From the NCBI GenBank assembly GCA_028023455.1, contig JAQFVV010000005.1:16678001-16742000 (forward strand): a stretch of 64,000 bases of DNA, given 5' to 3'. A program made the translations under genes and the position numbers. This stretch comes from Epiperipatus broadwayi. Its lineage: Eukaryota > Animalia > Onychophora. Position 1 is the stretch's first letter. Each line of letters opens with the position of its first letter. Positions 1 to 64,000 of the stretch are shown piece by piece. The notes beneath the pieces were generated by a model. That model did not search any database and was not told the DNA's origin. It saw only the letters and a list, made by a program, of their open reading frames with translations.

Positions 1-384
1 TTATAGAATCATGTGATAGTTTTCCTTTCCCATGCTTGCTGTAATTGTTTATTGTTGCATAGTGTATATCAAAGTAATATTATTAAGATAAATATTTATT
101 GGAATTATCTGTTCATTTTCAAACCTGGTTGCTTAGCAATATGCTTGACATTAGATCATTATTCTTTGTTTTATCTATGGTCACATCACAATGTGAGTTA
201 GTTAATGGCCTTTGTGGCTAGTCATATTATATATGTGTGTGTGTTTGTGTGAGTGTATTTATTTTCTTAATGTTTAATCTAAAAAGTATCTCTTTTTTTA
301 AAAAAATAATTTACTTAATGTGATGTTTTGCATATATATATATTGTAGATATATATATATAGTATTCATATCATTTAAAAAAAA

Positions 385-422
<38 letters not shown>

Positions 423-1127
423 AAATTTTTAAAAAATATTTTCTATATTACACTGGAATAACAGTAAGGATTAAATAATTTTGAATTAAAAAAAATATTA
501 TAAATTAAACATTTAAAAAGGTCTAATTAATATTTTATTAATTCTGATTTTGGAATTAAAGCAATCATGTTTTTATTTTACAGTAGATACACTGGTAATT
601 ATAAAAATTCCACTATTTTGATTAAAAATCCTACAAAGTTGTTATTAAAAAAATTAAAATAAATTGAAAAAAGTCATTAACTTTTTTCAATCAAGATAAA
701 GAAAACGTATTCTTAATTACTGTGTTTTTTAAATTTGACACTGATTATAAAAAGTTTAAAAGAACGATTATGACAACAAGATTACTTCTGCTATGAAGTT
801 ATTACTAAAGATACAGAATACAGGAGCTGCTGCTTCTAGTGCAATAATAGAGGAGTTTTGATTCGCATGAAGGCTAAGACAAGTTTTTCTGTGGTTCTTT
901 AGCCCATATATATTGTGTACTAGCCAGTATGTCTGAAGTCTATCTGATTCTAGACTGACTGCATATATGCCAACAGTTACTGAATTATGCCTTTCCCAAA
1001 AATGACAATAAGCCAGTCTATTGCTTTAGAAGGGAGTAGCTTACCCAGACATTTCATCAGATTGCCAAAGTAGTTTATATGTAAACTATTTTATCTATAT
1101 GCTGAAAAGCACAGATAAAAGTACTGC

Positions 1128-1197
1128 ATCATATATATATATAAAGTACAGCTGGTAAGAAGATCATATATATATATAAAGTACAGCTGGTAAGAAG
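1128..1197. repeat. Tandem duplication, 2 x 35 bp
   Basis: ATCATATATATATATAAAGTACAGCTGGTAAGAAG at 1128-1162 and 1163-1197. Confidence 0.9.
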
Positions 1198-1576
1198 AGT
1201 ATTATATATATTGTAACGATATATAGATATGTCGTTACATTAATTTAAAATAAAAACTTAAAAGTTCGCAAATAAAAGTAAAAAACTAAATGCTAAAATT
1301 AAAAATGTTTGTTATACGTATATACATTCGCACAGATGCTAAACTTTAAAAATATTTTTTTTAATAAATAAAAAAAGGTATTTGAATGTATTTTTTATAA
1401 AAAAAGATTTATAAAAGTATTTTAATAAAAAAATAACGTAAGTTAAAATAAAAACAGGTATTAATTAATTCCTGTAATCTATAAATGGAAATGATTGTTT
1501 ATTAATTATCTAAAAGCTGTTTAATTAAAAAGTCAGATGGAAAGTTAGATAAGAGAAGAAAGGGATTTTAGCTTGA

Positions 1577-1728
1577 CCAATGGAAGCCAAATAAAGGCCC
1601 GGACCATAGCGAAAAAACAGAACAGTGACGTTTTTGTTCATGGAATCCATAGGAGGACTATAAAAAGAAAAAAATATTGAGTTCCAGTCAGAGAGTTTTT
1701 CCAACTTGATTTGATGATAACGGTAAGA
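1577..1728 (+). promoter_or_regulatory. Putative Pol II core promoter and short non-coding first exon
   Basis: CCAAT at 1577, TGACGT at 1626, TATAAAA at 1659, Inr-like CCAGTC about 27 bp downstream, donor-like GTAAGA at 1723; lies in a CpG-retaining patch. Confidence 0.3.
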
Positions 1729-2569
1729 CGCACTTGCCGTTCTCTCTCATTTTTTTTTTTGTTTGTTTTAAAAAATAAAAATAAAATGAAAAGACTGTGA
1801 TACCAGAATGGAACCAGCTAATGCTACCTCCAGAACATTTTCTTCCAATGGAGACGCCGTGGGAATTGCCAACGGGAACATGGACTATATGAAATGAACA
1901 ATTATTAAAATCAATTAAGAACTTTCGTCAAGTTTTATAAATTGATAAACAAGCCAACTTAAAAGTTAAATGGACTCTTATCTGACTTTTGTAAGTTTTT
2001 TAAATCAAATTAATAATGTTTAATTTTAATGTTTTCCGATTGATAAACATCATTTCAATTTTTTTTTTCTTATTGTAAAGATTAGTTAAATGTATGAAAT
2101 TTAAGTTGTTTATAGACGCTTGCATGGATTCGTTTGCGGTTAATTATATTTTGGTTTTCATATTTGATCAAAATATATAGACATTCGATAAATAATGATA
2201 CCTTACGGTGAGAATCTAAAATGTATTTATTCGGATGTCTTTTAAGTTATTGGTGACAACGCAAGTATCTTATGATGAATACTATTGGGTTACTTATAAG
2301 TTTCCCTCTGCGATTGTCGGTATCAATAATTTTGTATTTTGATCGTTTATGTTTATTTTGAAATGTTTTTGACCGTGGAATCTATGTAATCGATCTATAC
2401 CCAACATTTTTAAACAAATCTGTGCGAACGTATTTAAATGTTAAAATTAAGTCGGGCGTGAATGGCTATATAGTTTGTAAAGTTATATTAAGGGAGGGTA
2501 ATCTTAGGTTATTCATTTCGTAGTTGAATTGGTTCAATGGATTGGATATATTTCTGTAATTAGTAGATG

Positions 2570-2950
2570 TAGTATGAGGTCCACTACGGGCAGGATTATA
2601 GATATACGCCACACACCCTCTGTTTGCCTATGGATGGGTTTGTAAGTCGGCAGAAGACCACAGTCCATTCCTATGGAGTTTTTTGTTTATTGATCTACTT
2701 GCCAACAGATGTCACATTCCTGTTGGTGGAGAGTCAATCTCTTCTCTATTTCTACTTATTGTTCAGATGTACATTCCTGACAATATAGTATTTTGTGTTG
2801 TCGTATCATGCTACATTGAATACATGAATGTATCAGATGGATTGGTGCCAGTTGATTGCGAAATTTGTTGCCTAAGGTTAAATCAGGGAAGAATATTTTC
2901 TTTTCAAATGCAGACCTATGTAGTCCATTCATACTCGACCCTCTAAATAA
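2570..2950 (-). mobile_element. Highly degenerate Penelope-like GIY-YIG 3' remnant
   Basis: Minus strand gives ...CQECTSEQ*VEIEKRLTLHQQEC..., resembling the PLE CxxC-YIGE-RxxEH region, with stops and frameshifts. Confidence 0.4.
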
Positions 2951-5176
2951 ATAGTAAACTCATTATTTGCAATCTACTTAAATTTAGAATTAAAGATCAA
3001 TCTAAAATTATAAGCGTTAAATTTATTCCTCAAAATTTAAATATTATTTTATATATGCGTAAATAAATATTTTTATGTGTTAATTTCTGGCAGTGGCTTT
3101 TATTCTTTTATATTTAAGATATAAAATTAAGTTATATTTTTTTATCTCTGCGTCTCCGCTGAGCTAGTGACTTGGGCTAACTGTCGGAATATTTAAAGAA
3201 AGTGGAATCTTAACAGCGCGTATCTGCCTACTTTATAAATTTTTCTAGGCTCAAATGCCTAGATGGCGCCCTTTGTAGTGCAGATATTGTTTTTGTGGTT
3301 AGATTCGATCTTCACTTTCATTCCGATTGGTACAATATTGAGAACAATATTGTTTTAAATAATTTCTTGAAAATAATAGTTAGAATCTCTGATCTAAAAG
3401 TAAAACAAGTAAATAGTTTTTGCTTGAATTATATGTCTAAAAATAAAGGATTGATTCATAGACTATTTTGTTTTAAAATAAAACTAAGTGAACTCCAAAA
3501 ATCTTTCTAGATTGGGTAACAAAAAACTCACTGGAGCATTTTAAAAAATGTTTGTAATAAATTAAGAGTAACATGAAAAAAGAAATTTTTATGAAGGACT
3601 GTCAAATAAGTAATATATATTTTTAAAAAAAAAAAGTAAAAAGAAAACTTTTTTACCATTAGAAATAATGAATTAATTAATAACTTTGATTCATACTATC
3701 TATTTTTTTATATACACACATATGTGTGCATTTATGTATTATTAAAAATGATTTGAATTTTTTATAAATCTATGACAATTCAAACATGTTAATTGTTAAA
3801 TTATTATACAGCATATCTGAGTGCTTATATAAATATGTTTTATGTAAACCTTTTCACATATGTGTAAATCACAATGTGATAGCTTATTTCATTTTGTATT
3901 AGACAAAATCAGAATGCTGAATTCATATTTTAGCATACTCAGCAGACCTTAATTTCATTTTATTGTTTCTAACTAATAAATTTATATTTCATTGTTTAAA
4001 GTTATTCCATTGAATTTAATTAATTCTAGAATAGATTTAAAATATGTTTGTATTATATCTCTTGCTTTCAGTAACATTTATGGAGCTTTTGATCACTGCA
4101 CTGGATTCATGCATATTGGTATGTTATATTAAAGGGATTTATATTTAGTGTTTCTGGACATCCATTTGATAATGATTTCATTATTTCTTTAATGCTGGAT
4201 GTACATTTTATTTTATTTATTTAGAAATTATGTTTATGGTTGGCCAGTGCATTAATGGCATTAAGTGGCCAGAGCACTGATGATGATCAGCATGTTTTCG
4301 TATCCCAGCATTATTTTTTAATTGTTATATTCTTAAGAATTAGCATATAAGTTTGTGCATCCAAATTATTGTTTAAATAATCTGCCTCAAGCTGGCAAGG
4401 ATTAAATAATTAGTCTGGTCTATAGCAGACCCATTTTAAATCCAGCCACAAAATTGACTGTTGGATTTATTTTTATTATTGATCATTCCTGATGATGAAT
4501 TTCATATCACTCTGTAATGCTGGTGAACCTATAATTACTTACTTATATTTAGTTCTGTGTTAATCTCTCAGTCTTATGTCTCATACTTATAGTCATTCCT
4601 CATTATATTATTTGTAAATTTAAATTAGTTCATTAACTGAGGATGATGATGATTTTTCCAGCACCTGAAATTCATCAGTTTCTTTGTACCATTACAATAT
4701 ATTTTTAGATTTATATACTATAATATATGTTTTACTTAATAATGTTTACATAAACACAATTCATTTTATTGCAACAATTCTTCTGAGTCTTTGTATTATT
4801 ACCATTATTAAATCTACACAACATTTTTTCCACTAAAAATAATTTCTACTTCTGATCACTGTACTTAGTTTTACACATAATAATTTATTGTCTTCCTTTA
4901 TCAATACATTTTGAGTTCCTAAACTATTTCTATACCCTGAAGTATAATTTGAGGTAATCCCTTTTCTAGGAATGTATCAGATCTCTGAATGTGAGTTAGA
5001 CATATGCATTGCTGAACCAGAAGCTTAGATTCTTAAATATATTAATAGTTTAAACCTTATATATATATATGTGTGTGTGGGTGGGTATGCATGTAATTGA
5101 TTGGAAATTTATTCACTCTTTAAAAACAAATTACTTTTGCAATATTTAAGTATAGGTTTCTAATATGAATATTTGA

Positions 5177-5310
5177 TAGTCAAAGTCTCTAGTTCCCCTG
5201 ACAAAAATGTATCTAAAATACATACATACACACATACATATATATATAAGTCAAAGTCTCTAGTTCCCCTGACAAAAATGTATCTAAAATACATACATAC
5301 ACACACACAT
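5177..5310. repeat. Tandem duplication (about 70 bp) with CA/TA microsatellite
   Basis: AGTCAAAGTCTCTAGTTCCCCTGACAAAAATGTATCTAAAATACATACATACAC occurs twice in tandem. Confidence 0.9.
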
Positions 5311-6959
5311 ATATATATATATATACAATAAAATTATAAATATAATGGTAATTAACTATTATATACATTCTTTCAATCCACAGAAATACTTCTGTTATAT
5401 ATTTTTTTGAATTTAACAGCAGTTGAGGAAGATTAAAGAATTAACCAAAAGTACTTCTACAGATTGAAATTCTGTATATAATAGTTAATATACTGTTATA
5501 TTTAATTATTTTTTTTATTACAATAGTTTTTAATTAATAGATATTTTATTTGTAATATATATATAAAGAGATTAATGGTCAGAATTTTAGGTTGATGATG
5601 GTAAATAATTTTATAAGTTGACATACAATAAAAAGAGGCTAAATTTATGCTTTGATTTCATGTGTGTGTGCATGTATAAGTGCAGTGATAAAACAATATC
5701 CTATTAAAGGCAAAATCCTTTCCAACATTTCTTCATCAACTAGAAAATGACTTCTTATTCAGCAATGATTTTATGCCCTCCTCCTTGCCTTTTTTTTTTT
5801 GTTTTACATTACAGCAAAAAATTGTTAGATATTCTTTTGTTTTTGATTTGGCTATAGGTCTGCTATATTCCAAATTTGAATTCCAAGTTATGCAAATACA
5901 ATTTTATATACCCATATATTATATAATGATGTAACGGTGACAAATTTCTGCACTCACAACTATAACTTCATTTTTCCTAGATAAATATTTTAATAATTAT
6001 TGCTGACTTTTTTTAGGTTATTATATCATTTCTGGCCTAAATATATATTTTAAACTTTAATTAAAGATTAATATATCTAGTATTAGTAACCACAATCACA
6101 TGGAATAATTAATTTCACTCCATTAAACTTTTCCTTCCATAACATTTACTATTTTTCAGATGTTTTCATTTATGTGATTAAATACCAAAAAATTATAACC
6201 TTTCTCGATAAACAATTACGTACAAAGCACAAAACAAATACTAACAAAAAGCTTGTTTAATGCTTTAAAATATATGTGCTAGATACATTTAAATAGTATG
6301 TTGAATATGCTTTTGACTAACTGGTAGTTATAATCATAGCAATGAATGTCCAAGAAGGATATGAGAAATGAAAAATGAAAATGCAAAGTTAAAAAGACCT
6401 GGCATATTGCCAATAATATAAACACCATTAACAAGAAAGAATTCTGTATTCCCCTATCAAAAAAATGGATTATCTTAATAAATTTACTTACTATTCAAAT
6501 TTAAGTAAATCACCATCTTTGTAAAATGCTATTTCTACAAAGTTTTTAATCCTCTTGGGCAGTCATTGTTATGAGTATGGCTACCAATTAGTCGAAAGCA
6601 TGCTCAGCATACTATTTGGATATAACTAGCATCTATGTTTTCAAAGCATTTAAATAAGCTTTTCTTAGTACACACTTTGTATTTATAATTGTTTATTGAA
6701 TTATATTATTAAGGTACTTATATATGTAGATAAACTTTTCTTAAATGAATTGTAATTAAATTCTATGTGCTAGGAATGCAAAATAAAAAAGATTCAGTGT
6801 AGACATATATTAAATTGAGTTAAGCATTTTTGATATATTGGTTATGATACCACATTCATAGCAATGAATAGTGGACAGGAGAATAATGTATATAAACAAG
6901 ATGTAAATTTATGTAAATGTATCCAAATGAATTAGATAGCTCACTTTTTAGAAAAGGGG

Positions 6960-7420
6960 ATGCAGGATTCATTTTTATTTATGGAGTTCAAGTTATTGGT
7001 AATGCACCATAACTCCTTTATCTTGCATATGGAGTCATTCATTGTTCAATGCACATGATGCTTGATGATGTAGGATCAAATGTATGACTGAGTGTGTTTT
7101 GATATTCCAGAAATATGGATTTGCTTTGGCTCTTTTGTAATAGATATTCATGTTAGGACTATCTTGTTCCAAGGTTGGCATGTGACTCTCCATAGTAGAC
7201 TGCATTATAGCTGGCTTGAGTGTAGGCAATCTTATAAATGGAGTGGTGGGTATGTTCAATGGGAAGTTTATCTTTGGAGTTGTTGATTAACCTGTTTATA
7301 GAAGGTGGGGTACAGAAGCTGATTCTGTGTGACTCGAAGCTTATTTTATTTATGTTACTGTAGATTTTAGGGATATAAGGAGCAATATCAATGGGCGGGG
7401 AAGGGGGGTTGTTCCGATTT
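6960..7420 (-). mobile_element. Penelope-like element, GIY-YIG endonuclease remnant
   Basis: Minus frame APYIPKIYSNINKISFESHRISFCTPPSINRLINNSKDKLPIEHTHHSIYKIAYTQASYNAVYYGESHANLGTR*S*HEY...SHTFD, the PLE PY...KD...IYKI...YxGE...R..EH signature with stops. Confidence 0.8.
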
Positions 7421-8234
7421 TGTTGTATAATTTGTTGAAAATGTTAGTGACCTGTAATTGAACCCGATGAGACACAAATTATTAATGTATTTATCAACGT
7501 TGATCTTCTGGTCGCGATAAGAAATATTATATATATGTTTATTTCATGTTTAAAGAGGTTTATTTAAACTTCATTGTATCAATATTTCATACTCTGTAGT
7601 CAAGTTGCAATCTTTAAGTGTCCTAAAGGTGTGAAGGTTGCCTTGACAGCAGTGAGAAATATTGATTACTATATTTTACTGTGAATGTTTAGGTGGTTAC
7701 TGGTTGGAATCTAATTATATATATATTTGTAAATTCAATTTTCTGTTTATTTTTTTTTATACTGTACGTTCAAATTTGTATAGGACATAATAATTTAATT
7801 AGCATTTAAAATAATATTTTGTTTCAACATTATCACATCTTTATATACTTTGACTAAAGGATCTGCAAAAAATCAATGCACATAATTTTTATGAGAAGCG
7901 CAACTTTATAGTAATTAAAGTCTCTTTATATATGGTTAAATTAAATTAGTATCATGTGAATTTTAAATTTAGAAATGCACTATTTTACTAATTGTAGAAG
8001 TATAACATATCTAATGTTAATTATGGAAATATATATATATAAATTACAAGTTTGCTTTAAAGTTTCTTTAACGCAAAACACTTTTAAATAAGTAGTAATT
8101 GCGGTTTTTTTTTAATTCTAGAAGTAAAATAATTATCTTAATAACTTTAAAACAAAAAAAAAAAAATCAAGCAGAAACAAGAAATAAAACTGACGTTGCA
8201 ATTATTGTAAATTATATGCAGTATAATAATACCT

Positions 8235-8812
8235 TTGTCAGATTATTAAAACAAAAGGAAGCAAAATAGATGAAATTAATGATAGAATCAAACTTGAACG
8301 AAGTGCTTTTTGGTATAAATAACTTTTTTTTAAAAAAAAAAAAACGTATTTATGCATTTGAAAAGATTTTTAATAGATATGTTTTACCAGTTCTTATTAA
8401 TGGATTAAGATTTTGACATTTAACAAAGAGCAATATAAAGACTTCATATCATTCAATGTAGCATGGAGAAATTAGATTGGAAGTGACAAGAAGAAATTGA
8501 AAGTTAAATATTTGAATGAGAGAACAAATGACTATCGTTGACTTCATTGTAAGAATCAAGATACTGAAAGGATTGTGGGATGAGTATATTGCAAGAAGAA
8601 ATGATAATAGATAAACAGTTGAAGTCTTAAATTTAGATTCCCAAGAGTGTGTAAAAGACCAAGAAAGAGATGACGTATAAGATGGATAAATGAAATAATA
8701 AAGTTTTTTGAGGATGTGATTTTGAGAAAAGGGGTAATGAATTGAAAAACTAAATTAAATTTGAAGAGACATTCATCTTGCATTGTATCAATAATGATTG
8801 AAAGTGATGAGT
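8235..8812 (+). mobile_element. RTE LINE 3' fragment (decayed)
   Basis: RIKL...FNRYVLPVL and terminal EETFILH motifs, homologous to the intact fragment at 20285-20537. Confidence 0.8.
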
Positions 8813-10090
8813 ATGAATATGCTGTATTTATACTAAAACCTGAAATTTGTGACATGAACTCAAATTTCCATTATGGATATCAAAATTTGTGGATAATAGC
8901 AAATTTTGTGCAGTATATACTTTTAATGTATACACATCTGTTTAAGTCTGTGTACATATTGTATATACATATTGAAAACATGTATAGCATGTATGGAATG
9001 AAGGGTAATATGGGGTGATGGGAAGAGATAAATATGGGGATGTAGAGAATAATGGTAAGATGAGTTAGCATCATTATCCCCAATGAATAAATAAAATGAA
9101 TACCAAAACAATGAATTAACAAATGAGCATGAGCATGAGAGAATCAGCATAGAACAAAATATAACTAATTATTAATTATATACATCACACAGCATTAATC
9201 GAAACTACTCAACAATCAAAAGACATCCCTTGGGACTGAATTTAAGAGATTCAATAATTAATGTCAATTTTAGGTCATGTTAAACAACAATTATCTGGAT
9301 ACACATACTTAAGTGCTAAAATATTTATCATAAAAATAATGTTGGGATGCTGATACATGTTGATATCATCAATGCTCTGACCATATGGTACCATGAAGAT
9401 ACAGGCTCATTGTTAATTTCTAACCTAAAAAATAAAGTGTAGAGAATTGACTTTAAAGATGATATTTTTGCACTTTCCAGATAACTATCTGGAGGTCCAA
9501 ATACAAATATAAACCTTCCACATATAAATTAACTATTATTACTCTATAGATAGTTCCAATATCATAAAATGCTAAGGGCAATGACTGTGAACAAGGAAAA
9601 GTAAACATGTATAAGCTTAAGCTATTTTAATTTGAATAGTTTTAATGCAATAACTTAACAAATCCCTAAATCACTATGTCATCATCAAATCAAGTGACAT
9701 ACACTGCCAGTTCATAAAAACAGATATCTGGAGAAATAAAGACAGTGGGATTATAAAGCTCAAAATCCATGAAGCATAGTTCAGTTCTGTCACTTTTAGA
9801 TTCAAACTTTTTACAAACTATTGAGTGAATAACTATCTAATTAAATATTTATACATCAATCAAAATGTGCTAAATAATGATGGGTATCATATTATACTTC
9901 ATCATTATTTCTTATCCTACTCAAAGTAGATGTGTGATCTTTATCATCCAACTTTATCATTACTCTCTCCCTTTATTTTCCAAATCATTAATTAATGATT
10001 TTTTTTATTTTTCTCACTTCCAATTTCTTACTGCCTCCTTTAAAAAAATTATTTTCATCATCTCACTATTTTTTCATAAAACATTTGTAT

Positions 10091-10340
10091 GTAAATAAAT
10101 CATTTTTATGGCGCGATGTTTGTAAACTGTAATTTTTAATACAGCATTATGCTGTTGCACGTGCGCTTTGAAGATTTTTTAACTATAAATGAATGAATAC
10201 TAACACTCAACCACATGATAAAGTCTTTGGAAAAGATTATCTTTTCCAAAGACTTTATCATGTGGTTGAGTGTTAGTATTCATTCATTTATAGTTAAAAA
10301 ATCTTCAAAGCGCATGTGCAACAGCATAATGCTGTATTAA
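10091..10340. repeat. Insertion containing a 207 bp near-perfect palindrome (10135-10341), flanked by a 15 bp direct repeat
   Basis: 103 bp arms around a single unpaired T10238, one mismatch (G10161/T10315); ATAAAACATTTGTAT at 10076-10090 and 10341-10355; 44 nt unmirrored left tail. Confidence 0.95.
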
Positions 10341-10379
10341 ATAAAACATTTGTATAAAATTTAATTCTTATTTTTAAAG

Positions 10380-12370
10380 CATCACTTTTATTGCTTTGAT
10401 TCTTATCTTTATTTTCTCAATATATCTTTATTTTTATCATTTTTGTTCCAACTCACCTTTAATATTTGACTTCTTATATCTTTCATCTTTATCATTTAAA
10501 TTATTTTTATTATTTGTATTATCTTATTGTATTTTTTGTTTCAACCTCTTGATTATTTTCATGATTTAGATCATTTTTATCTTTTCACTTGTATCCTCTT
10601 TACTATTCTTTTCATCATATGCATTTCTTATATCAATTTATTTACACTTTAAATTCATTAATATTTAATATTAACATACCAGAATGAATTATTTTTAATA
10701 GAAAATTAACAAATAAATAATCAACTGATCTATTGTTCTGGGAGTTTATAAAAAGTTACACCCTGAAAGTACAGAAATTGGTTCTCTCATTCCAATATGT
10801 GTTAATCTATTGCCATGTCAAATTATGCAGGTTATTATCACTAATTGTAATATTTTATTTCAAGTTAAGAGATTTTACACAGAGTATTACTTAAAAAATT
10901 CTGTATTTAATTATATTACATATATTTGATTATAATTCTACATGTAATTATATGGTCTTTAAAATGTAAACATGACTCTAAACCATATACAAGAGATTAT
11001 ACTTATATTCAGTATGTGATGAATTTCAATTTATGATGTTGGAAATGAAAATGGTCATGTTGCAATTTTTAATGGTAGAATGAAAATAAGGATGGTTTTT
11101 AAAAACTAAAAAGTACATAATATATACTTATTTATATATCAACTTCTTTTCTCTTCCTTCATTATCTTTCTTATCATCAATTTCAGAATCAACAAATTCA
11201 CATAAAAAATTTCCATTATTTATTTTCAAGTTTATGCTATCTATCTCTTAAAAGTGTACGTCATAATATCATTATCTTTATTACAATCATCTTATTTTCA
11301 CCACCAGCATATATTATCAGTCACACTTTTTGCTTCATCTTTATAAATAAATTATATTTTTACTTTCACTTTTATGTTGTATTTATCACCAGCATCACTT
11401 TTAAACATTTTGATCTTTCTCAATACTTTTACCATTTATACCATCAGAAATGTTCTTATCTTCTTTGATAAATCTTTTTCTCAACTTTTATCATATTTAT
11501 ACTCATTGCTCTTCTCCTTTACTTACAAGCATTCTAACTATATCTTCAATACTATTGTTTACTATTATTCTTTATCATTATCAATACAATAAAACTCATA
11601 AAAGTGTGCTATTTTATTATTTTGTTCATTATCTTTATTGCTCTTTATCATCACAATCTTCCGTCATATTTTCACTCTCATCTTTATAAAGTTTGGTTAT
11701 AATCATCTTAATTATTTTTATTATTAAAATCTAATATTTTCCTATTATATTTCTCATTATTATTATTTTATAATAGCAAGAATTCTATTATTATTTTTTA
11801 AATCTGTTTTAGTTATCTATTTACATTTCTAATCAATGCCTTTTCTTATTCAAAATCAACATTCTGTTTATCTGTATCATCAAATATATTGTAATGGAAT
11901 AAATTGAATAACAGAGAGAGGGAGGTTTTATTTTTACAAATACTTTGGATGCCAAAATCTGTAATGGTATAAAATGGACAAATGGGACGTTTACTCTTAT
12001 ATACCCCACGAATTGGGAAAAGCTAAAATCTGTAACAGTATAAAATATACAACACGAAATATATATCAATGGACTAGCTGAAATTAATAGAGCTACTCAA
12101 ATCGAGCAAACCAAATCTATAACAATATAAATTTAAGCAATAATTCTATTCAAGCAAAGTAAGCTAAAATCTATTCTGGAATAAAGTTAAACTCTATTAA
12201 TAATATTTTTATATTAGATATATAATAACCTGACTGGATGACAAAATTGGAATACACAATTTAAAATAATTTATTTTAAAAATGATAATGAGATATATTA
12301 AGTAATAGTTTATATTGGGAGTCATTCATAAAATAACCCTTTTATTATTAAGTACTAAAATTTACAATAA
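10380..12370. mobile_element. Rearranged, decayed non-LTR (L1/Tx1-like ORF1?) debris
   Basis: Plus-strand ...YDVGNENGHVAIFNGRMKIRM near 11030-11100, flanked by minus-strand D/E/K/N-rich codon-like blocks. Confidence 0.3.
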
Positions 12371-13144
12371 TATTAAAGAATGAATAAAATAATTTAAGCT
12401 TGATGATTATATATATATAAAGTTTGATCAATAATTTGTCAACTAACTTAATATTTGAATAATACCAATTGAAGTTCATGAAAACATTAGATTCACTTCA
12501 CCTTTGTTGATTACTGAATTCTAATAAAGTAATAAAATCTGTATTATTTTGTTAATTTTTTTTTTTTTTTAATATTTATGATTGCACAGAAACTTTAAAT
12601 TATTATCGCTATGTCATCTATCTATCAAATCAAATAAAACTTATTAACTCAAATTTAATAAATAACAATAATTTTATTTACAAAATATATAATAAGACAT
12701 TAATTAATATATTTTGAATATTTTGAATTAAGGCATTATAAAATGTTCGATTTGTTTTGACTGTAATATGAGGCTAAAACATGGCGCATTTTTGACCACA
12801 AAAAAAAATATTTATTTATTTGTTGTCTCCAATAGACAATCATTTACTGATCATCTATAAATGACAAGTTATTAAATAATATTTATTGTAAGTGTTTAAA
12901 TTTAAACTTAGAGTTAGTTACTAAAAACATTTTTTTAGTTAATTATATATCTATATGTCTACTTACACACACATATTGAGCAGTCAGTTTTATCCATCTG
13001 CCTGTTCCACATATTTACCGCGCATCTATCTCTATGCCAAGTTTAAACCCTCTCAGGATACCCATTTAAACAACCTTAAATTACTATATATGCAAAATCA
13101 CGTATATATATGCGAACGGTAAGTCTGTAATTTAATAGTATAGA

Positions 13145-13331
13145 TATATATTACAGATATGTATCCATTTTATAAATATTTCTAGTTTAAGAAATATTTT
13201 AGTTTAAATTATTTAACAAATTTTATTGTTATGTTATTGGTATATATTACAGATATGTATCCATTTTATAAATATTTGTAGTTTAAGAAATATTTTAGTT
13301 TAAATTATTTAGCCAATTTTATTGTTATATT
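13145..13331. repeat. Tandem duplication, 2 x 96 bp
   Basis: TATATATTACAGATATGTATCCATTTTATAAATATTT... begins at 13145 and at 13241. Confidence 0.9.
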
Positions 13332-16300
13332 AGTGAAATCGCATATGTATATAAGCCATTTCCGTTGTTATTCTGCATGTATGGTAATAAAATTAGTTTT
13401 CTACTAATTATCAAAGTAACTTTTCCAAAATAACTTTTGATTTTTGTAAACAACTTTTAAAGTAGGTCACACAAAAGTCCTAAAATAGCATGAATTTGAT
13501 TTTATAAATCTAAAATGTTAATAACAATTTCACAGAATTTTATAGTGTTGTCACAATAAACAGGAGGAAACAAGCAGAAAAACAAAATCTAAATTAGTTG
13601 TCATAATTAAAAATGTTTTTCTAAAATAAATAAATGGGTTTTTCTACTAGCTTTAGCAATTAAATATATTTTTTCTAAAATAAATAAATGCAGACAAGCT
13701 TGTAAAAATAAGCAGGTGGCCAGAGTTAGAAAAATATAAATACTTAAAGTTTTGTCACCAAGAATCGATCAGATATATATAATAAGTGAATTGTAAACAG
13801 AACCCATGTTCATTTCACCTTCAAAATGTCGGGGTAAGTTAGGTGACCCCTCACCTCTCATCCTTACCGGATGGAAAAGAACTTTGGTCCGATAAAATAT
13901 AATGTCGTACACCAGCAAAGCAGCCCATGGAAAAACCTCCATTAACTTTAAATCATCACCAAAAGTGTCAACTTATTACCATCTCAAGTGCCCAGAACTA
14001 TCTGCAATGAAGACAACAGAATGGTAAATTGATAAATTTTCTCTCAGAGCTCTGTTCATAAATTGTGACTTTCAATTTTTTCTTTTAAAAGCTAGCTATT
14101 TATTAAATCTGCCTTTCCCAAACACCTTTCCTAAAATCCGCAAAGAAAACTGTTAAATGTTAATGTTTAAATCTTGTCTGATTGTAAAACTTGTGATATT
14201 GAATTCACTGTTAAAATATAAAACTCTAATAATCTATTTTAAACTAAATGTATAATTTTCTGCGGTCTTTTATGCCTATTTCTAATCTATCCAATTTATT
14301 CTATAATTTTAGCATTTTAATATAATATGTATTTAATATGCCAAATAACTTGAAACCATGAGTATTTATAAGTATAATTTTAATTTATCGATCTGCGAAG
14401 ATAATTTCAAATCTTCACTATAATAAATATTTTTCTCACTCACTGTTTTGAGATCATGTTATTATTATTTTTACTAATTAAATTTTGGGTATTAATATTA
14501 TAATAATCAGTCATTCTCTAGTTAAAATTGTGGTTTGCTTAATTCTAGTTATGAATTATAACTATTTATATATGTAACTTGTACGTCATAGGAACTAGCT
14601 ACAGAGATACTCTCAAAGCATATTTTAATGTTTTATTTGTAATTATCTCTCAAATATGCTTTGTCATCCTTAGATTTATATATGTTGAGACGCAGGTGAT
14701 AATATTAAACTAGATTACTAATTAATTTAGTCCCTAAATAGTATATTTGAAATACTAAATTTGAGAACTGGGTTGTGTAGATATGCAAATAGATGCTATC
14801 TATTTTTAAGGCACGATAATATAATTTTACGTATTTGCATTAAATATGTATAAGTTGTGGATGTGTCCTTACTAAGTACGCAATGTACAATTATCTGCTT
14901 GCTGCATGATTCTTAATGAGTTGCTGGCAGAGGTCACACTTATCCTCTTAGTTCGGGTAAAGCACACACTATTAGAACTAGGGCACAAGGACCTAGATTA
15001 TTCATAATTAATGCTTATCCAACTCCCTGAACTACTAATGTTCCTATTCGTAACAAGTTGAGCGGTTGTAGAGCAACCGAGCCTTTGGAGGCTGAAGGCC
15101 ATGAATAATGACCCATTCGCACCTCCTAGCTTTATTAATATTTTAATATGTACCATAGAGTATATAGGTAAATCTATCATAAACCAGTTTTCTCTCCTTT
15201 TATATTAAATGCTTATCTAGCATCAGTGTATACCCTAATCTAGGTTAACACACTAATCTGCGTATCTCTAAGCTTGACCATATGCTCCATTTAACTAGAT
15301 ATATAGATAGACGCCATATGAGTGCTATTAAGTTAGTTATATAACTTTGGCTATAAAGTTCTGTATGATTTAGCAGACTACAAAAGAGCTAGAAATTTGG
15401 CATATTAATATAGGCATAAACTCCCATACCGCACTACATTTTGTTAAACACTTATAATGAGATATGTAATATTAATCTCATTAGTTATGCAATGCCTGCA
15501 TGCGTAATCTCTCACGTTCTCATTACATAATTGTATATATTTTAATTTACTATTCGTTATTGTTTTATTAAATTAATAATATTTAAAATTATAACTCGTT
15601 TTCATATTTTTATTGTCCGTGAGTTCATTTTATCAAACTCTAGATTTAATTATACACACGTTATTATATCTATATGTAGATCATTCTATTAAATTTCATA
15701 ATCAAGCATTGATATATTAATTAATCACTTAGTCATATGTGTGTATATCTGACCAAATCAGTGTTAAATCAGTTAATTTACGAGTCTTTTGTTTCACCCT
15801 GAGTGACTGCCGGACCGAGGTTAAATTGAATGTCTGTGTAGGTTGAGAAATGTCATCCATAGGGTGTTAGATCATTGAGCAGAGGTGAAAGGATTGAATG
15901 TTGGCCGGATTCTGGATCCCAGCATCCGGATTCAATCAGCTTTAGTGTATTTTGCCTGTGTTCTAGATTTTGTTACGTGGAGGGACAATTCTTACTATTA
16001 CAATATATATATACTAAATAGCTTTAAAAATTTAACAACAACAATAATACAAATAACAGTTATATAAATAAAGCATACAAACTTTTTTATCAAAGGGGAT
16101 AAGATACTAATCAATGTCTATACACAAAGAGTTCCGCATTTTATAGTTACCTTTTTATTAAGTTCATGAGGAGAAAGTTCATAAAATTATGATATTTTCA
16201 AAGATATAATAAATCCTAAGAGCTTGTCTCTTTTTAAAATGTCTGAAGTTTATTTAACAAATAATCCTTCATGAGTCGTAGCAATATTCACATTATAGTC

Positions 16301-16554
16301 AACTTTGAGTAACAAGTATTGCTTTATCTTTTTAAAATGTTATCAATTCAAAATCATTATCCATTTGGGTTATAATTCTTAGCAATTTATTTATTTCTCA
16401 GCACACAGATGGACACATATGTGCTCCTCAACAAATTTCATTTCTAATTGTTATTTTAGTTATCTCCCAAAATACTAAATTGTCCTTTAAAGTAAAATAT
16501 TATTCACTGCTTAGCTTTTCATTATGCTATTTATATTAAACATTTTTTTAAATA

Positions 16555-19500
16555 TCATCATCATCATTGTCAACCATTGTCAATCCATTGCAGAATGAAG
16601 GTTTCTCCAAGTTCAATTCATCTTCTCTGATCTCTAGACTCTTTTCTCCACATCATCACCATACATCATACATCTATTTCACTTGTGGTCACTTTCTGGG
16701 TCTTTTACAATCTCTTGGAATTCAGTTTAAGATTTCAACTGTCCAATCTATCATCATCTTTTCCAGAAATATTTCCAGCCCAATTCAACTTCAGTTTCTT
16801 AATTCTTTCAATGACATCAGTAACATCTGTTTGTTCTTTTATCCATGTATTGTGTTTTAGATCTCTTCTTGTTACTGTGAACATGCATCTCTCTATACTT
16901 CTTTGAGTGATATGAAGTCTCTATATTGTTCTTCTGGTAAGTGTCCAAGTCTCAGATCCATAAGTAAGAACTGGTAAAACACATTTATTAAAAAATCTCC
17001 TTTTCAAACACAAAGTCCTTTTTTTTTTTTTAATATTAAGTTATTTCTGCCAAATCACTCCAACCAAGTTCAATTCTATGATTAATTTCATCCATCATGT
17101 TTTCATCTGCAGTAATAATCTGACCAAGTTATTTGTAGTTGTTAACTACTTTTAACTCTTCATTATCATTCTTTATTATCATCTTTTGAGAAAATCCATT
17201 GAACATTATTTTAGTCTTTTTAATGTTTATCTTTAGTCCTACTGACTTCATCTGATACCTCTTGCAACATTTCCTGAAGCTCTGAAGCATTATTTGCAAA
17301 AACAACAACGTCATTTGTAAAATCTAAATGACTTAAATAATCTCCATTTACTTTTTATTCCTTTAGCTTCCCTTTTTAATCTACAAAATACTTATTGCAG
17401 CATTTCTCTGATAAGTTTTGGAGATATGGAGTCACTCTGTCTTATATCCTTCTCAATGTTAACCTTCCTAGTATCATTATGTAATCTAAATGTTGCTGTT
17501 GCATTTTTATAAATATTCTTTAGAATATGACAATATCATGGGTCTATACCTTCTACAAATCCAAAGCATAATGGCAACACATATTCATTGATCCTCTCTA
17601 TAACTTCCCTCAATATTTGGATATGATCCATTATACTAAAACCACTTTTAAATCCAACTTGTTCTTTTGATTGATCAAAATTCAAAGTTCTCTGTTGACA
17701 ATTTGTAATAATTTTTGTAAAAAATTTGTATAGAACTGATAAAAAGCTGATAGGCCTGTGATTTCTAATATCTTCTTTCTCACCTTTTTTAAATATTAAT
17801 ACTGCATTCTTCCAATCATCTGGTACATTTTTATCCTTTACACATTTGGTATATAACTTTGCCCAAAAAAATTATATTTCTTCACCTACTTCTTTAAATA
17901 TATTGATTATAATTCCATCATTACCTGGACCTTTTCCCTTCTTCATAAATTTAATTACATGTCTCATTTCTTTATTTAAAATTCTGGGCAATTTAGAAGA
18001 TATAATAGATGTAGGAGGTACTTATTCTTTATTACAATATAATTTTTGATATAATTCTTCTACACATATCATGATATCATCCCTCTTTTTAATAATAGTT
18101 CCATCTTTTTTGATTGCAGATATAAGTTTCCTATTAATATCCAAATATTGTTTACATTCTTGAGATATTCTCTTCTGTAGCATTCCTTGCTAGTTCACAA
18201 TTATATTTTCTTATATCATTATCAACTTTTTTTGCACCATTTTACAAATTCGAGATATTCAATCTTTAATGCATCATTTTTATATATCTTCATATTCCTT
18301 CTTTTCTTCATTCATTTTCTAATCTCAGTAGAAATTTTATTGGTCAATTGCTGTTTTTTTTTCTACCCAATATCTTAGCTGCAGTTTTTAAAAGTGTATC
18401 AGTTATTTTCCTATTAATTTCATTCACATCTGAATCATGTTCAAAATCTAATACTTGAAATCGATTTGCAAGTTCTAATTTAAATTCATTTGAATGTTTC
18501 TGAAGATTAGGAATATCAACTATAAATATTCTTAATAATTTTTGTTTCTCTAGTTTTGCATTAACATGTATCTTGCATCTCACTAATCAATGATCACTTC
18601 CGGTGTTGAATGTATTAAGAACATTATAAATTTGAAATATGTACTTTCTGTTAGTCAAAATATAATCCAATTCTGCTGTACCTTCATTTGTTATGCTTCC
18701 ATGTCCATTTCCTTTTAACATTTTTCTCAAAAAAAGAATCCATAATATAAAAGTGTTCTTTTTCTGCAAACTCCACAATGTCCTCTATTATTATAACTAA
18801 ATAACACTTTCATCTTTCATTTGTTTACCAATTCTAGCATTAAAATCTCCTATAACAATTTAAAAATATATTCAGTCTGGTTAAAAGCCTTTTGTATATC
18901 AATATAAAAATTCTCTATTACTTCATCACTATGAGAACTTGTTGTGGCATAAACCTGAATTATATGCATTTGATATCTTTATTAAGTTGCATAACTAATC
19001 TTGCTACTCTGTCTAATATACCATCAATCTGCACAATGTTGTTCTTCAATTTTTTATTTACAATGAATCTTACTCCACTTGTACTTTCAATATTTGTGAT
19101 TTTGTAGTAGAATTCATATTCACTTTTTAATCAATTTTTCTTAACCTTTTCTTCTAACTTCACAAAGTCTGATAAGATCCCATTTAATATGAGATAGTCC
19201 TTCATCCAATTCTTGCAATCTTCCTTCATTTGAAAGTAATCTGCAGTTATAAGTATCTAAATAAAATCATCATCAGATGGCAACCTGGGTCTGCAATCAG
19301 GGGATTCTTAGCATCCTCCACTCCTGGCCACCAACTTCTGCCTTGTCTGGTGACCTTACAGCCTCTTGGGAATAAGGACCATGATTTATTTCTGTCTGTT
19401 ATTATAAATATTTAAAAAAAATTTATCCACATACACATTCATTCTACCTTCACAAAACTCAACTGATATTTCAGTTAAAAGATATCAGGCAACTGAGAAA

Positions 19501-19690
19501 AAAGACCACATTGTTTTTTGATCTTAAAGACAAAGATAAAAAGTCAATAAACTCATCACACTGGCTAATGTGTGCTGGTGAGCAGTCCATCTATGTTCAT
19601 ATATTATATGAATAATCACATAGTAATAATAGATGCAATGTCAAGAATATATCGAATAGACATTAGAAATTTACCTTGCATGATTCCTTT
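16555..19690 (-). mobile_element. Near-full-length RTE LINE copy 1 (APE endonuclease + RT, inactivated)
   Basis: (CAT)n tail at 16555; minus-strand ELDYILTNRKY...FNTGSDH (endonuclease), GFKSG...DHIQI and LDFTNDV (RT) remnants; 5' region 19370-19690 is homologous to 38220-38525. Confidence 0.93.
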
Positions 19691-20284
19691 AAAAAAAATT
19701 TATTTACTGCAAAAATGCAGTACACCACTAAATATATAGAGAGAGCAAGTGTCTGAACTTAAAATCACAGACTTTTTATATCATTTGTCTATTGATGTAA
19801 TATTTAGGTTATTGATCTAGAAACCCTTGCTAATGTCTAACTTGAATCTGTCCTTTCTAAGTTATAGAGTGATTATTGCCCTTTAATTAGAGATCATTTG
19901 AATACACAGCATTTCTAGCCAAATGTTTCCTCTTAATTTTTAAAAAATAATAATTTAAAACAAAAAATAATAACAATGATTTTTAATTTCTTCTTATTAA
20001 TTTACATATCAAAAAAAATCATTTGTTTAACAAAAAGATTATTACAAATAATATATATTTAATAACAATATTATTTTAAAAATACATGTGATTTTAAATT
20101 TATATAAGAATCTAAATATACATATACATATATGAAAATATAATTTGTTAATTTATCTAAACCTATGATTGTTAAAATATGAAAATAGATGGCATTATTG
20201 TAAAATATATCAAAATGCACATCTTTAAATTTATAAATAATTTTATAGTAAGATATTAAGTTCAACACAATAAATTATTTATTG

Positions 20285-20537
20285 TATTGAAGTGGAGTTG
20301 GGCTGGACATATTGCTAGAAGAGATGATAATAGATGGACAATTGAAATTTTAAACTGGATTCCAAGAGATTGTAAAAGACCCAGAAAGAGACCACATGTG
20401 AGATGGATGGATGAAATAAGAAAGTGTGCAGGGGTGATGTGGAGAAGAGAAGCTAAAGATCGGAGAAGATGGATTAAACTTGGAGAGACCTTCATCCTGC
20501 AATGGATTGATAATGGTTGATAATGATGATGATGATT
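20285..20537 (+). mobile_element. RTE LINE 3' end, little diverged
   Basis: Open frame KWSWAGHIARRDDNRWTIEILNWIPRDCKRPRKRPHVRWMDEIRK...LGETFILQWIDNG* followed by (TGA)n tail. Confidence 0.93.
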
Positions 20538-20939
20538 ACTTTTTAAAAAATGAAAGAAAAATAGACCGCGAATATTACTTTGTATTCAGGTGTATCTATA
20601 ATAACTCTAAAATAAGAATAAATATCACTTGATGATTTTAATTTTAAACATTTACTAATATATAAAATCATGACAATATTTTTTCTAATAGGACAATGCC
20701 TATTTTAAGTCAAATCCCAGATGGTATATTATCTTTAGCAAGATTAATATCAATAAATTAATTTTTCCTTATCATCTTCATTACAATTTTTACCTTCATT
20801 AGCAGTCCTTCATAAATGAGTTCAGCCATTTTAACTCCTCAAAATAATAAAAAAAGATAAAAACACCAAAACATGAAAAGTTAGAAATGAGTTTTGTGAT
20901 GACTATTTAAATCAAATTATCAATATATATATAAATCAT

Positions 20940-21660
20940 GCCATCTTATTTTGAAATCTTACATTGTTGTCTTTCAACAATGGTAATAAATTTTAGTTTT
21001 TGAAAATCTTCGACATATTGTCTAAACAAAACTCTTCAACGTATTTTGTCCTCAGTCATATTTGCTTGTAAAAACAATTAATGTTGCACTTTTTAAAGTA
21101 TCACTCAAATAATCTTTAATAATGTAAATAAAGTCTGATAATATAAAAATCACCTTCAAGTTCACCGTAAAGAAATTTCTTATCATTCATTTGCTTCATT
21201 TGCCTAATTCAATGAAGATATGGTTTAACCATCAACAACATCACAAATATTCTTACCCATATGCTTCCAAGAATAATTATTTTGACCTTACTAAAAGTAT
21301 GGATGGTAGATGCATAAGGGAATTAGTTCCAGCTTTGAATCCTAATCTTCACTGGTGAAGAAAAAACCAGAAACTGATCAATCTCAAAATGTGTTGTATG
21401 GTATTATATCATCTGGCATGCATTTATTGATTACCCAAGCTTATAATAGATGACACTAGTATAGAATGAAAATAAATTGCTTTTCAAGATTAGCCTTCCA
21501 ATATTATATTTGGTAGTAACACATCCAGCAAACTGAAAAGTATATAAACTGATCTTATAATCTAATACATTTTTAAAATCAAACTTCTCTGACACCTTTA
21601 TATTATCTTCTATAGATAATCCATGACTCATTTATACATTTAATTTAATTGTGCTTCATT
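20940..21660 (-). mobile_element. Decayed BovB-like RTE, post-RT region
   Basis: Minus-strand QMNDKKFLYGELEG...DTLK, resembling RMPD.RLPKQ.LYGEL..G...KDTLK. Confidence 0.5.
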
Positions 21661-23211
21661 TTTTTATGAATAAATTTTCTCATCACTTTTTCCAAAATAT
21701 TTGTATTATTATTTTCATTACTATTTCTTTTATTTTCTTTCTATCCTCACCACATAATGCAGGCAAACGCTATTAATCCAAAGTTTCCGGTTTCATAGCT
21801 TTTTCAAATTTGTGAACTTTTCAGATTTCAGAAAATAGCTTATTTACTCATTATAAACCTAAAAATATAAGCAAATATTAATTTTACTTTTTTGTAGTTT
21901 TGCTAAATATATAAATAATCCAATGGTCAGATGTTCTGAGTTCATAAGAAAGTGATAGAGTGCCCGTGGGAGGGGGGGGGATCTGCACATCCAAGCTCCA
22001 GAGTCTGTCACCAAATCACGTAGGACTTTTTTTGTGGGTAATTTTGTTTATAAATGAGTAGACGAACTAATTTATTTATTGTAAAAGTTTAAAAATTATC
22101 TTTGAAATTTTGTTTGGATAATACAAGTTTTTGAATAATAGATATTTGGATAAACAACATTTTTACTTGTTTCGCAAAAAAAAAAAAATCCAATTAGTAC
22201 AATGTTTTTTTTTTTAGAAAAAAAAAAATATATATTACTTGTAGTTTTAATTTTTTTTTACTTTTTTGATAAGTGATATTTTTTTATATTTTTAAGTGAA
22301 TATCATTATTGATTTTAACAACAAACAAAATAATCATTTCTCACGCAATTATGTCTTATTTAATCCCGTTCTTATTTAAAGAAATTCAATTGTCGCCAGT
22401 TAATAAGTAATTATTATTGATTGAGATAAGTAGAACGAGATTACATAATCACTCAAATTACACAATGGAATTTCTGTTTTACTTCTTTTATTATCTGATT
22501 CACCTTTTATTTTCACCGTAGTTTTTAATAATATGCATAATTCAAATGATAAAAAATATTGAATAATAAATAATATCTATCAAGCAAAAAAGAATAAGTG
22601 TTGTATATAAAAAAAAAAAAAACTGCAATAAATAAAGAGAGAGAAAAAATAACCTTAAAGATAAATTTAAATTAAAAAAATTATATTTGAATTTAAGGAA
22701 CTTTAGGGAAGAGATATAAAAAGGAAGAGGACAAAAAGAAGTTCACTAACAACAACAGAATCATTATTTATTATAACAACTAGAAGAAGAATAAAATTGA
22801 AAAGACAAAGTGGACTGGAATTACGTGTAATGATGATTTGATCAGAAAATAATTAATTATATAAATAAAATTGAACTTTTAATTTCAGTATATAAAAATG
22901 GTATTTGTGAGTTTTCCAGTAAACCAAGATGGCAGCCTTTATTTTTGGTAAATCTACAGTTTCGGGGGGGGGGGGGTGAAATGTTTACAAAAAAAATGCC
23001 TGCTAGGAAATGTCGTATTTCATATTTACATTTTATTTTTTATTACTGTTATTTTAAAAAAAGAAATCATTGTAGAAAAATTAATTACAATAGAGTATTT
23101 ACAGTTGTTTGTTGTTGTTTTTTTTTTGGATTAACTTATTAACAGAAAAATTAAAAAATATATAAATAAATTATTTACACTTAATAAACATCAAAATAAA
23201 ATATGTACACT

Positions 23212-23343
23212 TTATTCATGTTGGTAATGTGCAATCACATCATGACCATTAATGCATACTTTTCGGGAATGCAAGATCCCATACCTTTGGAAATAGTTCA
23301 TTGCATCATGTTCTGTGACAGGAAGGTCCCAAATTTTTACCAT
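23212..23343 (-). mobile_element. Merlin/IS1016-type transposase N-terminal fragment
   Basis: ORF MVKIWDLPVTEHDAMNYFQRYGILHSRKVCINGHDVIAHYQHE*, matching my recollection of the Merlin I(W/F)xLPxTExxAxxFFQxxGILxxxxxCxNGHxM start. Confidence 0.55.
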
Positions 23344-23882
23344 TATAACAATTTATTTAAAAAAACTGCTGACAAAAATTAACCCGCTGAATTGAACTAA
23401 AGTACGAAAAAGTTAAGAGCGTCTCGTCGCTTCACACGTTATAAATAATTTGAAGTCATTTGTCTTTTATTATATCTTTATTTATATAAATTTAAAAAGA
23501 ATGAAGAAGTATGGAGGTGTTTGTTATATCTTTAAAGCTTTTTAATGAAATTTATCTGAATTTATCCCTTTTTTTTTAATTTAACAACTTATTTATAAAT
23601 TTTATTTTAATTTAACAACTAACACATCTTCAGTAGATTATAGGCCCTTGAAATTGTGCATTTATCAAAAATATGGATTGCCATTCTGGTTTACTCGAAA
23701 ACCCGCAAGTACCATAAAAATTATGGCCCATATAATCATAATCTTTACAAATCTTATTTATTTTACGATTCAATTTCTTTACATATATATAACATCAGAC
23801 ACAGTAAAACAAAACCTTCGAATTAATTCTACAATTTTCATTATACCAATATGTAAATAAATAAATAATAGATATAGATAGC

Positions 23883-23987
23883 TTCCAACATGATGACCAT
23901 CTTAGTAGCATTTACAATTATTGAGATTTAGAATTTTTAAAAAAAAATTAATTACAAATGCTACTAAAAATGGTAATCATATTGAAA
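23883..23987. repeat. Small imperfect inverted repeat (about 38 bp arms)
   Basis: AACATGATGACCATCTTAGTAGCATTTACAATTA versus the reverse complement of TAATTACAAATGCTACTAAAAATGGTAATCATATT. Confidence 0.8.
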
Positions 23988-25207
23988 GAAAACTATAGTC
24001 ATCATTTATTTATATATTGGTATATTGAAAATTGTAGAAATTCCAACGTCTTAGTTTATTATATATATATCATCTTATAATTTCACTGGATAGATTTATA
24101 CATCTTTGTATAATTTGAAAATCAATGTATATATATATCAAAAATAATTGGCAAATAAATCTTGAAAATGATCACAGAATATAGTTTGAAATATAGATGG
24201 AATTATAGAATGATATAAATATAGGGAAGTAAAAAATTGATTAGTAGAATAATCAGAATTTATTTTTTAAATAAATATTTAAACTATAATCTGTATATAA
24301 CTCTTGAAAAATGCTTAGAAAAAAGAACTTGAAGTTGATGATTTGAGATAATGTATAATGAATATAAGCTTAAGAATGAAAGATGTGATATGATTATTAA
24401 AAAATGGGAAGTTGGGCTTGAAAATAAAATATAAAAACACTTAAAAGGGGTGGTCTGATATATTTTGGATTAAATATAATGGTAATAATCCATATAAATA
24501 TGATTGTGATAATTTTATATATAAAACCATATATCCAATTATCCTAAGCAATTAGATTCTAATAAGAAAGGCTGATCAAAGATTAAAAAGTTCCAGGACT
24601 GATTCTTTTTGCAAATAATAGTAGTAAAAAAAACAAAATGTTAAAAAAAATTTGTTTTGAATATTTGAATAAAACTAGTGTATTACACATTTCATTTTGA
24701 TGTTCTCAAAACTTCAATTGACCTCCAATTCATCTTATCTTATAAATATTTGTATAATTTTTATATAAGGTATTAAGTGTAATGAAATAAACCTATCCAA
24801 CATTTATTTATATTGTATATTGTGAGTTGAAATAAACAAGAACAACAACAAAATCTACGTCTCTGAACAAATTATGATCAGATAATATAAGATCAATTGA
24901 CAGTCAGAATTGACAATACTAGATTAATTTATGATCAGTCTCATTGGAGAAATGGGCCAAACAACAATTCATTAACTAACATCTGGCAATAAGACCACTG
25001 ATGAAACAGGTTATATGGATAAGCCAGTCTGGCATTAATTATCAGTAACTTTATGAATTCGCAATTTATTTAAGACATGAGTCTGAGTTTATTTCATTTC
25101 ATATTATAAAATGTAGATGCTACAATTAATATATATATATATATTAACATGAATATATATATATATATACTTATATTATTTGATATTACATATATATATA
25201 GCCATTT

Positions 25208-25251
25208 TGCTTTCTGATGAAAACCAGTCTGCTGGTTGAAATATTAAAGCA
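25208..25251 (+). ncRNA. PLE-type minimal hammerhead ribozyme motif, partly decayed
   Basis: TGCTTT-CTGATGA-A-AACCAG(TCTG)CTGGTT-GAAA-TATT-AAAGCA: stems I and II pair; the stem III/cleavage segment looks CpG-decayed. Confidence 0.6.
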
Positions 25252-25895
25252 GTTTTATAGAGAAGTAATTATATATATATTCTAATATTTTCAAGGATAA
25301 ACGATGTCATACTATTATTATTTGCAGGATATTCCGTGTAGTGAAATAGCTAAATGCTGAAATTTCAGTACAATACCAAGTACTTTCATCAGAGCATTCT
25401 CTTTCTCAAATCATAAGAATATCCACAAATAATATATATATATATAACAGCAAACAGAACCGCTTTAAATCCCTGCTACAGTAAATAATACACTCTCCCT
25501 ATCATACTTTTTATTTTGTTAATAAAAAAAACAACCAAAAACAATAAGATTATTAGATTCATTAAGATTCACTCCTTCTGCCTTAAATATAAAGAACAAT
25601 ATCCTTAATTTTGTTAAGAAAATATTTCATTTTCTTATTATAGTATTATCATGTATTAGAGTGAGAGAGTTTATTATTTACTGCAGCAGCATTTAAAATT
25701 TAAATAAATTCAAAAGTATAGAAAAATAGAATCTATTTTGAAAGTAGACAAATAAATATTCATTTTTAACCTTTTAAACGCCATTGCTATCTATTACTAT
25801 TCAAATAATAACCATACTAACTCTACTTTTGCACAAAACTAGGTAGTTTAACATATGATAACAACTAAAGCCTACCCAAATCATATATATATATA

Positions 25896-26613
25896 TGAGG
25901 GTTAGTCCAAAATTATCTGCAATCTGGCTGTAGAATTTACACTAATCATCTTTCAAAAAAGAGTGGCTTTTTAATACATTTTATTCAACAGTCAACAAGC
26001 TATTGAATTTCTTCATTATTGAATGTTTTAGGCTGAACTACAAGTCACAAATGCACAAATTGCCTTTACCTCTTCATCAAATCTAAATGTTCATCTTCAC
26101 AGGACTTTTCAGGAGATCAAACAGATGATAGTCCAATGGGCATGATAAACACTATAGAGAGAATGCTCCAACATGATGTTTTTGAAAATGTGGACAGTGG
26201 TGTCATGCAGCAATACAATACTTTTGGATAGCAATCTTCTGTGTTTTCTCCAAACTGTTTAGTAAGCATCTCGCTAAAACAAGTTCTGTTGACTGTTGAA
26301 ACTGTTTTCTGATAATATTCCACTACTAGCTCATGAGAATTCCAGAAAACTGTGAGGATGTAATTTTCCAACTGTTGCTAATTCATAGCTCACTCTTTGT
26401 GACCTCTTTAAACTTCTCTATTCATTCATATATGCTTCTTCATGATAAAACACTTTGTCCTTACAGTGCAAAAAAGTTTTCAGTAAATATTGACACCAAA
26501 GGCACTCTCTGACCAAAAATTAATCACTGCATGATAGTCTTCTTTCATGCAAATCACAAATGGGTAGTCATTATTTTTCACACTGTAGTCACATAATTTT
26601 GACTCACACTTTT
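25896..26613 (-). mobile_element. Internally deleted mariner (DD34D-type) element
   Basis: TA-flanked degenerate TIRs TGAGGGTTAGTCCAAAATTAT / ATAATTTTGACTCACACTT; minus-strand ILTVFWNSHELVVEYYQKTVSTVN..FSEMLT, then VLLHD-like and HPPYSPDL-like remnants; central part missing. Confidence 0.88.
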
Positions 26614-26969
26614 ACATATATATATTTCTAAATTACATTTTTATGCAATGCATCTTTCACCTTAGCTAAATTTTATCACAACCATCCATAAACCCAGCAG
26701 TTAGACCAACCTTTCACACTATAGATACATTAGAAACATCCTTTTTCCCAGTAATCCATATAGCATATTACAATTTAACTTCATAAACACATTTTTTAGA
26801 GATACTTAAGTTTAACTTCACATAATATGTACTTTCAACCTTCTATTCCTTTACACATTCATATAATCAAAAATATGTAAAAAAGATAAATGATCTCTTA
26901 AGTCATGCTAAACTAGCACTTGCCAATTGGCCCAGACCATAATCTCTTATACATATCTTCGTTTGTTTA

Positions 26970-27113
26970 GTGTGTGTGTATATATATATATAGATTGATA
27001 AAGACAGAAAGACAGATCAAACAGACAGACAGAAAAAAAAAAAAGAAGATAGATAGATAGATGGATGGTGGTGGTGGGGGGGGGGGGGGTGGTGGGGATA
27101 GATGATGATTTTA

Positions 27114-27185
<72 letters not shown>

Positions 27186-27200
27186 TAGATAGATAGATTA
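26970..27200. repeat. Compound microsatellite (GT/AT/GACA/GATA/G-run)
   Basis: Directly visible. Confidence 0.95.
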
Positions 27201-27308
27201 CTATAGTTTAATTGACTGCACTCACAATTGATACAAATCATTTATGAAAATATATTAATAACTCTTACTGATCGTTTATTAAAGATTAGATATTATTCCT
27301 ATTCTGAA

Positions 27309-27356
27309 TTTTTTTTTTTTTTCATATGTCATAGCATCGGCCGGGACGCGAACCCA
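27309..27356 (-). mobile_element. 5'-truncated tRNA-Gly-derived SINE copy
   Basis: Minus strand GGGTTCGCGTCCCGGCCGATGC-TATGACATATG-(A)n, same tail as 43032-43133. Confidence 0.7.
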
Positions 27357-27377
27357 CAACCGTCTGCAACCAACTAA

Positions 27378-27408
<31 letters not shown>

Positions 27409-27769
27409 AAGTACACCAATTCACAATTAAATCATTAGCGAAAATTAAATTATTTATAATTTAATATTGATTAGAGATTTAATTGTGAATTGGGATATTT
27501 ACTTTAATATAATGACTATTTTGGCATTTGATGTGTTTTATAAATTAATAGCTTTGATTTTTGACACTATACAATGTCGAATAATATAATAAGCCTTGCA
27601 TTGATAACACCCAAATCATTTTTTTGCCAAAAAAAATATACAAAACTTACAGATCAAATATATAATTAATGAAGAGATAAAAAGATAGATACACACCATT
27701 TTTTTATTCCATTTATATCTTATAAAGCTGATATCAATTTATTTATTTTTACTGGAGCGCATTTCTGCA

Positions 27770-29280
27770 TTTAAAGAAATGCTGGCCTTATAAGATCTAG
27801 TTGGGATACAAAGGTGGAGGTAAGCATCTTTTGTCTCATCATATGGTAGCTTAAGATTACGATTAATAAAATCTTTATTCGTAATGTGGACATGTGTGAC
27901 TGTGTGTATTTTAATAATATGTGTGAATATCTAAAAACTGGACTGACCAACTTTCCAAACCCTGTTAACATCAATAAACCAGCCTCTATACGAAACTTTG
28001 CAGAATAAACAATATGGTCATTTATGTAAGCTATTTCAGACTTTATTATTCAAGCTAAACCTCAGATCAAAACGAGGTGAAACACGATCTCTTTCAATAT
28101 GACTAAACATTAAACTTTATAAGGGAGCAATAACTTTTACTTACTTTTAAACTTTTGTGAATTTATAATCTATAGTCAAATATGAAATAACAAATCAGTA
28201 TAATATTTTGGACTACATATAAACACTCGGGTGACCACTTTTTCAAATACAATTAATGCTAATACACTAGCCTCTTTATCAAACTGTTGAGCAATCATAA
28301 AATGCATCAACTTAATAAGATTTCCAAAGTAAATGTATTTATTAAACTAAAGAATATGCTTAAGTTTTACTCTTTAAAATAGGACAAAACATCATTAGCA
28401 TTCCTTCAAAATAATAAAGAAAAAAATAATTACTCTCAAGCTCAGAGAAGAGATAAGAGGCTTAGCAGTCTTCATTTTCGTTTAGCGCTTTAGCTAAAAA
28501 TAGCCAATGACTAACTAGGTAGGCTATTGATAAAATATTTAAAAAAATAATTTCTACGTTAGCTTGAAATGTTTTAATTAAAAGTTCAACCAGGTTGAAA
28601 CTCTAAGTTTTTGAAATGGCTGACAGATGCAATTAGCCACTATATATAATACATAAAAAATATCTGAGGAAAATAGAGTGTGAATTAATATCATAAATAA
28701 ATATGATTAAGATTCTGTAAAGTAATTAAATGGTTTGTTGCTTCAAGAGATCATGGTTCAATCATAGCTCTCAAATCAGTCACTCTATTATTACATTTAA
28801 ACTTTGCAGAGTAAAATATGAGGGATTGTTTTTTAAGATCATGTGACATTCAATTACCAGAAATGACAAACCCTGACCTATGGGTCATTAATATGTAAAT
28901 CAATCAATTCACTATTATACAGAACTATGCAGGACATAATAATTCCGTGGTTTATTATTCAATATGTTCAAAGTTTGAGTACTGGGTGTGTCAGTTGAGC
29001 GCTCATGAATCTTTAGCTTCCAAATCTAGCATTCCTTTATTGCAGTAAACCATGTAGAGCAATTAAGATTCTGTTCTAGACAATGCAATTTCAAAGTTCA
29101 CTTACTCATCAACTATGCTATGATGTATTCTTCATCCTGAGTGAAATAGTTCAGTGATTTTAATTTAAGATAATAATATAGATGTGTGCTTTCTGCCTGG
29201 AGAAGAACTTTTACACACTACATGATAAAATATTATAATAAAAATATAACACTTGATAACATCATATGGATAATATCAGA
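27770..29280 (-). mobile_element. Decayed L1/Tx1-like ORF2 remnants
   Basis: Minus-strand VLLQAESTHL (LQETH-like), VISGN (GDFN-like), LALIVFEKVVTRV (DFEKAFDRV-like), PYCLFC; spacing implies large deletions. Confidence 0.35.
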
Positions 29281-29324
29281 TGGTTCAGAAGGTGTGAAGC
29301 AGCTCTGATGATCTCCATCATAAA

Positions 29325-29555
29325 ATACTGATCACAAAAATAAAATTCTAATGGTAGATCACTTACCAAAGGTAAAGAATTATGAAATTGCATATCAAAA
29401 CCCATTTGTCAATTATCATAACATCAAAGATCATCTCCTTCATTACAAGAATTACATAAGTCATAATTAGCTGCTCAACAATGTCTTCAGCATACTTTTT
29501 TCAATTTTATTTATTCCTTTCTGAAACATCAATCAGGGTATTACCAGGATTTGGA
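29325..29555 (-). pseudogene. Decayed PHD-finger coding fragment, PHF12/PF1 PHD1-like
   Basis: AANYDLCNSCNEGDDL*CYDN*QMGFDMQFHNSLPLVSDLPLEFYFCDQY keeps ungapped register with recalled NHDxCDxCxEGGDLLCCDxCPxxFHLQCHDPPLxxxDIPxGxWLCxxC; two stops and several lost Zn ligands. Confidence 0.7.
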
Positions 29556-29749
29556 AAAAATAAAAAACAGAAATTATTTCTAATGAATAGTATTTAATTG
29601 AGAAAATCATGTACTTCATTTAATTACACTTCTATTATTTTTCATTGAATTCTATCAGATAAAGCTTGAAGTTACTGATATGAAAAAATAGAAATAGTTT
29701 GGTTATATATCTTTTTAAAAAAAAATGGGATTAAATGATATTGGTAAAT

Positions 29750-30260
29750 GGATTAAAAATCTCAAAATACAGGTTACATTAATATAAAACAATGCCTCAT
29801 TATTAAAAAAGACACAAATCAAGAAAGCAAAAATAACCGAATGTAAAAAAAAAAGTAATGATTAGAAATAGCAACGGCTTTTAAACTGAGGAAAAAAACA
29901 TAAAAGTTGTAGACACTTCATGAGATTATTTTACAATAAGAAATGCGTGGTAAAAAGACTCCAAGAATGACTATACAGTAGAACTGAGATGAAAGACTTT
30001 AATTATGTCATTGAATGTTAAGATTCGTTCACCTTTAGAAATGAACACCAAAATTATTAAAGTTCTTTATGAGTGTAAAAGACAGATAACAAAAACATTA
30101 AATAAGAAAACTATTGGAGTCCACAAATTTGAATGTTCAAAGACTGCAAGTAATACAAAAAAGTTAATCAAATCCAGATGTGAACTTGTAAGTTGTGATC
30201 AAATTCTTAAGCAGAACTGATATTAAAAAGAGGATGACTAGAAACCAGATATGAGTTAAT
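29750..30260 (+). mobile_element. Decayed non-LTR APE endonuclease remnant
   Basis: KDFNYVI (GDFN-like) and KSRCELVS (SRIDxxLVS-like) on the plus strand. Confidence 0.35.
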
Positions 30261-30881
30261 CAAAAAATAATGCCAAAGTTAATATGAAAGACTGAACTAA
30301 CTGAGAAATTTTCATTAAGTGGGAGAAATGACAATGATTTGACAATATTATCATTCATAAATTTTAAATCTGAATTATCTTCCATTTTTAAAATTTCTAG
30401 TTTTATTCTTATATGAAAAATTCTCTTAGTCCTTCTATTTCTATCATTACCTATGTCACTGAATTTCAAAAAAAAAGGGTGCTTTATCTGGTAATTCTTC
30501 CATTCACTATGATTTCATGGTAGTTTTGGATGTAAAATCTGCAGTTTAATCATTTTGTCCTAATTTTGTACCTAAAATATGTTGTTTTTTTTTAATTTGT
30601 TAGCTGCAGAAGACATGAAATGATTTCATTGCAGTTGATTTTTATTATATGTTTCTGGTGTGATTTTTTTCTCTTAATTAAAAGATTGATTTGTCAAAAC
30701 AATGGCTTTTCTTTACACTTATTGAGTTAATTGTCAATATTTAATTGTTAATTAATAGAAGAAGTCAATGCCATTTTCTTAAAAATGTCAAGTTTGGCAC
30801 AAAACTCATTTATAGCAAAATTAACCTAATAATAATTGTTTTAAATAGATTCTCACATAGAAGTAAACATTTGACTTAATT

Positions 30882-31361
30882 AAAACAGACAAAACTCTCC
30901 ATATAGTAGTGCTACTCAGTGCAAGCCAGAGCAATCAATGGATGCCAGAACGTTTGCGCATAAAATCCCTATCTAGTGCCTACTCATCCAATATCCCCGA
31001 CTACTTTCTAGCTTGTAGCTTTCATTAGTGAGGCATCTTGGATCTGAGAGCACTGTACCTAGATCTTAGGATCTAATGCAACCTTCCAAAAGCCACCTTT
31101 TATCTCTACTTAACTACAAAACTATGAGTCTAAAATTAAAAACACAATATTTTCAATTCAAGCTCATCAGCTTATTATAGCTATATAGTTCTGAATTCAG
31201 TTCATATTATATGAGTAGGCACTAGATAGGAATTTATGCACAAACCTATTAATTACTCTGGCTTGCACTGAGTAGTACCACTATATGGAGAGTTTTACCT
31301 GTTTAAATGATAGTCATGAGCAAGCATAAGAAAAGGTGATCATGTGATGCTGAGTGGTTTA
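30882..31361. mobile_element. Non-autonomous fold-back element, family A (arm-core-arm-tail)
   Basis: About 100 bp imperfect inverted arms (30883 / 31304), 57 nt right tail, perfect 13 bp TSD ATTTGACTTAATT at 30869-30881 and 31362-31374. Confidence 0.9.
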
Positions 31362-31630
31362 ATTTGACTTAATTATTCATCCCATTTCAATAAGAAAATA
31401 AGAATGAACAGTCAGGATCAATGTTCCTAATGATTTTCTTAGTCCCTATGAAGTGAAATAGAGAACCAGAAAGTTTTTAAAAATAACACTTTAGGCATTT
31501 TAAATCCAATATTTTGCCAACAATAACTTAGTAGAGACATCCAAGCTCAAAAGATATTTTATGTGATGCTGAATTACCATCCCCTCTTCCCAAAAAAATC
31601 AACTCAAAAACCTATCAGCAGATAGTAAAA

Positions 31631-32255
31631 CAGGCTAAACTCTCTATATGTATTGCTTCTCAGTGCAAGCTAGAGTAATCAATGAATACCAGAAGGCTTG
31701 TGTGTAAAATCCCCATCTAGTACCTATTCATCCAATATCCCCAGATTAGTTTCTGGCTTGTGGCCTTCGTCAGTGAGAAGCCTTGGATCTGAGAGCACTG
31801 ACCTAGATCTAGGATCTAATGCAACCCTCCAGCAACCAACTTTTTTCTCTACTTAACTACAAAACTATGAGTCTTAAAATAAAAACCCTATAATATTTTC
31901 AATCCAAGCGCATTAGCTTATATAGTCATATAGATCTGAACTCAGTTCAGTACCTATACATTTTGGTGGCTTTGGTTCTTTAATAACCATAGCCACCACT
32001 ATGCTATTAGGTAGGATTGGTTTTAAGCCAATAAACATCACATGATCACCATTTCTTATGCTTGCTCATAACAGTTATTAAAATGGGAAAAACTCTCCAT
32101 ATATACTGCCACTCAGTGCAAGCCAGAATAATCAATGGATGCCAGAAGGCTTGTGCATAAAATCCCTACTGAGTAACACTATGTATAGAGAGTTTTGCCT
32201 TTTTAATAACAATTATGAGCAAGCATAAAAAATGGTGATCATGTGATGTTTATTG
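31631..32255. mobile_element. Composite family A fold-back insertion
   Basis: Arm+core collinear with 30882-31200, then inverted tail-arm-short core-arm-tail (32027-32257); flanked by GCAGATAGTAAAA at 31618-31630 and 32256-32268. Confidence 0.85.
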
Positions 32256-32449
32256 GCAGATAGTAAAAACAAATTGCTCAGAAAGTCATATGATATGCCA
32301 GAATAATTTGTCAAATGAGTTTTTCTCTCTTTTTTTTATTACTATAAACATTAAATAACTAGCAATCAAAAGTCATTTACTCATCTGCAAATTATTCTTA
32401 TTACTAGTATAGACGCTTAAAATAGTATGATTATTAATAAATAAAAACA

Positions 32450-32700
32450 ATCAACAATATGAACTATGCTACTATTTATAGGGTCTTTCAAGATCAGCAG
32501 ATCTTAGAATGAAAAATGATTGAGTAGCAAATATATAAAATAACCCATTGTGAAGCAAAAGCATTTCTAACAACATCTCATAAAGAAACAGGGAAAAGGT
32601 AGTACTCATCAGATTCATCAATTGCCGAATATTAAGCATTGACCAGATTCCAATCCCTGTTTATCTTCTAGTTAAGAACTGTTAGATACCCCTTTACTAA
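32450..32700 (-). mobile_element. L1/Tx1-like RT remnant
   Basis: Minus-strand QG..SGQCLIFGN...DVVRNAFASQW, resembling QxGFxxGR...DxEKAFDxVxW. Confidence 0.4.
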
Positions 32701-33649
32701 CCAAAATGAATAATTAGTTGGGTTAGTTTTGAATAGGTATATACATAAATAAAAAAAGCTAAGTCTATTTTAACTTTTTCTGTCAAGATTCAAATCAGTT
32801 CATAATATAACTCATAAAGTCAGAGTTGAGGATAGTAGGACTGCTATTAATTGGGGGGGGGGGGTGAGATTATCAATTAATGATAGCTTAGTAAATTTCC
32901 CTTCAATCTAGATGTTTTCCAGCAGTGGTTTGTAATACCATTATTAATAGATATCTATCAATGAAGGCTCACTGCAAAAGAGTAATAAAATAATAAAATA
33001 AAGTATGACAGAAAGAAGTACTACTTGAGTAGGACCTATAAGCTTATAATTTCACAAATTTTCAATCAGTACCAATAAGCTGCTCATGTGAATCTATAAT
33101 TAGAAAAAATGAATAATGGATACATTAGATTCAATTCTATTAAAGTAAAACTAATCAGAACATCTTTAATAAACTTTGCACAGATCATTAATTAAAACTT
33201 GGAAATCATTTTTCAGGTAGCTTGTATTTTTTCCAGGTAGTTAGTCATAGTCAAATTTAGTCAGTCATTGAATTGTGAGTCAGTAAATGGGTATTTAATT
33301 AATGTTAACTAGAGGGTAAAACAAAACAAGGGATAGAGACTTAATCAGAAGTTGATTAGCCTAATAAGTAGTGTTTACTCTTCATGGTCCCCCACGGAGG
33401 AATTGAGAGGAGGTACATATTTAGGAGTATTTTACCTATACTTAAAAATATGCTAATAAAATATTGGTAGTTCACTTCTAGCAATATAATCTATGGTCAA
33501 AATTTAATTTCTGATTTCATTCTCATATATATATTAGTTGTTAAAAAATGTTATCATTAAAGTGGAATACACAGTCCAATAAAGTCCAACAATTGTATTC
33601 AATTTGTCCCACATATTTTTTTTGCTATCCCCATCCCAACTTTCCTCTT

Positions 33650-34350
33650 GGAATCAATCCGGAACTTTCAGCTCTCCAGCAGTCATCTTTACGCTGCGTT
33701 AACAGCTCAAGGCATTAACAAGTAGTTTATTTTTATAGAATTCGGTTTCACTTCTGATATATGACAAATTAGCCCCAGAAAAATGAACTACTAAATACTA
33801 ACAATAATTATTAATATCAGATAATATAAAATATAAAACTAACTTGTAATTTTTAAAGGTCGTCAATAAGTTTCCTTTCCAAGAAAACAAAAGACTCGAT
33901 GACAAGTTCTAAGCTGTTAGGTAGACTGGAGAAAGATTTTCAGAATAATCAATCAACGCGAAAGAACAAGCGTTTTACAGAAGTAATTAATAATAATATA
34001 TATATTTCTTTCATTAAATTTAATAGCCTGAAACAGTTTCCTTTACAAAGAATTCAGTTTTCGCCTGGTTGCTTAAAAGAATTCAATATTTTCACACAAA
34101 TCTTTAAATAATAATTTGATTAATCTGCATAGATTAATTACCCCGCGGCCGCTACTGGAATTGGATTTTCTAATTAATTTTTTTTTTGTTTACATTATTA
34201 CTCAACATTTCAATAGAATGAAATCTACATTTCAATAACTGCTTTATTTGTTATAATCAACCGTGAGATTTTGATTAAGTAAAATAAACATTCTTCGGAA
34301 TACAAACGAGACAAAGTTTAAAATGGTAAATGTAACAGACGCCTTTACCA
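33650..34350. promoter_or_regulatory. CpG-retaining, putatively unmethylated regulatory patch
   Basis: Cluster of CpGs including CCCCGCGGCCGC at 34141 in an otherwise CpG-poor background; no repeat recognised. Confidence 0.35.
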
Positions 34351-34394
34351 TCAAAGTCAACATACTGTGAAGAAAGAAAAATACTTTTTCTCAT

Positions 34395-34570
34395 ATTATT
34401 GGAATAGGTTATATATGATGACAATAGATGGACAACTGAAAACTTAAACTGGATATCAAAAAATTGTTAAAAATCTAGAAAAAGACCACATGTGAAATGG
34501 ATGAATAAAATAAGACAATTTATACAGAGAAATGAGGCTGTGATTCAGAAAAATTATTAAACATGGAAAG
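34395..34570 (+). mobile_element. RTE 3' fragment
   Basis: DDNRWTTENLNWI...KRPHVKW homologous to 20285-20537. Confidence 0.8.
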
Positions 34571-34626
34571 GTAGTAGTATATATGTATACATGTTATCTG
34601 CCGTAATATAGGTTTCTTGAGTCAAA

Positions 34627-34830
34627 AGTTTCTCCAGACAACTAAAATGTTTATCATTATCATTCACCTAATTCATAGGTAGGTACAATATCATTTATCT
34701 GAATATTATTCACAGGCTTCAGTGTCTCCTGACAACTAAAATGTTTATTTATCATCATCATACATATCATCATCATACACCTAATTCTTGTGCACATACA
34801 GTATCATTCATTTGAATACCTATTATTCAT
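34627..34830. repeat. Imperfect tandem duplication (about 100 bp)
   Basis: TCTCC(A/T)GACAACTAAAATGTTTAT...CACCTAATTC occurs twice. Confidence 0.75.
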
Positions 34831-34974
34831 AGATTTCTAATATTCAAACAAAATTTCAATAGTAAACTATTTTTTTTCAATAAAAATTTGTACATAGAAT
34901 ATATATATTAAACAAATATATAATCTTTAAATACAAGTATATTGTCTATACTGAGCTTAATGTGATTGGAAGGG

Positions 34975-35045
34975 ATTTGAACTCAGACTTTCAAGCTCCT
35001 TACAGCTCCATCCACTCCATCTTATACCACTGATACAAATGCCCA
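34975..35045 (-). mobile_element. Degenerate tRNA-derived SINE head
   Basis: Minus-strand A-box-like TCAGTGGTATAAG and B-box-like GAGTTCAAATCCC. Confidence 0.4.
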
Positions 35046-35457
35046 CATGCATGTGAAAAGGATAAATAATCTCCAATATATATATATATTTCATGCTGAG
35101 CCAGCACTCATCAATTGGTCCAGATCATCATCTCCCACACATATCTATTAAGCCTAATTGCATTGAACTGTATGTTTTTTCGACCTTAGCAGAGTTTGAA
35201 TTTGCAATGAAGGGGGAAGATTTATTTTTGCAATTCAGAAATTCGGATTAATGGTGTTTTACCTATGTAACATTTCAGTTATTCTCTGACAACTCATTTA
35301 TTCATTATAAAAATTTATCTTATAATGATCTCAATCAATAATAAAATAATTGATCAGAGATAATCATCATCATCATTTTCAAACATTATTGATTCACTAC
35401 AAAATGAAGGTATTCTCCAAATTTAATCCGGTTACTCTGAGCCATAGATTGTCTTCT

Positions 35458-35547
35458 TTAAAAAAGGCAAAACTCACTATATATATATTGCCTGTTTTAA
35501 CAAGTTATACACAAGCATAAGAGGAGGTGGTCATGTGGTGTTTGTTA
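35458..35547. mobile_element. Minimal family A fold-back nested in RTE
   Basis: Hairpin AAAAAGGCAA...TTGCCTGTTTT plus 47 nt family tail; 11 bp repeat GATT(G/A)TCTTCT at 35447-35457 and 35548-35558. Confidence 0.75.
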
Positions 35548-37287
35548 GATTATCTTCTACTGAAAACATCATAAAACATACTTATTTCATCTATCTCATA
35601 CTGATCTCTTTCTAGGTTTTTACAATCTCTTGAAATCCCATTTAAAACTTCATCTCTCCATCTATTATCATCTCTTGAAAAATATATTCAGCCCAGCTAC
35701 ATTTCAATCTTTAACTTCTTTCAATGATGTTAATGATATCTGCTTGATCTCTCACCCACACACTTTATTTCCTATCTCTTCTTGTTACTCCTTACATGTT
35801 TCCATAATTCACTGAGCAGTCTGAAGATTGTTCTGTTAAGTATCCAATTCTTAGATCCATAAATAAGAACAGCTAAAACACATCTGTTTAAAACATTCCT
35901 TTACAAACACATTTTTTTCAATAATAATTTATTCTGACCAAAAGCACTTCATCCAAGCTTAATTCTATGATTAATTTCATCTAATATGTTTATATCTGTA
36001 TTAATAATCTGATCAAGGTCTTTGTAGTTGTTAACTTTTTCTAATTGATTATTATTAATCTTTATTTTCTTCTGAGAAAACCCATTGGATATTATTTTAA
36101 TCTTTTTAGCATTTATCTTTTTCTCTTGCAACATTTCCTGAAGCTTTGAATTATTATTTTCAAAAACAATTACATCATCTGCAAAATCTAGATGACTTAA
36201 ATAATCTTCATTTATTTTTATGCCTTTAACTTCCATTTTAATCCATAAAATACTTTTTGTAAAACTGCAGTAAAAAGTTGTGGAATATAGAATCATACAC
36301 TTTTTTCAATGTTAATCTTCTTTATTATCAGTGTGTAATCTAATCATTGCTGTTGCATGTTATTCTTATCCTGAGTCTGCATTTGATTATCCAATGATTT
36401 GATTATGACAGAAATGCTTACAGAATCTAAATCCTTATCTAAAAATCCAAAGCATAATACAAACTTATATTTGTTGGATCTTTTTATAAACTCTCTCAAT
36501 ATCTGGATATGATCTACTGTGCTAAAATCACTTTTAAATCCAGTTTGTTCTTTTGGTTAGTTGAAATCTAAAGATCTCTGCTGACAATTTGTAATTAGTT
36601 GGTAAACATTTTGTATGGAATTGATAGAAGGCTGATAAACCTGTGATTTCTAATATCTTTAATGTCAATATGTAATAACTATAGAAAATACTTGGTTTTC
36701 TTGTTCTTTATTATATAATTCTTCATACAATTCTTCCACATATTTTATCATCTCTCATTTTGGTAATTTATTTTTATTGCAGAAATGGCTTTACTTTCAT
36801 TTCTAAGATGTTGTTTTATACTTTTGAGATTTATTTATTTCTATAGCTTTTGTTGCCAATTCACAATTATACTGTCTTATATCACTATTATTATTTTTTT
36901 AAATTTTCATATTCTTTTTATATTTTCTTGCCTCAAAGATTTACTGGTTGGTAAATTGCTGCATTTTTGTACAGATATCTTTCTTGCCGTATTTAATAGT
37001 GTATGAAGTATCTTCTTATTGATTTCCGTCAAATCCAAACCATCTTCAAAGTCCATTGTTATTTTTTAAATGATTTTCAAGTTTGAATTTAAATTTATTG
37101 GAATGTTTTTAAAGATTAAGAATATCAGCTGTTAAAAATTATTTTCTTGATAATTTTTATCTCTTTTGTTTTGCATTAAGACCCATCCTACAATACATCA
37201 ATCAATGATTGATTTATGTTGAATCTATTAATAATATTACAGTCTTGAAATACATATTTTTGTTAGTCAAAATATAATACAATTCTG

Positions 37288-37763
37288 TTTATCAATAAAG
37301 CAAGTCATATATAATGTGACATTGCTTTTATAAGCTTGTATTTACAAAAATATAATACAGAGAGCATACCAATAGCTCAAACAAGCTCTTAATTGATAAG
37401 TGCGGTAAGAGATAACATTTAAAATCTCTTTCCAAAAAACTCTTATCCCCAGACCAATTGGTTTTGAGCTAATGGCTCACTTCAGTAAGGAGTTAGAATT
37501 TTCAGGCACTAGATCTAAAACATAAACTCAAAACCCAGTACTTATTTCATATGTAATATTTAAGTAGAAACTAAAGTTTTCGGACATGAAAATATCTTTT
37601 ACTCCAGCTGCCTAACTTAAATAGCTATATGGGACTGAACCAAATTCAGATCTACCATACACTAATAGCCTCAGCATATCCAAAGCCATAAAAGTAAAAT
37701 TATAATCATCAATAAAGCAAGACAATTAAGAGCTTGTTTGAACTATTGGTACACTCTCTGTAT
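37288..37763. mobile_element. Fold-back element, family B (tail-arm-core-arm), nested in the RTE endonuclease region
   Basis: Absent from RTE copy 1; about 42 bp inverted arms (37355 / 37763); 67 nt left tail; 10 bp TSD TACAATTCTG at 37278-37287 and 37764-37773; core resembles the family A core. Confidence 0.88.
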
Positions 37764-40329
37764 TACAATTCTGCTGTATCTTCATTTGAATGCTTCCATG
37801 TCCATTTTTTTTTAATAATATGTTTTTTACAAATTCCACAAGTCTGTGTATTTCTCATTTCTATGATCATAACCAAATTTACCCATAGCACTTTCATCTT
37901 TAAATCATTTAGCAATTCTAGCATTAAAATCTTCTATGACAATTTTAAAATGTCCTTTGGCTGATCAAAATTCCACTTTTTATCTACAATGAATCCTATT
38001 CCACTTTTACTTCCAATATTTATGTCTTTAATAGTAGAGTATATGTCCACTTTTTAAATCAATTGTTTTCTTCTAACCTCACAAAGTCCAATAATGTCCC
38101 ATTTAATATAAGACAGTTTTAGTTCTAACTCTTGCAATCTTCCTTCACTTGAAAGTGATCTGCAGTTGTAAGTATCTAAATAAATGTCATCAAATGGCTG
38201 CTTTGGCTGGTGACTTTATGGCCTCCTGGGAATAAGGGACAAGATTTAATTTATCTGTCATGATTATATATATATTAGGAAAAAAATTTTCAATCACACA
38301 CACATTTATTCTGCCTTATCAGACAACTGAGAAGAAAAACCATGGTATTTCTTGACTTTAAACTCAGAGGTAGAAAGCCAATAATCTCACCACACTGGCT
38401 AATGCATGTTGGTGAGCAGCCCATCCATGTTCGTATACTATATGAATAATCACATAGTAATAACAGTTTCAATGACAAGAACATATGGAGTGGACATTAG
38501 GAATTTGCCTTGCTTGGTTCCTTTAAGATCTCCAAGAGAAAACAAAGGGTCTCCTTCCAGTTAACAGCAAGCTTCTTTCTGCAGCCCTGCATAGATTACA
38601 TTATTATTAATATGTATAATGAAATCATTTTCTTTTAGCATTTTGTATAATGTAATAATTTATTTTTCATAATTGCAAATAGCTTACAGTCTAGTTAATT
38701 CTCTTCAGAGCTTTAACAAATTAGTGCATTATATAAAGTGCATAGGGAAGTAGTTGCCTTATTCAGATTAGTAATAATTAATGAAATCTGAAATAATTGA
38801 TCTCAAAACTGTGAGTGCAGAAGGTCTGATAATTGCAAATCAAAGCATAATTATACACATATTGAAAATATGTGAAATTCATATATATATATGGTGTGTT
38901 TGCAAACTGTGGAATATGAATAAGAAATATATAGAAAAGTATTTTTTTATAATTTGTTTGGGTTTTATTCGCCATAATTTTGAATCACGGAGAACACAAA
39001 CCATGGATATATGTTTATTCATTTGACACTATTTTGACGTTAAACAATTATTTATAATATAACAAATTTTAAATTGATGATCAAAACAACCTACATAATT
39101 TGAAAATAATAATTATTTAAATTATTTATTGATATTAAAAATATATATTTTCTGATTTAAAGTGTAAAAGATTAAGTCTATAATATTAGAATTTCATTAT
39201 AATATTTATGCATAACATACAAGACAAACACACACACGTTTTATATGTGTGTTGTATGTGCATATTTGTGTGACACAATTGAATTGTATACTTGTAGAAG
39301 CTAAAATATATTATGCGTATAAATACTATATATGTAAAAACTAGTTAACAGAAAATCTAATTAACTGAAAAGTTAATTAATATAAAACTAATATATGAAA
39401 GAATTCATTATCGTTTCGAAATAACAATCGATTTAATTTAATCCCATTCCTAATAATAAATAAGATAAGTAGGCAAAGCATAAGAATTGGGGGAACAATA
39501 AAAGGCCTCCAATATTAAGTGAAGGCCTTCAAACTAGAAAGTGAAAAAAAGCAACCCAGAGCACTCTATCACTGAAAATATCAAAGCAAATTCGAAGTTA
39601 ATACAGGCCACTCTGGCTTTATTATTATTTTATTAAGCCTTCAGCAATATTAATTAAATTGTACATAATCTATATGCAAGTTACATATGTATTTTATTCA
39701 ACATCTTCATTATTTCATTATTGCTCATTTTAATACAGTAACACCATTTTTTTTTGAAGCAATTTTATTTTGTTTCTAACTATTTTGGCTGAACACACAG
39801 TCTTCATCTGAAATCTGCTTAATCTTTCATTTAGATAGCAGTATTACTTGATGTACATATATTTTTATTTATTGTTATTATTTATAATAAACTAATAAGG
39901 ATATGTATGTTGTATCAACACAATTTTTATAGTTTTTACTAATATACTGTATTTATTCATATAAGTAACAAGAAATTTTCCAAATTATAGTTAAATCTTA
40001 ATAATTATTGTTGCCCATTTGAACATTACAGCTGGCCAACACTGAAAGAGACAGTATATGGCATAGTAATGCTGAAAATCAGTAACATAAATAGGAATAG
40101 CAGAAACATACTTTAATAAGTATATTGAATGTTTGTAACATAAACAGACAGGTTTGGCGGTTCACTCATTCTTAAAACTGTTTTCCAGTTAGTATGCTAA
40201 AGAAAAAAAATTTTCAGTGGAAGGACTTCTGAGGAAGTCTGTTTGATAGTTGAAATTGGTCCAATGAAGTATTTATTTAATAGTATAAAATATATTTAAA
40301 AAGTGTGATTTTTCTTTATTTATATTAGT

Positions 40330-41130
<801 letters not shown>

Positions 41131-41249
41131 TTTTCCTGATAATCTTTCAGAATTTCATTAAATCAGTATAACAGTTTCATGGAATAGAAGTATTCTTAAA
41201 AATATTGATTTAAAAACAATCAGTATCAATCCACTTCAGGATGAGGTAT

Positions 41250-41730
41250 TCCAAGTTTAATCCATTTTGACCACTAGTCATTATCCTCTAGTCAACTTCT
41301 TTATTTCATCCATCCATTTTATTTATGATCTCCTTCTAGATATTGTACAATTTTCCAAATCCAATTTAAAACTTCAAGTCCATCTATTTTCATCTTTTCT
41401 AGCAATATGCCCAGTTCAGCTCCATTTAACTTTCTTAATTCTTTCAATATTGTTAGTGATGTTTTTGATCTCTTCTTATAACTTTCATCCCTCCAAACTT
41501 CATTCAATGGTCTGAAGTCTCCACTTTGCTCTTTTGTTAAATATCCATTTTTCAGGTCCACATTCAAGTACTAAAAAAACATCTATTATAAATGTTTCAT
41601 TTCAAACACATAGGCATATTATCTTTTAATACTATTATTTCTGTCAAATCACTTCATCCAAGTTTAATTCTATAATTAATTTCATCCATTGTATTTTTAT
41701 CTGCATTAACAATCTGACTAAGATATTTTG
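41250..41730 (-). mobile_element. RTE 3' fragment
   Basis: Minus-strand EINYRIKLG...NMPMCLK...NGAELGIL..KMKIDGLEVLNWI. Confidence 0.85.
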
Positions 41731-42600
41731 GAATATGGTTTTTATAAGTTGTATACTTTGAGTTTTTTTCTTGTTGGTCCTGAACTCATAATGAAACTCT
41801 CAAAAATATATTTACATCAATGAAAAAATAATAAAAAGCACATCAAATTAATTCTGAACAATATGTAAACCCATGTTTTCAAAATGTACTATTTTGCATT
41901 AAAATTACTCAATGATTTGTCTTTTCCATTTTATGTTCAACAAACTAATGTTCAAATATTCTATACTTCATCCAACTTGTTTTTGCAGCAACATAGGTTT
42001 GATACTACATCAGCAATACATTTTAATAATTTTAATTTTAAGATATTTATAGATAAGTTTGGCTGGCTTCTCTCAGTCAACAAATAGTTAAGAAAAAAGA
42101 TTCATATATTTCAAAAGCTTAACTGACAAGATTTAGTCAGATATAAAACAAAAGAAAAGGCCCTGCCCAAATGTAAAATTTTTAAAGAATAAAACATTCA
42201 TAATCAAACTATTGTTGATATGAAAAAAGGCATTGCAAATTACTATAATTTAAACTATAAGCATAATTGTGGCTGGTCTACAGAGCTGCAGCTCTCCCAG
42301 AAAAAACAATTAAATTTGTGCTTGAAAACATCAATAATGTAACAATCATTCAATATTTTGCATAATTATTATATAATTACACCTAATTAAACTGTGCTGT
42401 TATTATTTTAAGTAATGCTTGAGATTCTGTTCAAAGACACCGCTAGTAATAAGAGTTCCAGAAATATTGTATTTGATGAATTGCAACAAGTTCTGCTGAG
42501 ATTCATTTGCTTTCATCAATGTACATAACTAGTGTCATTGGAGCTGCTCACTGCTGCAGCGTCAATAGTTATTTGAGTATGATATATTAATCTACTCTGA

Positions 42601-42720
42601 TAACACAGAGGCAAAATTCTACATACAATAATGCCACTCAGTGCACTACTGTATGGAGAGTTTTGCCTCTGTGTTAACAGTTTGTGTAGGCATATGGAAT
42701 GGTGATCATGTGATGTTTAT
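42601..42720. mobile_element. Short family A fold-back
   Basis: TAACACAGAGGCAAAA...TTTTGCCTCTGTGTTAA hairpin plus about 45 nt tail ending GGTGATCATGTGATGTTTATT; weak 10 bp flanking repeat. Confidence 0.8.
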
Positions 42721-43031
42721 TCTGGTTCCTCTTTAGAACAAACAAATTTTTGTTTTCATTTAGGATGAGTAATAAATATTCTGTTTTTTCTTCTTCTTAT
42801 AATAAATACTTATAAATTAAGGTGTAAATATTATTACAAAAAAATATAATAAAAGAAATATTATTTTAAATATTTATCACGATGGGAGTTAGTGTTAAAT
42901 ATATATTAAAAAAAGTTATATTTTCCTAATTGTCATTGCATAAGAAAATTGAAATAAAAAATAAAGGTCGATTTACTCCAACTATTATTATTTGACAAAC
43001 CATAGTTAGTAAAAATAAAAAATACATTAAG

Positions 43032-43133
43032 TTTTTTTTTTTTTTCATGCGTCAAAGCGTTGACCGGGAAGCGAACCCGGGCCAGCTGCTTGGAAGGCAG
43101 CTATGCTAACCACAAGGCCACCAACGCTTGACA
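43032..43133 (-). mobile_element. Full-length tRNA-Gly(TCC)-derived SINE / retroposed tRNA
   Basis: tRNA body 43056-43127 (GCGTTGG...CTTCCAA...GGTTCGCTTCCCGGTCAACGC) with altered D-arm and A58->C; 6 nt leader, TTTGACGCATG+(A)14 tail, 14 bp TSD ACATTA(A/G)GTTTTTT at 43024-43037 and 43134-43147. Confidence 0.88.
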
Positions 43134-43362
43134 ACATTAGGTTTTTTAAACAATAATTGATATGAAAAAATAAAATGATTGTTTGGTTGCAAAATTAAAA
43201 ATTCTCTGTTTTGTTTTCCTTGCTTATTTTTTGGTAGTGATAATAAAGCACCCATACTAAAAAATTTCATGAGCCACCACTATATAAGTATCAAATTTCT
43301 TGCCTCACATATTGAACAACATAATACTTTAAATAAATACATTAATGATTATTAATAATCAT

Positions 43363-43752
43363 TTATTAGGTTAGAGAATATATTATTTTGGCCCAGATTT
43401 TAATTTTAAACTTAATTAAAGATTAATATATCTATTCTTATTAAATACAATCACATGGTATCATTATATCCAATTCAAACCCTATTTTTCCACGTGTAAT
43501 ATTTTAATAACCTTCAATTTTCCCCATCCTACACACACACATGCATCATGCACATAAATAAAAATATCTAAAAAGACTTTTTAAATATCTTTATTCATAT
43601 GCTTGAAGTATATAAGGCATATATATTTTTAGTATATCTCCAGTAATACATATAACAAAAATGGAGTGATGGAGTTGGATTAATGATATCATGTGATTGT
43701 ATTTAATAAGAAGAGATATACTAATCTTTAATTAAGTTTAAAGTTAATATCT
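43363..43752. mobile_element. Fold-back element, family C (tail-arm-spacer-arm)
   Basis: About 80 bp inverted arms (43395-43477 / 43673-43752), 32 nt left tail, imperfect 14 bp flanking repeat; a solo tail+arm copy lies at about 6010-6140. Confidence 0.75.
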
Positions 43753-43819
43753 TTATTAACAATGATATAATAATCTCTAGTCTAATAAACGATTAGCAAA
43801 AATCATTAATGCATTTGAC

Positions 43820-43900
43820 TTAAGTGGATGCTGTCACGTGCGAATGCAAGAAATTTGACAGTTGTAAATGAAATGACATACGAAAGATTATGACGTGACG
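43820..43900. promoter_or_regulatory. Cluster of E-box and CRE-like motifs
   Basis: GTCACGTG and ATGACGTGACGTAA in a CpG-retaining patch. Confidence 0.3.
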
Positions 43901-44599
43901 TAAATGAAATTGTCTTAGTTTAACAGAAATGCATTTTGGTGATTATTTACCCTTTACAGATATCTTTATTTATTTAGAAACTTTAAGCATACATAAAGGC
44001 AGTAACTTATATATTTCTTAATTATTTCTATTTATTCTTTTGTAGATTTTTATTATTTTTTTATTATTGACTTTCGTTCACGATGTTTTATATATATAAA
44101 ATCAATACAATATTTCTTATTCACAGGTTTTATTGATTTTTATGTGACTATTCATTAATAGCTGCCTTTGAAAATTTGTTAAAAAGGTAAATTTAAAATC
44201 AATTAAAAACCCATTAATAAAATGATCATTGTTTTCTAATTTAAGACTTGCTTTCAAATCCACATAATAAAGATGTTCAATTTTATTTGCACAGATATAT
44301 ATGCAATTATATGGTTAAGTGCTTCAATATCCTGGTGGTAGATAAAACATTTTACAATTTTATTTATTTATGCTGAACTAAGTTTCTTTTATGTTATTCG
44401 GCTGAAAATCAATAATGAAATCTTTAGTTTCAAATTTACCAATGTACAGCTAAGTTAAACAATGTAGGATGATGTTCTCCAATTGGTCATTCTAAATAAT
44501 ATATCAGAGGCACTTTCATCTGACCGACTCCAATGTTACTGACCTTTTAGAGCCATATAGGAATTCAATTATCAAAAGCAGGAGTTTTTCTTAGTTTTT

Positions 44600-45112
44600 T
44601 AAAATGCAATACCTATTAATAATAATAACTTGTATTTGTTCACAATAATCGATCTTGGCAATAGAATATATTTCAATTATGACAAATCACAGACATTGTT
44701 TTACCAGTTCTTACTTTTGAAACTGATACCTGTACATTTAACAGTAGAACAATATAAAGACTTTAGATCACTCAGTGAAGTATGTAGAAATGTATGTTAG
44801 AAGCTGCAAAAAGAGATTATAAATGAAATGCATGGGTGGAAGAACAAATAAGTTTCACTGACTGCATTAAAAGAATTAAGAAATTAAATTGAAACTGAGG
44901 TAGACATATTTTTAAATGAAATGCCAGATAAAAAGTTAACATTTTAAATTGGATCCAAAGGGATTGTAAAAGACTTAAAGAGGCCTCTTGTGAGATGGAT
45001 GGATGAAATAAGTGTTTGCCATTGTATTGTAGGGAGTAAAAAATAAGAATCAGAGTAACAATATTAAATTTGGAGAGACCTTCATTCTTCTGAAATGATG
45101 GTGATAATGATT
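44600..45112 (+). mobile_element. RTE 3' fragment
   Basis: VLPVLTFETDTCTF...LNWIQRDCKR...GETFIL and (TGA)n tail remnant. Confidence 0.85.
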
Positions 45113-47454
45113 ATAGTTATTAGACTGGTCCAACCATAAAAATAGAAAAAGTTGTCCCTTACACTGATAGCCTACTGTTTTGCTTACTATAACAATTTCC
45201 ATAAGATTTCTATATTATAGGTGGCAGTGATATCTGCAAGGCTAGTAATCATTGTGCTATTGCTGATGTGGTTGTCATGGTTACTACAGCACAATACTTT
45301 CACCTCACACAATGTGAATTCAGTTTTTTCACTAGACAAAATAGATATCTTAAAATGTTCAACAAGTTGTTGATGAACATAATACTATTGTTCTAGCAAT
45401 AATTCATTATTACTTGTGGAATAGTAAGAAGTCATTCACCACCTACACATTAATATCTCCAGCTGAACTGAATGCACTGAAAATTATTTTAGCAAAGTAA
45501 CTCACATAGTCATGTCATAAACAAATATAGCATAATATGTATGTGGAAATATTTATAAAATAAAAAATATATAGTAATTTCTCATTTCATTCACTTATCT
45601 ACAGTTTGAAAAAGTATTAAATAAAAAACTATAAATTTGAATTCATAATTTTCATATATTTATGTTCATATATATAAGCTCTAGCACAAATATTCACTCT
45701 TTTCCTCACCTTGCACACTGAGTGATCATCTGAGTGATCATCTGATTGCTCTTTCTCTAAAATTACTACTGTAATGCTCACACAACTGAATTATTCTATT
45801 TTTTTTATTAATTATGTTTGTTGATATATAAATATATATTCTTAAAAATTAAGTTATTCTGTGTGTATTTATCCATGGTTTCAATATTATGAAAAGACTT
45901 AAAAATCAAATGTCAGTGGATATGGGGAAAATTGCAATAAATTTAATACTTAATCTTGGTAAACAGTATTCCCCCCCATGAAAATGCATAAACAAATATG
46001 GGATTTTGCATAATTTATTTATTTAATCATTATGGTTAATTATGACAAGATCAATGTGCTGTCATACATAGATAGCAATCTGTGGAGACTAACTCTGGTT
46101 ATTATAATTACGTTGCTTTCCTCAAGTATGGAAATGTTCAGATTCATTTTAAGTGCTTCAGATACTATATCCTTGCATATCAGAAATAAAAGGATTTAAC
46201 AGATAGAGTCTCAGTCCTCATAGTCCTCCAACTCTCAGATACAATTTCAATTGATCAAATTAAAGTTGTTTACTTTTTTTCCCCATCTTCCATCACCATT
46301 AAGTGATCCAGGCATACTTTCTCACTGAAGACACTTATCACATGATAGATTCTATGAATGATATTAAACCTGTAAGATCTCTTTGAATAAGTATCAATAA
46401 AAGCTCAAGTTCAATTTGCAAATATTTATATAAAACAGACATATTAAAATATTGATTTAGTGAATATGCATGCTAAACGTATTATGACAATATACATAAA
46501 AATGATGGAGCAATTTCAAGCACAACACATATAATATGTACAAATTAATGAACATTACTTGATATGAGTTTATGCAATGTTTTTCCTACCCCAATGATGC
46601 CACCTATAATAAGTCTGTGTAATCAGTACACACTAAATGATATCATTTATTAAATCTTTGCCCAGTGCTATCTTAACAATCCTGCAGATGCCTGCACTTG
46701 TTAAAAAAGTGAATATAGGAAAATATATAATTAATGAACTGATATTAATTCTACAAAAACTATGCAAGAAAGTAGGTCTGAATTCAAAACATTAAGGTGT
46801 TTTTTTTATCATTTCAGACTGGTAACTTGATAGTAAAAAAAGAATACAAGACTGCTGGATGAAAACTGCATTAGATTTAAAATATCTAGATGCACTGAAT
46901 CCACACCCAAAACTTTGACTGATAAATTAGAAACTAAACTGGGAATGTGGATGTGATAACACTGGCTAAGGATTTAAGTAATCGCTAGCATCTGTTAATT
47001 ATTCAACTTGCAAAAATGGAAGAATTTGTATTGAAAGCTTAAAGATTGCTTTTGAAAAATTATATGATGAACAGACAATATTAAAAACTAATGTGAGACT
47101 AGTTTGAAGTCCTCATCCTTTTTGTATATAATAGATACAACTGGAATCGTATTCCTTCTGGGAACTAGACCCATGTTTCTGATAATGATTATTAAACAAA
47201 AGATTTTTTTTAAAAAAATATCTATTTTAGAACATCTGTAAACAGTTCAGATGTTACTCTAATAAGATTCATTTATGGACAAGGATTGCCTATAATCAAT
47301 AAATCTATTTGCATTATGAACATAATTTATGTCTAAAATATGCAAAAACTTGAACATACCAAAATACTTTAAAAAAAAAAAAAGTTTTCTATATTTTATT
47401 ATGAAAATATATTTTGATTTTTTTATGCAAGAGTAATATAGAGACTTCAAACCA

Positions 47455-47745
47455 AAGGTTAAAATATGAAAAGAGATATACTAGAAATAACATACATGAA
47501 TAATAGGTATCAGTAACATCAATGAATTGGACCAGATGCGTTGCTAGAAAAAATGACAATAAATGAAAAGTTGAAGTCTTACATTGGATGCCAAGAGATT
47601 ATAAAAGATATAAAAAAGGTCATTCATAAGATGGATAAATGAGATAAGAGAGTTTTACCAAGGTAATGGAAAAAAGAAAAGCTATGGATTAGAGAAAACT
47701 TAAAGAGGTCTTCATTCTGCAATGGATAGCTTTCTAAAGAATGAT
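47455..47745 (+). mobile_element. RTE 3' fragment
   Basis: MNWTRCVARKNDNK...LHWMPRDYKR. Confidence 0.8.
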
Positions 47746-48924
47746 ATATGATAATCTTTTTATCTAAAGTCAAGTATGTCAACTAAGCAACAATCATTAT
47801 CATCTCCTGTAGTTTACTATAGATTAATACAATTACATTAGGCCATCTAATATTTAGAGTTACACCATAAAATTTTATAATCTCATATCATCAAGATAGA
47901 TAGATAAAAATGCTGAATCTGCTTAAATAATGACCAAATACACTGATAGATCATGTGACCACATGCATGTCATGTGATCATAAAAGAAATATGATTCTGT
48001 CTTCTCAGCATCTAAATAATATATTGTTTTGAAAATTAAATATATTATTCTTATTGTCATCCCATAGATCTGGTGAGCTTTTTCTGGCTGGAGAAACATA
48101 TCTAAAAATCAAATTGTTTGTCACATATGAGGTTATTAGACATTTGAGCCCTGGAAATGTCATATTGATCTGCAATACCATAGAACTTAAGTAAGCTAGG
48201 TTCATCACTCTATCATTATACCAAACCAATGAATGGGCTGTGCTGCAGTCCATACATTTTTAGCCTGAATCACAACTCTAAATTGTTAAAGAATGAGATG
48301 GAGGAAATTATTTGATGACTTGTGTAAGAGAGGGAGAGTTAAAAAAGAATGTAGAAACTACTAAAAAACCATTTCCACTTTCTGTCTATAAAAAGCACTA
48401 AAGTTCATAAACAATATTTTTGAAATAGGCATCATACATAAAATACCCTTGTTAAATGTCAAGATTTTTTTATGTTTAAATAGACATGCCTCTGAGATGT
48501 TCAACACATGTAGAAGTAAAAGGATTTCCAGAGCAAAATAAAATTGTCATTTCTGGTATTTGAATGTAACCTTACCTCCCATGCAACCATTCATCTGATT
48601 ATTATTTTTATTAAGAAATAAATCTTCTTATTCCAAATAATAAATGAATAGGATTAGCCTGGGCTAAAGTAAGTGTGCCAAAAATTTTAAGACCTGGAGG
48701 TGTTTGCTTTGAATGACATCAGAAAATTATAAAAAGACTTTACAATAAGAAAATAAAAGAATTATGGGTTGTCTTTAAAAGGGAAAAACTAGTTACAGAT
48801 TTATTGTTATTATAATTATATTTAACTATTTCTTGCTGAAATTTGCAAAACAAGCTTTAAAAAACTTATAGAAAAATAACTGAATAATTTTATTGCTTAG
48901 GAGTTCATAAAAAGTTTGAATACC

Positions 48925-49001
48925 AGAAGTGACCAGTTCTGGAGTTGGATCCATGGACCTGAACTCCAGAGCCAGCCACTTTGTCACTACACAAACCACG
49001 C
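48925..49001 (-). mobile_element. Degenerate tRNA-like SINE head
   Basis: Minus strand GCGTGGTTTGTGTAGTG...GGATCCAACTCC (A-box-like and B-box-like). Confidence 0.35.
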
Positions 49002-52000
49002 AAAACAAAAAGTATATTTATTATATAAATATAGCTTGATATACTTATTCAGACATGGATATTATTAAACTTCTGCAGAGAATAAATAGATCGTGAAGTC
49101 GGCTAATATCACAAAGTCGCCCACATACCAATAAAGACAATAAAGATTTACGCCTCTGTATTATGATTCCAAAAAAAATGTAATCAAATAACGATTCATC
49201 AAACAAGTTTGCAATATCATCCGCATTTACTATGCATAATTAAACGCCACAGCAGAGTGGTGGAGTAGGGATACGGATCGCGGCTCAGCTCTGTCACTTC
49301 CAGATCACGAACTTCTGATGAATTCCTAAGCAATAAACAATTAGATTATTAATTTATTATCACTCAAATACTAATTCTGTTATTTAGTCAAATCAAATTA
49401 AAAAAAGCAAAGATGTGCAGATTAAACAGTTTGACAAACAAGAAGCGTAGACGTATAACTTTTAAACATAGCTGTGAGTAAAAATTCAAAAATGCTAAAA
49501 TAAGGTTTGTAAAGAAGATGCAAACAATGTCTAGCTATCAAAGATGATAATGATCGCACATAATCACTATCTTGAAAGACGTTATTGTTTAATAGAAAAT
49601 ATACGATTTAAAATTTGCTAAAAAATGGTAGATTTTAACCCTTAATTCACCCTTACGTATATATTTTTCATTCAAAACAAACAGCTTGAAAAACAATATT
49701 TATCGTCTTTGATTTTTTAGGCAAATGCAGACCTGTAACTATTACAGCCACATTTATTAATTAAGCTTCTCTTCTCAACAGTTATCATCACAGACCTTCT
49801 AGATAAAGCTGTATATTATCTTACAAGCCACATTGATCTATTAATAAACTCAATGCCCGCCCTCCTTCAACATTTACCATCATTGCTTTTCTATACAAAC
49901 CAGACTCAGATATATTATAGGCCACAATGATCTATTAAGCCTCTCCTTCTCCCCCAACATTTATTATCATTGATCTTTTAGGCAAATGCAAACTTGTACC
50001 TCTCATAGGCCACATTGATTTATTAATCCCCATTTTCGTCCGTCCCCCCCCCAAATAAGTATCTAAAACTTTTTTCATTAACAGAATCTATTAATTTATA
50101 TAGTAGTTTAATACTTCGTATTACCTCACAGTTTTCTCTCTAAGTACAATCGTTCATAAACATATGTACATCAAATATTTGTTTTCAATCCAAAATTTTG
50201 TAATCTTTAATAAAATCAATAAACACTAGACGTCAGCATGTCCAAATTTTTTTTTATTATTATTAATTTTTATATAATTGGCCTTTTAAAAAATCTTACT
50301 GCATTTCAATACATATCTGATAACATGACTTCGTTAACAGTTTGATTATAAAATGTGAAGAAAAATATTACTACTTTCTGATGTAAACTAGTTAAATTTT
50401 ATTCACAATGAGTTAATAGCGTGCTTAAGTGCATGCTCAAAACAACAATAAATTAAACGTACGCTTATTGCTCTGTTAAATGAACAGTCAGAAAACACAT
50501 ATTGATATTTTTCATTAGAGATTATCCAATAATGAATAATATTTCTGAAGTGTAACACTACTCTCACATATCTTTGGTCATGTGTTTATGACGTTCGAAA
50601 CCAGTTCCTACCTTGCGTATGAATGATGTAATGAAAATTAACACTACAGAAATATTATTCATTATTGAACAATATCTAGCCTATTGATTGACTAATAAAA
50701 ATTATTAATATACTTTCAATAAATGATTTGTGTCAAAGTTGTGAGTGCAGCACATTTGACGCATCAATTAATCTGTAGTAATTTGTTATATATATATATA
50801 CTGAACAATAATAAAAATATAGGTAAGAGATTGTGGTCTGGGCCAACTGATAAGTGATGCTTCTGCATGAAATGTCATCTTGGGAATCGTAGATTTTTTC
50901 ACGTATCTTGGTTATATGTTTATGATTACATTCCTCCACAAGACGTTAAAAGTGGATAGAAATCAGGCCTTACTACAGAAATATTATTTGTCAGAGAGCA
51001 TGCTTAACATTTCTAAAGAGTCTCTTGTTTAAATACATTTTGGTCAACAGCAAAAAATATTATCATTACCAATAATACTTATCCCCACTACTAATACAAA
51101 TTATTTTAACATAGCATGTTTATACCACAATTATGCACTGTATGACTGACTATCTTAATATACATTATATAATATGTAAAATGGCTTCTCTTTAGACAAA
51201 ATCAAAAGTTTCTGAGTGTAGACCCTATTCTCAGAGATTCTGTTAATAATGTGGAACATTTCAAATTATCTCAGAGATTAATGTGGAACATTTCAAACTA
51301 TCATGTAACACAGTAAACTCAACTATTTCTATCACCAATGCTTTTGTCAGCACAGACCCATTTATTTTTCTTCATGTTCATTAATTCCAATTCTTGATAT
51401 AAAAGCCTGAATAAATAGTCTCCATACAATCTTTTATATTTTTATTTTTATTCTTGTATAACTCTAAATTACTTTCTATTAACATTTTTTCTGTAACTAT
51501 ATTTTTTCTCATCTATTTATCTATTCTCTTTTAAAAACAATTATCTTCACTTCTGTAAGCTTGAATAATCAGTGAACTCTGGATAGTGCTGTCCTAGAAT
51601 GATAGATTCTGAAACAAATGATACCTGAATCACGGCAACTCTACTTCTTCCAGTACACGAATTTTTTATGAACTTCCAAGCAATAAATCATTTGATTATT
51701 TTTTTGTTAAATTTGGTGGCCTGTGTCATGATTACTTCATGCTTTAAGATTCAAATTGTCTTAAATTTGATGTTCATTTGAAATGACCATTACACATTGT
51801 TAAAATATACTAGCTATTAGTTCAATAGTAATTAATAAAAATATTACCATAAAACTATTATTTTGATAAAGTTGGTTATTTTAATGTGATATAAAATTTT
51901 GTAAAGTAAGTAACATTGGTGATTTGATTGGCTGGTTACTCGCTACAACAATTTTCAGAAAAAAAACTGAAACTTTTAAAAACATCTATCATTTTAAAAA

Positions 52001-52249
52001 AAGTGATAACAATTTCCTAAAGTCGGTGATCTCATTGAATAGTGACTTAATTAAACCTATGACATCCAAGGAGAAAATGTCAACATTATGCTAAAAAACA
52101 TTCAAAGCAGAGTTTATTTGTTATACAGAATACAATATAATTTGATTTTAGAGATAAATGTAGTTGGCTAATTTTCATCTAATATCCTTATAAAACAATT
52201 AATGTTTTCATTTATGACATATCAAAAATAAAAAAGACTTTCATTGTTG

Positions 52250-52325
52250 TTTTTTTCTCATGTGTCATAGCATCAGCCAGGAAGTGAACCGGCTAACCTG
52301 GACAACTACTTGTAAAGCAGCTGTC
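52250..52325 (-). mobile_element. Decayed tRNA-Gly SINE copy
   Basis: Minus strand ...GGTTCACTTCCTGGCTGATGC-TATGACACATGAG(A)n, same tail and C58 as the other copies. Confidence 0.7.
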
Positions 52326-54930
52326 AAAGTAAAAAATGAAGTTTTCATTCATACTGCGATCATGCACAATAACAAAGCACTGTTCATTAATATATTTTAA
52401 AATGTGTGCATTAGCTAAAATATATTCATTCAATCAATTTTATATTAAAATTCTTATGAATATTAATTTCATTCATAGAAAAAAGTGATCATTGGTAGTC
52501 TAAATTATTTTGAATTTTAAAAAATGAGAAAAAAATGATTTCATGCATTATGCAATTAATAGTCAACTTTACATGATCAAACATTGATAAATATAAGTTA
52601 AATATATCATTTATTTGCCTAATTTTAAGTCAGTAATCTTGTAATTTGATTGAGACATATCCATGATCATGTGACTTTTATTACAAATATAAAAAATATA
52701 CTATCAGCCAAAAACAGATTTAATAATTAATATTGTTAAAGCTTATTAACTGCATATTACATTTCTTTATCTAATTTTGGTTGTCTTTATGTATATTTGT
52801 GAACTGTTGTTTTAAAAAAATAATAGAAATGCAAAAAAATCAAAATTTTATTAATTAAATGGTACAAATGTAAAAAACTTTGATAATAAATTATATAAAG
52901 TGCAAAAATAAATTTTAATATATATATTGCTTTTTTTTTCTATACAATTTATTTTAATTTAATGAATTATGATTCAATGAATATCATTCTCACATTATTT
53001 ATGAAACAAAACAACCAGATCATCAATTAAAAAATTTTAATTTTTACTAAAAAAAAAAAAAGTATATATACTGAAATGTTTTTACACATTTACCCAAAGG
53101 TTATTATTTTTTTAACAATATGCTCAGTAAAATTTTTAGTCATTAATTATCACTTTTTTTTTCAATTTCAAGCTTTAATGTTTAATCATATTTTTAAATA
53201 TTTTGATTTAAAGGTAACAAATTATTTTTTTTTTGCCATAGGGACTTATAATAATGATTTGCCTTTTTATTAGAGATTTTTTCTTTATAAGACTTTCTGA
53301 TAAACCAATTGTCCTCACTAACCAATGTAAAGATGTATTTATTCCAGTTTAACAGAATTTATATTTAGATGTGTTAACCATAAACAAACTACAAGGTTTG
53401 CTATTATACTTGAGCATATTTGAAACAAATGTAGTGGATACAAGGAGATACTTGTACTTATAATACTTGATATTAGATTTTAAATTTTATTTATTAACAA
53501 AGTTAAAAATAGTCAAATCTCTTTGAGTAAAAAAAAAGTTGAGATAATAATAAAAAATCAAATTTTATATTAAAAAAGATATAAGAAAATTTTACATTAA
53601 CAATGATAATTTAATTATAAAAAATGTTAAAAATTTGCTACCAATCCTCAGGAGTGAGTGCATAAAATTATCGCAATTGTAATAAATGCCATTTAAAAAC
53701 CATTCACTGGCAATTAATAAACCAATAAGCCTCATGATAAAGTAATTTGGACATCAGCATGCTGTACCCCTGACACAGATTCAAATCAGGAATGAAATTG
53801 GAAGATAGCTAAAGATTTTCTGAACAAAAGATCAAAAGTTTGCCCACAGTCAGTCAATGAATCTCAACCTAGTGCTTCTGGTAATTACATGTCACATGAC
53901 CTTTTAAGCAAGTAGATATTTAAATACTTTTCTTTTTTAAAGGATCTTAAATGGAAAGTAAGAGAGTAAAATTTCAGTTAATCCAATTTACTGAAATGTC
54001 TGTAAAAGTCAACATGATTGGACATTCTTCCCAGCTGATGGAAATCAACATTTATTGTCAAATCCACTGAATTACAATATATTTACAAAAATTAGACATT
54101 TAAAAAATAAATGTATTTTATATACTGCCTAATGTTTACAAAGAATAATTGAATAATACATTGAATCCATACAAACAATAATGCAGTGATAGATGGTGAA
54201 GTCAAGAACTAAAGAATTGCAGATTGTGGCTTTATCTGGTGGTTGAAAATTGTATCAAATGACCATTCAATTGTTTTAACTCTACTAATATTTACTATAA
54301 ATTATTTGAAATGAAGTCAGATGAAAGATTCTATTATATTTTTTAATTGAATTTAGCTAATAAATCCACTTTTTATATTATTTTCTTACTATAGATAGAC
54401 CATCATTAGTTAAATTTTCCAATTCCAGAGCTTCCATCTCTCATTACAAACTCAAAATTTGTGGAAAAATTAAATAAACATTAATTTTAACTATCAATAG
54501 TTTGCATATCTGTAAATATTTTTTCTATACTGTATAACTTGTTTTATTAATAACAATAATCAAAGTTTAAAACATATGATTATATTTATTATATCAGCAC
54601 AAAGATTTTATATAGCAGTATTTGATCTAAGGCAATACTTTGTAATTTTATTTGGATAATGGAAGGTCTTGATTTTATGGCTCATGGATTAAATATAATC
54701 TATTTGTATATATAATTATACACACAAAATATGAATCATGTATATAATACTAAAAAAATAAAACTGGCACCCTGATAAATTATTAAATGTAATAATCATA
54801 TAATATTTATGTATTGGACTATTTCCATCATCTAATATAAATATTGAAAGTCTTTAGAAAATTTTAACTTTATTTAAATATTCCAAATACATTCAACTGT
54901 TACTAATAGCAGTTCAAACAGGTTAATATA

Positions 54931-54979
54931 TGCACAACATTTCGAGTGGTATTATTCTCCCCTCTTCTTCAGGTGTTGC
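54931..54979 (-). ncRNA. Hammerhead motif in the left PLE arm (decayed)
   Basis: CAC-CTGAAGA-A-GAGGGG(AGAATAATA)CCACTC-GAAA-TGTT-GTG. Confidence 0.65.
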
Positions 54980-56919
54980 TGGCCTGACCAGTGACAGTAA
55001 TAGCGAGGAATTTGAAGCTGGACCCTTAGATTATTGATTATTGAATTTTAAGTTAATACTCTAACCAACTGAGCCATTCTGTCAAAGACAACATTCAGTA
55101 GAAATTTCATATACTTATCTATGAGGTCCCTCCCAATTTCTCCACTTTTTTCTAAGAGCAAGATTGATTTGTGGTTTCCATGTATTATGTATAGTCAGAG
55201 TAGGTTGACTTATGGGGTTGTTCATAATTCCTGATTGAACATATGTTCACTGGTACATACATGGTTTACTACCATAGACATATCTGTTTTCTCTCTTCTA
55301 ATCATCAGTTTGTGTTCTTGCAAGCACTTTTCAATGGGATGACAGATCTCACCAATATATATTTTGCACATTCACAGCATATTTCATGGATGCAGTTTCC
55401 TTCCTAGTATGGTATGGCTCTGGAAAGTTGCTCTGAGGTTATAGTAATTGCAGATTTTCCTTAATTTATCTGCTATTCTTAGCATGTATGGGTACACTAC
55501 AATACCAATAAGTGTTTTTATGGTTCTTTTTATTGTCTATTTAAGGTTTTCTTAGTAACAGCTGATGAATAACCATTTTTCTTAAGCAAAACACTGGTTT
55601 CTAAACAAACTTCTTTTGCTCTTTTCCATAGTGATAGCTTAACTCCAGTTTTTGTGTTTCTGGGTGTGATTGAATGTATAGGCTAAACATTTTCCTGTAT
55701 GTGTGAGTTTTCTGTAAATTGTAGTTTTGATTTTGTCATGAGGAAATCTTGTCACAAAAGCAACTAAGATTGCCAATTTTTGTTTTTGTTCTGATTCTAT
55801 TGTGAATTTAATTCAAGGGGATATATTGTTGATATGTTACCAAAAATTTTGTAGTATTGCTTTAGCATGTGATCACATAACAAATGTATCACCTACATAG
55901 CAAAGCCAAACTTTAAGTGGATATGGAGTAATCTTTATGGCTGTGGTATGGAAGACTTGAAACCACAACTATACACATTACTCCAAATCCATCTAAAGTT
56001 TGGCTTTGATATGTAGCTGATACATTTGTTACATGACCACATAGTAATGCACTACTATACAAACTTTCTGGAAACATATCAACAACATATGCCCTCCAAT
56101 TAAATTCACAATAGAATCAGAACAAAAATAAAAATTGCCATTCTTAGATGTTATTGTGACAAGACTCCCTCATGGCAAAATCAAAACTACATTTTACAGA
56201 AAACCCACACATATAGGAAACTACTTAGCCTATACATCCAATCATATCAGAAACACAAAACATAGAGTTATGCTATCTCTATGGAACAGAGCAAAAAAAG
56301 TTTGTTTAGAAACCAGCAATTTGAAAAGTTTTATATAGAACATCTTATGAAAAATGGTTATCCATCAGCTGTTATTAAGAAAATGTTAAATAGACAACAA
56401 AAAGAACCATCAAAAGAGAGGACAATTATTGGTACTGTAGTGTATCCATACATTCTAAAAATAAGACAAATTAAGGAAAATCTGCAATCAGTCCAACAGC
56501 AGAACAGATTTCCAGAGCCATACCACACTACAAGGAATTCTAATATCTATAAAGTCTAAAGTTGAAATGCTGAAAAGAAAAAACTGCATCTATGAAATAG
56601 CATGTGAATGTGGCAAAATGTGTAGTGGTGAGACCTGTTATCCCATTGAAAAGTGTTTGCAAGATCATAAACTGATAACGAGAAGAGAGAAAACAGTTGT
56701 GTCTAAGGTAGCAGACCATGTATGTACCAGTAAACACATGTTCAATTGGGAAAATACACAAATATTGGATAGAGAGGAAAAGATACAAAGAAGAAAATTT
56801 AAAGAAGCTGTTCATATGACAATGGCAAAAAATCCCATAAAACACTAATCAACTTTGCTCTTAGGAAAAAGTGAAGAAATCAGGAGATAAGTATAAAATT
56901 TCTATTGACTGTTGTCTTT

Positions 56920-57004
56920 GACAGGATGGGCCAGTTGGTTAAAGTGTTACCTTAAAATTCACTATTCAAGAATCTAAGGATCCCGGTTCAATTCCCATGC
57001 TAGT
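56920..57004 (+). other. tRNA-Leu(TAA)-like segment in the PLE 3' region (mirror copy at 55000-55083, minus strand)
   Basis: GACAGGATGGGCCAGTTGGTTAAAGTGTTACCTTAAAATTC...GGTTCAATTCCC resembles ACCAGGATGGCCGAGTGGTTAAGGCGTTGGACTTAAGATCC; A and B boxes recognisable. Confidence 0.6.
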
Positions 57005-57023
57005 ACTATTACTGGTCAGGCCA

Positions 57024-57072
57024 GCAACACCTAAAGAAGAGGGGAGAATAATACTTTGTGGAACATTGTGCA
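57024..57072 (+). ncRNA. Hammerhead motif in the right PLE arm (more decayed)
   Basis: CAC-CTAAAGA-AGAGGGGAGAATAATACTTTGT-GGAACATT-GTG, mirror of 54931-54979. Confidence 0.5.
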
Positions 57073-58949
57073 TATAGTAACCTATATGCTATTACTCACA
57101 GTTGAATGTATTTTGGAATATTAAAAAAAAATTAAACTTTTCTAAAGACATTCAGTAGTGATATTAGATTATGATAATCCAATATATAATACAACTAAAA
57201 TACCTTCATCACAAACCTTCATGAAAACACTAATAATCATGTAGTATGTTACTTGGGAGGTCAAGTTATATTTAAGTACTGAATGTGTCAGCGTTTAGAT
57301 CTTAAGTTTGCCACTGCACATAACTGCAAAAGGCTTCGAGTGAATTAGAAACCATTAACTTTCTATTACTTTTGGTTTTGCTCTCCATCGTGTACTTCTC
57401 TGAATTGAATTTTTTTTTCAAATCTTCTTTCAAAAATCATTTAACCTTGTAATTACAGTTTTTATTTTTATTTATACTACTACAAAATCATCTATTGTAA
57501 GCTTGAATAATCAATGAACACTAGATGGCAGTGTTGCATTTACATTTCCAAGTTTTGATTATTAGCCTTCATCAAAAAAGAAAAAAAAACACTGGATTTG
57601 AACCCACACATTCTAACAGCTACTTTTTACTTCTTTTGTACTTTATAATCTGAGATTTTAACCCTCTAAAGTTTTGAACAAGAGTATTTCGCTCACCAGA
57701 AAAGTTAACAGGAAATCACGTGTCGCTTTTTTTTTTTTTTTGCAGTCACGTTATATATTTTAAAGAATTTTTTTAAGATAGGATGCATACGTGGGGATTT
57801 TAAAACTTGCATACAAAAGGAAGATTTGGAAACTCATTCAATGTTTATAATCTAGAGTGACTGACCTTTTTCAAAGAATACAAAAACAATCCTCCGCAGT
57901 CTGCGACTTCAGGTCATCGCAATCAGACTTTTAGCATCGGGTCAATTAATAGCACTGCGTAGTCTTAAAAGAGTTGTCTTTTAAGATGGCATAGGTCTAT
58001 TGATTGATTTGACGTTAAAAAGTTTATTTTATAAAAGATGTCTATTATTTATATTCTAATGAGAAAATAAGGAGCCATTTAAGTACAAAAATGATGGGTT
58101 ATTTTGACAATACGAAATATAAATTGGAATGATTACAGAAGCGTTTTTTTTTTTAGTTGGTTGGATGAATGGAAATTCAAAGCTATCTAAATTTTAAAAC
58201 AGATTCCTATCTTTTATTTTTAAAAAATGTCTTTTAACAAAATTTTTACGGATAATGAAAAATACTCCCTTCTAAAGTTTCTTTTTTCTTCATTACGGAG
58301 TCTGACTATATGAAACAGACGCAAGCCTTTGATTTTATTTTTTTTAATGTTCCAGATGTAGAAATCAGACTCAGTAAATAAAAATAAGATGACTACAACT
58401 ATCTCTCTCTCTCTCTCTCTGCTGCGCAACTTTAACAATTAATGAATTATTCGCCATAATAAAATTATCTATTTAATTTTAATAATTGTTTGCATGTATA
58501 TAGCTGCGCGTGTGCAAAATAAAATGGATAAATGATAAAATAATCATCGCAGAGAACCCCTCATAAAAAAAGGTATAAGAGATGTGCTGTCTTTGTTTAC
58601 CTTTTAGTTTAAAATAGATATCCGTTTACTGATCAATAACAGATGGTTAGCTGAGTTAATTATGGGCCAGATACTGAACAAAAAATTTTAACCTTTGTTT
58701 AAAATAACCTGAGTTTCCTGGCCCTGGATTTATTTCTGTCTCAGATCTCTATATTAATTATGAAGTTCCACATATAATTTATTATTCTGCTAAGCAGAAA
58801 ATGTCATGTTTATTTTTAATCAAATTACTAATAATAAGATCGTTGTCAGAAAACTGGTTATGATTCTTTTTTTAATGAACCAAAGAATAAATTTACATAT
58901 ATCCATAACACACTCCTTAAAAGAATTCCATGCTTCAGTAATATGACAA

Positions 58950-59690
58950 TTCTGGAGGTACAAATCAGCAACTTTGGTGTTTAATAACTATTGACATTTT
59001 GAATGAATGTTAGATATTTCTAACAATGAACATCAAATTTCTTGCAATACAATATACTTTTGAATGCATCTACCATTTTAATCTTGGAGTATACTAATCT
59101 GTGATCCATCCAACAACCTGAATTTATAAATGCTCATTATTGTTTTGAGCATTGATGCAACCATATTCTTTAAAGCAGTTTTTTTTTTCAGCTTAATGTT
59201 TGTCACAGTCAATGTATGTTTTGTGCAAAAATCTAACAATGCCCTTAGAATTCACAATACCAGTATCATTATTTCTAACAACTTTTAGCCAAACCTGCTA
59301 TTTATAGAAACACATGCATTAAAGTCTCCTAGATTAAAATTTTAATCTCTTACTGGTATGGTTGTAGGCACTAATAAAATGAGTACCCCCATTGTGCTAG
59401 GCAAGTTTTGACATCATTAGCCTTTAATTGATACAACAAAGAATACTTAAATTAAATTTTCCAGCAAACCCAACAACCTGCATTCTCCTCTGCTAAGTGA
59501 TCTGTCCTTCTAAAAAACTAAGAGCCACCCACCTGTTTTATTAAACTTCCTTCCTCTCTAAAATGGGTTTCTCTAAAAGCAATTAGATCATTTTTATACT
59601 TAGGCAGCTTTTTAGTCATTAGTGCAGTCCTACATTCTAGCCATGCAGAGTTTGTATTAAGTAATGTCTATGTGTTCCATGAGATTATAT
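58950..59690 (-). mobile_element. BovB-like RTE endonuclease remnant
   Basis: Minus-strand KYKNDLIAFRETHFREEGSL..VGGS*FLEG..RRMQVVGFA...IN*RLM and NSKG...FCTKHTLTVTN. Confidence 0.7.
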
Positions 59691-62600
59691 TCAGACCATG
59701 TGATTGTATTGAGAAAAATAGATTTACCACTATTACTGATTAATATTATTATTTATTTCCATCAATGTAATGAGTAATCCATTAGGCATGAAGTAAAAAA
59801 AAAAAGAAAAATTAAATTGGAATCAGAAATTATGTGCATGTAGTAAAAGAATGGAAATGAGGTTGCATAAACACACAATCCCATTATGCCATTTAATATA
59901 AAAAGATGACCTTGACATGAGCGGCTGATAGTAATAAAGCCCTACACTAATTTGAAAGAAAAAGAGGAAGACAAAAAAGACTATATCCCAAACCTTACCT
60001 ACTTTTTGATGAACCAACATATTTTTCTTCAAAACAGTAGAAGGTTCTCTTCATCATATTTAAATGTCATTTCACTATCTTCCACCTTTGGATCCTATAA
60101 GTAGCTTAAGCATAGAACCTGACCCAAAATATTGAAATCCACAAATGAAGATTTCACAGATTTTTTTAGAAGGGGGGGGGGGTGAGGACTGTATGCATAT
60201 ACATATACAATTTCTCTTCTTATAACGACAAATGTTTCTCATTATATCATTGTTTATTTCTTCTTCTTTACTGTATTTAAAATAACTTTTGCTCAAAAAC
60301 TTAAACTTAATGAAATATTAAGTGATGAGGAGATAGTTTATCTGAGAAAAGAAGATTGCAATTGGAATAATCTGGACTTGAGGTGTGAGTCTAAATCATC
60401 ATCAGACAATACTGTGTTCCATAGAGGGTGACTCAGACTATACATCCAAAGTCAAAACTTGTAAATTGTTTTTTAAGAAACTTATAAAAAATCTTAGTTA
60501 AAAAATGAAAATATTAAAATTATTGTGTAGAAGTTTTAGTGACAGATTGTCCATTAAAAAGAAAGCTATAATGACAAAATCCTATATATATAAATTGATA
60601 TTGGGCATCAGACATGGATGCTTAAGTCCAAAACGTTGGTCACCAAATGTACCACAATCCTTTCAACCATATGTAGTATATAGTGATGCATATATGATCA
60701 GACCACTCTTGATCATGACTATAATTGACTTGTTAGCCCAATTATTCATTATGGACCTTATCACCTGCAGCTTATTGCTGATAAAGTTACCTTCATATAG
60801 TAATATTTCCTGCTTATCATATGCGTAGAAACTTGACTACCTAAGTATACTAGAATATTTATTATTTCTGGTGAAATATATTATTAAAGCTCAGAACACT
60901 ACCACTGGCAATCCAGGTTTAAACCTGTACTCTTTGAAGAGATCATGTCAACTGCTGATCATAGCTCTCTGGATTTTTAAAGCTCTTGTGGTAATGTTGC
61001 ACTATTTAATTAACTTCAAATGAAAAGTGAACAAATGTAGAATATTTATAATAATAACAGTTTATTCCAGTAGCAATGTACAAATGGTATTTATACTCAC
61101 TCAAATCGTTAGCATTACAATAATCATATATATATATAATTATAAAGTAAATACATCTACAGCATATAGACATAAATTAGTATAGTTGATAATTAACAAT
61201 TCAGAGAAAGAAAAAAATTTTTTACACATTACAAAATATAGTGAAAACTAAATAATTTCTCCTACTTCATTTCTTGTACTTAGTCCTTTTGTACTTTAAT
61301 GTGATCCTTTGTCCAAAAAATGTAGTTATCCAAGTAAGAAAAATAACACTATGTCCAGTGATAATATTCCTTGCAACAACTTTTATTTTGCTTACTTTCA
61401 CAGAGTTTTACATATATTTTCATATTTATTTGCAGTTTAAAATGAATTCTTCATTCACTATTTATTCCTATCCATATTTTAATCACAAAATTTATCCATG
61501 TTATTTATTTTTCTTTTTAAAAAAATGTGAATTCTGCAAAGTATAATAAAATGATCATGGTATTTCTTCAATAATCAGTCTGTGGTTAGCTGGTCATTCT
61601 CTGTCAATTATTTTCTTTTCTTTGATAAGGCATGTTTAAGTATTTATGTATGCTAGAGCTAGAAAGAGAGCAATTAAATTTCTTTCTTCATGCTATGTTA
61701 TTCAACTAGATGTTTCACCTTCTTCTTCCATGGAAACCTCTGCAGTTAAACCACTTAATTAAGTTTCTCAAGCCATTCATTTAATATTTATCACACATAT
61801 ATACAAAATGATTGTATATTTGATTTATATCTAACACCTTTTTACTTTTCAATTTTAGTGTGTATATACATTTCAGCTGGTTTCCCAGTAACAATCTACA
61901 AGTCCACATTCATATTCTCCCCAAACTGTATACTGGACTGCCTGCAGACCTTCTGTCAGCCCTTTTATATATTATAGACATAATTGCTTTCTTTCAATCT
62001 CTAATGTGTTTATTAATAAATAGATTAATTTTTAAAAAAATCCTTTACAACAATTATCAAAGTCTACTTTTTAATAAACACATGGAAAAAAATTTATGAT
62101 GATTCATCACAATTAGAAACAAAGAATACAAACATTCATTTTGAAATGCTGTTTTTTATACTCTGAAATTTAGTTAAAACTTTCATTATGGATAATCGTT
62201 ATAAAAGTGTTTTTTTTTTCTTGCCCTCTCTCTTTTTTCCAAAACTAATTTTATCGGTTACTTTTTTTTACAGAAATATTTGAGAGAAAATATAAATGAA
62301 CCCATACACACAGCACTGGAATAACGAGGTTTGGAATTAATTTGACTGAGGGTTTAGAACTAAAGAAAAAATATTCATTCTTAGTATACAACCTTTGCTG
62401 TTAATTAGCATAATCATTTTTCTACTGGAGGTATCAAAATAAAGAAAATATTCACTTTTAATATATGATGTGAGCTACACATAGCTACCAAATATTTTTT
62501 ATATACATGGATTAATGTCTATTCAAATGTATAAAAATTTTATTATTCACTCAACACTTTATATGGAAAAGTGGCTAATAATGCTGCAAGGTCATTAGAA

Positions 62601-63440
62601 AAAGTTGACTGAAGACATCATTTGAAAAAAAAACTACTGTTATTGTGATCATATACATATATCATTATATACCATGTTTTCCAATATTGTATATGTATGT
62701 AATTTCGGTGTTGACTAATTAAATGCGGTTGAATTCCTATTCACTATTTAGCTAATTTGTCAAAACTGGAAATCATATATATATATATAGTTTACTACAA
62801 TCAGATATAAATGCTAAACTCTAGTTATGGATTAATGTGTAATTGTTTTTAATTACCATAACCACGTGGAATAACTGAACTTCATCTTTCTTTCTTTTTT
62901 CTACATGCAATATCTTTTTAGATATTTTTAAAATGTCTTCCATCTTGAAACACTTGAATAAAGACATCTGAAAAAGAAAAATGACTCCAAAGATATGCAT
63001 TTTATGCTGAACCAACTAATAAATGAAACTGTAATAATTTGGTATTTCTGAATACTAAATAAATAATAAAGATATTTAAGAGATTATGACCTGTATCAAC
63101 TAAATAGCATTGGTTCAATATTAAGTCCATTTTAGAGATCACCTATTGTTTTCACATGTCTTTATTCATATGTTTCAAAAATATATGTTGGAATACAAGT
63201 TTTGAGTATATCTAATATATATAATTAAGATGATAGTAATAATAAAAAGTCAGATGTCACATGACTTATATATATCTTGCACTTACAAATATGGAGTATC
63301 TGAATGAAGTTCAGCCCCATATGATTTTTTCAGTTGGAGAGCTGACTTTAAAGACATGTAGATATCTAAAAGTTTCAGATTTTCTTCTAACAATTAACTT
63401 TTAGATAAATGCTTTGCTTGAGTTTGTTTTGAATCTAATG

Positions 63441-63493
63441 TCCCAACTCCTCACTGAAGAGACCCATAGGTCGAAACCGGTCTGGGGATGGGA
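63441..63493 (+). ncRNA. Minimal type I hammerhead ribozyme, apparently intact
   Basis: TCCCA-AC-TCCTCA-CTGAAGA-GACC(CATA)GGTC-GAAA-CCGGTC^-TGGGGA-TGGGA: canonical core, GUC site (cleavage after 63482), stems I and II pair, palindromic ACCGGT stem III. Confidence 0.88.
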
Positions 63494-64000
63494 ACAATCC
63501 AAGATAGTAATTAAGCAGAGTAAATCACATTCCCTTCAGGTTATGGAGAAATAACACACTGTATATTAACAAAGATTTTAAGAAAAAAATGGGTCCATAT
63601 ATTCTTTAAGCTTTTGATGTTTATGAATTTCTTTGCCAGTACTGATGGAAATTTAGAATAAAATTAATATATCAGCCAGATGAAAATAAGATGGACAGAG
63701 TCTCATTTTTAATAACTTTGTTTTAATAATCAAATAGGAAATAATAAATCTAAACATGAAATTAGCATAAGTTAATGCATATGTAATCAAGAGAAGTAAA
63801 ACATTCTTCCTTTAGGCTATGGAGAAAATTTTCATGAAAAGATAAGAATTGGGCTTGAAAGATACGTTCATAATATTCTGGATCTTTCCTACTGAGAAAG
63901 AAAAACTATTGTTTATAATTATTTATTATATGGTTAAGTTTATGCAAGTTATCAATAAAATAATAGAATTATTTATACAGGTAACTGCAAAATGAGTTAA

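Follow-up and report, generated by a model that had tools for sequence, protein, structure and literature searches.

The palindrome and its parts

The locus at 54790-57247 holds two 5'-truncated copies of a Penelope-like element (PLE) that lie head to head inside a single target-site duplication (TSD) (Table 1). Positions are those of the window, the whole 64,000-nucleotide stretch of Epiperipatus broadwayi DNA that was analyzed. A 2.4 kb Penelope palindrome had been proposed here in a first-pass annotation, and a repeat search followed by local arm-to-arm alignment confirmed it: two inverted arms, 54807-55947 and 55962-57189, pair with 14 nt between them. The arms are 86.3% identical in the local alignment (958 identical positions in 1110 aligned columns; K2P 0.152), and their mismatches comprise 81 transitions and 71 transversions. 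By this alignment the right arm is ~87 nt longer than the left; there are many small indels, the largest of 34 nt, and deletions are more numerous in the tail-less antisense arm than in the sense arm.

As a ruler for the element we used a full-length genomic copy of the same PLE family, whose own 3' end is tail-less. Both arms span the common ruler interval 1624-3021, and on this scale the sense arm exceeds the antisense arm by 15 nt (1609 versus 1624). The unit is almost a pure palindrome because both arms are truncated at nearly one point in the middle of the reverse transcriptase (RT). The 14 nt at the center had been read as a loop; the spacing is as claimed, but a separate loop or filler is not present, since these bases are ordinary element sequence. 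The head-to-head junction is blunt, with no filler, no microhomology and no base assignable to both arms. The locus has no direct pseudo-LTR (partial tandem), only the inverted arm.

Table 1 Features of the PLE palindrome, in window coordinates
Feature	Position	Strand	Description
TSD, left copy	54790-54806	.	TAATAATCATATAATAT; 15/17 versus right copy, directly outside the element end
Antisense arm	54807-55947	-	5'-truncated PLE copy, ruler ~1624 to tail-less 3' end (plus 4 nt)
Hammerhead-like core boxes	54940-54972	-	CTGAAGA, helix II AGAGG/CCACT, CGAAA; pattern search
Central unpaired 14 nt	55948-55961	+	Element sequence, ruler 1609-1623, continuing the sense arm
Sense arm	55962-57189 (55948-57189 with the central 14 nt)	+	YVDD remnant to 3' UTR
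GIY-YIG-type domain ORF remnant	56567-56848	+	Sense arm, after RT thumb and linker
tRNA-like module	~56915-57030	+	Sense-arm 3' UTR; motif only
Decayed hammerhead-like boxes	57031-57063	+	Sense-arm 3' UTR; motif only
PLE tail	57190-57230	+	Sense arm only; 41 nt past the arm pairing
TSD, right copy	57231-57247	.	TAATAATCATGTAGTAT; 15/17 versus left copy

Translation of the right arm bore out the extent first assigned to the arms, from mid-RT through GIY-YIG and the 3' region. A decayed YVDD box lies ~45 nt from the fold in this arm, and the translation continues through the RT thumb region (..FLDV..YRKPTH..) into a GIY-YIG-type box (CIYEIACECG..GET). Pfam returned no match for the short ORF remnants of the arms, and the coding capacity of the locus is entirely lost. 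The CTGAAGA..CGAAA motif of the antisense arm, with a 5-bp helix II, was also found by pattern search in young copies of the family. Because Rfam and ARAGORN made no tRNA or hammerhead call on the locus or on the young copies, the tRNA-like and hammerhead-like modules are putative, assigned by motif only.

Both outer ends of the unit are canonical element 3' ends, one without a tail and one with a 41-nt tail, a term we use as defined in PMC8557442 and PMC11167929. The 42 extra nucleotides that had been noticed on one side correspond to this tail. Homologous sequence lies at ruler 183-228 and in other copies whose ends are tailed, and the tail reaches 45 nt past position 57185, the canonical tail-less end. 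The proposed 17-bp near-TSD likewise withstood analysis. Its two copies adjoin both element ends, which were set independently by family homology, and in a set of 20,000 random anchored pairs of positions from the window, a single pair matched at 15/17. The TSD call is a statistical one, because the assembly holds no empty site: we found neither an empty allele nor a paralogous empty site in it, and no alternative haplotig. Both flanks are single-copy beside the insertion and, farther out, only old dispersed repeats match elsewhere.

Short-read contigs from two DNA runs cross both outer junctions (54300-54830 and 57192-57513), and none of the contigs listed crosses the center of the palindrome. 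These reads were Logan contigs, which at 90% likeness are swamped by other copies of the PLE family. An assembly fold-back artefact is made unlikely by the 14% divergence of the arms and by the indels private to each.

The element family and its head-to-head pairs

The family is a ~3 kb PLE with an RT and a GIY-YIG-type C-terminal domain. An 817-aa open frame of the family matches RVT_1 (E 3.9e-14) and has 594 homologues (E<=1e-10) with RVT_1, DUF8422 and HTH_animal, some of which also carry GIY-YIG; Atlas neighbours score 0.98. Sequence searches of Pfam, PHROGs and PDB gave no match for the family's own C-terminal domain. Over residues 467-584, P0089 shares 36% identity with this domain (E 1e-27), and residues 505-562 of P0089 pass the Pfam GIY-YIG cutoff (25.5 bits versus 22.6). 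A CIYEIPCECGRTYIGET box is visible in the family domain, and the conserved Arg positions differ (ETSHPIEKCLQEH). Pseudo-LTRs formed by partial tandems are present in the family: the 3' end of the ruler copy recurs at its positions 1-228, and partial tandems occur at loci L031, L032 and L034. The family covers well under 1% of the 5.6 Gb genome.

Sampling of other loci showed that the head-to-head pair is the majority state of the family in this genome. Such pairs were present at 23 of 33 and 21 of 29 other sampled loci (~70% of the 62), with inverted arms ranging from 73 nt to over 2.5 kb. According to the first-pass annotation, the inverted repeats of PLEs are as a rule confined to the pseudo-LTR. 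These counts contradict that view, as does PMC8557442: an inverted 5'-truncated copy adjoining the 5' end is a frequent PLE feature (Craig et al. 2021, PMC8557442). Some other head-to-head units are also surrounded by a single TSD, of 16 bp at L027, 18 bp (perfect) at L008 and 20-23 bp at L024. Tail detection, run against the 5' pLTR of the ruler, found exactly one tailed arm in 24/25 pairs, and the tail was on the shorter arm in 18 of these 24. Arm divergence was unequal in some pairs (8.6 versus 4.8% at L004; 3.9 versus 1.4% at L031).

Across the family, the truncation point of one arm is tied to that of the other beyond the shuffled expectation. Near-symmetric junctions, with arms ending within 25 nt of each other, occurred in 3/23 pairs compared with 0.48 after shuffling, and 13/29 pairs fell within 50 nt compared with 5.5. 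A second locus, L055, folds at ruler 1613|1625, near the fold of the window locus at 1609/1624, and there may be a preferred stop near ruler 1609-1625, the fold point of these two independent loci.

Origin of the pair

We think it probable that one old PLE integration left two 5'-truncated copies head to head by priming on both target strands. The putative GIY-YIG nuclease of the element would have nicked the two strands 17 bp apart, and both nicks would then have primed reverse transcription, beginning at two alternative sites within the template RNA; the use of two such sites would account for exactly one arm being tailed. Both cDNAs would have halted in mid-RT, at ruler 1609 and 1624, and each cDNA 3' end would have been finished by copying the other cDNA, a template jump without microhomology that would leave a blunt head-to-head junction. 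The two arms have since decayed independently.

The closest experimental parallel to this two-strand priming comes from the Poseidon PLE protein of Anolis (Frangieh et al. 2024, PMC11167929). The purified protein cleaves and extends both target strands in vitro, and two RT start sites delimit the tail (PMC11167929). Two-strand extension and a start-site spacing equal to the tail predict two outward 3' ends, one of them tailed, and this layout matches the window locus and 24/25 family pairs. Together, the tail asymmetry and the in vitro extension of two strands favor both-strand priming over self-priming by snap-back. The two-strand step is extrapolated from a lizard PLE studied in vitro, which belongs to a different family; the host also differs, and protein identity to an Anolis homologue is ~36%. 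PMC11167929 leaves out how the two cDNAs join and why their lengths would match.

Snap-back synthesis is an unlikely alternative, though one with several observations in its favor. Here a cDNA primed at the right nick would begin at the tail, stop at ruler 1609, fold with a 14-nt loop and copy itself outward to a point short of the tail, and the hairpin strand would then be made duplex. The first-pass annotation had offered snap-back as an inference; the idea is not new, since Arkhipova et al. 2013 (PMC3846280) had already put forward self-priming as a hypothesis for PLEs. The model fits arm ends that lie no more than 15 nt apart and free of filler, a tail that sits on the longer, would-be primary arm, the over-representation of junctions within 25 nt and within 50 nt in the family, and the fold of L055 at the same place. 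It would also require that the shorter arm hold nothing that the longer arm lacks, which is true in the window but false in 18/24 family pairs. In those pairs only the shorter arm is tailed, which means that it was not copied from its partner; this result, together with the two-strand extension in PMC11167929, disfavors snap-back at the level of the family, and parsimony favors one mechanism for all pairs. Furthermore, there is no terminal microhomology to anchor a folded 3' end, although a very short one could have been erased by mutation because the locus is old. Finally, snap-back alone leaves unexplained how the secondary strand was joined to the other target end to yield a direct TSD.

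Priming on both strands has a difficulty of its own: two independent cDNAs would not be expected to yield arms so nearly symmetric (a difference of 15 nt). Because truncation points are coupled across the family, the both-strand reading needs an extra assumption, for example synchronous synthesis or a common template end. We tentatively raise the possibility that near-symmetric PLE palindromes form a distinct product class with mechanistically coupled arm lengths. The source of such coupling could be fold-back self-priming, or a dimer of RTs that proceed synchronously along the two nicked strands until one jumps onto the nascent cDNA of the other. If the coupled-arm reading is true, arm-length differences and tail side across the genome would record the second half of PLE integration.

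In both of these accounts the arms derive from a single insertion. We consider it very improbable that two independent insertions came to abut head to head, or that the 5' end of an existing copy became the target of a later one. The sequence of the arms indicates that both were made in one insertion event, because one TSD surrounds the whole unit, not each arm, and because the arms have a common 3' indel variant and shared private substitutions, in keeping with the single origin first proposed. Both arms lack a ~60-69 nt block of young copies and have four older-subfamily substitutions in common. Over the whole arms, 10 private changes to the same state are common to both, compared with ~3 expected from controls; changes were polarized, on a yes/no basis only, by the state that most young natural copies show in each column. 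The arms are nearly equally diverged from young copies (12.1 versus 10.9%), and each has acquired ~7-9% private substitutions since insertion, plus many small deletions. A maximum-likelihood tree of 40 copies over ruler 2000-2827 was a star phylogeny in which the window arms were not joined. This result and the unequal arm divergence at L004 and L031 would suit two insertions; arm kinship was decided by the counts of private shared changes over whole arms relative to controls, instead of by the tree. Two insertions are also at odds with a base-exact junction and with pairing at ~70% of loci, far above chance adjacency for a family of this genomic coverage.

A DNA-level inverted duplication of an older truncated copy (by fold-back repair or a replication template switch), or an assembly artefact, would suit a center left unspanned among the read contigs listed but is scarcely credible, given that each arm terminates precisely at a canonical 3' end of the element, the host flanks form a direct repeat with no inverted duplication, the tail is present on one arm and absent from the other, the 14% arm difference with private indels is beyond any assembler fold-back, and short-read contigs support both outer junctions.

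Relation to known insertions and hairpin potential

The locus resembles the complex tandem and inverted insertions of EN+ PLEs (Evgen'ev & Arkhipova 2005; PMC3846280; PMC8557442). In those insertions too, the tail of 30-40 bp is confined to one end, a TSD surrounds the whole unit and the protein combines an RT with a C-terminal GIY-YIG domain, for which the present family has a GIY-YIG-type candidate. The locus differs from them in having no direct pseudo-LTR and in having both arms cut near one mid-RT point. The TSD of 17 bp contrasts with the 8-10 bp reported for rotifer PLE copies and fits the 16-23 bp of this family. The layout is the usual PLE insertion mode, and inverted copies, the one-sided tail and the idea of self-priming are already in the literature. 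The value of the locus is that of a clean but ordinary exemplar. The scar of a PLE integration is diagnosed by two 3' ends, a tail on one side, a single TSD and a blunt head-to-head junction, and here every one of these parts can be read together. There are thousands of such units in the genome, and a census of the tail-bearing arm, the correlation of truncation points and the form of the junction could be used to test models for the completion of PLE integration. For annotation, such palindromes are to be expected wherever the family occurs and need no flag as anomalies or misassemblies.

Both nicked strands also prime in the twin priming of L1, reportedly described by Ostertag and Kazazian in 2001, which is said to place an inverted segment inside one TSD-flanked insertion; the inverted and direct segments are reportedly different, adjacent parts of one RNA, so that no palindrome results. 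By contrast, the window arms cover the same region and both begin at RNA 3' start sites. An inversion of the L1 type was rejected for the window locus, as both arms cover ruler 1624-3021.

The locus is a dead, old, ~15%-diverged insertion. Its substitution spectrum consists mostly of G>A and C>T changes rather than A>G, like that of other old copies, and a hypermutation or editing signature was rejected. In two small putative RNA runs, depth over the unique flanks was zero, and no support emerged for transcription, siRNA production or ADAR editing. Hairpin RNA could form only if something transcribes through the locus. The potential for long dsRNA upon transcription, which had been suggested at the outset, was upheld by folding: the transcript is predicted to form an imperfect hairpin of -541 kcal/mol over 991 nt (z -43), in which the longest perfect runs are 31, 22, 21 and 21 bp.

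Structure and ends of the palindrome

A repeat search of the window returned nested inverted matches centred on 55948-55961. The first-pass annotation had described inverted arms of about 1.15-1.25 kb that were 80-85% identical by eye; aligning the right arm locally to the reverse-complemented left arm bore this out, giving 86.3% identity (958 of 1110 aligned columns), with 152 mismatches (81 transitions and 71 transversions; K2P 0.152) and 34 small gaps, the right arm being longer by about 87 nt. The palindrome at 54807-57189 is real and lies far beyond chance. We used one natural full-length copy of this Penelope-like element (PLE) family as a coordinate ruler. On the ruler the antisense arm extends from a tail-less 3' end to 1624, and the sense arm from 1609 (window 55948) to the 3' end. 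The 14 nt at 55948-55961, annotated as a loop, do form the unpaired centre of the palindrome; because the sense arm starts at ruler 1609, they are element sequence and part of that arm. On the ruler the arms abut bluntly, with neither filler nor microhomology at the junction.

Family homology stops at 54804-54807 on the left and 57229-57233 on the right. The roughly 42 nt noted as extra on the sense arm correspond to a 41-nt tail. The suggested 17-bp near-target-site duplication (TSD) also held up: its two copies agree at 15 of 17 positions (as a degenerate string, TAATAATCAT[A/G]TA[A/G]TAT). Anchored position pairs drawn at random from the window scored this high only once in 20,000, even with ±4 nt slack allowed. 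Both arms lack a block of ~60-69 nt found near the 3' end of young copies, an older variant that they have in common with three other sampled loci (L004, L023 and L027). The fold had been placed just before YVDD, with arms running through the GIY-YIG region. In the sense reading, the right arm indeed has, about 45 nt from the fold, a decayed YVDD box, and it retains RT thumb sequence; its ORF remnant at 56567-56848 includes a GIY-YIG-type box (CIYEIACECG..GET). The left arm has the same features in antisense. The left flank is single-copy for roughly 95 nt from the insertion and the right flank for 220 nt, and the flanking repeats at 54431-54709 and 57455-57591 are old and dispersed, with 70-90% identity to many loci.

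Features of the window palindrome and of near-symmetric long pairs at other sampled loci of the family
Feature	Position	Strand	Ruler position	Basis or remark
TSD, left copy TAATAATCATATAATAT	54790-54806			directly outside left element end
Antisense arm	54807-55947	-		local alignment, right arm vs reverse complement of left arm
Sense (right) arm, paired part	55962-57189	+		local alignment of both arms
Tail, sense arm only	57190-57230	+	183-228	41 nt past arm pairing; matches family tail
TSD, right copy TAATAATCATGTAGTAT	57231-57247			directly outside right element end
tRNA-like and hammerhead-like modules, sense arm	56915-57063		about 2640-2830	motifs
tRNA-like and hammerhead-like modules, antisense arm	54940-55085		about 2640-2830	motifs
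Near-symmetric long pair L013			antisense-arm start 432; sense-arm start 453	
Near-symmetric long pair L019			antisense-arm start 684; sense-arm start 694	
Near-symmetric long pair L055	L055:1501-3394 (G000:C34:9802355-9805748)		antisense-arm start 1613; sense-arm start 1625	independent locus

The element family and its 3' region

The family of the right arm is very abundant: a first look at the 5.6 Gb assembly that contains the window gave 15,056 candidates. Similarity among young copies is 93-99%, and four fetched loci define a full-length unit that measures about 3.0 kb and has terminal repeats some 180-228 nt long. One copy retains an 817-codon open frame with a Pfam RVT_1 match (E 3.9e-14), and the nearest Atlas clusters of the family protein have the architecture RVT_1 + HTH_animal + DUF8422 +/- GIY-YIG (score 0.98), for which a word search listed 594 homologues in beetles, corals, a sea star, fishes and Anolis. 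Profile searches did not recognise the C-terminal domain directly; it shares 36% identity (E 1e-27) with the segment of P0089 that passes the Pfam GIY-YIG threshold. By all these matches the family appears to be a canonical EN+ PLE. The EN domain (read at locus L031, 4831-5292) has ETSHPIEKCLQEH where a relative passing the Pfam GIY-YIG threshold has ETKRRLETRLREH, and it differs at Arg positions that GIY-YIG nucleases usually conserve. Even so, many family copies are 99-100% identical and therefore look recently active.

The 3' region of the element contains a tRNA-like module with A/B-box-like GGCCAGTTGG … GGTTCAATTCC, followed by hammerhead-like boxes; neither ARAGORN nor Rfam calls these modules. 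Ruler 2625-2711 is where many short copies begin, and the terminal ~300 nt of the element have about ten times the contig depth of the remainder. Together, the modules, the clustered starts and the terminal depth suggest a SINE-like non-autonomous unit that shares the PLE 3' end. A standalone hammerhead-like motif with a plausible helix I lies far from the palindrome, at 63441-63493 (…CTGAAGAG ACC CATA GGT CGAAAC…).

Head-to-head pairs across the genome

The palindrome had been presumed rare. With the right arm as query, 23 of 33 other loci had a head-to-head junction, as did 21 of 29 loci found with the terminal 422 nt of the element; the layout of the window locus is not unusual. Published work describes it explicitly, and head-to-head is given as the most frequent PLE arrangement (PMC3846280). 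The locus is a further instance of an already known insertion layout. The first-pass observation is confirmed in detail; its interpretation is partly right, but the presumed rarity is wrong. The window TSD is likewise typical, since a single clear TSD surrounds other units at L027 (16 bp), L008 (18 bp, perfect) and L024 (20-23 bp).

Across the sampled pairs the shorter arm ranged from 73 nt to >2.5 kb. Further hits gave candidate whole-element pairs: opposite-strand matches to one internal 400-nt segment are separated by 2.8 kb at G000:C11:716492-720071 and by 1.8 kb at G000:C12429:3267953-3270579. Position arithmetic on these matches suggests a nearly full-length pair (a unit of about 6 kb) on C11 and a pair with ~2.5 kb arms on C12429. 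The L055 fold (1613/1625) lies almost at the window fold (1624/1609), with the unpaired nucleotides on the opposite arm, and synthesis may tend to stop, or the template to end, in this region of the ruler.

Origin, age and predicted RNA of the window palindrome

We examined whether the arms derive from different subfamilies, as two adjacent insertions might. A maximum-likelihood tree over ruler 2000-2827 was a star that did not join the window arms, whose end branches were long (0.12 and 0.17). Over the whole arms (1033 usable columns), 68 changes occurred in the sense arm only, 83 in the antisense arm only, 24 in both with the same state and 8 in both with different states. Four of the 24 same-state changes are older-subfamily markers and 10 are found in no other copy. 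Pairing each arm with unrelated old copies gave 0-3 such private coincidences, or ~3 expected after scaling to the window pair (Poisson P of ≥10 about 0.001). Divergence from a young copy is also equal in the two arms (12.1 and 10.9%). The shared private changes, equal divergence, single TSD and base-exact junction support a single integration from one slightly marked template, after which the arms decayed independently. Their substitution spectrum is dominated by G>A and C>T, like that of other old copies, with no A>G excess.

Among 25 pairs with both ends readable, 24 carried the tail on exactly one arm, and in 18 of these 24 it was the shorter arm. Such a shorter arm has 41-45 nt of the element that its partner lacks and so must be RNA-templated rather than a snap-back copy of that partner. 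A purified PLE protein cuts and extends both target strands, and reverse transcription begins at two internal sites whose spacing equals the tail (Frangieh et al. 2024, PMC11167929). Given this two-strand extension in vitro and the tail asymmetry, the simplest reading is that both nicked strands act as primers: each would prime reverse transcription at its own RNA start site, and the two cDNAs would then complete each other.

Self-priming, in which a cDNA folds back and copies itself, has been proposed for PLEs from junction palindromes (PMC3846280). At the window locus the tail is on the arm longer by 15 nt, as snap-back permits, and priming on both strands leaves coupled truncation points unexplained. 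When judged against shuffled arm starts, truncation points fell within 25 nt of each other in 3 of 23 long-copy loci (shuffled mean 0.48; P 0.009) and, without the window, in 2 of 22 (mean 0.31; P 0.04). In the 3'-end sample, 13 of 29 loci fell within 50 nt (mean 5.5; P 1.5e-4), but here short SINE-like units with a common natural 5' end near ruler 2640-2650 are a partial confounder. We consider a snap-back origin of the window palindrome rather unlikely, and priming on both strands the more probable.

Consistent with the anticipated long double-stranded fold, any RNA across the centre is predicted to form an extended, imperfect hairpin (-541 kcal/mol over 991 nt; z -43). The longest perfect runs between the arms are 31, 22, 21 and 21 bp; if G-U pairs count, the maximum is 40 bp. 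No sign of transcription of the locus was seen: in the only putative RNA runs (small, and available as contigs) depth on the unique flanks was zero, and the sequences in these runs match other family copies, at 90-92%.

The arm-to-arm K2P of 0.152 corresponds to about 0.076 per arm, and most of the family is only 0.2-3% away from the common state; the window insertion is therefore among the older ones. The proposal that the two arms serve as an age clock suits the window, where they are equal, with one caveat: in some other pairs the arms differ significantly in divergence, as at L004 (8.6 vs 4.8%) and L031 (3.9 vs 1.4%). Paired arms may thus in some cases differ from the outset or decay at different rates. 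Marked differences in divergence from young copies were seen at L004, L031, L003, L020, L060, L074 and L076, which is unexplained if both arms are born together. The more diverged arm was mostly the shorter one (13 vs 6, not significant overall).
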